Assembly (NCBI GenBank): GCA_964423285.1
Contig: CAYREI010000003.1
Location: 1-47,029, forward strand
Direction of reading: 5' to 3'
Length of the DNA: 47,029 bases
DNA from: an uncultured Pseudomonadales bacterium
Lineage (GTDB): Bacteria > Patescibacteriota > Microgenomatia > UBA1400 > PJMF01
Shown in pieces: positions 1 to 47,029 of this stretch; position 1 is the stretch's first letter; every line of letters begins with the position of its first letter. Below the pieces are notes generated by a model that saw nothing but the letters and a program-made list of their open reading frames with translations, did not search any database and was not told where the DNA came from. The position numbers and the translations under genes are program-made.

Positions 1-2
1 AT

Positions 3-73
3 TGCCCTGTAGTGAAATGGCATCACAATTGCCTCTGAAGCAGTTATTTTAGGTTCGAATCCTAACAGGGCAT
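3..73 (+). tRNA. tRNA-Gln (anticodon CUG)
   Basis: Hand-folded cloverleaf. Acceptor 3-9/66-72 (7 bp, U1-A72); D stem 12-15/23-26; anticodon stem 28-32/40-44. Loop CTCTGAA has T at position 33 and CTG at 35-37. 4-nt variable loop; T stem 49-53/61-65 with TTCGAAT loop. No encoded CCA. Confidence 0.85.
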
Positions 74-115
74 ACTTGCTTATTAGTGCATTAGAAGTTG
101 TTTCGGTCATAATTT

Positions 116-145
116 TTGTCAATTAATTTAAAATTTAGCTATAAT
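116..145 (+). promoter_or_regulatory. Sigma-70-like promoter for the lipoprotein gene: -35 TTGTCA, 18-nt spacer, -10 TATAAT
   Basis: TTGTCA at 116-121 and TATAAT at 140-145. The ATG at 155 lies 9 nt after the -10, implying a very short or absent 5' UTR. Confidence 0.4.
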
Positions 146-154
146 GTAAGCATT

Positions 155-559
155 ATGAAAAAATATTTTTTACTGCTGCCCTTATTTGCTTTTTTATTTG
201 CTGGTTGTAATAAAGTAGATAATCTAAAAAATACACCGTCAAATTCAGTGAATGATCAAGATGAGAAGAGTTCTCCAAGTTCCATACCAAAAAATTTAAT
301 TTCCTGCGATCCGGTTTATTTTGAACGCGATGCTAATGGTATTGTCCCTGATTGCAATACATTTAATGACGATAATAAGGTTTGTTCATATCACACTAAG
401 GAGCAAAACGACAAAATAAAAAATGAACCTATACAATATAAAAATGCTTGCTCAGCTTGTCGCTTTTATGGCGAAACTGGCGTGAGAAAGATCGGTTCTG
501 CCACATTTAATCATCATGGATATATTGAGAGCGGATGCGATGGTGTAATTTGGGAATAA
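155..559 (+). CDS. Small secreted lipoprotein, Cys-rich, with a Kazal-like cysteine signature
   Basis: MKKYFLLLPLFAFLFAGC is a signal peptide plus lipobox (LFAG|C). The mature part has six more Cys, including Y-K-N-A-C-S-A-C (Y-x-N-x-C-x-x-C). The track ORF start at 116 is a TTG inside the predicted -35 box, so I use ATG 155. Confidence 0.7.
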   Translation: MKKYFLLLPLFAFLFAGCNKVDNLKNTPSNSVNDQDEKSSPSSIPKNLISCDPVYFERDANGIVPDCNTFNDDNKVCSYHTKEQNDKIKNEPIQYKNACSACRFYGETGVRKIGSATFNHHGYIESGCDGVIWE

Positions 560-568
560 GTAAAAGGA

Positions 569-601
569 GAGTTCCTAACATAGTATAACAGTGCCATCGA
601 A
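569..601 (+). repeat. Copy 1 of ~33-nt gene-end direct repeat (gagttcctaacatagtataacagtgccatcgaa)
   Basis: Aligned by eye to copies at 2093, 3282, 4719 and 5906. Starts 10 nt after the TAA stop of the lipoprotein gene. Confidence 0.8.
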
Positions 602-603
602 TT

Positions 604-612
604 TGATATAAT
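604..612 (+). promoter_or_regulatory. Extended -10 element TGATATAAT, one of several candidate -10 boxes upstream of the 714 gene
   Basis: TGnTATAAT match at 604-612. Further TATAAT/TACAAT boxes lie at about 647-652 and 675-680. No experimental support. Confidence 0.3.
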
Positions 613-713
613 TTGATACTTTTATTATTTTATTTTTAATATATCCTATAATTTAGTTTTGAAAGTCTAAATAGTACAATTTCTGCCTTGATTATTAGAA
701 TTAGAGTGCTTTT

Positions 714-2102
714 ATGAATAAACAAGAACGAGGAGTTAGAAATACGAGCAATTTTTTTAAAAATCGTCCAATAAAGGGAGATATTTATTCATATACACCA
801 ATTCCCAATCCCGAAATTCATGAGAATGGTCAATCATTACTTAGATTGCCGATTAGATTAGTTGATGAAAAGTTAGACCCTCATAGCGTTTGGTCAAGAG
901 TTGAAAAATGGCTTATCTATTGGGAATCAAACGTTGCTAAGCGTTCAGATCCATTGCCAATTACAGATAAGATTCAGATTGCTAGACTTTCTTCTTCTGG
1001 TTATAGTGAGCGATTATTGGCAGAAAGCGCAAATAACAATTTTTTCAAATTTGCTGAATTGAGAGATAGTCCATACGGGCGTTCACAAATTAAATATTTT
1101 AAACACAGAGTAACTCAAGCTTTATATGCCGTATTAACTGAAGATGAAAAAGAAAAAATAGGTTTATTTCCACAAGAGAGAAATGGTTATGTAGGTCGTG
1201 TTGATCAGATATATAAAGTTTATCCTCAAATTCAAGAAATCATCTCAAAACTTTCTCAGGAAAAAGATTTTGAGATTATTTGGGAACGAAATCCGCATTT
1301 TAGCGATATTTTGATTAGGCTTCTTGACGGTGAAAATTTATTAGATGTAGCATTATCAGTTGGTTTTGACATAGATGGAGTTAGACACAATCCAGTTTTA
1401 ATAAATTCTATCGATGGAGCAACCGAGGCGTTTAAGCAAATGTTACTTAATGCTAGATATAACGGTCGATCTAGTTATACGACTTTGAGAAGGTTTGTTT
1501 TTGCAAAATTTTTTAATTATGGTCTTGATTGGCAGGGAAAAGATCCAGGGAAAAAATTTCACGAGATATCTTATAGATTATTAAATAATCCAAGTGGCGG
1601 AAAATTAGAACGTTTTATAGAATTAATTCCTGCTTTAGAATATATAAATATGTTGATTAATACTTCGCCCATTAATCGATCTTCTTTAGTACTTAAGGAA
1701 AGATTTCCAGGATTTATTATAAAAGATGGCAAAGCAGACATGACAACAGTATCAAGAGAAAAAATGTTTGATTACTTTAAAAGATTTAAAGACAATAAGA
1801 CAATTTCTCCGGGAATAATTTGTTTAGTTAGACATGTTGCGATGGGTGGATCTGTCAAACAAGTCGCTACTAGTTTAAAACAAATAGGCTTTAGAAGTTG
1901 CCAGCTTGGTATGGAGATGATAGTTGGAAAAGGATTGCTATTTATTGAGCAGATATTATTATCAAATGAAAGAAATTTTAATGAGATTGAAGACGATGAT
2001 CTTCGATCATTGTTTAAAAAAAGTACCAAATATGATATTGGATTTTTAATGAAAAAAATTGCTCAAGAAATAAAACAAAGCAAATTAATTAAAGATTCCT
2101 GA
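714..2102 (+). CDS. Hypothetical protein, 462 aa, no family recognised; up to three helix-turn-helix-like segments by eye
   Basis: Long uninterrupted ORF in an AT-rich background. Candidate HTH segments are IQIARLSSSGYSERLLAESA, ILIRLLDGENLLDVALSVG and LVRHVAMGGSVKQVATSLKQIG. The TGA stop lies inside repeat copy 2. Confidence 0.75.
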   Translation: MNKQERGVRNTSNFFKNRPIKGDIYSYTPIPNPEIHENGQSLLRLPIRLVDEKLDPHSVWSRVEKWLIYWESNVAKRSDPLPITDKIQIARLSSSGYSERLLAESANNNFFKFAELRDSPYGRSQIKYFKHRVTQALYAVLTEDEKEKIGLFPQERNGYVGRVDQIYKVYPQIQEIISKLSQEKDFEIIWERNPHFSDILIRLLDGENLLDVALSVGFDIDGVRHNPVLINSIDGATEAFKQMLLNARYNGRSSYTTLRRFVFAKFFNYGLDWQGKDPGKKFHEISYRLLNNPSGGKLERFIELIPALEYINMLINTSPINRSSLVLKERFPGFIIKDGKADMTTVSREKMFDYFKRFKDNKTISPGIICLVRHVAMGGSVKQVATSLKQIGFRSCQLGMEMIVGKGLLFIEQILLSNERNFNEIEDDDLRSLFKKSTKYDIGFLMKKIAQEIKQSKLIKDS

Positions 2103-2125
2103 CATAGTACAACAGTGTCATCGAA
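2093..2125 (+). repeat. Copy 2 of gene-end direct repeat (agattcctgacatagtacaacagtgtcatcgaa)
   Basis: 27/33 identical to copy 1 in my hand alignment. The TGA at 2100-2102 within the repeat is the stop codon of the 462-aa ORF. Confidence 0.8.
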
Positions 2126-2163
2126 ATTAAATATATATCTATATATCAATCTAAAATTAATTC

Positions 2164-2172
2164 TGATATAAT
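2164..2172 (+). promoter_or_regulatory. Extended -10 element TGATATAAT upstream of the ATP-grasp gene
   Basis: TGnTATAAT match 52 nt upstream of the TTG start. AGAGG Shine-Dalgarno 6 nt before the start. Confidence 0.35.
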
Positions 2173-2223
2173 AGACACTCCGTTTTAAATAATCCTAGAA
2201 TATTTTAAGAAAAAGAGGTTATC

Positions 2224-3291
2224 TTGTCTAAATTAATTTATGAATATTATTCCCCCAATGGTTTAAAAAAATCTGGGAATATAACTAACAGCTCTCGTCT
2301 AGTTATTAAAGAAGCAGAAAAGTTAGGTATTGGTTGGAAAATAGAGCCTGGAACTCAGATTATAACCCTAACTTATCAGGGGCAAGAAAAGTCATACTAT
2401 CATCAAGTACCTTCTTCGACCACCGCTCTGGCTCTCTATGCTTGCAATAATAAAAAAGTAACTACTAATTTATTAAAACAAGCGGGAGTCAATGTTCCTA
2501 AAGGATATAGAATCAAACGAAATCAAGAGCAAGACTATTTTTTAGAAGTTTTTTCTTTTTTGAAAAAACCTCTGGTAATAAAACCTACAGATGGGACTTG
2601 GGGAGAAAATATCACAGTTGGCATTAGAGATGAAAAAGAATATCTAGATGCAATAGAGCTGGCTTTTTCATATTCTTTGAAGAAAAGCACTGGGGCGATA
2701 GTTGAAGAAATGTTTTTTGGAGAAGAATATAGAATTCTTTTAACTAGAGAAAAAGTACTTGGAGTTTTAAAAAGGGTCCCAGCTAATGTAACTGGGAATG
2801 GTGAGTATTCAATTAAAAAATTAATCAAGTTAAAAAATAAAGAAGATATAAGAGGAAAAAAAGGCGGTGATAAGTCTCACCTTGAAATTATAATAGATAA
2901 AAAAATGAGATCTTTTTTAGATGAGCAAGAATTGGACTTAGGTTTTATCCCCCCTAAGGGGAAAAGGATTTTTTTGAGAAAAGTTTCAAATACTTCTCAA
3001 GGTGGAGAAGCAATTGATTTTACAGATAAAGTTCACCCTAGCGTTAGAAAAATAGCTCTTCAAGCCATTAGGGCTATACCTGGTCTTTCTTTTGCTGGTG
3101 TTGATTTTATGAGTTCGGACATTACTCAAAAACAAAATAATAACTCATATGTCATTATTGAGATTAATAGTTCACCGGGATTTGATATTCATGATTTCCC
3201 TTATAAGGGTAAAAATCGACACTCAGCCAGAGAGTTTTTACTACTTATGTTTCCTGATTTAAAAGAAAAATTTAGTTTAAAAGTTTCTTGA
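2224..3291 (+). CDS. ATP-grasp family ligase (RimK / cyanophycin-synthetase-N-domain-like), stand-alone
   Basis: LVIKPTDGTWGENITVGI, EEMFFGEEYRILL, RVPANVTGNGEYSIKKLI, SNTSQGGEAIDFTD and AGVDFM...IIEINSSPG are typical ATP-grasp elements. TTG start with an AGAGG RBS. The TGA stop lies inside repeat copy 3. Confidence 0.75.
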   Translation: MSKLIYEYYSPNGLKKSGNITNSSRLVIKEAEKLGIGWKIEPGTQIITLTYQGQEKSYYHQVPSSTTALALYACNNKKVTTNLLKQAGVNVPKGYRIKRNQEQDYFLEVFSFLKKPLVIKPTDGTWGENITVGIRDEKEYLDAIELAFSYSLKKSTGAIVEEMFFGEEYRILLTREKVLGVLKRVPANVTGNGEYSIKKLIKLKNKEDIRGKKGGDKSHLEIIIDKKMRSFLDEQELDLGFIPPKGKRIFLRKVSNTSQGGEAIDFTDKVHPSVRKIALQAIRAIPGLSFAGVDFMSSDITQKQNNNSYVIIEINSSPGFDIHDFPYKGKNRHSAREFLLLMFPDLKEKFSLKVS

Positions 3292-3315
3292 CATAGCACA
3301 AACAGCGCCATCAAA
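3282..3315 (+). repeat. Copy 3 of gene-end direct repeat (agtttcttgacatagcacaaacagcgccatcaaa), with a 1-nt insertion
   Basis: Hand alignment to copies 1, 2 and 4. The TGA at 3289-3291 is the stop of the ATP-grasp gene. Confidence 0.75.
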
Positions 3316-3324
3316 AATTAGACC

Positions 3325-3354
3325 TATAATTTGACACTTGCTACGACAAGTGTT
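3325..3354 (+). promoter_or_regulatory. -10 box TATAAT (3325-3330) followed by an 8-bp stem-loop at the predicted 5' end of a ~150-nt helicase leader
   Basis: Stem 3333-3340 (GACACTTG) pairs with 3347-3354 (CAAGTGTT; one G-U), 6-nt loop. ATG at 3486. The -10 context TATAATTTGACAC resembles TATAATTTGATAC after copy 1. Confidence 0.35.
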
Positions 3355-3485
3355 ACACTCACGTTTCGTTGATTGATGATTATCTTTCAACCTGGTTTAA
3401 GCTCGCAACATTTTTTAAGAATTTTTTCCTTAACTTCCTTGCTTCTTGTCTTTAGCCAATTTTATTTAATAAAGAAAGAAGCAAT

Positions 3486-4718
3486 ATGCAACATTCTAAT
3501 AATCGTGGCCGTGGTAGTGGCCGAAATAATTACTCCCAAAATAGAAATAATAACAGACGTTTTTCTCCGAGTAATGGAAGACGTAGAGCTGGTGGTGGTC
3601 GTAGACAGGCTACCTTTGATCCCAGTCATGTAATTATCCAAGCTGGATTAAAAAAGGCTGAGGTAGTCACAAAAAAATATCAAATCACTCATCAATTTAG
3701 TGATTTTGATATCAGCGATCAGCTAAAAAGAAATATCGCCGATCATGGTTACGTCATTCCCACTCCTATTCAAGACCAAGTAATTCCTCATATTATTAAT
3801 GGTCGTGATGTAGTCGGAATTGCTAACACTGGTACTGGTAAAACAGCGGCTTTCTTAATTCCTTTAATTAATAAAATTATTAAAAATGATCATGAAAAAG
3901 TTTTAATTATTACTCCTACAAGAGAACTAGCTATTCAGGCTAGAGATGAGCTGAGATCTTTTTCCAATAATTTGAGAATTCTTTCAACAGTCTGTATCGG
4001 CGGATCATCTATTAACCGTCAAATAGATTCTTTAAGCAAGAGACCTCATTTTGTGATTGGTACTCCTGGTAGGATCAAAGATCTTAATCAAAGAAAGAAA
4101 CTTAAATTTGAGCAGTTTTCTAACATTGTTCTTGATGAAGTAGATCGAATGCTAGATATGGGTTTTGTTCATGAGATTAGGGCAATTATTAATCATTTGC
4201 CTAAGAATAGGCAATCTTTGTTTTTTTCAGCTACTATGACTGACAGAGTCAGGGAAATAATGAAAGGCTTTTTAAAAAATCCTATTTCTATCTCGGTGAA
4301 AACTCAAGATATGATCGCTAATGTAAGTCAAGAGATTGTGAAGATAAAAGGACGTTCCAAAATTAATGTTCTAGATGATTTATTGCGAACTAAAGATTTT
4401 AATAAAGTTTTAGTTTTTGGCCGCACCAAACGTGGTGCTGAAAATTTATCAAAAAAACTTCAACACAGAGGTTTTAGAGTTAATGCTATTCATGGTAATA
4501 AATCTCAGGGGCAACGACAGCGAGCTTTAAAGGAATTTAAGACTAATAAACTTCAAGCTTTAATTGCAACTGATGTGATTTCTCGAGGATTGGATATTGA
4601 TAATGTGACTCACGTGATCAATTACGACCTTCCAGAATCATATGAATGCTACATCCACCGGATTGGTAGAACTGGTCGAGCTGATCGCGTTGGCACTGCC
4701 CTGACTTTCATTGAATAA
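3486..4718 (+). CDS. DEAD-box ATP-dependent RNA helicase with an N-terminal Arg/Gly/Asn-rich tail
   Basis: Q motif (FSDF...TPIQ), motif I ANTGTGKT, Ia PTRELA, II DEVD (variant of DEAD), III SAT, VI HRIGRTGR. The first ~45 aa are RG/RN-rich (RGRGSGRNN...RRRAGGGRR). Confidence 0.9.
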   Translation: MQHSNNRGRGSGRNNYSQNRNNNRRFSPSNGRRRAGGGRRQATFDPSHVIIQAGLKKAEVVTKKYQITHQFSDFDISDQLKRNIADHGYVIPTPIQDQVIPHIINGRDVVGIANTGTGKTAAFLIPLINKIIKNDHEKVLIITPTRELAIQARDELRSFSNNLRILSTVCIGGSSINRQIDSLSKRPHFVIGTPGRIKDLNQRKKLKFEQFSNIVLDEVDRMLDMGFVHEIRAIINHLPKNRQSLFFSATMTDRVREIMKGFLKNPISISVKTQDMIANVSQEIVKIKGRSKINVLDDLLRTKDFNKVLVFGRTKRGAENLSKKLQHRGFRVNAIHGNKSQGQRQRALKEFKTNKLQALIATDVISRGLDIDNVTHVINYDLPESYECYIHRIGRTGRADRVGTALTFIE

Positions 4719-4751
4719 GAGTTCCTGACAGAGCACAACGGCGTCATACTT
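4719..4751 (+). repeat. Copy 4 of gene-end direct repeat (gagttcctgacagagcacaacggcgtcatactt)
   Basis: Starts immediately after the TAA stop of the helicase. Shares ttcctgaca, acaac and gtcat blocks with copy 2. It is the copy closest to the 3' end of tRNA-Gln. Confidence 0.7.
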
Positions 4752-4790
4752 GAGGAATCTTATTAGTACGGTTAGAATCGTTTTCTCAAG

Positions 4791-4799
4791 TGATATACT
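4791..4799 (+). promoter_or_regulatory. Extended -10-like element TGATATACT, 6 nt upstream of the ATG at 4806 (leaderless-type arrangement)
   Basis: TGnTATACT at 4791-4799. A start site about 7 nt after the -10 would coincide with the A of the ATG. No Shine-Dalgarno is possible. Confidence 0.3.
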
Positions 4800-4805
4800 T
4801 TCTTT

Positions 4806-5915
4806 ATGAAAAGATTTGTTTTTTGTTTTTTTATAACATTAATTTCTTTTATAGGTTTTACAAAAGATGTTTCAGCTCAGGGGGTTGAAAGTCAAGTAAA
4901 AGAGGGTAGGGTGATTGAGATTCTAGAAGCTGGTAAAAAGTCATTTTTAGATGAATTGGTGGACTTTCAGGTATTAAAAATTGAAGTTACTAAGGGAGAT
5001 GAAGAAAGTAAATCAATTGAAATTGAAAATTCAGCTATTGGGTTGGGAATGGTTGATATCAGATATCAAAAATATCAAGTAGATGATCAATTAAAAATTT
5101 TGACCCAACAAGATATTGAAGGTAATATATTTTATTCAATTGAGGGTAAAGTTAAGCGTAGAGGATTATTGACTTTAACTTTTATTTTTATTGCAGTAGT
5201 TTTAGCAGTGGGAAAATTATGGGGAGCTTTATCTTTAGCAGGATTATTTATTTCATTTTTAGTTATTTTTAAATTGATTCTGCCTTTAATCATTAAAGGG
5301 GTGAATCCAGTTCTAGTGGCAATTTTAGGTTCATTGATTATTATTCCGTCTACTTTTTATATTTCTCATGGATTTAATAAAAAAACTCATGTAGGAGTGA
5401 TTTCAACTTTTATTAGTTTAATTATTACTGGCTTGCTAGCAGTTTATTTTGTTGACGCTACCCATTTAACAGGTTTTGCTTCTGAGGAAGCAGGTTTTCT
5501 ACAAGTTGAAAGACAGGGAATGATTGATATCAGAGGATTACTTTTGGCAGGAATTATTATTGGGACTCTTGGTATTTTAGATGATGTAACTATTGGACAA
5601 GCTTCTACTGTTAGACAATTAAAGAAAGCAAATCCTAAAATGGGTTGGCTAGATTTATTTAAAAAAGGAATGAAGGTAGGGCGAGATCATGTCTCTTCAA
5701 TGGTCAATACTTTAGTATTAGTTTATTCTGGCTCATCTTTACCTTTACTATTATTATTTTTTGATAGTCAAAAAACTTTTATCGATGTTCTAGAATTTGA
5801 ATTAATTGCAGAAGAAATAGTCAGAATGCTAGTAGGAAGCATTGGTTTAGTTTTAGCAGCTCCCATGGCTACTATTTTAGCTGCCTATTTATTCAGTAAA
5901 GATAAAGATTCTTGA
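4806..5915 (+). CDS. YibE/F-like polytopic membrane protein
   Basis: N-terminal signal/TM plus a soluble ~110-aa domain, then multiple hydrophobic helices and a GILDDVTIGQAS motif. The family assignment is from memory of PF07907-type architecture. The TGA stop lies in partial repeat copy 5. Confidence 0.6.
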   Translation: MKRFVFCFFITLISFIGFTKDVSAQGVESQVKEGRVIEILEAGKKSFLDELVDFQVLKIEVTKGDEESKSIEIENSAIGLGMVDIRYQKYQVDDQLKILTQQDIEGNIFYSIEGKVKRRGLLTLTFIFIAVVLAVGKLWGALSLAGLFISFLVIFKLILPLIIKGVNPVLVAILGSLIIIPSTFYISHGFNKKTHVGVISTFISLIITGLLAVYFVDATHLTGFASEEAGFLQVERQGMIDIRGLLLAGIIIGTLGILDDVTIGQASTVRQLKKANPKMGWLDLFKKGMKVGRDHVSSMVNTLVLVYSGSSLPLLLLFFDSQKTFIDVLEFELIAEEIVRMLVGSIGLVLAAPMATILAAYLFSKDKDS

Positions 5916-5921
5916 GATAGT
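5906..5921 (+). repeat. Copy 5 (5' half only) of gene-end direct repeat (agattcttgagatagt)
   Basis: 14/16 identical to the first 16 nt of copy 2, after which similarity is lost. As in copy 2 it encodes ...KDS-stop. Confidence 0.55.
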
Positions 5922-5947
5922 TAAATATCCCAACCAATGCATTTTAT

Positions 5948-7507
5948 CTATATCCTTTTAATTGGTAATTTCTTTTCTTTAAACTCTCGAGTAATATCCC
6001 AAATTTGCAAGCAGGGTGCATTATCTGGGCGACAGTATTCTTGAAGCAAATTATTTGGAGGTAAATTAATTTCCAGACGATGATCATTAACGATCAACAG
6101 AATTTGATTAAATCCCTGAGCTTTATCAGCAAATTTTTGAGAAATTTCTCTAACTGGAAAGCCAATGCCTTCTACATAAATATTGTCAACATTTTGACGA
6201 TGAAAATACATCAGGATTCCATCTGGGAGGGTGCCAAACGAGCCTTCAGTGGCGACAGCTACTGTTTGGTTTTTAGCCTGAGTTTTAATAAACTCAACAC
6301 TTTTTTTAACTCCATGACCAGATGACCACTTGTAAAGATATTGCTCTTGGTCAGCGCTAACAAAAGGAATGTTACTAGGGTTAGTAAGTGAAAAATAGAT
6401 AAATTTACTCGATTTAAACCCGATATTAGTTAGCATTGCTCCTAAAATTATTCCTAATATTATTTTTTTCCAGGCAATTTTTTCTTTCTTAATAATTTTT
6501 AGTAGCTCCTGAATTACTAAAATAGCTGAGATAGTGATAAATATACTAATCGGCAAGAAATACCTGGGGTAAACCACTTTTCCCAAGAGTGCAATTGGGC
6601 CAGCAAATAAAATAGTTGAACCGAGTAAAATATGTTGAATACGTCGTTTTTTTATATCCGGTAAAAATTGTCCCAGTAAGTTTAGTAATAAAATGGGCCA
6701 GGTTAGATAAGTCCCAAAATAATTCAAATAGGTAGGAATATTAATTATAGTATCTTTCCATTTGCCTTGAAAAATTACTTCTTTCCAAGGATAGAGAAAA
6801 TCGCTACCTCTGGAGAATAATTGGGAAAAAACAGGGTGTAATTTAAGACTAAAAAATAGTACCATTCCACCAATGATCGCCATTGTAATATGGGCCATTT
6901 GCTTGATTTTAGAGTCTAATTTTGCCGGCTTAAGCCAGGTATAGAGAAATAGGTTGGGAATGATCAAGATAGCCGGTAATTTAGCCCACAATGCTAAGCC
7001 AAAGAATAAAGTAGTTAACCCTATCCACAAGCATTTTTGTTTATTTTCAACGATTTGAATTACACCAATAAATGTCCAGGTTATTCCTAAGGCTAATAAA
7101 GTATCTGTCAGCGCCATTCGATGATGAAAAAACCAGAAAGGCAAAATGCTTCCCAGGAGCATTGCTAGCCAGCTAGTTTTTGTGTTTTCGCCTAGCAATT
7201 TTACTAAATAACTCAGACCCAAAATTTGACCTAAACCAATTAATACTGCCACAAATCTGCCGGCAAATAATTGATCTGAAAATAAAAATTGAAAAGGCAC
7301 CATCAACCACATTAAAAGAGGGGTCTTACCATCATTCATAGGAAAAAATAGATATTGACGCCAATCATCGATAATGAGCTGAGTCCACCTGATGTAAATG
7401 GCTTCATCGGCAAATACTGGTAAAAGTGTTAAATGATAAAGATGAGTAGCTAGATAAAAAATAATAATTAAAATAGGAATTATCCACCAACGAAGTTTTT
7501 TCACCAT
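5948..7507 (-). CDS. GT-C fold membrane glycosyltransferase, family 39/83-like (ArnT/PMT-type)
   Basis: About 12 predicted TM helices. ADEAIY (D-E motif) lies in the first extracytoplasmic loop. Soluble C-terminal domain. Last gene of a tightly packed minus-strand operon. Confidence 0.75.
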   Translation of the reverse strand: MVKKLRWWIIPILIIIFYLATHLYHLTLLPVFADEAIYIRWTQLIIDDWRQYLFFPMNDGKTPLLMWLMVPFQFLFSDQLFAGRFVAVLIGLGQILGLSYLVKLLGENTKTSWLAMLLGSILPFWFFHHRMALTDTLLALGITWTFIGVIQIVENKQKCLWIGLTTLFFGLALWAKLPAILIIPNLFLYTWLKPAKLDSKIKQMAHITMAIIGGMVLFFSLKLHPVFSQLFSRGSDFLYPWKEVIFQGKWKDTIINIPTYLNYFGTYLTWPILLLNLLGQFLPDIKKRRIQHILLGSTILFAGPIALLGKVVYPRYFLPISIFITISAILVIQELLKIIKKEKIAWKKIILGIILGAMLTNIGFKSSKFIYFSLTNPSNIPFVSADQEQYLYKWSSGHGVKKSVEFIKTQAKNQTVAVATEGSFGTLPDGILMYFHRQNVDNIYVEGIGFPVREISQKFADKAQGFNQILLIVNDHRLEINLPPNNLLQEYCRPDNAPCLQIWDITREFKEKKLPIKRI

Positions 7508-7508
7508 T

Positions 7509-8747
7509 CTATTGTAGCCTAGCTGTTCTCGCCCGCCAACTTGCGATGAAAAAATTGATAATCCAAAACAAAATAAATGGTGTCCAAGTGATGAGTCGTT
7601 GTTGAAAAATTATGTTTTCTTGGTAGTTTCCCGCCCAGAAGTAAGGGATATAGCGTAGCATGGAACTAATAGATAAAATTATCAGGCTGATTTTCCAAGC
7701 TTGCCACTTTTTATTAATCAGTGGTAGCCAGACTAAAGACCAAATTAAATACCAAGGTAAAAATTGTTTTGATCTAGGAGTTAAGAGTGGTAAAAATAAT
7801 AAGACTGAAGTTAAAAAAGGCCAGTTGCCGATGATAAATTTATGGAGTTTTGGCCAAGCTTTTTTCCAAGGTAAAACTAGAGCTAACCAAATAGGAATCA
7901 GGGCCAGAGTAGCTAGTTTTATTGAAGCTGAAAATAACAGCAGAGTGAATGAAATTAATATATTTTTACTAGTTTTTTTTCTAGTTGCTAATAAGATTGC
8001 AGTTAAAGCAGGTGTCATCATCCACAAATCATTATGAACATTACTCACTACTTCAATTAATAAAAGTGGATTCAAAAGTAGCAACGGCAACCAAATATTT
8101 TGTTTTTTTATGTTTTTTACTAGAGAAAGACTCAATAATCCCAAGCTTAAAAAACTAAACAAACGGAAAATTAACCAAGTCGATAGAAATTTTCCTCCTC
8201 CTAGAAAATAGGGTAGAAGAGATAATCCAGTCCAGCCATAAAAATATGGAGCTGGTGTATGTGTGTTGTGCATAAATCGAGTCCAGTCATCGGTGGCAAA
8301 ACTTAGAGCCGTTTGGAGATGGGGATTAGCTTGGTAAGCTACAACCATTTTGGCATTAAAAATATAATTAAAAACATCATAAGAAAGAGCATTATTAGAA
8401 AGAACTAATGGGCTAGCAATTAATAACGGTAACCACCAGACCATTTTTACCCCAGGGTACCTTCTCTGGCTTTGCCATTCACCTTGTTGTGTTTTTGGCC
8501 AAATTTTGATAATTCTAAAATAAGTCATAAATAATGAGACTAGGAGAATCAAATAAGTGCCGGTAAGTAGCTGTCTATTATTAAAGAAATTAGCCCACAT
8601 CCACGTTTGGAATCGCCAGTAAGGCGACCAATTGCTTAAAACTAAATTGGGTGCGGTCAGTGAATAAGAAAAAATTGTGTAGATAACTAGCAATAAAAAA
8701 TAAAGCAGCAGGCAGCGACTGAGTTTATTTTTGAATAGCTTAGACAT
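7509..8747 (-). CDS. Polytopic membrane protein, putative GT-C-like glycosyltransferase (DUF2029/PimE-like guess)
   Basis: Hydrophobic throughout. I use the MSKLFKNK start at 8747, which overlaps the upstream GT2 stop by 8 nt (ATGTCTAA), rather than the track start at 8861, which would overlap the GT2 gene by ~120 nt. Confidence 0.6.
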   Translation of the reverse strand: MSKLFKNKLSRCLLLYFLLLVIYTIFSYSLTAPNLVLSNWSPYWRFQTWMWANFFNNRQLLTGTYLILLVSLFMTYFRIIKIWPKTQQGEWQSQRRYPGVKMVWWLPLLIASPLVLSNNALSYDVFNYIFNAKMVVAYQANPHLQTALSFATDDWTRFMHNTHTPAPYFYGWTGLSLLPYFLGGGKFLSTWLIFRLFSFLSLGLLSLSLVKNIKKQNIWLPLLLLNPLLLIEVVSNVHNDLWMMTPALTAILLATRKKTSKNILISFTLLLFSASIKLATLALIPIWLALVLPWKKAWPKLHKFIIGNWPFLTSVLLFLPLLTPRSKQFLPWYLIWSLVWLPLINKKWQAWKISLIILSISSMLRYIPYFWAGNYQENIIFQQRLITWTPFILFWIINFFIASWRARTARLQ

Positions 8748-9507
8748 TATTTTTGTATTTACCTTTAAGATCAGCGATCCTGATCCAAACAATATCTCTG
8801 AGCATACGGAGTGAATCTTTAATTGGGTCAACTCGATCTGTTTCGTGATGATGCCATTCAATTGGTACTTCGCAGATTTTTAGACCATGTTTTTTAGCTA
8901 AGTAAAGCAATTCCACATCAAAAGCACCGGTAAAAGCGTCACCGCGTTGTTCTTGTTGGCCATAAATATGAAGTTGATTAAATAATAAGTTGGTGGCTTG
9001 AGCAGAAAAAAGTTTAAATCCACATTGAGTATCTAAAATACCAGGAATAGCTAAAATTTGAACCAGAATATTAAACCCACGTCCCATCAAGTGTCGGTAC
9101 CAGGGTTCTTCATCTCTAATTGACCCCACCATTTCTCGAGATCCAATAATCACCTCATAGTTTTGTTTTATTCTTGGCCAAAGTTTTTCGATTTCAAACA
9201 AAGGAGTTGATTGGTCAAAATCAGTGAATAATCTCCACTCTCCTTTAGCAGTCAGCATTCCAGCTTTTACCGTTGGGCCTTTACCAGCGTGAATATTTTC
9301 TAAAACACTTACTCGAGGATATTTTTTGGCGAATTGATGAAGTTTTTTAAGTGTCCCATCTTCTGATCCATCATCCGTTAAGATTAGTTCCCATGTATAA
9401 TCTTGATTTTTTAGATAATCAACTACTTTCTCTAAAACTTTATTTTTAAGATTTTCCATTTCATTATAGGAAGGGATGACTACAGATAAGTAGGGTTTAT
9501 TAGACAT
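8740..9507 (-). CDS. GT2 polyprenyl-phosphate (dolichyl-phosphate-type) beta-glycosyltransferase
   Basis: LSVVIPSYNE, LTDDGSEDGT and a DxD-like FDQS region. The 255-aa soluble GT-A resembles Alg5/DPG-synthase-type enzymes. Confidence 0.75.
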   Translation of the reverse strand: MSNKPYLSVVIPSYNEMENLKNKVLEKVVDYLKNQDYTWELILTDDGSEDGTLKKLHQFAKKYPRVSVLENIHAGKGPTVKAGMLTAKGEWRLFTDFDQSTPLFEIEKLWPRIKQNYEVIIGSREMVGSIRDEEPWYRHLMGRGFNILVQILAIPGILDTQCGFKLFSAQATNLLFNQLHIYGQQEQRGDAFTGAFDVELLYLAKKHGLKICEVPIEWHHHETDRVDPIKDSLRMLRDIVWIRIADLKGKYKNNV

Positions 9508-9548
9508 TGTTGTAGTATAGAAAAAACTTGCGTTTAGCTCCAGAGGAA

Positions 9549-11093
9549 TTATCGATCTTCTCGAGTACTAAGAATAATAATTTCTGGACCATTATCAATA
9601 TTAAGGATTTTTTTTGGTTTTTTATCTGGAAAAACTACAATTTCATAAACAGGAGAGTCAGCCACATTTTTTATCGAATGGTCTTCGTTGATAATTATTA
9701 ATGTTTCTGCTTCACCGCGATTAGCTTTTTTAAGTGGAGGATGATCAGTCGTAGTCAGAAAGTATCGGTAATTTTGTGCATCTAAATCCCGTGATTCTGA
9801 AAATAGAACTAAATTATATTTTTCATCTGGTTTGAGTTCTTTATAAATACTATCACTGACAACTTTCATATCATCAATAGTCCAGCCTTGGTTGTAAATT
9901 GATAGGTTGTTGCTAAAGCTAAACCATAGAAAATATCCTAAAAAAGCTCCGCTAGCTAGTTTGCCAATTAATTTACACTTTGTAATTAAAAATCCAAGAA
10001 CGATGCCATAAATCCAAAAAGTAACTGGAAACAAATATGCAATATAGTGATCAAAAATAGTGTGTTCGTAAAGCGAAGCACCGATAATACCGGTGATTAA
10101 GTAGGCTATTATTACCACCCAGCCTGCCCAATGTTTATTTTTTCTATTTTTAATTAGCAGCCAGCTTAAAATAATGACGGTTATTATTAATAGCACTGTG
10201 TTGAGTAATCGTTGTTGACCAATGGCGATCTCAAATAAGGTATGCATGCCGCGACCGTGTGTTTCTTTGATAGTTTTTACCATTTTAGTGATTAGGCCAC
10301 CATCAGTGGTAGTTTTAAAGTTTCTGTCTTGATAAATTAAATTGTAAAAAGCATTGGCATTTAACCAGTCATGCTGAGAGTCAAACAAGATCAGCGGAGT
10401 GAAAGAAAGGAGTAACAAAAGTATGCCTATGACTGAAGCTTTAAGTTGCAAAACAAATTTTTTTGATTTAGCTTTTTTTTTCCAGTTTTCATATAAACTA
10501 ATTAACCAAATAATTCCTGCACCACCGGCTGAAAGTAAAGTTAGATAGTGTAGCTGCAGTAAAACTGCAAAGCTTAAAATTACTCCTATCCAAAACATAG
10601 GATTTTTTTGCCAAGCCTTGTAGGTAAAATAGATCATTAAAGCTGAGACCAATGGGGCTGGGTTTGGATTCCAGCTAAAGCGAGTGTAGACAATGACAGT
10701 TCCAGTGAAGGTAAAAAATGTGGTGGCAATTAAAGCTGCTTTTTTTCCAATTAATTCTTTACCGAATCGATACATTAACCAGACAGTGATAATTCCTAAA
10801 ATGGCGACGGCGTAAGCAGGGCCCATAGGGCTAGGATAACTTAACCATAAAAATGGCAACATAAAATAATAATAAAGCGGTCCAAGATACATGTTACCAA
10901 CACTAGTGACTGGTCCAATAAAAACTAGATTATTTTCAGTAAAAATTTGGGCTACGATCATGGCATCTCGACCTTGATCACCCTGAAACTGAAGAGAGTT
11001 TTTTAAATTATATAAACGTAAAAAAGCTGCTAAGGCAAGTAAAATTACTAATATAATTTTGGGTAAAGGCAAGCGTTTTAAAACTTTTATCAT
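9549..11093 (-). CDS. GT-C fold membrane glycosyltransferase, family 39-like
   Basis: Multi-TM N-terminal region with a GDQGRDAM loop motif and a soluble C-terminal ~110 aa. Same architecture as 5948-7507 and 27812-29521. Confidence 0.7.
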   Translation of the reverse strand: MIKVLKRLPLPKIILVILLALAAFLRLYNLKNSLQFQGDQGRDAMIVAQIFTENNLVFIGPVTSVGNMYLGPLYYYFMLPFLWLSYPSPMGPAYAVAILGIITVWLMYRFGKELIGKKAALIATTFFTFTGTVIVYTRFSWNPNPAPLVSALMIYFTYKAWQKNPMFWIGVILSFAVLLQLHYLTLLSAGGAGIIWLISLYENWKKKAKSKKFVLQLKASVIGILLLLLSFTPLILFDSQHDWLNANAFYNLIYQDRNFKTTTDGGLITKMVKTIKETHGRGMHTLFEIAIGQQRLLNTVLLIITVIILSWLLIKNRKNKHWAGWVVIIAYLITGIIGASLYEHTIFDHYIAYLFPVTFWIYGIVLGFLITKCKLIGKLASGAFLGYFLWFSFSNNLSIYNQGWTIDDMKVVSDSIYKELKPDEKYNLVLFSESRDLDAQNYRYFLTTTDHPPLKKANRGEAETLIIINEDHSIKNVADSPVYEIVVFPDKKPKKILNIDNGPEIIILSTREDR

Positions 11094-11105
11094 CGGAGTG
11101 AGTAG

Positions 11106-12308
11106 TTATTTCTTCTTCTTTTTTTTCCAGATAAAAGCATTGTAGGCAAAAAAGTTCCAAAAAAGTCCTAGTAAGATACCAATTATTACGTATAAAGTGC
11201 CAGTATCGAAGTTATAGCTGATAATTGGTATGGTTAATAATTTGAATAAACCAAAAAATTTTTCACCAATAGTAGCTATTATTAATTGAATTAAGATTGA
11301 ACCAGCAGAAGTGATATTAAATTGTAAGAATTTAAGTGGCGCTTGAGCTAGGGTAATTTTACGATCAGCAAATGTCCAGATGTTATTTAAGATAAAATTA
11401 GAGAGAATTGCTACTTCAATGCTTAAAAAAGTAGCTAAAATAAAACCAGTTATAAATAACCAGTCGAACTCTGGGACCATAGCTCTAAAAAGTTGGAGAG
11501 TGATCAGTTGTATTAGTGTACCGACACCTCCGACCATTAAAAATTTGAATATGCGGTGGTTGAGAATTATTTTTATTTTCATCTTTATAATATATGATAG
11601 TGCATTTTTAATATATTCGGGTCCGATTTTAGATTTACCATATGTTCTATCTTTAAACTTATAAGGAATTTCAGTAATTTTAAAGCCTTTTTGTTTAGCC
11701 TTGTGCAAAAAACCAATCTGGAAAGTATAGCCAGCAAATTTTTCTAAGTTCATTTTTGGATAGATAGCATTGTAGACCTTTTTTGTAATAGCTCTATAGC
11801 CACCAGTCCAGTCGTGAATGGAGAAATCAGTCAGGATTGTTCTGATGACTAAATTACCTATTATGCTGAGAATTTTGCGATGAAAACCCCAGTCTTCGGG
11901 AATACCACCTCCAGGAATATAACGTGAGCCAAGCACCATCTCATCACCTAGATCAATTCTATCTAAAAAGAGTGGAATTTTAGTGGGATCGTGAGATAAA
12001 TCAGCGTCAAATTCAAATACCACATCAGCCTTAAGATCATCGAACGCCTTAGCCATGCCTTTTAAATACGCACCTCCCAAGCCAGCTTTTTGTTTATTTA
12101 TCAATAAATGAAGTTTTGAAGCATACTTTTTGTTTTTTTGAAGTTTTTTGACTATCTCATAGGTTTTATCCGGAGAAGTATCATCTACTATCAAAATATG
12201 CATCTCCCAGTTTTTAATTTGAGCAAAAACATCAAACACTTGAGAAACAGTCAGATCGATATTATCCTTTTCATTATATGTGGGAATAATTACAACCGCT
12301 TTTTTCAT
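11106..12308 (-). CDS. Polyprenol-phosphate mannose/glycose synthase (GT2, Dpm1/Ppm1-like) fused to a C-terminal GtrA-like 4-TM domain
   Basis: VVIIPTYNE, VDDTSPDKT and DADLSHDP in the N-terminal 240 aa. The C-terminal FKFLMVGGVGTLIQL...NFILNNIWTF is GtrA-like. Confidence 0.8.
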   Translation of the reverse strand: MKKAVVIIPTYNEKDNIDLTVSQVFDVFAQIKNWEMHILIVDDTSPDKTYEIVKKLQKNKKYASKLHLLINKQKAGLGGAYLKGMAKAFDDLKADVVFEFDADLSHDPTKIPLFLDRIDLGDEMVLGSRYIPGGGIPEDWGFHRKILSIIGNLVIRTILTDFSIHDWTGGYRAITKKVYNAIYPKMNLEKFAGYTFQIGFLHKAKQKGFKITEIPYKFKDRTYGKSKIGPEYIKNALSYIIKMKIKIILNHRIFKFLMVGGVGTLIQLITLQLFRAMVPEFDWLFITGFILATFLSIEVAILSNFILNNIWTFADRKITLAQAPLKFLQFNITSAGSILIQLIIATIGEKFFGLFKLLTIPIISYNFDTGTLYVIIGILLGLFWNFFAYNAFIWKKKKKK

Positions 12309-13282
12309 TCGCTGATTTTATTTTCTCTCTCTATTTCAGCTTTAACCATGAGGGTAACCAATTCTTCAAAGGTGACAGAAGGTTTCCAACCTAATTTTTC
12401 TTGAGTTTTTTTAGGATCAGCAATAAGCTGATCAACTTCAGCCGGTCTATCGAAAGCTGGATTGTGTTTATAGACTGCTTCCCAATTATCTATGTCAGCT
12501 GCTTTGCAAGAAAGCTGTAAAAATTCTTTCACAGAATGGGCTTTTCCAGTTCCAACGACAAAATCTTCAGGTTTATCTTGTTGTAACATTAACCACATCG
12601 CTTCCACATAATCTTTGGCATAGCCCCAATCACGTTGAGAGTCAAGATTTCCTAGCTCTACAAACTCTTGTTTGCCCAGTTTAATTCTGGCAACAGCATT
12701 GGCAATCTTACGCGTTACAAACTCTAAACCACGACGCGGAGATTCATGATTGAAAAGGATGCCAGAAACAGCGAACATATCATATGATTCGCGATAATTA
12801 ATTGTAATCCAGTGCCCGTATACTTTAGCTACACCATAAGGTGAGCGTGGATAAAAAGGAGTATTTTCATTTTGTGGAGTTTCTTTAACTTTACCGAACA
12901 TTTCTGATGAACTCGCTTGATAAAATTTAGCAGAAGGACAAGCTAAGCGAATAGCTTCTAAAACCCTAGTTACACCAATGGCTGTAAAAACACCAGTTAG
13001 GACTGGTTGTTCCCAGCTGGCTTGAACAAACGATTGTGCAGCCAAATTATAAACTTCATCGGGTTGGATATCTTTAATTGGATAGGTTAAAGAGTGTTGA
13101 TCTATTAAATCACCAGAGATGAGTTTTAGATTTGGATGATGGATAATCTGTTGGATGCGAGCAAAATTCTGTGTACTGGTGCGCCTGGTTAAACCATAAA
13201 CCTGATAATTTTTTTCTAGGAGTAATTCTGCTAAATAAGATCCATCTTGACCAGTAATGCCAGTAATAAAAGCTTTTTTCAT
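12305..13282 (-). CDS. gmd: GDP-mannose 4,6-dehydratase
   Basis: MKKAFITGITGQDGSYLAELLL, SSSEMFG, SPYGVAKVY and LFNHESPRRG are typical Gmd motifs. ATG at 13282 overlaps the upstream stop (ATGA). The track start at 13297 is an alternative. Confidence 0.9.
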   Translation of the reverse strand: MKKAFITGITGQDGSYLAELLLEKNYQVYGLTRRTSTQNFARIQQIIHHPNLKLISGDLIDQHSLTYPIKDIQPDEVYNLAAQSFVQASWEQPVLTGVFTAIGVTRVLEAIRLACPSAKFYQASSSEMFGKVKETPQNENTPFYPRSPYGVAKVYGHWITINYRESYDMFAVSGILFNHESPRRGLEFVTRKIANAVARIKLGKQEFVELGNLDSQRDWGYAKDYVEAMWLMLQQDKPEDFVVGTGKAHSVKEFLQLSCKAADIDNWEAVYKHNPAFDRPAEVDQLIADPKKTQEKLGWKPSVTFEELVTLMVKAEIERENKISE

Positions 13283-14244
13283 AATTGAGATCTCCAATAT
13301 GCTAATATTCTTTCTAAGGTTTTTTTAAGTTCAATTGTAGGCTGCCAGCCTAAATCATTGATTTTTTTAGGATTAGCCACAGCCACAGGTACATCTGATG
13401 GTCTCATTCTTGTTTGATCAATTTCAACCTCAATTTTTACCTTGGCTAGACTGATAAGAATATTTAAAACTTCCTGGATGATATAGCCATGGCCAGTACC
13501 AACATTATAAACCTGACCGATTTTTCCTTTTTCCATTAGCAATAAATATGCTTGAACCATGTCTTTGACATCAGTAAAATCACGGACAGCAGTCAAGTTA
13601 CCGACTTTAAGAGTTTTTTGCTGACCGTTTTCAATAGCTACAATTTGTTGAGCAAAGGTAGGAATAGCAAAATCTGGAGTTTGACGTTCTCCAATATGAT
13701 TAAATGGTCTGACTCTAATAATGTTTAACTTAAAACTTTGAAAATAAGCATAGGCAAGTAGATCTTGAATAATTTTAGAGACGCCATAAGGATTGGCTGG
13801 TCCTAAGGGATAGGTTTCAGTTATAGCTTGAGAGTCATGGTTAGAATATTTGGTAGCTAAGTCATATTCCATAGCACTACCAATAATTAAAAGGCGTGAT
13901 TGAGGAGAGAATTGTTTAATAGCTTCGAGAATATTTAGTTGCAATTGGGTATTATTATCTAAGACTTGTTTAGTGTTATTAAAACTTTTGCCAACGGAAG
14001 CCAATGAAGCCAAATGATAAATTTGATCTGGTCGGATTTTTTTAATCAATGCAAATGTTTTTTCTTGGTTAGTTAAATCTAACTGATGAATTTGTTCTTG
14101 TGGTAGTAATTTATGCACAAACTCAGGCTTATCAGAATAACTAGTGACATGAATATTTTTTTGACCTAATTCAATTAAGATTTCTACTAGATGAGAGCCA
14201 ACAAATCCAGTTCCTCCGGTAATCAATATAGTGGGTTGATTCAT
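13279..14244 (-). CDS. NAD-dependent sugar epimerase/reductase, likely GDP-4-keto-6-deoxy-D-mannose reductase (Rmd-like)
   Basis: ILITGGTGFVGSHL Rossmann motif and YGVSKIIQD (YxxxK). Translationally coupled directly upstream of gmd. Rmd versus fucose synthase cannot be settled by eye. Confidence 0.65.
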   Translation of the reverse strand: MNQPTILITGGTGFVGSHLVEILIELGQKNIHVTSYSDKPEFVHKLLPQEQIHQLDLTNQEKTFALIKKIRPDQIYHLASLASVGKSFNNTKQVLDNNTQLQLNILEAIKQFSPQSRLLIIGSAMEYDLATKYSNHDSQAITETYPLGPANPYGVSKIIQDLLAYAYFQSFKLNIIRVRPFNHIGERQTPDFAIPTFAQQIVAIENGQQKTLKVGNLTAVRDFTDVKDMVQAYLLLMEKGKIGQVYNVGTGHGYIIQEVLNILISLAKVKIEVEIDQTRMRPSDVPVAVANPKKINDLGWQPTIELKKTLERILAYWRSQL

Positions 14245-14246
14245 AT

Positions 14247-15524
14247 TTATTCTCGGCCAATGCCTAAGTAAGTATAACCGCAGTTTTTAATAGTGGTTGG
14301 GTCAAATTGATTTCGTCCATCAATAAAAAATTGAGGCTTACTGAGTCTGGTTTTACAAAAATCAAAAGAAATAATTTCTGGCCATTCAATTATCGCAATA
14401 ATAGCATCAGCATTTATTACAGCTTCTTCCAAGCTATTTTTTTGAGAGAAATTGGTTGTTTTGCCGACCCATTTTGCCTTAGGATCAAATCCCAAAATTT
14501 GAGCTCCATGCTGTTGGAGATACTCAATGATTGCAATACTAGGCGCTTCACGAGTGTCATCGGTATTGGGTTTAAATGATAACCCTAATACGGCCACCTG
14601 TTTATTTTTCCAACCACCAACTTTTTGATCTAATTTTTTCATTAAATATGGTGCACGAGCTAAATTTAATTGGTGTACTTTGTTCATGAGATTATTTGAT
14701 TCTCCCACAGCTCTAGAATAAGCAGCTAATTCACTCACATCTTTAGGGAAACATGATCCGCCATAGCCAAACCCCGGATACCAATAATGAGTGCCGATTC
14801 TAGGGTCTTCTCCAATTCCAGCTGCAACTTCTTCAACATCAGCCCCATTTTTTTCACATAAATCAGCAATTTGATTAATAAAAGTGATTCGAGTTGCTAA
14901 ATAAGTATTTGAGGCATATTTAGCCATTTGAGCTGACTCAGGCTTCATGATGATAATTTTATTTGATAGTGGTTGATGAAGTTGACTTATTTTTTCTCCA
15001 GTTTTTTTATCAGTAGTGCCAATGACTACTCTGGAAGGATGAAGAGTATCTTCAACCGCAGAGCCTTCTCTTAGAAATTCAGGAACTGAGGCAGTAGTAA
15101 AAGTAGTTTTAGTTTTTTGTTTAATAATTTTTTCTATTTGCTCATTAGTTCCTGGGGGGACTGTGCTTTTTATAACTACAATTGCATTCTCTTTTAAATA
15201 AGGAGCCATACTTTCTGCAGTTGAAAAGACATATTTAAGATCAGCCTGGCCATCAGCTGCCGATGGTGTTCCAACCATGATAAAAATCATTTCAGCATCA
15301 GTAATAGCGTTTTTATATGAATTAGTAAAAGTTAGATGACCTTCATTGAGGGTTTTTTTAAGAAGTTCGTTTAATCCGGGTTCAAAAAAAGGAACTTTTC
15401 CTTCAGATAAAGATTTGATTTTGTTTTCATCGATGTCTAGTCCTATTACTTCGTGGCCATGAGAGGCAAAAACTGCACTCGTTACTACGCCTACAAATCC
15501 TGTTCCAATACAAGCAATTTTCAT
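14247..15524 (-). CDS. ugd: UDP-glucose 6-dehydrogenase
   Basis: MKIACIGTGFVGVV NAD fold, catalytic GGSCFPKD, length 425 aa. Confidence 0.85.
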   Translation of the reverse strand: MKIACIGTGFVGVVTSAVFASHGHEVIGLDIDENKIKSLSEGKVPFFEPGLNELLKKTLNEGHLTFTNSYKNAITDAEMIFIMVGTPSAADGQADLKYVFSTAESMAPYLKENAIVVIKSTVPPGTNEQIEKIIKQKTKTTFTTASVPEFLREGSAVEDTLHPSRVVIGTTDKKTGEKISQLHQPLSNKIIIMKPESAQMAKYASNTYLATRITFINQIADLCEKNGADVEEVAAGIGEDPRIGTHYWYPGFGYGGSCFPKDVSELAAYSRAVGESNNLMNKVHQLNLARAPYLMKKLDQKVGGWKNKQVAVLGLSFKPNTDDTREAPSIAIIEYLQQHGAQILGFDPKAKWVGKTTNFSQKNSLEEAVINADAIIAIIEWPEIISFDFCKTRLSKPQFFIDGRNQFDPTTIKNCGYTYLGIGRE

Positions 15525-15568
15525 ATGGTTAATAATATCACAGCTAAGATGATAAAATTGTATTTAAT

Positions 15569-16240
15569 ATGATGATAGATGTCTTAACACTTTTTCCAGA
15601 AATGTTTAAATCAGTATTGAATGAAAGTATTATTAAACGTGCTAAAAATTTTTCTGCAGTAGAGATTAAAGTTCATAATTTAAGAGATTGGGCTTTAGAT
15701 AAACACAAAATGGTTGACGATCGTCCTTTTGGCGGTGGCCCAGGAATGGTTTTAAAAGTAGATGTATTACATAGGGCAATTCTAGATTTAAAAAAACAAA
15801 ATTCAGACGCAGGAGTAGTTTTATTGACTCCACAGGGTAAAAAGTATTCTCAATTAAAAGCTCAGAGTTTGTCTCAAGAAAAAGGTTTGATCTTAGTAGC
15901 AGGTCATTATGAAGGTTTTGATGATCGGATTAGAAAATATGTTGATCAAGAAATTTCTATTGGTGATTATGTTTTAACGGGTGGAGAGTTGCCAGCTATG
16001 GTGATTATAGATAGTGTAATCAGGCTTTTACCAGGAGTTTTAGGTGATGAAAATTCAGCTCCCACAGATTCTTTTAGCTCAGGCGGATTAGGTTATCCTC
16101 AATATACTCGTCCTGAAGAATTTGAAGGTGTGAAAGTTCCGCAAGTGTTACTTTCTGGAAATCACGGTGAAATAAAAAAATACCGTCGGGAGCAAGCTAA
16201 AAAGAAAACTCAACAGAGAAGACCTGATTTAGTTAGTTAA
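15569..16240 (+). CDS. trmD: tRNA (guanine37-N1)-methyltransferase
   Basis: VLTLFPEMF, DDRPFGGGPGMV, GHYEGFDDR, SIGDYVLTGGE and LLSGNH motifs. ATG at 15572 is an equally possible start. Confidence 0.9.
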   Translation: MMIDVLTLFPEMFKSVLNESIIKRAKNFSAVEIKVHNLRDWALDKHKMVDDRPFGGGPGMVLKVDVLHRAILDLKKQNSDAGVVLLTPQGKKYSQLKAQSLSQEKGLILVAGHYEGFDDRIRKYVDQEISIGDYVLTGGELPAMVIIDSVIRLLPGVLGDENSAPTDSFSSGGLGYPQYTRPEEFEGVKVPQVLLSGNHGEIKKYRREQAKKKTQQRRPDLVS

Positions 16241-17113
16241 TTGTTTTTTTATATCCATCAAGGCTTCATCAATCGTCATTGGATTAATTCCCAATTCTAT
16301 CTCTGCTTTTTTATTATTCATGTATAAAGTTTTTTGATAGGGTCTATTAGTAGTCTTTAGGTATTCTTCTAAGCTACCTTCTTTAATTACTTTTGGATTA
16401 AAACCAAAAGTTGTGGCAATTTTTTTAGCCAGTTCAAATGGTGAGAGTGATGTCGAGTTATGAAGATGGTAGATTCCCGTTGGTTGTAGCTCAATCATTT
16501 TATCAATGGCTCTGGCTATATCATCAATATAAGTTGGGGTAATAATCATATCTGAAAATTGAGGATAAAGACTCTGATCATTTAGTCCCTGCTTAATTTT
16601 AGATACCATATCAGGCTTAGCTTCAAACTTAGCTCTAAAGGGATAGCCAATTCGAGCGATAGCATAATGATCAAGCGTTTTTTCAATTTCTTCTTCTGCC
16701 CAGGCTTTGGTTTTTCCATACCACTCAATTGGGTTGCGAGGATCTGTTTCAATATAGGGTTCACTTTTATCACCGGCAAATACAAAATCACTCGAGATGT
16801 TAATTAAATAAATATTATTTTCTTTACAAATATCTACAATGTTTTTAGTTCCCACTACATTAACTTGGTAACAAACACCATTTTTATCATTGGTTTGGTC
16901 AAAAGCACCATTAACATTAGTGTAGCCTGCTAAATGAATCATGACTTTAGCTGGATGTTCTTTGACAAAATTTTCAATCTTATTTTTGTTGGTAATATCT
17001 ACTCCAGTGGTAAGATCCATGTTGAAGAATTCATATTTATCTTTCAACATCTCTTGAATTCGAGAGCCAACTAAACCAGTTAATCCTGTAGTAAGTACAG
17101 ATATTTTATTCAT
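16229..17113 (-). CDS. rmlD: dTDP-4-dehydrorhamnose reductase-like (RmlD fold) NAD(P)-dependent reductase
   Basis: TGLTGLVGSRI Rossmann motif and YGKTKAWAE (YxxxK). Positioned after rmlB-rmlC. Its 3' end overlaps the trmD 3' end by 12 nt. Confidence 0.75.
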   Translation of the reverse strand: MNKISVLTTGLTGLVGSRIQEMLKDKYEFFNMDLTTGVDITNKNKIENFVKEHPAKVMIHLAGYTNVNGAFDQTNDKNGVCYQVNVVGTKNIVDICKENNIYLINISSDFVFAGDKSEPYIETDPRNPIEWYGKTKAWAEEEIEKTLDHYAIARIGYPFRAKFEAKPDMVSKIKQGLNDQSLYPQFSDMIITPTYIDDIARAIDKMIELQPTGIYHLHNSTSLSPFELAKKIATTFGFNPKVIKEGSLEEYLKTTNRPYQKTLYMNNKKAEIELGINPMTIDEALMDIKKQLTN

Positions 17114-17124
17114 AAATATGTCCT

Positions 17125-17730
17125 TTAAAATTTTTGTGGATATTTTTCTCTAATAGTAATAACATCAATGTCTCTTTGAGAAATAATCATTTGATCTTTA
17201 TCTATCGGCCAGTCAACTCCTAAATCTGGATCAAATAATGAGATAGCTACGTCATTGTTTTTATTACGATCTTTGTAAAGACGATCTACAACATATGAGT
17301 AAAGCATTGGTCCTTTTAAGACTAGAAATGAATTAGCAATTCCCTGAGGAACATAAATGCTTCCAAAATGAGCTTCTTCGCCTTGCCCTAATTTTATCAT
17401 TAAGACTTGACCGAAAGTTTTTGATTCAGGTCTAATATCTGCAAGAGCACATAAGGCAACTCCAGTAGTAACAGTCACTAGCTTGTTCCAACCCTCAGCA
17501 TGAAAGCCGCGAATAACACTAGTTTTAGAGGAGCTAAGATTAAGTTGTTGGATGGAGAAAGGTTGACCAATAAGCTTTTCAATTTCTGGCATTCTACCTA
17601 GCTCAGTAAAAAACCCTCGTTCGTCTTCAAAAATTTTTAGAGGCATATAGAACATTCCTGTAAAAGGAGTTTCTAAAAAAATATCATTAATAGGTTTGGC
17701 TTGAGTGGGATCGTATTGGATCATGCTCAT
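17125..17730 (-). CDS. rmlC: dTDP-4-dehydrorhamnose 3,5-epimerase (cupin)
   Basis: DERGFFTE and IRGFHAEGWNKLV motifs; ~200 aa; lies between rmlB and rmlD. Confidence 0.8.
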   Translation of the reverse strand: MSMIQYDPTQAKPINDIFLETPFTGMFYMPLKIFEDERGFFTELGRMPEIEKLIGQPFSIQQLNLSSSKTSVIRGFHAEGWNKLVTVTTGVALCALADIRPESKTFGQVLMIKLGQGEEAHFGSIYVPQGIANSFLVLKGPMLYSYVVDRLYKDRNKNNDVAISLFDPDLGVDWPIDKDQMIISQRDIDVITIREKYPQKF

Positions 17731-17732
17731 AT

Positions 17733-18767
17733 TCAGTCTTTCTCTTGATAATTAATTTTAAAAAATTCTTTGGATTTTTCCTTAAGTGGTTGCCACCACT
17801 GCTGATTGTTCTGATACCAGGAAATGGTCTTTTTAAGACCCTCTTCTAAAGTAACTGAAGGTTTCCAGCCTAATTTTTTGTTTAGTTTACTCCAATCTAC
17901 ACTGTAACGTCGATCATGTCCCAATCGATCTTTAACAAATTTTATCTTACTTTCAGGTTCATTCATTAGTTTGGCAATCATTTTAACTATTTCTAAGTTA
18001 GAAATATCTTCTGTTAAGCCTCCTACTAAATAAGTTTCCCCATTACTACCTTGATGCAAAACTGAATCGATTGCACTGCAATGGTCTTGAACATAGAGCC
18101 AGTCTCTGATATTTTTCCCGTCTCCATAAACGGGAATTTCTTTACCTTCAATTAAATTGGTAATAGTAAGTGAGAATAATTTTTCTGGAAATTGGTACTC
18201 TCCATAGTTGTTAGAGCAGTTAGTAATTACAAATGGTAGACCAAAAGTTTCACCATAGGCTCTAACCAGATGATCTGAGGCAGCCTTACTTGCTGAGTAT
18301 GGGCTACGAGGATCATAGGGAGAATCATTATTAAATTGCTTATTTGAACCAATTTCTAATGAACCAAAAACTTCATCAGTAGAAATATGATGGAAGCGTT
18401 TGACCTGATGTTTTAGCGCAGCTTCTAATAGAACTTGAGTTCCTATGATATTAGTCTCTAAAAAGATAGCTGGTTCTATAATTGATCGGTCTACATGAGA
18501 CTCAGCGGCAAAATGAATCACCGCATCTACACCGACCATAATTTTATCTACCAATTGACGGTCTAAAATATTACCTTTAACAAATTTATAATTAGGTTGG
18601 TTTTCAACTTGAAGTAAGTTTTCTAGATTGCCCGCATAAGTTAGAACATCTAAATTAATTAAATTGGTGTCGGGGTATTTTTTGAGCCAATAGTGAATAA
18701 AATTAGAGCCAATAAATCCGGCTCCCCCAGTAACAAGAACAGTTTTATATGGACTTTTAGGTGACAT
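17733..18767 (-). CDS. rmlB: dTDP-glucose 4,6-dehydratase
   Basis: VLVTGGAGFIGSNF, HISTDEVFG, YSASKAASDHLVRAY and NCSNNYG motifs. Confidence 0.9.
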   Translation of the reverse strand: MSPKSPYKTVLVTGGAGFIGSNFIHYWLKKYPDTNLINLDVLTYAGNLENLLQVENQPNYKFVKGNILDRQLVDKIMVGVDAVIHFAAESHVDRSIIEPAIFLETNIIGTQVLLEAALKHQVKRFHHISTDEVFGSLEIGSNKQFNNDSPYDPRSPYSASKAASDHLVRAYGETFGLPFVITNCSNNYGEYQFPEKLFSLTITNLIEGKEIPVYGDGKNIRDWLYVQDHCSAIDSVLHQGSNGETYLVGGLTEDISNLEIVKMIAKLMNEPESKIKFVKDRLGHDRRYSVDWSKLNKKLGWKPSVTLEEGLKKTISWYQNNQQWWQPLKEKSKEFFKINYQEKD

Positions 18768-18781
18768 TTATTCTCCTTAGT

Positions 18782-19882
18782 TTACTTAGTTAGTTGATTT
18801 TTAATATCTAGTTTAAACTCAGTTTTGTCTCTAATTAAGTAAACCCACTGATTATCATAAAGGTATAGAGGTGGATGTTCAATTGTGCCCATAGGATTAT
18901 CGGGATAAATCGGAATGACTTTATTTTCTAGCTGAACCATATTTTTTATTGGGAATAAAGTTTTACCCATGGCAATTAACTCCACCGGAGATAAATCATT
19001 AGCAAAATTATCTAAATAATAACGATAAAATTGGCCCATAAGCGAAGTGTTAAATAGAGAACTCTGGCTAAGGAGTTCTTTAGCTAAAACTTGAACGATA
19101 TCTTGTTGACGATGAGAGCGAGAGATATCACTGTTTTGATCATTATTGCCATGACGACTACGCATGTATTTAAGGGTTGTTTGCCCATCCATGTGTTGGA
19201 GACCAGCCTCAAACTTAATTGTTTCATAAAGCTTGTCAGGATTTGTTTCTATTGTTACATCAACATCTGTTCGGGGAAATTCTTCGTCAATAAAACCTTG
19301 TTTAACATCAATCTCTACGCCCCCTATTAAGTCAATAACTTCAGCCACAGTTTCCATGGAAACAATTAAAGTATGATGAATTTTTAAATCAGTCATTTCA
19401 GCAATAACTTCTTGAGGGAACTTTTGAGGATCTGCTGGATAACGGTCTAGTCCATAAGTATAAAGCGCATTAATTTTAGTTTGATAAGGCTTGCTCCATA
19501 AATCTCGAGGCAGGGGCAGAATGATAATTTTTCCTGTTTGAAGATTGATTGAAACTAGCATAATGCTATCAGTTAAAGGAGTAGAGTCACCTCTAGTTTT
19601 CAGAGTATCAACTCCGAGAATTAATAGATTTTTATATCCCTGGGTTTCAGTTGGAGTTTGCTGCCAGCCAGCGATGAGCGTTTTATAAAAATCTGATTTA
19701 GCGATATTAGCTGATTTAGAAAAGTCATTAAATTTAGAATAAGTAATAATACCCATGCTTATGATAGCCACCAGAAATATTGTCAATATAATTAAAATTA
19801 CTAAAAAGCTTTTTTTTATAAAGATTTGTTTTCGAGTCTGTGGCTGATCAGTCTCTAGTTGATGATCTTGATGAGATTCCAT
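18782..19882 (-). CDS. LytR-CpsA-Psr (LCP) family glycopolymer-to-cell-wall ligase
   Basis: N-terminal TM anchor, then LLILGVDT...TDSIMLVSIN, LPRDLW and RSRH...D..R motifs typical of LCP proteins. Confidence 0.8.
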   Translation of the reverse strand: MESHQDHQLETDQPQTRKQIFIKKSFLVILIILTIFLVAIISMGIITYSKFNDFSKSANIAKSDFYKTLIAGWQQTPTETQGYKNLLILGVDTLKTRGDSTPLTDSIMLVSINLQTGKIIILPLPRDLWSKPYQTKINALYTYGLDRYPADPQKFPQEVIAEMTDLKIHHTLIVSMETVAEVIDLIGGVEIDVKQGFIDEEFPRTDVDVTIETNPDKLYETIKFEAGLQHMDGQTTLKYMRSRHGNNDQNSDISRSHRQQDIVQVLAKELLSQSSLFNTSLMGQFYRYYLDNFANDLSPVELIAMGKTLFPIKNMVQLENKVIPIYPDNPMGTIEHPPLYLYDNQWVYLIRDKTEFKLDIKNQLTK

Positions 19883-19953
19883 GATTGAAACATTATCTCA
19901 TAAATCAACTCTCTGTGGTTTGTGATCTATTTATTGAGTACAATATAAAATTA

Positions 19954-21657
19954 ATGAGGAAATTTATAGTAGCTTTTTTACTGATTTTAATTATTGGGGC
20001 CTCATCATGGTCTTTAATGCACTCTCAATTTTTTAGAGCTCATGATTACATTCATGCCGCTAGAGTAATTGAAATGTACCGTGCTTTAGAAGATGGGCAA
20101 TTTTTAGTTAGATGGAGTGAAAACTTTGGTTACGGCTATGGCATGCCATTATTTGAGTTTTATGCACCACTACCTTATTACTTTGGAGCAGCTTTGCATT
20201 GGTTGGGGTTTGAAGTTTTATTAGCTGTAAAGTTACTATTTTTATTTTCAGCTATTTTTACTACCTGGGGTGCTTATAAATTAGGCAGAAGATTTTTTGG
20301 CCGATCTGGAGCAGTTCTAACTGCAGCAGCAATTACTTTAGCTCCTTATAGAGCAGTTAATCTTTTTATTAGAGGAGCTTTAAGTGAGGCATGGGGAATA
20401 ATGGCTATACCCTGGGTGTTATTGGGCATACTTCAGATAGTTAAGCAAGAGAAAAATGGTTGGAAAACTTTAACTATTTCATTAGTAGTATTGATGCTGA
20501 GTCATAACATTATGACTATGCTATTTGTACCTTTGAGTTTGTTATTTGCTGTTTTATTTTTGGGTTATCGTAAATGGATTGTTTATAAAAATAAAAATAG
20601 TGAGCTTAAAACTCTACTTCGTGTAAATGGCTCTTTATTGCTTGCCGTTGGTTTATCTAGTTTTTATATTTTTCCAGCTTTATTAGAAAAGGATTTAACC
20701 AGGGTTGGAAGGATTTTTTCTGGTTATTTTCATTATTCTCATCATTTTCTTTATATTCGACAGTTTTTTAAATTAAATTGGGGTTATGAAGGATCAGCTT
20801 GGGGGCCAGACGATGGTATTTCATTTTTCTTGGGCTGGGGACAGCTAATTGGTTTGGGTATAACAGGATTGCTGTTGTTAATTAGAGTATTGAAACATAA
20901 AAAATGGCGCAAAATTATCAACGATAGCAAGATTGCTTTATCAATTTTATTTGGAACTCTTTTAGGACTATCTTTATTTATGACAATTTTAAAGTCGAAG
21001 CCTCTTTGGGATGCTTTGCCAGGATTGTTTTATGCTCAATTTCCTTGGAGATTTTTAGGAGTGGGGATTATTTTTCTTGGTTTGTTAGTAGGTATGAGTG
21101 CCAATTTAATTAAACAAAGAAAATTGAGATATTTGTGGACTTTACTACTATTAGTGATATTACTATTTAATGCTAAATTTTTTAAACCTAAAGAATTTTT
21201 AGATGATGCAAATCAATTTTATTATACTGATGAGGGAATGATTCAGCGTGAAATGAGTGGTATTCTGCCTGACTATATTCCACTGCAGATGTCAGAAAAA
21301 TTAACTCCGCCAACGACTCTTGCTTGGTGTGAAAATGGATGTGAGGAAGATATAGAAGTATTAGTAAATAGGAGTCATGAAAATTTAATTAAAACTAATT
21401 TTAATACCAATAAAACAGTTGAATTTGCAGTGGCAGATTTCATTGGTTGGGAAGTGGAGATTGATGGCCAGCCCGCTGAAAAGAAGATGGGCTCAGTAGG
21501 AAATATTGCAACAGATGTAACTATGGGGGAGCATTTAGTGGGAACTAGATTTGCTTCAAGCAAAGTTAGACTTTGGAGTGATTTAATTAGTATATTTAGC
21601 TTGGCTGTTTATATTTATCTATCGCTTGAGCTAAAAGATACAAAAAAGGTTGTTTGA
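19954..21657 (+). CDS. Polytopic membrane protein, probable GT-C-like glycosyltransferase (PTPS-related/YfhO-like architecture)
   Basis: Start taken at ATG 19954 (MRKFIVAFLLIL...). The track start at 19885 is a TTG abutting the divergent LCP gene. FFRAHDYIHAARV..DGQFLVRW lies in the first loop, followed by >10 TM helices and a soluble C-terminal domain. Confidence 0.6.
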   Translation: MRKFIVAFLLILIIGASSWSLMHSQFFRAHDYIHAARVIEMYRALEDGQFLVRWSENFGYGYGMPLFEFYAPLPYYFGAALHWLGFEVLLAVKLLFLFSAIFTTWGAYKLGRRFFGRSGAVLTAAAITLAPYRAVNLFIRGALSEAWGIMAIPWVLLGILQIVKQEKNGWKTLTISLVVLMLSHNIMTMLFVPLSLLFAVLFLGYRKWIVYKNKNSELKTLLRVNGSLLLAVGLSSFYIFPALLEKDLTRVGRIFSGYFHYSHHFLYIRQFFKLNWGYEGSAWGPDDGISFFLGWGQLIGLGITGLLLLIRVLKHKKWRKIINDSKIALSILFGTLLGLSLFMTILKSKPLWDALPGLFYAQFPWRFLGVGIIFLGLLVGMSANLIKQRKLRYLWTLLLLVILLFNAKFFKPKEFLDDANQFYYTDEGMIQREMSGILPDYIPLQMSEKLTPPTTLAWCENGCEEDIEVLVNRSHENLIKTNFNTNKTVEFAVADFIGWEVEIDGQPAEKKMGSVGNIATDVTMGEHLVGTRFASSKVRLWSDLISIFSLAVYIYLSLELKDTKKVV

Positions 21658-21658
21658 T

Positions 21659-23152
21659 ATGGTTCAATTAACTTCTCAAGACACCACTTTAGATTTAGAA
21701 GAAGTTCTAGATCAGGGAGAGTTGCAAAAAATTAAGCGAAAAACTGTAGTTGGCGCAGCTTCTTATGTGGGCAGAACAGCTGTTTTACAAGCAATTGGTT
21801 TAGTAGCCTCATTATTTTTAAGTGCGTTTTTTTCTCCAGAAGATTTTGGCATCTATGGTTTTGTGGTCCAGATTGTTGGATTATTAGTCTTTTTTTCTGA
21901 CATCGGTTTGGCGGCAGCCTTAGTTCAGAAAAAACAGCAGCCTACTCTAAAAGAATATAGAACCGCTTTTACAGTGCAACAGTTGTTATCTTGGTTGATA
22001 GTAATTGTGGTAGGCATCATCATCTCTACTGGCTTAGTTCAGAGAAAAACAGGTCAGGTTGGTGTTTCAGTTTTGTTAAGTCTGGCTTTTTCTTTTCCTT
22101 TGGCAACTTTGAAAACTATTCCTTCAATTAAATTAGAACGAAAACTAGAATTTTCTAAATTAGTTCTGCCACAAATTTTTGAACAAATTACTTTTTATAC
22201 CATTTTGGTATTTTTAGCCTGGAAAGGCAAAGGTGCCTTGGCCTATGCTTATGCAATCATGGCTAGATCAGTAATTGGAGTCATAGCGATGAGTCTGATT
22301 CAGCCTTGGAAAATTGGTTTAGCTTTGAATAAAAAAGCTCTACAAATTTTAATTGGCTATGGAGCAAAATTCCAACTAGTTGATTTTTTAGCTAGAATTA
22401 AAGATCAATTATTCTTTTTAGCTCTAGGCATATTTTTGCCACTGCGAGAATTCGGGTTTATTCAATGGGCAAAAACTTGGTCTCAATATCCTTATAATCT
22501 AACTGTACAAAATGTATTGGCAGTAACTTTTCCCACCTTTTCTAGATTACAAAATAATAAACAGGCACTTAAAAAGGCGATTGAAAAATCTATCTTTTTT
22601 ATTACTTTAGCTATTTTTCCCATCTTAGTTGGGATGAGTATTTTTATTAAACCTTTAACTATAGTAGTTCCTAGTTATGCCAAGTGGCAACCGGCTATAT
22701 ACAGCTTCGTATTGTTTACAATTAGTATTGGCTGGGCGGCTCTTTCTTCGCCACTAATTAACGCACTCAATGCAATCGGAAAAATCAATCAAACTCTTAA
22801 ATTAATGATTCTATGGACAGTTTTAACTTGGGCATTAACTCCTTTATCAGTTTTAATATTTGGTTTTAATGGTGTGGCCCTAGCTGCTTTTGCCATTGCC
22901 TTTACCTCATTTTTACCAATTCTATATGTGAAAAAATATGTACAGATAAATGTGATTACTAATATTTGGCCACAGTTCGTAGCAGCCCTAATCATGGGGA
23001 TCGTTGGTTGGCTGAGCTTATCAATTTGGAGTCAAAGTTTAAAATGGATGCTAGTAGGGATGATTTCAGTGAGTACACTATACGTATTGATCTTGTTAAT
23101 GTTAGGATGGAAGAAAATATGGGTTGAAGTATCAAGCCTAAAATCAAAATAA
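21659..23152 (+). CDS. Wzx-like polysaccharide flippase (MOP/PST family)
   Basis: About 12-14 TM helices; N-terminal region typical of polysaccharide biosynthesis proteins. ATG at 21659 lies 1 nt after the upstream TGA. Confidence 0.7.
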   Translation: MVQLTSQDTTLDLEEVLDQGELQKIKRKTVVGAASYVGRTAVLQAIGLVASLFLSAFFSPEDFGIYGFVVQIVGLLVFFSDIGLAAALVQKKQQPTLKEYRTAFTVQQLLSWLIVIVVGIIISTGLVQRKTGQVGVSVLLSLAFSFPLATLKTIPSIKLERKLEFSKLVLPQIFEQITFYTILVFLAWKGKGALAYAYAIMARSVIGVIAMSLIQPWKIGLALNKKALQILIGYGAKFQLVDFLARIKDQLFFLALGIFLPLREFGFIQWAKTWSQYPYNLTVQNVLAVTFPTFSRLQNNKQALKKAIEKSIFFITLAIFPILVGMSIFIKPLTIVVPSYAKWQPAIYSFVLFTISIGWAALSSPLINALNAIGKINQTLKLMILWTVLTWALTPLSVLIFGFNGVALAAFAIAFTSFLPILYVKKYVQINVITNIWPQFVAALIMGIVGWLSLSIWSQSLKWMLVGMISVSTLYVLILLMLGWKKIWVEVSSLKSK

Positions 23153-23153
23153 C

Positions 23154-24062
23154 ATGACTCTATCTGTCATTATTACCACCAAAGATCATGAATCAATCAT
23201 TGAACGAGCACTTAAGTCGGTTAAGTTTGCAGACGAAATTGTGATAGTAGATTTACAAAGTACTGATAATACAGTTAAAATTTGTCGAAAATATACAGAT
23301 AAAATTTATCAGCACAAAAATTTAGGGTATGTGGAGCCAATTAGAAATTTTTCAATTAGCAAGGCTACGGGGGATTGGATTTTAATCATTGATGCAGACG
23401 AAGAAATTTCGCCTAGTTTAAAAAAAACTATTTCAAGTATTATCAAAGCAGAGAGTCAGGTGGAATTACCAGATTGCTTTTATTTACCTCGAAAAAACAT
23501 TATTTTTGGAACATGGATTCAAAGAACTGGTTGGTGGCCAGATTACCAATTAAGACTTTTTAGAAAAGATCATGTAGAGTGGTCTGATCAAATTCATAGT
23601 GTTCCAATTACAAGAGGTGAGGTTAGAGAATTTCCCGCTAAAGAACAGTTTGCTTTACTCCATCATAATTACCAGTCTATCTCTGAATTCATTGAGCGCT
23701 CCAATCGCTACAGTTCAATCCAAGCTGGAGAAAAGAAAGCTGAAAAACAATTGGACTCAGCAGAGGTAATCGAAGAATTTGCTAGTTCTTTTTTACACAG
23801 ACTCTTTTCTCAAGAGGGAATAGAGGATGGTCTCCATGGAGTAAGCCTATCTATTTTACAATCAACAGCCGATGCGGTTGTAAAAATGAAACTATGGGAA
23901 AAACAAGGTTTTCCTCAAGGAAATCAAGTTTTGAATCAGACTCTTGATTCTTTATGTAAGTTTAAAAAAGAGCTTTCCTATTGGATAGCTAACTCTAAGG
24001 TAAAACATTCTAGTGGGTTTAAGAAATTAGTGTGGCGATTACGACGAAAACTAATGTTCTAA
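23154..24062 (+). CDS. GT2 family glycosyltransferase (WaaE/KdtX-like subgroup)
   Basis: LSVIITTKDHE, VDLQSTDNT and IIDADEE (DxD). Paralogous in layout to 25004-25837. Confidence 0.75.
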   Translation: MTLSVIITTKDHESIIERALKSVKFADEIVIVDLQSTDNTVKICRKYTDKIYQHKNLGYVEPIRNFSISKATGDWILIIDADEEISPSLKKTISSIIKAESQVELPDCFYLPRKNIIFGTWIQRTGWWPDYQLRLFRKDHVEWSDQIHSVPITRGEVREFPAKEQFALLHHNYQSISEFIERSNRYSSIQAGEKKAEKQLDSAEVIEEFASSFLHRLFSQEGIEDGLHGVSLSILQSTADAVVKMKLWEKQGFPQGNQVLNQTLDSLCKFKKELSYWIANSKVKHSSGFKKLVWRLRRKLMF

Positions 24063-24096
24063 TGACATCACCCCTCAATAGGATATAATAATTTGC

Positions 24097-25017
24097 ATGG
24101 ATCATATCTCAATTATCTTGGTTAATTATAATTCTGGAGAATTAACTAAGATGTGTTTACGCTCCTTACAGCATATAAAAGCTAAAAATTTTGATTATTC
24201 AATAATTATTGTTGATAATGCTTCTCAAAAGCCACTTAAGCTTCCAAAATCGTTGCAGGCAAATTACATTAATATCATCCGAAGCGAGTCTAATTTAGGT
24301 TTTTCTGGTGGCAACAATCTAGGGGTGACTTACGCAGCCGAGCATTATGATCCAGATTATATTTGTTTATTAAATAATGACACCACCGTAGATCCTAACT
24401 TTTTGACCCATCTTCATAATAGTTTAAGACATGAAAACTCCGGAGGAATGGTATCACCAAAAATTTATTTTGCTAAGGGTTTTGAATATCATCAGAAGGC
24501 TTATCCTAAGTCTGAATTGGGAAATATTATTTGGTATGGTGGCGGTGCTATTGATTGGCCTAACCTAATTGCTTTTCATCGGGGTGTAGACGAAGTTGAC
24601 CGCGGGCAGCTAAACAAAACAACTAAAACAGATTTTTGTACTGGTTGTTGTATTTTAATTTCTAGAGAAATACTAGAAACAGTGGGGATGTTAGATGATA
24701 AATTATTTTTATATTATGAAGATGTGGATTTAAGTGTTAGAACTAAGAAAAAAGGTTTCAAGCTTTTGTATTGTCCCGATTCATTTATTTGGCATCATAA
24801 TGCCGGTTCCAGTGGCGGTTCTGGTTCATCACTGCACACCTACTATCAAACTAGAAATAGAATTTTCATTGGATTAAGACATGGTTTTTGGAGAGTTAAA
24901 TTAACTAGTTTTTCTTATGCCATTAGAACATTAATAGGTGGAAATTCAGTTGAGCAAAAAGCAGCCGCCCATGCTTTAACTGGTAAAATGGGTAAGCAAC
25001 CTTATGATAAAATCTAA
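24097..25017 (+). CDS. GT2 family glycosyltransferase (rhamnosyltransferase/WbbL-like subgroup)
   Basis: ISIILVNYNS, VDNASQ, GFSGGNNLG, LNNDTTV and YYEDVDLSVR. Confidence 0.8.
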   Translation: MDHISIILVNYNSGELTKMCLRSLQHIKAKNFDYSIIIVDNASQKPLKLPKSLQANYINIIRSESNLGFSGGNNLGVTYAAEHYDPDYICLLNNDTTVDPNFLTHLHNSLRHENSGGMVSPKIYFAKGFEYHQKAYPKSELGNIIWYGGGAIDWPNLIAFHRGVDEVDRGQLNKTTKTDFCTGCCILISREILETVGMLDDKLFLYYEDVDLSVRTKKKGFKLLYCPDSFIWHHNAGSSGGSGSSLHTYYQTRNRIFIGLRHGFWRVKLTSFSYAIRTLIGGNSVEQKAAAHALTGKMGKQPYDKI

Positions 25018-25837
25018 AACCATTCAACACCCAAGTATTACCGCAATCATCATTGCTAAAAATGAAGCAGAGATGATCATTAATTGTATTAATACTCTTA
25101 GTTGGTGTGATGAGATTCTAGTAGTTGATTCAGCTTCAAGTGATGATACTGCTAAATTAGCTGAAAGTGTTGGGGCGAGAGTAATTGGTTTTTCTAATCG
25201 TAGTATGGCTAAAACTAGAAACGAAGCCTTAAAAAAAATCAAAACAGACTGGGCAATTTATATTGATGCTGATGAGCGAGTGACGCCAACTTTAGCTAAA
25301 GAAATTATGGTTCAGTTAGAAACCTCAACTGCTGTTGCTTTAAGTATGTCTCGTCAAAATATTCATTATGGCAAAATTATGCAGCATGGAGGTTGGAATC
25401 AAGATTTTGTGACTAGAGTTTTTAATAAGAATCAATTTCAGGAATGGTATGGCGACATCCATGAAAGTCCAAAATTTAATGGTCCAGAAATTAGACTAAA
25501 TTCACCATTAATTCATCTCACTCATCGCAATACTTTAGATGGATTGAAAAAGACCATTTCTTGGACACCGATTGAGGCTGATTTGTTGGCTAAGGCCAAT
25601 ACTAAGCCTGTTAAGATTATGACTATACTGCGAAAAGGAGCTGTGGAGTTTTTGCGTAGAGGATTTTTTAAACAAGGCCAGAAGGATGGCATTGAAGGCT
25701 GGATTGAATCTATAGTTCAAGGTATTAATCGAATGTTAGTTTATATTCAGCTTTGGGAGCGACAACAGCAACCTTCTTTAAAAAATACTTATCAGCAAAT
25801 AGAACAGCAAATTTCAAAAATGTGGCAGGATGAATAA
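25004..25837 (+). CDS. GT2 family glycosyltransferase
   Basis: ITAIIIAKNE, VVDSASSDDT and YIDADER. Overlaps the upstream gene by 14 nt. Confidence 0.75.
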   Translation: MIKSKTIQHPSITAIIIAKNEAEMIINCINTLSWCDEILVVDSASSDDTAKLAESVGARVIGFSNRSMAKTRNEALKKIKTDWAIYIDADERVTPTLAKEIMVQLETSTAVALSMSRQNIHYGKIMQHGGWNQDFVTRVFNKNQFQEWYGDIHESPKFNGPEIRLNSPLIHLTHRNTLDGLKKTISWTPIEADLLAKANTKPVKIMTILRKGAVEFLRRGFFKQGQKDGIEGWIESIVQGINRMLVYIQLWERQQQPSLKNTYQQIEQQISKMWQDE

Positions 25838-26931
25838 TGAAAATTTGTCTTTATTCGCCATATATTCCTAAACACGCTGGCGGTGGTGAAAAATATATGT
25901 TGGATGTGGCTACTACTTTAGCTAAGAAGCATGCAGTTTCCATTGCGGTACCACAGCAATATGCAGGTGATGCCTCAATAGTTAAAAAGTATGAAGTTTT
26001 TCTAAATCGTTCTTTAGATAATATTTCTTTTATTCCTTCACCCTTGGGTTCAACAGCTAATTTTATTCAGAAGCTTTTTTGGACTCGTCAATTTGATGTA
26101 ATGTACTACTTAACAGATGGAAGTTTATTTATTAGTTTGGCTAAAAAAAATATTTTGCATATTCAGTTTCCTCTAAAATTAGATAAGAGCTCATGTATAG
26201 AGCAGTTTAAATTAAAAAAATGGCAAATTAAAAATACCAACTCACAGTTTACTAAGGATATAGTTGAAACTGCTTGGCCAGTGAAAATTGATTTAATACA
26301 CCACCCTCTAGTAGATATAGATGAAATCAATAGTGTTACTGCGTCGGTTAAGAAGGAAAAAATTATTTTAAGTGTTGGCAGATTTTTCCGTCAGCTACAT
26401 AGCAAGCGACAAGATATTTTAATTGATATTTTTCGTCAATTAATTACTAAATATCCTCAAAAAACAAAAGGTTGGAAATTAGTTTTTATTGGTGCAGTGG
26501 AAGATCGAAAATATTTGTCTCAAATTAAACGTAAGAAAAGAAATTTGCCAGTTGAGTTTTATCATGATTTAGATAGAAAAAAATTGTTGGAATGGTATGG
26601 TAAAGCCAGTCTCTATTGGCATGCAGCTGGATTTGATGTTGATTTAGAGAAAAATCCAGAAAAAGTAGAACATTTTGGAACCAGCACAGCCGAAGCTATG
26701 GCGGCAGGATGTGTACCGATTGTTTATGGTAAGGGCGGCCAGGTTGAAGTAATAGGAAAAGAATTGAGTGATTTGTTATGGTACAAACAACAAGAATGTT
26801 TGGAAAAAACTAGGCAAATCATAACTAACCAAGAGTTAAGAATAAAATATCAACAAAAAGCCAAGCAACAAGTCAAGATTTTTGGAAAAGATATTTTTGA
26901 GCAAAAATTATTTAAGATGATTGAATCATGA
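25837..26931 (+). CDS. GT4 (GT-B fold, group 1) glycosyltransferase
   Basis: C-terminal EHFGTSTAEAMAAGCVPIV (E-x7-E motif). TAATG start/stop overlap with the upstream gene. Confidence 0.8.
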   Translation: MKICLYSPYIPKHAGGGEKYMLDVATTLAKKHAVSIAVPQQYAGDASIVKKYEVFLNRSLDNISFIPSPLGSTANFIQKLFWTRQFDVMYYLTDGSLFISLAKKNILHIQFPLKLDKSSCIEQFKLKKWQIKNTNSQFTKDIVETAWPVKIDLIHHPLVDIDEINSVTASVKKEKIILSVGRFFRQLHSKRQDILIDIFRQLITKYPQKTKGWKLVFIGAVEDRKYLSQIKRKKRNLPVEFYHDLDRKKLLEWYGKASLYWHAAGFDVDLEKNPEKVEHFGTSTAEAMAAGCVPIVYGKGGQVEVIGKELSDLLWYKQQECLEKTRQIITNQELRIKYQQKAKQQVKIFGKDIFEQKLFKMIES

Positions 26932-27815
26932 AAAAGGGCAAAAAAATTCAAACTGGAGTATCAGTTGTTATTCCTACTTATAAAGGTAAAACTTTGATGG
27001 AAAAAAATTTTCCACTAGTTTTAAAATCTCTTCAAGACGGTGATGAAGTAGTAATAGTTGATGACGGTGGTTTTAAAGAAACATTAGTGTGGTTAAAGAA
27101 AAATTATGGGTTGGGGAAAGGTGTTAAGAATGATGACTATACTTTATATAGTGGTCAGTATAGAGAAGGTCAGAAAAAAAATAAGATTATTTATGTAGTT
27201 AATCAAACTAGTCTTCGTTTTGCTGCTAATAGCAATCGGGGAGTAGAGTTAGCCAATCACTCGTTAATTTTTTTGGTGAACGATGATGTTAGTACTTATC
27301 CAAACACAATTAAAAGATTAACTCCTCATTTTAAAGATAAAAGTATGTTTGCAGTAAGCTGTCTAGAATTTGACCACCAGCATGGAGGAGTTAAGAGCGG
27401 GAAAAATAAACTTTGGTTTGAGCGGGGAATGTTTGTTCATTCTAAAGCTGATAATTTAAAATTGGGGAAAACTGCTTGGGCTAGTGGGGGAAGTGCTATG
27501 TTTAGCCGAGATAAGTGGTTAAAAATTGGTGGATTTGACTTAGCTTATTACCCAGCTTATTGGGAAGACATTGATTTATCTTATACCGCTCGTAAAATGG
27601 GTTGGAAAATTATGTTTGAGCCTCAAGCAAAAGTTGATCATAATCATGAGACCACCAATACTGACGTTTTTGGCCAGATGAAGATGGAGCAGATGAGTTG
27701 GAAACATGCTAATATTTTTACTTGGAAGCAGGCTGATTTTTGGCAAAAAATAGCATATTTATTATGGAAACCCTACTGGTGGGTCCAACGTTGGCGCACT
27801 AAAATAAAATTATGA
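26928..27815 (+). CDS. GT2 family glycosyltransferase
   Basis: VSVVIPTYKG, VDDGG, LVNDDV and YWEDIDLSY. Confidence 0.8.
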   Translation: MKKGKKIQTGVSVVIPTYKGKTLMEKNFPLVLKSLQDGDEVVIVDDGGFKETLVWLKKNYGLGKGVKNDDYTLYSGQYREGQKKNKIIYVVNQTSLRFAANSNRGVELANHSLIFLVNDDVSTYPNTIKRLTPHFKDKSMFAVSCLEFDHQHGGVKSGKNKLWFERGMFVHSKADNLKLGKTAWASGGSAMFSRDKWLKIGGFDLAYYPAYWEDIDLSYTARKMGWKIMFEPQAKVDHNHETTNTDVFGQMKMEQMSWKHANIFTWKQADFWQKIAYLLWKPYWWVQRWRTKIKL

Positions 27816-29521
27816 CTCTGATTAAGCGTTATAGTAGTTTTTTGTTACTAATTCTTGTTTTATTTTCATTTTGTTTAAGATTTTGGTGGCTAGAGAGATC
27901 ACCTCGAGGCTTACTGATTGACGAAGCTCATTTTGGGTACATTTCTTACTCATTGATAGAGACGGGGAGAGATGAACATGGAATTTCCTGGCCAATTGTT
28001 TTTAAAGGCTTTGGCGATCAAAAATTACCAGTTCAAGCATACTTATTAATTCCATTTATAAAATTTATCGGTTTAAATTCGGTTGCGGTGCGTTTGCCAG
28101 CAGTGATTGCTGGGTCATTATTGGTGGCGGTAATCTATTGGCTACTGCGAGAATTTAAAATTAAGGAAGAATTGGCTCTATTTGGAGCATTAATTGTCTC
28201 TCTGAGCCCATGGACGTTTATCATGAGTCGTTTTGCCTATGAAGCAAATATTGCTCTATTACTTTTTACTTTAGGTTTAATTTTTTTATACAAAATTACT
28301 CAAAAAAAAGGTTGGTGGTGGCTGATTATATCAGCATTCTTAATGGCTTTAACTTGGTATACCTATATTGCTTTTCGTCCTGTGACATTATTGTTCTCTA
28401 TTGGGTTTTTAATTTTTTTGTTAGTAACTAAACAAATTAAATGGCAAAAGGGGATGCTGTTTATAGCTATTTTTTCAGTTTTAGTGTTGCCACTCTTTCA
28501 TCCAGAGATAGCTACGAGCGGTGTGGCTCGATTTAATCAAGTTGGGATTCTAGCTGATGAAGGTTTAGTGATGGCAATTAATCAAAATCGCACTTTTTGT
28601 ACCGCTAAGTTGCCAAAATTTATTTGTTATGGACTGTGGAATAAACCGTTTTATATTGGTAAGGAATTAATTCAACGATTTGTAGCCACTTATTCTCCAC
28701 AGTTTTTGTTTACCAGTGGCAATAAACAGCTCCGTTATCAATCAGTTGAAGACTTTGGACAATTTTATTTAATTTTATTACCACTATTATTTTTAGGCAT
28801 AGTAGGGGCCTTGTTTAAAGTTGAAACCCAAAGAACCGCAAATAATACTCGGATATTTGTATTATTGGGTTTATTAATTGCACCCATCTCATGTATTTTA
28901 ACCGGGCAACCTCAAATGGTTAGACTTTCTCCGTTATTACCTTTCTTAATTTTGACCATGGTTTTAGGTTTACAGGTTATTTGGCAATTTTTACCTAGAG
29001 TTAATTGGCAAAAAATTATTGGCGGGGGACTAACTCTATTATTTATTTTTTCAAGTCTCCCCTTCTTAGTTAATTTTTATACTATCCACACAGTCAAATA
29101 TGATGAGGCTTATCAGTCCTATTTACCAGAATTATTTGAAATTTTAGACTCTTATCCCAAGCAGATCTCAATTTATATTAGACCGTTTTTTTCCGATCCA
29201 ATCATGGCTTATGCTTACTATAATCAGATTGACCCAGATCATTACCAGAAAAATGTGCAGTTGGGAAAAGAGGAGGATTCTGGATTTCAACATGCGGTGG
29301 GCTTAGATAATTTAAAGGTTTCTGAAGAACCAATGGTAAATTCAGGCTGCAGAGCAGTTAGAGAAAAACAAGAAGCCTATTATGTAACTAATGAAGAGTT
29401 TAAAAATCCAACTATTGAATATTTACATCGGATAGCGTCAGAAAACGGTGCAATGCATTACGCTTATATTTATGACGCCGCTGGATATGCAGCCAAGCAT
29501 CCCGAGATGTGTTTGGACTGA
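27812..29521 (+). CDS. GT-C fold membrane glycosyltransferase, family 39-like
   Basis: IDEAHFGY (D-E motif) after the first TM, >10 TM helices, soluble C-terminal domain. Confidence 0.7.
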   Translation: MTLIKRYSSFLLLILVLFSFCLRFWWLERSPRGLLIDEAHFGYISYSLIETGRDEHGISWPIVFKGFGDQKLPVQAYLLIPFIKFIGLNSVAVRLPAVIAGSLLVAVIYWLLREFKIKEELALFGALIVSLSPWTFIMSRFAYEANIALLLFTLGLIFLYKITQKKGWWWLIISAFLMALTWYTYIAFRPVTLLFSIGFLIFLLVTKQIKWQKGMLFIAIFSVLVLPLFHPEIATSGVARFNQVGILADEGLVMAINQNRTFCTAKLPKFICYGLWNKPFYIGKELIQRFVATYSPQFLFTSGNKQLRYQSVEDFGQFYLILLPLLFLGIVGALFKVETQRTANNTRIFVLLGLLIAPISCILTGQPQMVRLSPLLPFLILTMVLGLQVIWQFLPRVNWQKIIGGGLTLLFIFSSLPFLVNFYTIHTVKYDEAYQSYLPELFEILDSYPKQISIYIRPFFSDPIMAYAYYNQIDPDHYQKNVQLGKEEDSGFQHAVGLDNLKVSEEPMVNSGCRAVREKQEAYYVTNEEFKNPTIEYLHRIASENGAMHYAYIYDAAGYAAKHPEMCLD

Positions 29522-29522
29522 T

Positions 29523-30809
29523 TTATTTTAAATGAAGATAAGTTGTAAAAGATCCACCACCATGATCTAAAATTGCTAAATTAATTAGTGAGCTACTAGA
29601 ATTACAAAATAACGTACCAGTATAAAGTTCTCCTTCTTTGATTGCTTTAATTGTACGGTTATCTAGGTCAACAACGTCAAGTCCTGTATGAAAGCCATAG
29701 GCATATCGACTTGAGTAAGGAGTAATACCAAACATTTGAGTTATGATAGGAGAATTTAATGGCCACAAGTTTTCTCCCGAACCAACATTAACACCAATTA
29801 ATTTATTGCTGTCGTTAAACCATTGAATAGTACGATTTTGTAAAGTAGTTAATGGGTTAGAAGCAACACCCTCAAGTCTATTTTCGCTTATGTTTAAATT
29901 TCCCTCAGTTATATTTTCTAAATGAAGATGAGCGCCCGAAGAACATCCAGGAAAGCCAGTGTTGCCCATAATACCAATCTGAGAGCCTGATCCAACATGT
30001 CCTCGACTTGTTAATCCACCAATACTGTAAGTAATATGAGCTTTTCCATCTTCAAACAATAATTTTACAGCTAGAGCTTGTTGTTCAGCTCTTGTGGCTG
30101 TTAGCAGCTGCTGGTACCTGGACTCATCATGCTTAGTAATTGCTAATAAATTTTCTTTTTCTTGTTTTTGACTAGCTAAGGTAGCTCTTTGTGCTTCTAG
30201 TTTTTTTTCAATCGTTTCTAATTCTTGTTGCTTCTGTTCTTTAAGGTTTTTTTGCTCGTCATAGACCAAGCGTTGAGATTCAGCTCGATGCATGGCTTCC
30301 AGAGTTTGTTTTTTAGCCAATTTAATATACTTGTATTCAGATAAAAAATTACTCAGAGAGTTACCTTTGAATAATAAAAATATTGGATCAACTTGAGTCC
30401 GCTTATATTGTTCTCCAACTCTTTTTACTAAAATTGAACTAAGCCTATCTAGAGAGATATTCAAACCACTAATTCGTTCAATTAGTTCTTCAATTTCTTT
30501 TTTTAATTGAACTTTTTTAGTTAAAGTTTGCTGAATTTGTAATTCTTGAATTGAAATTTGGCCAGCAATAATACTAATAGTATTATTGAGAGTTATTTTG
30601 TCTTTTTGAAGTTTGCCAATTTCGTTTTCAAGACATGATTCAACATTAGCGAAACAAGAATTTTTTTGAGTGTCATCATCAATCTGTTTGCATTCGTTGA
30701 AATTTTCACAGCTGTTTCCATAAACAAAGTTAGGATTAAGGAAAATAATCAGTCCAATTAGTAAAAAAAAGATGCTGATTAGCCAATGTCTTTGAGTTTT
30801 CTTACCCAT
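29523..30809 (-). CDS. Secreted coiled-coil M23 (LytM-type) metallopeptidase, EnvC/PcsB-like position after ftsEX
   Basis: Signal/TM, a 4-Cys segment, then a ~180-aa heptad-rich Q/E/K region. MGNTGFPGCSSGAHLHLE (HxH motif, residues ~281-298) comes before GFHTGLD (HxxxD, ~372-378), and the ORF ends ...DHGGGSFTTYLHLK. Confidence 0.8.
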   Translation of the reverse strand: MGKKTQRHWLISIFFLLIGLIIFLNPNFVYGNSCENFNECKQIDDDTQKNSCFANVESCLENEIGKLQKDKITLNNTISIIAGQISIQELQIQQTLTKKVQLKKEIEELIERISGLNISLDRLSSILVKRVGEQYKRTQVDPIFLLFKGNSLSNFLSEYKYIKLAKKQTLEAMHRAESQRLVYDEQKNLKEQKQQELETIEKKLEAQRATLASQKQEKENLLAITKHDESRYQQLLTATRAEQQALAVKLLFEDGKAHITYSIGGLTSRGHVGSGSQIGIMGNTGFPGCSSGAHLHLENITEGNLNISENRLEGVASNPLTTLQNRTIQWFNDSNKLIGVNVGSGENLWPLNSPIITQMFGITPYSSRYAYGFHTGLDVVDLDNRTIKAIKEGELYTGTLFCNSSSSLINLAILDHGGGSFTTYLHLK

Positions 30810-30813
30810 AGCG

Positions 30814-31680
30814 TCATTTCATCATCCTTTTTACTGCGGTCACACCAGCAAATCCACCCAGGAGAATAGTAGCTAAAGTTCCAACACTAAGTTGTATGGC
30901 AAAAATTTCCCATGGCACAGGCAGAAGAGTAATTGTGCCTAAGAAGTTTCTTAACCACGGGGTCAGATAAAGCAGCATGACATACATCGTTCCCCAGCCA
31001 ATTAATGATCCAACTAAGCCGTAGATAATGCCTTCAAAAAAGAAAGGAGCTTCGATAAACCAATTATTAGCTCCCAAAAATTTCATAATCTGAATTGCTT
31101 TTTTACGATTGGTGACTTTCATACTAATGAGAGCAGTAATAATTAAAAAGGATGTCAAACCTAAGACTACCACCACTGCAACACCAATATATCTTACTGA
31201 TGTTGTCCAGCTGGTCAATGAATTGACAATGTCTTGTTGAAAAACTACCTCTTCAATTTCATCCAGTTCTTCTAAATCATCTTTAATTTGTACTAATGAT
31301 GAAATTTCATCTGCTGAAGCTTCAATGCTGGCAGGTAAAATGTCAGCAGTGACTAGTTCTAGAAGCAACTGATCATCTTTATTTTCTTCTCTATAAGTAG
31401 TCAGAGCTTCTTCTTGAGTAATTAATTGAACATTATTTACATAAGACTTTTTTTGCATGTTTTCACCGACTTGATTAATTTCGTTGATAGACGCATCTAA
31501 CTCAAAAAAACCAATTACTTGTGGTTTAGTTTCAAAATAATTTAAAATCTGCTGAGTCCCCGCAATCATTAAAGAAAAAGAATAGGCTACAAATAATGTT
31601 ATGGTGGTAATTGCCACGGCCGTGATGCTTTGGAAGGGTGAGCGTCTGATATTGGTTAATGCTGTTAAGAAAGGATTCAT
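30814..31680 (-). CDS. ftsX: Cell-division ABC transporter permease FtsX
   Basis: TM1, a ~110-aa extracytoplasmic loop, then three C-terminal TMs. Overlaps the ftsE stop by 4 nt. Confidence 0.8.
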   Translation of the reverse strand: MNPFLTALTNIRRSPFQSITAVAITTITLFVAYSFSLMIAGTQQILNYFETKPQVIGFFELDASINEINQVGENMQKKSYVNNVQLITQEEALTTYREENKDDQLLLELVTADILPASIEASADEISSLVQIKDDLEELDEIEEVVFQQDIVNSLTSWTTSVRYIGVAVVVVLGLTSFLIITALISMKVTNRKKAIQIMKFLGANNWFIEAPFFFEGIIYGLVGSLIGWGTMYVMLLYLTPWLRNFLGTITLLPVPWEIFAIQLSVGTLATILLGGFAGVTAVKRMMK

Positions 31681-32495
31681 TTTTTCTCCTGCTTTTTTCT
31701 TAATTGAAGTTTTTTTAAAGATAATTTAAGCCGAGGTTTCTTAGGTTTGTCTTCTAATTTTTCAATTTTTTCTTCTGGTTTAGGAGGTTGTTTTTTTTCT
31801 GTTTTCTTTTTTTCAGTCTTCCCCCTTTTTCTTTGAGTGTCTAAAATTAATTCTCCATTTTTTAATTCAAGGCGTCTGACGTCATTCATTAAATCGAGTA
31901 CCACCACATCATGAGTTGATACAAGTACCGTTGTGCCTAGCTCATTGATTTTTTTAAGTAATTTAACAATTGCTAGAGACGAATCTTTGTCTAGGTTTCC
32001 AGTAGGCTCATCAGCAAATAAGACCGGTGGGGCAGTGGCTAATGCCCTAGCAATACTGACTCTCTGAGCTTCTCCACCAGACAGTTCTCTAGGGAAGAGC
32101 TCAGCTTTATTTTCCAGCTTAACTAGTTTTAAAAGGTCGGTGACTCTTTCTTCAATCTGAGATTCTAATTTGCCGGCAATTAATAGTGGTAATGCCACAT
32201 TTTCCCAAACATTTGATTCTTGAAGTAATCGATAATCTTGAAACACCACTCCAATTCGGCGTCGGTGTTGGGGTAGCAATGCCGACTTCATTTCTTCTAA
32301 AGAAATTCCTTCAAATAAAATTTGACCCTCACTGGGTAAGTATTCCTTGGTTATAAGGCGCATGACGGTAGTTTTACCACTCCCAGTGGGTCCTGTAATT
32401 AAGACTAATTCGCCTGGATCAATCTCAAAACTAATTTCCTTAACCCCATAAGTGTCATTAAAAAATTTTTTTGAAACTTTATCAAAAATTATCAT
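31677..32495 (-). CDS. ftsE: Cell-division ATP-binding protein FtsE with a ~50-aa Lys-rich C-terminal tail
   Basis: Walker A GPTGSGKTT, signature LSGGEAQRV, Walker B LFADEPTGNLD, H-loop STHD. The tail is RKRGKTEKKKTEKKQPPKPEEK...LRKKQEKK. Confidence 0.85.
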   Translation of the reverse strand: MIIFDKVSKKFFNDTYGVKEISFEIDPGELVLITGPTGSGKTTVMRLITKEYLPSEGQILFEGISLEEMKSALLPQHRRRIGVVFQDYRLLQESNVWENVALPLLIAGKLESQIEERVTDLLKLVKLENKAELFPRELSGGEAQRVSIARALATAPPVLFADEPTGNLDKDSSLAIVKLLKKINELGTTVLVSTHDVVVLDLMNDVRRLELKNGELILDTQRKRGKTEKKKTEKKQPPKPEEKIEKLEDKPKKPRLKLSLKKLQLRKKQEKK

Positions 32496-32537
32496 AGGCA
32501 GATCTAGTGTAGCGTTTATAATGAGACTATTGCAATA

Positions 32538-33131
32538 CTACTCTTCACTGGGGACCTGAGCTTCGGTATTTAAAATTTCAATTCGACCCACATCCATAAG
32601 CCAACCAGCTTTTTGACCTTTAAACGTTTCTCCCCAAATTTTAACTTCCATGCCAGCAAATTTATCTAGGTCTGTGATAGAAGAAGTAAGATAAACGGTT
32701 TGAGAAATACCTCCGGGACGAATAATTTTATGAGAGCCTTCTCCATCAACTCCACCAACCTCTAAATATCCTTCAGCTGAGTCTTTGAATGTTTTTTCGT
32801 CTTTGATTCCAAAAATATCACCAACTTTTATTTGGCCTTCTTCAGCTACTCGTTGTAAATTTGAAGGACCGGGAAGTGGAAGTATGCCGCCATGATTAGA
32901 TTTAAGCTTAAAACCACCGTAGCCAGTAGCTACTCCAGCGATCACAGCCACAACGCTTAAAATAATTGCTAGTTTGGGAAAGGATGATGTCATAGGATTG
33001 TCATTATTATCGGAGACTGGAGTTTCGTCAACAACACTTTTAGTCTCAATCTCAATTTCTTCAATATTTTCTTTTTTTAAACTAGGAGCAGCTGATGAAG
33101 GCTGAGTATCTTTAAGGCTTATTTTTCTCAT
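32538..33131 (-). CDS. Hypothetical single-pass membrane protein with a C-terminal beta-rich domain
   Basis: Acidic/disordered N-terminus, one TM (LAIILSVVAVIAGVATGYGG), then a ~120-aa extracytoplasmic domain. No family recognised. Confidence 0.65.
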   Translation of the reverse strand: MRKISLKDTQPSSAAPSLKKENIEEIEIETKSVVDETPVSDNNDNPMTSSFPKLAIILSVVAVIAGVATGYGGFKLKSNHGGILPLPGPSNLQRVAEEGQIKVGDIFGIKDEKTFKDSAEGYLEVGGVDGEGSHKIIRPGGISQTVYLTSSITDLDKFAGMEVKIWGETFKGQKAGWLMDVGRIEILNTEAQVPSEE

Positions 33132-33163
33132 AGTTTTATCATACTAAGTTTATCGAGTGATGA

Positions 33164-34264
33164 CTAGAGTTGTCTAATTTCTTCTTTAATAAATTGATCC
33201 AAATCTCCATCTAAAACTCCAGCTGTGTCTGAAGTTTCATACCCAGTTCTAGTATCTTTAACTAGCTGATAAGGGTGCAGTACATAATTACGGATTTGTG
33301 TTCCCCAAGTAGCTTCAATGTGTTTCCCCTTAACTTCAGCTAATTCCATTTTTTGTTTTCGATCTTCTCTCTGGGCTAGGATAGCTTTAAGTTTTTTTAA
33401 GGCTCGTTCTTTATTTTGTGCTTGACTCCTTTCTTCTCTACACTTCACCACAATTGATGTGGGAGCATGGGTTAACTCAACCGCAGTGTTGACTTTATTA
33501 ACATTTTGTCCGCCCGCACCACCAGAACGACTGAACTGCCATTCTAAATCACTATCTTTGACTTTGATTTCTGTACTGTTAGCTTCCATTAAAGGTAATA
33601 CTTCTACTAACGCAAAAGAAGTTTGACGTAAATTATCAGCGTTAAAAGGGCTAAGTCTAACTAATCGGTGTGTTCCAACTTCATGCTTTAAAAACCCGTA
33701 AGCGTATGGAGTTGAAATTTCATATTCAACACTTTTAATCCCAGCTTCTTCACCACGTGATTCAGAAATGAATTTATGTTTCCAGTTTTTTCTTTCAAAA
33801 TATCTAAGATACATTCTTTGGATCATTTCTGCCCAGTCCATGGCTTCAGTTCCTCCTTGTCCAGAGTGAATAGAAAGAATAGCTCCATAGGAATCATATT
33901 TATTATTTAAAAACTGATTTAATTCTAAGTTGTTAATAGTTGATTCATATTTAGGCAATAAATCTATAATTTCATCTTCAATGGATTTAGTATTTTGTTT
34001 ATCTGCTTCATTTAGTAATTCCAACATGGTTTGGATGTCTTGAGTTTGCTGTTTGGCTTGTGAAATTTGAGAAATTTTAGCTTGAAGTTGAGAAACCTGT
34101 TTCATAATTTTTTGCGCATCACTGCGTTGCCAAAAATTATTTTGATAAGTTTGTCCTTGAATTTCTTTTAATTCATTTTTGAATTGATCTAAGTTAAGAC
34201 TTTGAAGTAATTTTTGAGCTTTATTGATGAGTTCATTAATTTTTTCTCGAGTTTGCTGATGCAT
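33164..34264 (-). CDS. prfB: Peptide chain release factor 2
   Basis: SPF tripeptide (VRLSPFN) and GGQ motif (SGGAGGQNVNKV). A single uninterrupted frame from the ATG. Confidence 0.9.
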   Translation of the reverse strand: MHQQTREKINELINKAQKLLQSLNLDQFKNELKEIQGQTYQNNFWQRSDAQKIMKQVSQLQAKISQISQAKQQTQDIQTMLELLNEADKQNTKSIEDEIIDLLPKYESTINNLELNQFLNNKYDSYGAILSIHSGQGGTEAMDWAEMIQRMYLRYFERKNWKHKFISESRGEEAGIKSVEYEISTPYAYGFLKHEVGTHRLVRLSPFNADNLRQTSFALVEVLPLMEANSTEIKVKDSDLEWQFSRSGGAGGQNVNKVNTAVELTHAPTSIVVKCREERSQAQNKERALKKLKAILAQREDRKQKMELAEVKGKHIEATWGTQIRNYVLHPYQLVKDTRTGYETSDTAGVLDGDLDQFIKEEIRQL

Positions 34265-34280
34265 GTTGGTATTGTAACAG

Positions 34281-35792
34281 TCAATTATCCAAATTTACGA
34301 GAGTGTCTTTGATAAGGTCAAAATTAAATTCTTGATCATAATAAGTAATATGATAGGGAATTTTACTTAGACCAGCTTGTTTCTGAATAAAGATTTTAGA
34401 TTTTTTGTTAAATGTTGAATTATCAAATTTAATTGATAGTTTTTTAGTTTGTTTTTCTGGCAAAGTTAATAAAAATCCTATTTGTTTAAATAACTCTCCA
34501 CCAGAATTAGAGACTAATTCTTCATTCCAGTTAATAATCTTTTGATCATCAAATATGATTTCCTCAATTTTTGTTTCTGGGGATAAAATAATTCTCTGAT
34601 AATTTACGTAGCCGAGATGATTGGCTTCGTTAAGATTTTTCTTTTCAGAGCTAGGTGGTAGATTATGATTTACAAAAATGACTTCAATTAAATTATAATC
34701 CTCTTTAATTTTTAAATTAACTGCTCTATCCAGATGTTGATTGGCTTTGTTAATACCTACATTGGATTCAACCAACATTAAATATGCAGCGTCTTTAATT
34801 TGAGTAAGCCGACCAGAGATTTTTAATTTTTCAAATAATAATTGCAAACTTTGGTCATTACTGAAAAATTGTAAATCTTTTTCTATTGCACTTGCAGCCA
34901 CTTTTTCTACTAAAAGTTGTTGATCTGACTGATCCAGGCTTTGTAGTTTAATTAGTAATTGATTAAAAAATGTAGTTAAAAAATGTTGTTTTTGAACACT
35001 TCCTGGGAAAAATTCATCTCTATCTGCTCGAGCAATATCTGAAAAGTTATTTTTAGTAATAGTTTGATCATAGTCATGAATATAAACAGGCCCAGTTACA
35101 GAAAGAATTTTTTCTATTATCGGCAAATTAACTGCTATTGCTCCATTGATGCCAACTTCTTTTCCCCAGGCTAAATAGGTGAGAATTTGCTGGGCACTAG
35201 TAGGAAAGTCTGGATGCCAATTAGCATCTCGTAGGCGCAGACCATCACCACCACTTAAATATTCTTTGGCTCCAGTCGGGGCTTCAATAAACCAGCCAAA
35301 TTGACCGTCAGGCACATAGATATCTTCAATTTTAAAATCTATTAATTGTCCATCTCGTAGCTGAATTTTGGCATATGAACCTAGGAAGCCACCGGTAGCT
35401 CTGAGTTCTTCTGAGTTTTGAAACAATAGCACATAAGTTTGTTCACCTGTCAGTATTTTTTGAGCAATAGTTATTAAATCTGGAGCTAAATCGAGCTGAG
35501 TCTGTCTATCAGTGACAACTTTTTGAGCTATCCAACTTTTAGAAATTTGATGATTAAATTTAAGTAAAATTTGTTCTATTTTTTTTAGATCTAATCTAAG
35601 CTGATCGGCTTGTTTTTTTTGTTCATCTTTATCATTTGAGAATAAATTTTGAGTATAAATCTGAGTACTTTTAATGGTTTTTTTAGCAGCCTTGGCTAAC
35701 CTTATTCCTGTCCAGCTAGCTTGGATAGTGGGATAAGTAAAAATGACAATAATAAGTCCAATTAAAAATGGCTTTAAGCGATTCATCTTCAT
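34281..35792 (-). CDS. DUF4012-type secreted/membrane-anchored protein
   Basis: Start taken at MKMNRLKPFLIGLIIVIF (35792), 16 nt after the cyclophilin stop. The track start at 35906 would overlap the cyclophilin gene by ~100 nt. NSEELRATGGFLGSYA matches my memory of the DUF4012 signature. Confidence 0.7.
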   Translation of the reverse strand: MKMNRLKPFLIGLIIVIFTYPTIQASWTGIRLAKAAKKTIKSTQIYTQNLFSNDKDEQKKQADQLRLDLKKIEQILLKFNHQISKSWIAQKVVTDRQTQLDLAPDLITIAQKILTGEQTYVLLFQNSEELRATGGFLGSYAKIQLRDGQLIDFKIEDIYVPDGQFGWFIEAPTGAKEYLSGGDGLRLRDANWHPDFPTSAQQILTYLAWGKEVGINGAIAVNLPIIEKILSVTGPVYIHDYDQTITKNNFSDIARADRDEFFPGSVQKQHFLTTFFNQLLIKLQSLDQSDQQLLVEKVAASAIEKDLQFFSNDQSLQLLFEKLKISGRLTQIKDAAYLMLVESNVGINKANQHLDRAVNLKIKEDYNLIEVIFVNHNLPPSSEKKNLNEANHLGYVNYQRIILSPETKIEEIIFDDQKIINWNEELVSNSGGELFKQIGFLLTLPEKQTKKLSIKFDNSTFNKKSKIFIQKQAGLSKIPYHITYYDQEFNFDLIKDTLVNLDN

Positions 35793-35808
35793 TCTATTGT
35801 GCCACAAA

Positions 35809-36435
35809 CTATTGATAACTGACTGAAAGAATTTTATCGCCTTGTTCAATTTGATTAAGTACTTCGATGCCATTAGTAACCTCACCAAAGACAGCATGTT
35901 TTCCATCTAACCAAGGTGTAGCTTCGTAAGTGATAAAAAATTGACTTCCGCCAGTATTAGGACCAGAGTTTGCCATTGAGACGATTCCCGCTTTATCATG
36001 CACTAATTCAGGATGAAACTCGTCAGCTATTTGATAGCCAGGATCACCCGTACCCCAGCGAGCTTCCATATCTGGATTTTTAGTTAAAGGATCTCCGACT
36101 TGCACCATGAAGTTTTCAATAACTCGGTGAAAAATAATTCCATCATAGAAACCATCTTTAGCCAAGTTTAGGAAATTGAGGGTGGTTAGGGGAGCCTGAT
36201 CTCTAAAAAGAGTAAAAGTAATATCTCCTTTAGAGGTGTTTAGAGTAGCCTGAGTAGCTTCGATAGGTTCAAAGTCTTGTATGGTTTTCATTATATTTTC
36301 CTTTTGTTGTACTTGATTCTGTTCGAGATTAATATTTTTAGTTAATTTTATATTTTGCTCCGTAACTTTTTTTGTGCAACCAGTTAGGAGAACACTACTG
36401 GCTAAAATTAAAATAGTTAAATTAATTTTTTCCAT
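35809..36435 (-). CDS. Cyclophilin-type peptidyl-prolyl cis-trans isomerase, lipoprotein
   Basis: Lipobox LLTGC; [32 protein letters not shown] and [11 protein letters not shown]. Confidence 0.9.
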
Positions 36436-36437
36436 AT

Positions 36438-37754
36438 CTAGAGAGTATAAAGGTTTTGGCGTTGTTTGTCCCAGTACTTATTTTGTCGACAGAGAAGCTT
36501 GGTAGCTTGTTCTGGATATTTCATAATAGCTTTGACAATAATTTCTAGAAAGATAGTATTTTGTGAGCCTTTGATTAGAATCAAGTCATGAGGTTCAATT
36601 ATTTTTTCAATATCTTTAATTGCTTCATGAGCAGTGGCAAAAGAATAAATTTTAGTTTCAGCAAATTTTAGCTTTTTTAGTTTAGGAAGAACATGTTTTG
36701 CTGTTAATGGTCCGATTAATATTATCTGGTTAGAATTTTTAGCTGCCACCTCGGCTAATTTTTCATGATCTGCTTTTTCTTGCTTGCCAATTTCGCGCAT
36801 GTCTCCTAGAATAGCAATTTTTTTACCTCGTACAGAGATATCATTTAACACATTAAGTGCTGCTACAGCTGGTTCTAGAGATGAGTTGTACGAGGAGTCA
36901 ATAATGATAGATTCATTGATTCCTTTAATTAGAGTTGATCTGCCAGGAAGGAGTTTGAAGTTTGCTTCTAAAGATTCAATCCCTTGTTTAATTTCTATTC
37001 CTAGATTTTTACCAATCATTAATGCAGTCGCGAATCCGCCAAATGATTCTTTGGATAGCAGTTGATTTTTGATATTAAGCAAATATTGTTTTCCAGAATT
37101 AATAAAAACAAACTCAGTTCCTTTGAGGCTGACTCGATATTTTAATAATTGCATATTAGCTGATTGATTGATCGAAAAACTTAATTTTTTTGCGATAACA
37201 TTTTTTGATAGATTCAAGATTGAGTCGTGATCTTTGGAATAAATAGCTAATCCGTTTTTAGGTAATGAAAGCAATAGTTTACCTTTTTCAGCGGTAATAG
37301 CTTCAATCGTATTTGGTCCTGAAAAATTTTGCCCATGAACATGATCAACATTTAAAAATACTCCAATAATAGGTTGAATTATTTTTAATAAATATGTCAT
37401 GTTTTTAGGGGCTTGATCGCTATCGATACCCATCTCTACTACCAACAACTCATATTTTGGCCAATAAGTAATGAGCCTCCACAAGCTCAGCATTATTACC
37501 AATAACCAATCTAAACCCACCCAATCTTTTACTGGAATATTTAAAATTTCAAAAGGAATTCCAGTTTCACTGTTGCCGGTGAGGGTGCTCTTGACTGAGT
37601 ACTTAGTTTTTAATACTTCATTTATGGCTCTGACAGTACTAGTTTTACCAGCGCTACCAGTTACGCCGATGATAGTAGGATTATTTTTTTTTAACTGCAG
37701 GTTTGCCGCTAAGCGTAGCCATCTCAAAATAATTTTTTCAAGTGCTATTTTCAT
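36438..37754 (-). CDS. murF: Mur ligase family protein, probable UDP-MurNAc-tripeptide--D-Ala-D-Ala ligase with a short N-terminus
   Basis: P-loop [11 protein letters not shown] already at residues ~31-40; NVDHVHG; C-terminal [12 protein letters not shown]-coupled directly after ddl. Confidence 0.65.
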
Positions 37755-38803
37755 GGTTGATACTCATAGGAAAGTTGCTGTTTTTCTCGCCATCGTTCTT
37801 CAGCAAACTCTAATAATTTAGTAATTAAATCTGTGTAAGTAAGATCAGTTTTTTCCCACAATTTAGGATACATACTAATAGAAGTAAAACCAGGCAGGGT
37901 GTTAACTTCATTTAGGAAATATTTGCCAGTTTGAGGTTGGTAAAAGAAATCAACCCTAGCCAACCCAATACAGTCTAAAGCTTTAAATGTATTAACAGCA
38001 ATTTGTCTAATTTTTTTAGCAACTTTTTGAGGAATATTTGCAGGGATGGATATTTTAATATCATCAGTAATGTATTTAGTTTCATAGTCATAAAATTCTG
38101 TATTGGGGATAATTTCTCCACAAACAGATGCTTTAGGCTCATGATTTCCTAAGACTGAAACTTCAATTTCTTTAATGTCATTTACGCTTTCTTCAACAAT
38201 GATTTTATGGTCATATTTGAGAGCTTCGAGAATACCATCTTTTAAATCATTTTTAGATTTAATTTTAGTTACTCCTACGCTTGAGCCCATATTAGCAGGC
38301 TTGGTAAATAAAGGATATTGAAGTTGTTGATTAATATTTTTAGTTATCAGCTCAGGAATATTTTGCCATTCATGGCTAGAAAAACCAACATATTTTGTTT
38401 GAGGGATGTTATAAAAAGCGCAGACTTGCTTTTGAATAATTTTATCCATTGATAGAGCAGAGCCTAACACCCTAGGCCCAACATAAGCCACATTTAATAA
38501 TTCTAGTAATCCTTGCATGGTGCCATCTTCACCATTGGGTCCATGTAAAATCGGAAAAATGATATCAGCTTTTAAAATTTGTTTATCAGGAATAAGTGAA
38601 GGATTTTTGGGCAAGCTTACTTTGCCGTCTTTAGTTACACTGGCAATGGTAGGGCCAAAATGCCAGTAACCTTGGCGAGTAATGCCCATAGCAGTAGTTT
38701 TAAACAAAGTAGGGTTAATGTTTTTTTCAATAGAAGTAGCAGATTTGACTGAAACTTCATGCTCTCCCGATTTACCGCCAAAGATGATGAGAACATTTTT
38801 CAT
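37751..38803 (-). CDS. ddl: D-alanine--D-alanine ligase
   Basis: IFGGKSGEHEVSVKSA, HGPNGEDGTMQGLLE, ATP-grasp core and NEVNTLPGFT. Confidence 0.9.
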   Translation of the reverse strand: MKNVLIIFGGKSGEHEVSVKSATSIEKNINPTLFKTTAMGITRQGYWHFGPTIASVTKDGKVSLPKNPSLIPDKQILKADIIFPILHGPNGEDGTMQGLLELLNVAYVGPRVLGSALSMDKIIQKQVCAFYNIPQTKYVGFSSHEWQNIPELITKNINQQLQYPLFTKPANMGSSVGVTKIKSKNDLKDGILEALKYDHKIIVEESVNDIKEIEVSVLGNHEPKASVCGEIIPNTEFYDYETKYITDDIKISIPANIPQKVAKKIRQIAVNTFKALDCIGLARVDFFYQPQTGKYFLNEVNTLPGFTSISMYPKLWEKTDLTYTDLITKLLEFAEERWREKQQLSYEYQP

Positions 38804-38818
38804 AGGACTATTATAGTT

Positions 38819-40222
38819 TTATTTCCTCATAATTTCATAACTCTCTAGATGTTTTAGGAAAATTGCGGGCGCATCTTCTAGTAAAAATTGTTGAAATTCT
38901 TGGTAGATGGCTTTGCGTTCATTTTTTTCAGCAGTTTTACGACCTTTTTCTAGAAGAGCATCAATCCGAGTATTTTTATATTTGGTGAAATTAGTACCCT
39001 GCTCAGAGTGCCAAAGATGATATTGATCGGGGTCAGGAGGGATTTCTTGGCCTAATAAAAGAACTTGAAAATTATTAGTATCAGGGAAGTTAGTAATTCT
39101 AATATCAACCTTAATTTGAGTATTTACGCACTGATCCTTGTCTGTGATTGATTTTTCCTCAAGACAAGCTTGATAGGCGTGCTTTCCAAATTCTTCCCAT
39201 TCTTTTTTAATGTTCTCTGCATCAGAAGTAAAGTTATAGGTGGTGGTAAGCTCAATATTGAGAGGCTCAAATGGAATTTCATCCAGGAGTCTCTCAGTAG
39301 CTCTATCTAAATCTTTAGTATAAGATTTTTCCCCTTCTAAATAAGCCCAAGAATTCGGATTAATTGGACCATAGGCTCTAATTTTTCCTCGCGGTTTTGT
39401 AATGGCATAAGATAATGACTTTCGAACATTCTTAGGAAAAAATGGGTGGGAGTTGTTAAAGAATACTGCTAGATAACGATCTTCATGAATATTTGAAGAA
39501 ATTTTTACATTGGGCCAATTTGAGACATCATAACTAGAAGAAAGATCAGGCAATTCATCTACCTCACCTCTTTTAAAAGCCAAGATAGCTTCATCTTCAG
39601 TAAAATAAAAACGATAGATAATTTTTTCTTTTGGTCCACTTACGATTACTTCTTTAAGTTTTTGTCCATCTTGTTGATAATTTTCTAATATGTAAGAACC
39701 AATTCCAATTAACATTGGTCGTTTAAAAAATAAAAGATATTTTTTTTGAACAATTTTAAAAACAGGCTTGGCTACCGTAGTTGGAAATGGTACAAATTCG
39801 TCTGGTAGTTTAAAAATAATATCGTTTGGAGTAGTAACTATTTCTACTTCTGGCAATTGATATTTTATGTCTGCAGGCTTTATTTCTTTACCGTCTTGCC
39901 AATGAATATTTTTTTTGACTAAAAATCGATAAACCTTACCGCCATCTTCAATTGTCCAACGCTCTGCTAAATGAGGACTGACAGTGTTATCTTCCTCTAT
40001 TTTAGTTAGTCCAGCGCTAAGCTGATTTTGAATAAATATAGGTAAATTATTTAAGCTATATTTACCCACTAAACCAACATATCGACGCGGTTTTTGCTCA
40101 ATTTTTTGAGCAATAGAGGAGATAGAGAAGGAAAAAATAATTAGAGCACCAATAATCGATGTTCCTAATACCCAACCGTGTTTTTTAAAATAAGTAGTAA
40201 TATACCAATACAGTTTACGCAT
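38819..40222 (-). CDS. Family-5 extracellular solute-binding protein (peptide/nickel type), TM-anchored
   Basis: N-terminal TM; LAERWTIEDGGKVYRFLVKKNIHWQDGKEIKPADI is typical of the SBP_bac_5 N-lobe. No cognate permease or ATPase genes are adjacent. Confidence 0.7.
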   Translation of the reverse strand: MRKLYWYITTYFKKHGWVLGTSIIGALIIFSFSISSIAQKIEQKPRRYVGLVGKYSLNNLPIFIQNQLSAGLTKIEEDNTVSPHLAERWTIEDGGKVYRFLVKKNIHWQDGKEIKPADIKYQLPEVEIVTTPNDIIFKLPDEFVPFPTTVAKPVFKIVQKKYLLFFKRPMLIGIGSYILENYQQDGQKLKEVIVSGPKEKIIYRFYFTEDEAILAFKRGEVDELPDLSSSYDVSNWPNVKISSNIHEDRYLAVFFNNSHPFFPKNVRKSLSYAITKPRGKIRAYGPINPNSWAYLEGEKSYTKDLDRATERLLDEIPFEPLNIELTTTYNFTSDAENIKKEWEEFGKHAYQACLEEKSITDKDQCVNTQIKVDIRITNFPDTNNFQVLLLGQEIPPDPDQYHLWHSEQGTNFTKYKNTRIDALLEKGRKTAEKNERKAIYQEFQQFLLEDAPAIFLKHLESYEIMRK

Positions 40223-40268
40223 AATTTTATTATAATCGTTTCCAGCCTGATTAGCAGGGTATTTGTAT

Positions 40269-40484
40269 TTAAATTATGATAATAGTTAAAGATATACCGG
40301 CAAAAATAGTGATGGTGGTTATAGTAAAGTAGAAAAGTACTTTTTCTAATCCTCTTCGAGTGTGATAGGTTTCACCTCCACCACCCCAAGTGCTACCCAA
40401 ACCAGTTCCCTGAGCCTGAAGAAGAATAAGGGCGGTAATAATCACCGATAAAACTATTTGAGTAATGAGTAAAGTATTTTTCAC
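40269..40484 (-). CDS. secG: Preprotein translocase subunit SecG
   Basis: 71 aa, two TM helices flanking a Gly-rich loop (QAQGTGLGSTWGGGGE). Confidence 0.75.
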   Translation of the reverse strand: MKNTLLITQIVLSVIITALILLQAQGTGLGSTWGGGGETYHTRRGLEKVLFYFTITTITIFAGISLTIIII

Positions 40485-40518
40485 ATGTGCCCTTCCGGGT
40501 ATAAAGTTTAATTAGTTG

Positions 40519-42126
40519 TTATCTTGCTACTTCGTGGGATCTAGTTTCCCTAATAACAGTCACAGTGACAGTCCCAGGATAGGTAACGTTATCTTTAATT
40601 TCATCTCTTATTTTAGCTGCCAGTACCGTTACATCATCATCTTTAGATTTTTCAGGTCTTAGAATGACTCTGATTTCTCTTCCTGCTTGAATAGCATAAG
40701 ATTCAGCTACTTCTTCATAACTATTGGCAATGCTTTCTAATTTTTCTAATCTCTCTACATATTCTTCATAGTTATCATATCTAGCCCCTGGTCTTGCGCC
40801 TGAAATAGCATCAGCAATATAAACGACCATTTGTTCTGGTCCTGAAAATGATTCATCTTCGTGATGCTGAGCAATACAATCTATTACTTCTTGGGGAAGA
40901 TTATATTTTTTAGCAATTTTAATTCCCAATTCAACATGGCTTCCTTCGACTTCATCTGAAATTTTACCAATGTCGTGTAGTAAACAACCTAACTTAACAA
41001 CGTTTACATCAATACCTAACTCATGAGCTAATTTAATTCCGATTCGAGTTTCTTCTAAAGTGTGAGCAATTAGATTTTGACCATATGAAAAACGATATTT
41101 AAATCTACCTATCATTCCCATTAATTCATTGGGTAGGTTATAAACACCCACTTCGTGACAAAGTTTTTTCCCGGCTTCAAAAGTTACTTTGCCTATTTCT
41201 TTTTTAACTTTCTCTACTACTTCTTCAATTCTAGTAGGTTGAATGCGACCATCTTTAATTAACTTTTCTAAAGAAATACGGGCAATTTCTCTGCGCACTG
41301 GATCAAAACAAGATATCCTAACACTAGTTGGATCTGCATCTAGATCTACATCAACTCCAGTAATTTTTTCAAAAGCATGAATATTTCTGCCAGATTTACC
41401 AATAATTTTTCCCTTAACATCTTCAGAAGGAAGTTTGACAGTAGAAATAGTGTATTCGGCAACGTAGTCAGTTGCTCCATGTTTCATGGCGCCAACGATA
41501 ATTTCTTTTACTTTTTGATCAGCTTCTTGCTTAGCCTCTTCTTCTTTTTGTCTAATTAATTGGGCCATGTCTTTTCTTAAACGTTTTTCTAAATCAGTAA
41601 AAAGTTGAGCCTTGGCTTCTTCAGTAGTTAAACTGGAAGCTTTTTCTAATTTTTCTATAACTTCTGTTTCTTTTTGATCGGTTTGTTGTTTAAGCTTTTC
41701 AATTTGTCGACGTTGTGCATCTAAGCGTTCTTCTTTTTGATCAATAGCACTTAATCGATCTTCAATTTTTGATAATTTTAAATCAAGAGATTGTTGCTGT
41801 TGTTGGAGTTTTTTATTATGTTCTCGAGTATTGTTTTCTGCCTTAACTCTAATGGCTAGAGCCTCATTTTTTGCTTCAACAATAATTTCTCTAGCTTGGG
41901 CTCGAGTCTCTGCTGATGTATGTCTAGTTTCATTAGTACTAATATTTTTTTCAATATGGGAAGGTTTAGCTTTAACTACTTTTTTTGCTGGGACAGGTTT
42001 GGATTTAACTGCTTTTTTCTTTAAAGGGGTTGGGGGGATAGACTTGAGCTTGGGTTTAGCTACGGCCTGCCCTTTGCCTGTATCTTGAGTTCCAAATAAA
42101 GTTGATAGGTTGCTGAAAAATGACAT
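40519..42126 (-). CDS. rny: Ribonuclease Y (KH + HD domains) lacking a hydrophobic N-terminal anchor
   Basis: Coiled-coil region, KH motif GKIIGKSGRNI, HD motif LLHDIGK...QHHE. Strong AAGGAG RBS 4 nt before the ATG at 42126. Confidence 0.9.
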   Translation of the reverse strand: MSFFSNLSTLFGTQDTGKGQAVAKPKLKSIPPTPLKKKAVKSKPVPAKKVVKAKPSHIEKNISTNETRHTSAETRAQAREIIVEAKNEALAIRVKAENNTREHNKKLQQQQQSLDLKLSKIEDRLSAIDQKEERLDAQRRQIEKLKQQTDQKETEVIEKLEKASSLTTEEAKAQLFTDLEKRLRKDMAQLIRQKEEEAKQEADQKVKEIIVGAMKHGATDYVAEYTISTVKLPSEDVKGKIIGKSGRNIHAFEKITGVDVDLDADPTSVRISCFDPVRREIARISLEKLIKDGRIQPTRIEEVVEKVKKEIGKVTFEAGKKLCHEVGVYNLPNELMGMIGRFKYRFSYGQNLIAHTLEETRIGIKLAHELGIDVNVVKLGCLLHDIGKISDEVEGSHVELGIKIAKKYNLPQEVIDCIAQHHEDESFSGPEQMVVYIADAISGARPGARYDNYEEYVERLEKLESIANSYEEVAESYAIQAGREIRVILRPEKSKDDDVTVLAAKIRDEIKDNVTYPGTVTVTVIRETRSHEVAR

Positions 42127-42191
42127 CTGACTCCTTACTATAGTTACACATCATAAATATATAAATGATTACAACACACAATAAGATATAT

Positions 42192-42213
42192 AAAAGAGAT
42201 ATTTTACTCTTTT
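42192..42213 (-). terminator. Weak A/T-rich hairpin in the recA-rny spacer; possible recA terminator or rny leader structure
   Basis: AAAAGAG (42192-42198) pairs with CTCTTTT (42207-42213), 8-nt loop. No G/C-rich stem, so function is doubtful. Confidence 0.2.
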
Positions 42214-42353
42214 AAAGTAGTACTATCTGGAGCTAGATGAAGAAAACTAATACTAATAATAACTTGATACTTCATGTCTCTGATATTGTTATGCACTAAA
42301 TTACTTTATTGTGTGCAAAGTAGTCACTATTGTACTTAGCAACTATGTTTAAG

Positions 42354-43394
42354 TCAATGGAGTCCACTTTCTTTTTCCTTGATTTTTTTCTCAATTTCTT
42401 TTAGCAATTTTGAGTTTTCTTTTAAGACTACTTTGCTAGCTTCTCTTCCCTGAGCAATCACTTCTCCTTGATATTTATAAAAACTCCCAGATCTTTCGAG
42501 TACTTTATATTTAACTCCGACATCGATTACATCTCCAACCCAAGAAATACCATTTATATCCATGTCAAATTCGACCATCTTAAATGGAGGAGCGAGTTTA
42601 TTTTTCTTGACTTTGACTCGATGGCGACTTCCTATTATTTCTTCACCTTCTTGAATATTGCCAATTTTACGGATGTCTAAGCGCTGCGAAGCATAAAATT
42701 TAAGAGCATTTCCTCCAGTAGTTGTTTCGGGGCTACCAAACATAACACCGATTTTCATTCTGATTTGATTGGTGAAAATTACCAGCGTATTTGTTTTATT
42801 AATTGCTGCAGCCAATTTACGCATAGCTTGGGACATTAATCTAGCCTGACGACCAATTTGATGCTCACCCATCTCACCTTCGATTTCTGCTTTCGGCACT
42901 AAAGCTGCAACAGAATCTATAACCACTAGATCGACTCCACCAGACCTAATTAACGTTTCAGCTATTTCTAATGCTTGCTCTCCATAATCTGGTTGAGAAA
43001 TGAGCATGTCGTCAACATTAACTCCAATTTTTTCACCTCTAATTGGATCTAAACCATTTTCTACGTCGATAAAAGCTGCAGTTCCACCTTTTTTTTGAGC
43101 GTTAGCAATGGCATGTAAACAAAGTGTGGTTTTACCTGAAGCCTCAGGTCCATAAATTTCTACAATTCGACCACGAGGATATCCACCAATTCCCAATGCT
43201 AGGTCCAAAGAAAGTGAACCAGTTGAGATAGAGGGGAACTTTTTTTTAGATCTCATTGAGTCTCCCATTTTCATAATTGAGCCTTCACCATGTTGTTTTT
43301 CAATTTGCTGCATAGCAATATTGACTGCTTGATCTTTGCCAGATTCTTTTACTTTAACAGTATCTTGAATTTTTGTGCTTTTTTTCTTAGCCAT
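42354..43394 (-). CDS. recA: Recombinase RecA
   Basis: Walker [41 protein letters not shown] and [28 protein letters not shown]. Confidence 0.95.
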
Positions 43395-43538
43395 GATTTC
43401 CTTTCAGTTTGATTGGTTATTTTTGGGTTTTCTTTTGTTTATGTGAGATCATAGTACTGTATAATTAGATAGCTTAAAAGTATGAAACTAGTGTTTTATT
43501 ACTTAAAACGTAGTAGAACATAGAGATGGTTTCAAAAA

Positions 43539-43612
43539 CGGGCTGTGGCTCAGATGGCTAGAGCGCTCGCATGGGGTGCGAGAGGTCGCTGGTTCAAGTC
43601 CAGTCAGCCCGA
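43539..43612 (+). tRNA. tRNA-Pro (anticodon GGG)
   Basis: Hand-folded. Acceptor CGGGCTG/CAGCCCG (C1-G72, A73, as typical of bacterial tRNA-Pro); D stem GCTC/GAGC; anticodon stem CTCGC/GCGAG. Loop ATGGGGT has T33, GGG and G37. T stem GCTGG/CCAGT with TTCAAGT loop. No encoded CCA. Confidence 0.85.
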
Positions 43613-43613
43613 C

Positions 43614-43784
43614 ATGAGTTCAAAACAAAAACTAAATTCGCTGTATTCACAACAACGCAAATTAACTGCGGCTAGAAATAGTGTTAGTAATCCACGTTTA
43701 AAAAAGACTCTAGGGTTAAAACAACAGATGATGAGTCGAAGAATTGGTCGCTATCAGGCTCAACAAAAAGCAGGAAAGCGCTAA
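43614..43784 (+). CDS. Small basic protein (56 aa), hypothetical
   Basis: The ATG at 43614 is the first in-frame start outside the tRNA. TAATG stop/start overlap with the downstream helicase suggests translational coupling. Lys/Arg/Gln-rich, no family recognised. Confidence 0.4.
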   Translation: MSSKQKLNSLYSQQRKLTAARNSVSNPRLKKTLGLKQQMMSRRIGRYQAQQKAGKR

Positions 43785-46700
43785 TGCCAACCTTAAATCA
43801 GTTTCAAGCTGTTTATAAGCGACTCAATCCTCAACAAAAAAAAGCAGTAGACAATATTGAAGGTCCGGTAATGGTGGTGGCTGGTCCTGGAACAGGCAAA
43901 ACTCAGGTTTTAGCGGCTCGAATTGCTAACATTTTGCTTAAGACAGATACTAAACCACGTTCAATTTTAGCCCTGACTTTTACTGAGTCAGCAGCCAAAG
44001 AGATGCGTCAAAGATTAGTTAAAATGATTGGTAAAACTGGTTACTATGTCCAGATCAGTACTTTTCATGCCTTTTGTTCTCAAATAATTAAGATGCACCC
44101 AGAGTATTTTCCAATTGATCGTGGCAGTGAACCATTGAGCGATCTAGAGCGCTATGATATTTTCCAAAAAATTATTGATGATACAGATATTGAAGTAATT
44201 AAGCCTCTTAATCGCTCCTATTTTTATTTAACTGATATTATGTATGCCATCTCAAATTTAAAACGAGAGGGTTTTTTGCCAGCTGATTTTAAAGAGGTGG
44301 TTGTAAAAGAAGAACAACAGCTTAAAGCTGAAAAAGAAAAGCTAAAAAAGACTGAGCTTGCCAAGCGTCAGCGCAATTTAACTAAATGGCAAGAACTAAC
44401 TCAAATTTATGATAAGTATCAACAACGTCTAAGGTCTAGCTTACGTTACGACTTTGATGACATGATCGCTTTAGTTGTAGCAGCTTTTAATGAGCACGAG
44501 CTATTACTGCGAGAATATCAAGAAAATATTCACTATTTTTTAATTGATGAGTATCAGGACACTAACTCTGCTCAAAATAAAGTTGTTGATCAACTAGCTT
44601 CATATTGGGGGAATCAAGCTAATGTATTTGTAGTAGGTGATCCCAATCAATCTATCTATCGTTTTCAAGGCGCATCAGTTGAGAATGTCTTAGGATTTGT
44701 CAAAAACTATAAAAAAGCTACAATTATTACTTTAGATATTGGTTATCGTTGTTCACAAAATATTTATAACAGTGCGGCTAAACTTATTGGACAAAATCAA
44801 TTAACTGAAGTCAGTGAGCAGTTGACTAAATTTTCTTTTACAGACCCACTTAAAAGTCAAACTAAGCAGGAGTTTGAAATTAATCTCTATCAAGCTCCTT
44901 CACAGACATTGGAAACAATTTATATTGCAGAAGAAATCAAAAAATTGCAAAAGAAAGATATTCCACTAGATAAAATTGCAATTTTATATCGTCATAATCG
45001 GGATGTAGTTGAAATTCAGGAAACATTGAATAAGTGGGGTTTGAGTTATGAAATCGATGGAGGCAATGATCTATTGGAAAATGAAGCCATTCGACAACTA
45101 TTAACTTTTTTTCAGGTAATTAAGGATGCACGGATTGCAAAGGAAGATGAACGATTGTTTGAAATTATGCGTTATGAGTGGTTGGGATTAGATCAAGCTT
45201 TAGTGATGAAAGTAGGCAGAGCCGCAGGCAAAGCTAAGCTTAGCATTTTTGATCTAATTGAGTCTGGTTATTCAAAGTTTGCCAAGTATGATTTGGGGAA
45301 TAAAATTACTCCGTTAGAATTTGAACAGTTACCTATTTTTATTTCCAAGCTTCGTGATTGGGGAAGTTTAGATGCAAGAGTAGTTTTCCCAGAGTGGTTC
45401 GAACAGGTAATTAAAGAAAGTGAATTCTTGAATTGGGTACTTAATTCTGATTTAAAAGCTTCAGTTTTAATTCATCTCAATTCACTTTTTAGAGAAGTAA
45501 AAGCTTTGTCTCAAAGTAGATCTAGATTAAACTTAAAAGATTTTTTAGAAGCTATTGCGACTATGAAAGATCACGGCATTAAATTGAATGTTGAAGATTT
45601 AAATGTTAAACAAAACGCGGTTCATCTTTCTACAGTTCACAAAGCTAAAGGCTTAGAGTGGGATTATGTATTTTTAATGCATTGCTTAGATGGGAAATGG
45701 GGAAATAATCGAGTTAGAGAATTATTACCTTTGCCAGCAGGATTACTAAAAAATACTGATTTATCAGCCAAAGAACAAAATGAAGATGAGCGACGCTTAT
45801 TTTATGTGGCACTAACTCGTGCTAGAAAACGACTCACTATTTCATCTCCAGAAACTATTGTGACTGATAATCGAACCAAGGAAGTTATTGGGAGTATGTT
45901 TATTGAAGAACTCAAAGATACTGAGTCTAAATTAAAAACAATTTTTAAAAATATTAAAGCTCCAGAAATTATTAAAAATGCTGATATTTATTTAGCTAAA
46001 CTTTTAGAGTCAACTGAGATTAAAAAAATAAAAGTTTCAGAAAAAGATTTTTATCAAGAATTAGTCAAAGATTTTAAGTTGTCTGTGACAGCATTAAATA
46101 CTTATCTACGAAATCCAAAAGAATTTGTAGAAAATGTATTATTGAGGATTCCTAGGGCTAAGCCGGAGCCAATGGCTTTTGGGAGTGCAGTCCATCAGGC
46201 GTTGGAAAAATTATTTAAATACATCCAAGATGAAGGCCAAAAACCAGCTCTAAAAATATTTTTAGAGGAATTTAAAGAGTCGCTGACTAAAGAACTCATG
46301 ACTTCACAAAATTTTGATCGACGCTTAGATTATGGTCAAAATATTTTGACTGAATATTATCAGCAGTTAGATGAAACGGAAGTTGAGCCATTATTTATTG
46401 AACGCTTTTTTGGCTTTGGTTGGAGTAAAACTATTTTAGGCGATATTCATCTCACTGGTCGTATAGATCGAGTGGATTGGTTGGATAAAGAAAAAAAATT
46501 AGTTAAGGTAATTGATTATAAAACTGGTAAAGCTAAATCTGATAACTACATTGAAGGCAAGATAGTCTCTGCAGGTTTATCGCAACGAGAGCAACAACTT
46601 CCGGAGAGTATTAAAGGCCCATACAAGCGTCAGTTACTTTTTTATAAACTTTTAACAGATTTAGATGAGACCTTTATCCCTGTGGTGACGCAAGGAGAGT

Positions 46701-46843
46701 TTGATTTCGTGGAGCCAAATAGCAGCGGCAAATTAATTAAGCGAAACTTTTTTCTCAAAGATGAGGATGTGAATGATCTAAAAAATTTGATTAAAGAGGT
46801 GATGGCTGAGATTAAAAGCTTAAAGTTTTTAGAACTTATTTAA
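43784..46843 (+). CDS. UvrD/PcrA/AddA-type superfamily-1 helicase fused to a C-terminal PD-(D/E)xK (RecB-family) nuclease
   Basis: Helicase motifs VVAGPGTGKT, DEYQDTN, VGDPNQSIYRFQGA, TVHKAKGLEWDYVF and YVALTRARKRL. Nuclease motifs GRIDRVD, VIDYKTGK and QLLFYKLL in the last ~230 aa. Confidence 0.85.
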   Translation: MPTLNQFQAVYKRLNPQQKKAVDNIEGPVMVVAGPGTGKTQVLAARIANILLKTDTKPRSILALTFTESAAKEMRQRLVKMIGKTGYYVQISTFHAFCSQIIKMHPEYFPIDRGSEPLSDLERYDIFQKIIDDTDIEVIKPLNRSYFYLTDIMYAISNLKREGFLPADFKEVVVKEEQQLKAEKEKLKKTELAKRQRNLTKWQELTQIYDKYQQRLRSSLRYDFDDMIALVVAAFNEHELLLREYQENIHYFLIDEYQDTNSAQNKVVDQLASYWGNQANVFVVGDPNQSIYRFQGASVENVLGFVKNYKKATIITLDIGYRCSQNIYNSAAKLIGQNQLTEVSEQLTKFSFTDPLKSQTKQEFEINLYQAPSQTLETIYIAEEIKKLQKKDIPLDKIAILYRHNRDVVEIQETLNKWGLSYEIDGGNDLLENEAIRQLLTFFQVIKDARIAKEDERLFEIMRYEWLGLDQALVMKVGRAAGKAKLSIFDLIESGYSKFAKYDLGNKITPLEFEQLPIFISKLRDWGSLDARVVFPEWFEQVIKESEFLNWVLNSDLKASVLIHLNSLFREVKALSQSRSRLNLKDFLEAIATMKDHGIKLNVEDLNVKQNAVHLSTVHKAKGLEWDYVFLMHCLDGKWGNNRVRELLPLPAGLLKNTDLSAKEQNEDERRLFYVALTRARKRLTISSPETIVTDNRTKEVIGSMFIEELKDTESKLKTIFKNIKAPEIIKNADIYLAKLLESTEIKKIKVSEKDFYQELVKDFKLSVTALNTYLRNPKEFVENVLLRIPRAKPEPMAFGSAVHQALEKLFKYIQDEGQKPALKIFLEEFKESLTKELMTSQNFDRRLDYGQNILTEYYQQLDETEVEPLFIERFFGFGWSKTILGDIHLTGRIDRVDWLDKEKKLVKVIDYKTGKAKSDNYIEGKIVSAGLSQREQQLPESIKGPYKRQLLFYKLLTDLDETFIPVVTQGEFDFVEPNSSGKLIKRNFFLKDEDVNDLKNLIKEVMAEIKSLKFLELI

Positions 46844-46844
46844 T

Positions 46845-47029
46845 TTATTTCCAACTTGGAATTATATAGTAAACGGCATTAGCAAAATCTTTCGGCATGG
46901 GAATGGCGGTCCACTGTGGGTACCAAATTATAAAAAATACAAAAATTAGTGAAACAGTTATTAGGATTTTAGTTCGATCCCATTTCGCTAACCAGTAAGC
47001 CATAATAATACTTAGAAGTGGTACTGCAG
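46845..47029 (-). CDS. Partial ORF running off the window edge: C-terminal fragment of a membrane protein, or a 52-aa ORF from ATG 47003
   Basis: My own translation of the minus strand gives ...AVPLLSIIMAYWLAKWDRTKILITVSLIFVFFIIWYPQWTAIPMPKDFANAVYYIIPSWK-stop. The stop is 1 nt from the convergent helicase stop. Not in the supplied ORF track. Confidence 0.3.
   Translation of the reverse strand, partial: AVPLLSIIMAYWLAKWDRTKILITVSLIFVFFIIWYPQWTAIPMPKDFANAVYYIIPSWK

Follow-up and report, generated by a model that had tools for sequence, protein, structure and literature searches.

A 28-nt direct repeat marks the cassette boundaries of a variable gene array anchored at tRNA-Gln in low-GC Patescibacteria-type bacteria

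Little is understood of how the CPR/Patescibacteria, with their tiny and streamlined genomes, gain accessory genes and exchange them. The locus described here raises that question in a compact form: downstream of a tRNA-Gln gene a direct repeat recurs at the ends of five consecutive genes, and it may be asked whether such a repeat ends transcripts, encodes a peptide, acts in RNA or delimits units of DNA that come and go. The window (the whole stretch of DNA analysed, 47,029 nt) was compared with 12 related metagenomic genomes for which DNA was available and with one further array known by its gene table only; all of the data are metagenome assemblies. Even under a conservative reading the repeat is a cassette boundary and not a terminator or a peptide, and a clade of low-GC Patescibacteria-type bacteria has this locus in common as a hypervariable site for accessory genes.

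An earlier note, made from the letters of the window alone, had described a repeat of ~33 nt in five copies, and a 12-nt core from its 5' part (at most one mismatch) indeed matches exactly those five sites, with copies 1 and 2 agreeing at 27 of 33 positions. The repeat is real, but its length has to be revised, as the conserved unit is longer and runs in the 3' direction into conserved modules that carry predicted promoters. Its core, here called M, is a motif of ~28 nt with the lineage consensus GGTTCCTGACATAGTACAACAGYGCCAT, present in the window as four full copies and one half copy, each of them on the plus strand, in the interval from tRNA-Gln to a convergent glycosyltransferase cluster. 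Copy 1 (570-597, AGTTCCTAACATAGTATAACAGTGCCAT) has three mismatches to the lineage consensus and a PSSM score of 40.4 bits, copy 2 (2094-2121, GATTCCTGACATAGTACAACAGTGTCAT) scores 43.4 bits, copy 3 (3283-3311, GTTTCTTGACATAGCACAAACAGCGCCAT) carries a 1-nt insertion and copy 4 (4720-4747, AGTTCCTGACAGAGCACAACGGCGTCAT) has five mismatches and scores 39.9 bits, while the distal end of the array is marked by a decayed copy consisting of the 5' half only (5907-5921, GATTCTTGAGATAGT). A degenerate 27-nt pattern with at most three mismatches gives three matches against 0.00 expected from 100 shuffles. With 2-5 substitutions, one indel and one half copy, the window copies look like ageing, partly decayed versions when set against the near-identical copies of some relatives. 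A strain variant of the 3' half of copy 2 was found in L086, from another sample, and copies 2, 3 and 5 are break points in independent assemblies of the window's organism.

The genes end in or close to M. The TGA within the repeat is the stop codon of g2, g3 and g5, and g1 and g4 end in an independent TAA lying 9 and 0 nt before positions 569 and 4719, or -13 and -4 relative to the 28-nt core. When cases with a co-oriented upstream gene are taken together, the stop falls between -14 and +6 of the start of M in 13 of 17. The sequence TATAATTTGAYAC recurs 3' of copies 1 and 3, in agreement with the note.

Read from its proximal end the array begins at tRNA-Gln (CTG; 3-73, plus strand; ARAGORN, and 62 bits in Rfam), the 3' end of which, ...CCTAACAGGGCAT, anchors the array proximally and corresponds to M in position. 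All of the genes and modules that follow up to the distal flank lie on the plus strand. The first junction module (74-154) resembles a short module B (ACTTGC..TTATTAGTGCATTAGAA; compare the module after copy 4) and contains at 116-145 a promoter-like TTGTCA-18-TATAAT (11/12 in the scan), with 9 nt between it and the ATG of g1. Cassette gene g1 (155-559) encodes a lipoprotein-like product of 134 aa with no family match, and g2 (714-2102) an unknown protein of 462 aa whose stop is in copy 2 and for which a homologous cassette is present in L116. Module A (2122-2172, CGAAATTAAATATATATCTATATATCAATCTAAAATTAATTCTGATATAAT), with a putative extended -10 box at its end, precedes g3 (2224-3291), an ATP-grasp enzyme by Pfam of 355 aa with a TTG start and its stop in copy 3. 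A leader with a predicted promoter (3312-3485; TTGACA-17-TACACT at 3331-3359) introduces g4 (3486-4718), a DEAD-box RNA helicase by Pfam of 410 aa, which is 88% identical as a protein to the helicase of L138. The short module B at 4748-4805, also found 3' of an M copy in L096, has a promoter-like TTAGAA (4772-4777)-16-TATACT (4794-4799) in which TG precedes the -10 box and the -10 box ends 6 nt before the ATG of g5 (4806-5915), a YibE/F-family membrane protein of 369 aa (Pfam, 9.4e-74) whose stop is in the half copy. Modules 3' of the tRNA or of M have predicted promoters of the form TTAGAA-N16-18-TATAMT, or candidate extended -10 boxes, directly 5' of each gene. The convergent PMT_2 glycosyltransferase (5948-7507, minus strand; Pfam) is the first gene of the distal flank, lies outside the array and adjoins it in relatives too.

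M is confined to this one place. No PSSM match of at least 8 bits occurs on either strand between 7001 and 47029, which agrees with the earlier failure to find a further copy in the rest of the window, no copy occurs in the 10 kb upstream of tRNA-Gln, and ~40 other genes of the window have no M. Over 235 kb covering 12 arrays, all 27 matches of at least 15 bits lie downstream of tRNA-Gln and on its strand, with none upstream of the tRNA or on the opposite strand. A metagenome-wide scan found M in low-GC contigs of up to 465 kb, solely in these arrays, and contigs as long as 142-465 kb still show a single M locus in each genome. Its orientation is that of the tRNA even beside reversed or convergent genes, as in L112, where M stands between a 766-aa gene and a reversed 365-aa gene, and at half copy 5 of the window beside the convergent gene. 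The earlier view that M has no conserved hairpin and is not an ordinary terminator was upheld by inverted-repeat, folding and terminator scans: there is no conserved hairpin, inverted repeat or dyad symmetry at the M sites, DNA folding of M with module A or B gives z of -0.3 to +0.6 over both strands, and in Rfam 15 the tRNA alone passes, with M and the modules unmatched even at E<=5. Eight terminator-like sites occur in 1-6200 and none coincides with M or a gene end. An intrinsic terminator was rejected because neither M nor the gene ends have a GC-rich hairpin with a T tract, and a dispersed repeat of the REP or MITE type because there is one locus per genome and there are no inverted repeats.

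If M is a boundary, the question becomes what it bounds in other genomes. The flanks are common to the 12 relatives, with a response regulator, a histidine kinase and tRNA-Gln on one side and a PMT/GT cluster on the other, and the set of genes between them differs in all 13 arrays. The smallest arrays consist of one gene, EamA in L135 and a DEAD helicase in L138, where it is the sole gene between the tRNA and the PMT cluster; the largest, in L124, exceeds 10 kb and has eight M copies. Arrays without any M occur in L127, L129, L135 and L138, and their genes have predicted promoters of their own. The earlier observation of one gene per unit holds in the window but not in the relatives, whose cassettes contain 1-3 genes, some of them reversed; the cassettes measure 0.3-2.5 kb and carry no mobility genes. 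Next to the tRNA stands a lipoprotein-like gene in the window, a secreted/TM protein in L112 and L098, and elsewhere DsbD-like, Fic, HIT, EamA or helicase genes. Array genes in general include the ATP-grasp enzyme, DEAD-box helicase and YibE/F membrane protein, dehydrogenases, HAD/HD hydrolases, RidA, Fic, a K+ transporter, a Y-family polymerase and many of unknown function.

The same cassettes also occupy different places. A DsbD-like+DUF134 cassette is unit 5 in L112 and unit 1, directly after the tRNA, in L124, and a 6PGDH-like+tRNA_bind cassette lies at +1260 in L112, +2697 in L124 and +490 in L121. Furthermore, identity is raised block by block from one M to the next: window positions 2091-3311 (M, the ATP-grasp gene and M) are 93.9% identical to L098 with flanks at 75% and 78%, and the helicase unit at 3299-4718 is 84.9% identical to L138 with flanks at 66% and 73%.

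The same tRNA-Gln heads the array in every related genome and stays intact, and what follows its last base in one genome follows M in another, be it module A, module B or the leader of the DEAD-box helicase. Module A or B lies 3' of the tRNA in L098, L112, L121, L124, L129, L133, L096 and L131 and 3' of M elsewhere. In L138 the helicase leader begins directly after tRNA-Gln, and the junction tRNA...GGGCAT|CAAAACTATCCTATAATTTGACAC matches the M...GCGCCAT|CAAAAATTAGACCTATAATTTGACAC of the window at nucleotide resolution. Since the same downstream sequence follows M and the tRNA end, the cassettes carry in M their counterpart of the tRNA 3' end. The two share the ending ..AACAG(N)GC(C)AT, the ...GGGCAT| of the tRNA corresponding to the ...GCCAT| of M. 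A gapped alignment of M to the last 26 nt of the tRNA requires four gaps and beats shuffled M with P of about 0.002, and the ungapped local score over the same 26 nt is not above shuffles (P=0.34).

The earlier note had listed att-like marks of serial insertions among its candidate roles and proposed comparing synteny downstream of tRNA-Gln. That comparison strongly supports the idea, as units vary in content and order in every relative, cassettes recur at differing array positions, M-to-M blocks are better conserved than their flanks and M can stand where the tRNA end stands. M is in our view probably an att-type site, the one that bounds the small gene cassettes arrayed in tandem from their anchor, the 3' end of tRNA-Gln. 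Each unit would consist of a promoter-bearing 5' module, 1-3 genes and M, and the array of tRNA-Gln, repeated units and the conserved PMT cluster. An incoming cassette, probably a circle with one M|module junction, would be inserted by recombination at the 3' edge (...CAT|) of the tRNA or of an existing M, which would keep the tRNA intact and place the incoming M against the former downstream sequence; later loss or reshuffling of cassettes could proceed through events between M copies. Against an att site of the usual kind, M is a poor fit to the classical core of tyrosine recombinases, with its 6-8 bp of identical overlap, since it has no dyad symmetry, M and the tRNA have only about 3-5 nt in common directly where they meet the downstream DNA, and to the right of that point the module types differ in sequence.

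A site of this kind would need an enzyme. No recombinase of any class is encoded by the window ORFs lying outside 42354-43394 and 43784-46843, and the integrase that the earlier note had suggested seeking upstream of the tRNA was not found, as 10 kb upstream contain no Phage_integrase or other recombinase domain, making about 57 kb in all without a recombinase. Nor does any array examined contain one, with the single exception of an unrelated IS30-type transposase in L098. The recombinase is not encoded nearby, so it either acts in trans or is absent. No free element with M was seen among viral contigs (IMG/VR), phage records or plasmid records, no integrase-encoding element using M in these collections or in matched metagenome contigs, and no circular cassette, the short contigs having no terminal overlaps.

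It may be, then, that no dedicated recombinase exists and that M with its modules serves as homology anchors by which units are swapped, lost and gained through RecA after DNA uptake, in which case M itself could be what remains of tRNA 3' ends that had been duplicated. Besides the failure to find an enzyme in the window, upstream or in any array, this is favoured by the length of the direct repeats plus modules, 60-100 nt of near-identity, which would suffice at low frequency, by the variant 3' half of copy 2 in L086, which suggests a breakpoint inside M, and by the loose similarity of M to the tRNA end. We nevertheless regard it as unlikely. Only some 10 nt, interrupted by a gap, are common to M and the tRNA end. 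That is too little for homologous recombination, and yet the downstream sequences that adjoin the two are identical and join them at the same nucleotide. By homologous recombination alone, moreover, copies should evolve in concert inside a genome and drift apart from one genome to another, whereas M identity is 86% between genomes, about equal to the 88% within them, and the modal M is identical across several genomes whose histidine kinases are 62-87% identical to that of the window. Nor does homologous recombination account for the stronger conservation of the 28-nt M compared with the modules that adjoin it.

A role in expression is harder still to reconcile with the locus. M could be a protein-bound signal, either the operator of the OmpR-type response regulator whose gene invariably neighbours the tRNA or a roadblock terminator or insulator separating co-directional units, given that promoter-like -35/-10 elements of the modules follow it at about 25-45 nt, that every genome has the response regulator/histidine kinase pair in synteny with the array, that no intrinsic terminators separate the co-directional genes and that co-oriented stops cluster near the start of M. 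However, the orientation of M is kept before reversed and convergent genes too, which leaves it no gene to activate there, no M-like site lies near the regulator and kinase genes themselves, and the arrays that lack M contain expressed-looking genes with predicted promoters. The tRNA-end equivalence, permuted order and block-wise identity are likewise left unexplained, and restriction to one locus, with so many other genes of the window doing without M, does not support the protein-bound termination or insulator site of the earlier note; we consider an expression signal quite improbable. The note's other candidate, an RNA 3'-end processing signal, widened here to a stability signal or a tRNA-like tag on these transcripts, fares worst and seems very improbable: the strand specificity of M, its position against stop codons and its likeness to the 3' part of a tRNA speak for it, but folding z is about 0 on both strands, Rfam gives no match, ARAGORN makes no tRNA-like call, and M, at its one locus and in an orientation independent of the genes, is present where no co-oriented transcript would end.

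The att-type boundary reading thus being preferred, the locus would represent a compact and recurrent solution to accessory-gene acquisition, one tRNA-anchored slot filled with unrelated, apparently self-expressed cassettes that differ in each sampled lineage. A further step, which we offer tentatively and which may well prove wrong, is that the ultra-small genomes of Patescibacteria have here a previously undescribed system analogous in function to the integron, one in which a trans-acting recombinase recognises a one-sided site by its sequence. Such an enzyme would recognise the non-palindromic M, or the tRNA-Gln 3' end as platform site, and exchange strands at its 3' edge (...CAT|) with no homology needed on the other side, so that promoter-equipped single-gene cassettes could be captured, stacked and reshuffled beside an essential tRNA. 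Were M the substrate of a dedicated enzyme, it would constitute a new site/recombinase pair with unusual one-sided recognition, a marker for flexible gene pools in uncultured bacteria and possibly a means of placing genes at a defined position in these organisms.

Integrons, with attI followed by gene-attC units and including sedentary chromosomal forms and integrase-less CALIN clusters, likewise have a fixed platform site followed by tandem, mostly co-oriented cassettes of 1-3 genes. Their cassettes too each end in a conserved site, with ORFs often ending inside it, content and order vary between close relatives, and the sites borne by the cassettes differ in sequence from the proximal one, which here is the tRNA end. 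Unlike integrons, the M array has no adjacent gene for an IntI-type tyrosine recombinase and is anchored at a tRNA gene, and its cassettes carry their own predicted promoters, in modules A and B, rather than sharing a common Pc promoter. Whereas attC forms an R''/L''/L'/R' hairpin, M is a 28-nt non-palindrome without a fold, and recognition would therefore be by sequence and not by folded structure.

There are also similarities to tDNA islands, tandem arrays and the tycheposons of Prochlorococcus, where accessory DNA likewise sits at the 3' end of an intact tRNA gene, in the last case again in streamlined genomes, with a direct repeat akin to the tRNA end standing between successive units and newer units pushing older ones, with their degenerate repeats, distally. 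The separators there are genuine partial copies of the tRNA, and an integrase is carried by the active elements at least (bioRxiv 10.1101/2020.12.28.424599; Islander database, PMC4383910). M in contrast is a conserved sequence of its own and not a displaced tRNA 3' segment with blocks of exact identity, and the arrays examined consist of units of 0.3-2.5 kb and contain no integrase.

Two further systems do without a recombinase of their own. CIMEs, the cis-mobilizable elements described for streptococcal ICESt1/ICESt3, are att-bounded, lack recombination genes, accrete in tandem at one chromosomal site and depend on a recombinase supplied by another element. M-array units are similarly bounded by M or the tRNA end and free of a recombinase, if M is indeed an att site, and differ in being far smaller, in being many per array and in that viral contigs, phage and plasmid records yielded no cognate integrase-bearing element. 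The pdif modules of Acinetobacter plasmids are small gene modules that also have no recombinase and are bounded by 28-nt XerC/D sites on which the host enzyme acts in trans, and M cassettes resemble them in their size, in the want of a recombinase and in the length of the boundary site. The pdif sites are imperfect palindromes of alternating orientation carried on plasmids, whereas M is non-palindromic, always direct, chromosomal and anchored at a tRNA gene.

The first 6 kb of the window (1-6000) is headed by a tRNA-Gln(CTG) gene (3-73), 3' of which lie five co-directional genes: g1 encodes a lipoprotein-like protein of 134 aa, g2 a protein of 462 aa with no assigned function, g3 an ATP-grasp enzyme, g4 a DEAD-box helicase and g5 a YibE/F membrane protein. 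After g5 a convergent PMT_2 glycosyltransferase gene opens an envelope-glycosylation cluster of ~24 kb. The repeat that ends the units, here called M, was found in the window sequence where an earlier note had placed it. With up to 3 mismatches allowed, a degenerate pattern of 27 nt matches three copies in the window against 0.00 expected by chance, a 12-nt 5' core of M matches all five sites and nothing else, and an M PSSM run on both strands of the remaining 40 kb gives no match of 8 bits or more, in keeping with the note's statement that there is no further copy. The TGA within the motif is indeed the stop codon of g2, g3 and g5, independent TAA stops do precede copies 1 and 4, and the frame of the motif varies relative to the upstream genes, so that a conserved C-terminal peptide is ruled out, as the note had also held. 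An alternative genetic code is likewise ruled out, since table-11 ORFs tile the window. All data are metagenome assemblies, and the window arrangement is reproduced at ≥99.8% identity in contigs from several independent samples and assemblers.

A weak YrlA (Y RNA-like) match at 22-125, with 24 bits against a gathering score of 69, overlaps tRNA-Gln and is treated as the tRNA-like part of the model matching the tRNA. The glycosylation block (5948-29521) holds three PMT_2-type transferases, about eight GT2/GT1 genes, dTDP-rhamnose genes (rmlB/C/D-like), a UDP-glucose dehydrogenase, a flippase and LytR-CpsA-Psr, with trmD (15569-16240) embedded on the opposite strand, and appears ordinary for the phylum.

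An alignment of all M copies and their flanks shows that behind the 28-nt M comes a conserved module of one of a few types. The first, module A (2122-2172 in the window), reads ..CAAAYTNAAATATATNNCTATATATCAATCTAAA.. and often runs on to an extended -10 box; module B reads ..CTTYTCCTCRAGTAGATTTMCYCAATAAATAGTRYGGTTAGAACCTCTTTYTCAAGTTTGGTATAAT, and its short form (4748-4805) carries a TG-extended, sigma-70-like TTAGAA-N16-18-TATAMT whose end lies 6-10 nt ahead of the start codon. After other M copies comes a gene-specific leader, for instance that of g2 or of the helicase. The promoter-like boxes, which are consensus matches only, sit in the modules downstream of M; hexamers within M itself, considered by eye (TTGACA in copy 3, a reverse-strand sigma-54-like TGGCAC and a sigma-E-like GGAAC), were ruled out as their spacing and invariant positions are inconsistent across copies, and the reverse-strand hexamer would moreover point into the upstream gene. 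Some cassette -10 boxes lie only 6-10 nt from the ATG with no Shine-Dalgarno sequence (window 4794-4806 and 140-155, and the module B copies of the related locus L112), and the mRNAs of these cassettes may be leaderless or nearly so; g3, unlike these, has a clear AAGAGG ahead of its TTG start. The helicase leader of ~170 nt (window 3312-3485; 170 nt after tRNA-Gln in L138) is ~93% identical between the window and L138, far better conserved than the neighbouring protein-coding flanks (66-73%), has no match in Rfam, and may be an autoregulatory 5' UTR.

In 13 of 17 cases the co-oriented gene upstream of M has its stop at -14 to +6 relative to the M start, and in the other four 37-118 nt separate the two. 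Three of these four gaps (96-118 nt) are a conserved non-coding segment starting with a degenerate M-like sequence. This segment, of which ~85 nt is conserved (L096 ~558-650, L112 ~2068-2180 and L110 ~661-745, minus strand), opens for example with GGTTCCTGAAATACCGCAACAGCAACTT in L110 and is probably a decayed or empty cassette. The orientation of M is constant, even where cassettes hold reversed genes.

Both the motif and the synteny are absent from the closest species-level genomes as judged by the helicase (L004-L008, 57-75% protein identity), which rules out conservation at the orthologous helicase genes of GTDB genomes, and an exact-pattern scan of species-representative genomes found no M. 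Scanning JGI metagenome contigs with a degenerate pattern yielded 29 loci. The high-GC matches are unrelated chance matches, whereas all low-GC matches (GC 0.32-0.39) have a near-invariant GGTTCCTGACATAGTACAACAGYGCCAT, which frequently recurs over a few kb, as in L112 with five copies in 6.2 kb, and these loci contain the same tRNA-Gln as the window. Through orthologues of the tRNA-adjacent histidine kinase and their genomic contexts 13 distinct arrays were gathered, twelve with DNA and one from a gene table only. Taxonomic placement is by the record names of relatives, e.g. "Patescibacteria group bacterium".

All 13 arrays share a proximal flank of an OmpR-type response regulator, a small HATPase_c kinase and tRNA-Gln, and a distal flank formed by the PMT/GT cluster. 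The earlier note's idea of mobile units, under which the genes downstream of tRNA-Gln should vary between relatives, is borne out in that the gene set between the flanks is different in every genome. It ranges from a single EamA transporter (L135) or a single DEAD-box helicase (L138), through Fic with one gene without assigned function (L127), a 6PGDH-like enzyme with one such gene (L121), and HIT, a reversed K_trans/cyclase pair and one such gene (L131), to at least five cassettes in L112 and more than 10 kb with eight M copies in L124. In 235 kb of array loci all 27 PSSM matches of 15 bits or more share the strand of the tRNA and lie downstream of it; the arrays of L127, L129, L135 and L138 have no M detectable by PSSM. 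On contigs of 142-465 kb M is present in the array only and is therefore not a genome-wide gene-end signal; the note's suggestion of a gene-end signal is not supported.

Two further features of these loci can be mentioned here. In two different genomes an HTH_24+Fic gene is immediately preceded by a triple direct repeat of TGTCGGGATAYT, located in the first ~40 nt after tRNA-Gln in L127 (reverse strand of the locus) and at 6323-6358 in L005, right behind the helicase stop; the repeat looks like a putative operator array for the fic gene. PhdYeFM/ParE toxin-antitoxin pairs in two relatives (L129 6832-7426 and L133 15578-16160), on the far side of the response regulator and kinase genes, indicate that this flank is also somewhat plastic; no M copies were found there.

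Half of the M copies (13 of 26, in 9 genomes or fragments) differ from the consensus at no more than one position, and all 26 agree at positions 3-5, 9, 11, 13-14 and 26-28; the window copies are among the most divergent, with 2-5 mismatches, one indel and the terminal half copy. M identity is 86% between genomes and 88% within them, whilst the kinases beside the arrays are only 62-87% identical to that of the window and protein-coding flanks have 66-88% DNA identity. The M sequence itself is therefore maintained, and the pattern is not one of local concerted evolution.

The key result is that M is equivalent to the 3' end of the tRNA. The last bases of tRNA-Gln (...CCTAACAGGGCAT) directly precede the same modules that follow M: module A in L098, L112, L121, L124, L129 and L133, module B in L096 and L131, and a short-B-like sequence in the window. 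Behind the tRNA of L138 come CAAAACTATCCTATAATTTGACAC... and then the helicase, and in the window the same helicase leader follows M copy 3 (...GCGCCAT/CAAAAATTAGACCTATAATTTGACAC..., the slash marking the junction); the two helicase units align, with 84.9% identity, from 11 nt within the tRNA or M across the whole gene, against 66% and 73% in their flanks. Similarly, a DsbD-like+DUF134 cassette lies 3' of M in L112 and 3' of the tRNA in L124, the alignment beginning 8 nt ahead of the junction. The same downstream sequences can thus be joined on their left either to the tRNA end or to M, and the joint falls at one and the same nucleotide. A gapped comparison of M with the last 26 nt of the tRNA gives AGGTTC..GA.AT..AACAG.G.CAT (P ~0.002 against shuffles); as the resemblance is gapped only (ungapped local score P = 0.34), M is ruled out as an exact displaced tRNA fragment.

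Several comparisons suggest that units move between genomes. The order of cassettes relative to the tRNA is permuted between genomes; the ATP-grasp block (window 2091-3311), the limits of which are two M copies, is 93.9% identical to L098 with flanks of 75% and 78%; and cassettes and flanks have discordant histories in L112 and L121, where the flanks are 88% identical and the shared cassette 80%. Breaks in independent assemblies of the window's organism coincide with M copies 2, 3 and 5, and in one sample copy 2 has a variant 3' half; these observations are consistent with population heterogeneity at the boundaries, though suggestive only. The contigs L086, L087, L088 and L002, from other samples and assemblers, end at window 2089-2146, 3254 and 5947, within a few tens of nt of these copies, which is what an assembly graph branching at the cassette boundaries would produce. 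In L116 (1-2068) one array holds two g2-type units, spaced by M, a small reversed ORF of 109 aa and M; the leader of the second is 89% identical to that of window g2, the coding part of the first only 76%.

The observed layout is tRNA-Gln followed by repeated units of module, gene or genes, and M. We infer that a cassette with a joined M/module site would recombine with a tRNA-end/X or M/X site at the edge following ...CAT, giving tRNA-end/module-gene-M/X, so that the tRNA would stay intact and M would abut the leader of the previous occupant. M x M events would delete or reshuffle units, and decay of M, as in the window, would fix cassettes in place.

No enzyme for such a reaction was found where we looked. 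The earlier note had proposed looking for an integrase or recombinase upstream of the tRNA, and none is present in the 10 kb upstream, nor in the window ORFs scanned (all but the last two, 42354-43394 and 43784-46843), nor in any array apart from an unrelated IS30-type transposase in L098. The latter (5857-6846, minus strand; HTH_38 + rve) lies in the distal, degenerate part of the array and adjoins two decayed M copies (22.8 and 17.1 bits). A check for hidden recombinases covered the upstream 316-aa and 122-aa genes, g2, the tRNA-adjacent 366/241-aa proteins of L112 and L098, which are homologous and secreted/TM, and cassette proteins of 341, 286, 766, 155, 195, 196, 238, 288 and 296 aa. Pfam gave no recombinase at E≤1 for g1, g2, four cassette proteins and the genes upstream, nor at E≤0.01, the only threshold used for the other proteins; PHROGs and NCBIfam gave none for g2 and nine cassette proteins, and PDB sequence searches none for three of these. 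No carrier element was found either: viral contigs, phage records and plasmid records lack the site, and short contigs are not circular.

The site itself is unusual, with a conserved left half, a variable right half, no dyad symmetry and at most ~5 nt shared at the junction, and so does not match a classical tyrosine-recombinase core; judged by this architecture, a heterology-tolerant or single-strand-exchanging enzyme would fit better. The main rival to such site-specific exchange is homologous recombination with M and the modules as anchors, which accounts for the missing recombinase but leaves both the exact equivalence of tRNA end and M and the cross-lineage constraint on M unaccounted for. 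M may also have a second, regulatory function, as a putative operator of the response regulator next to the array or as a roadblock insulator, yet this would explain neither its fixed polarity beside reversed genes nor the distal half copy facing a convergent gene. Fold z-scores of M and the modules, as DNA on both strands, are -0.3 to +0.6, bearing out the earlier note's view that there is no conserved hairpin, and no inverted repeat at M, no terminator-like site at M or an array gene end and no Rfam match at M were found. M thus falls outside the structural definition of attC sites, REP elements and intrinsic terminators, and a known RNA family or tRNA-like gene is likewise ruled out.

A full-text literature search, limited in scope and no proof of absence, found no such array described in Patescibacteria. 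Functionally closest are the integron cassette array and, together with it, integrase-less att-bounded elements accreting in tandem at a tRNA gene, of which examples are tDNA islands (PMC4383910) and tycheposon islands, the latter with partial-tRNA separators and degenerate remnants (bioRxiv 10.1101/2020.12.28.424599). With neither IntI nor an attC hairpin, and with cassettes that bear their own predicted promoters, the present array is not an integron; nor is it a strict tDNA island, since its separators do not match tRNA fragments exactly and an integrase is absent.
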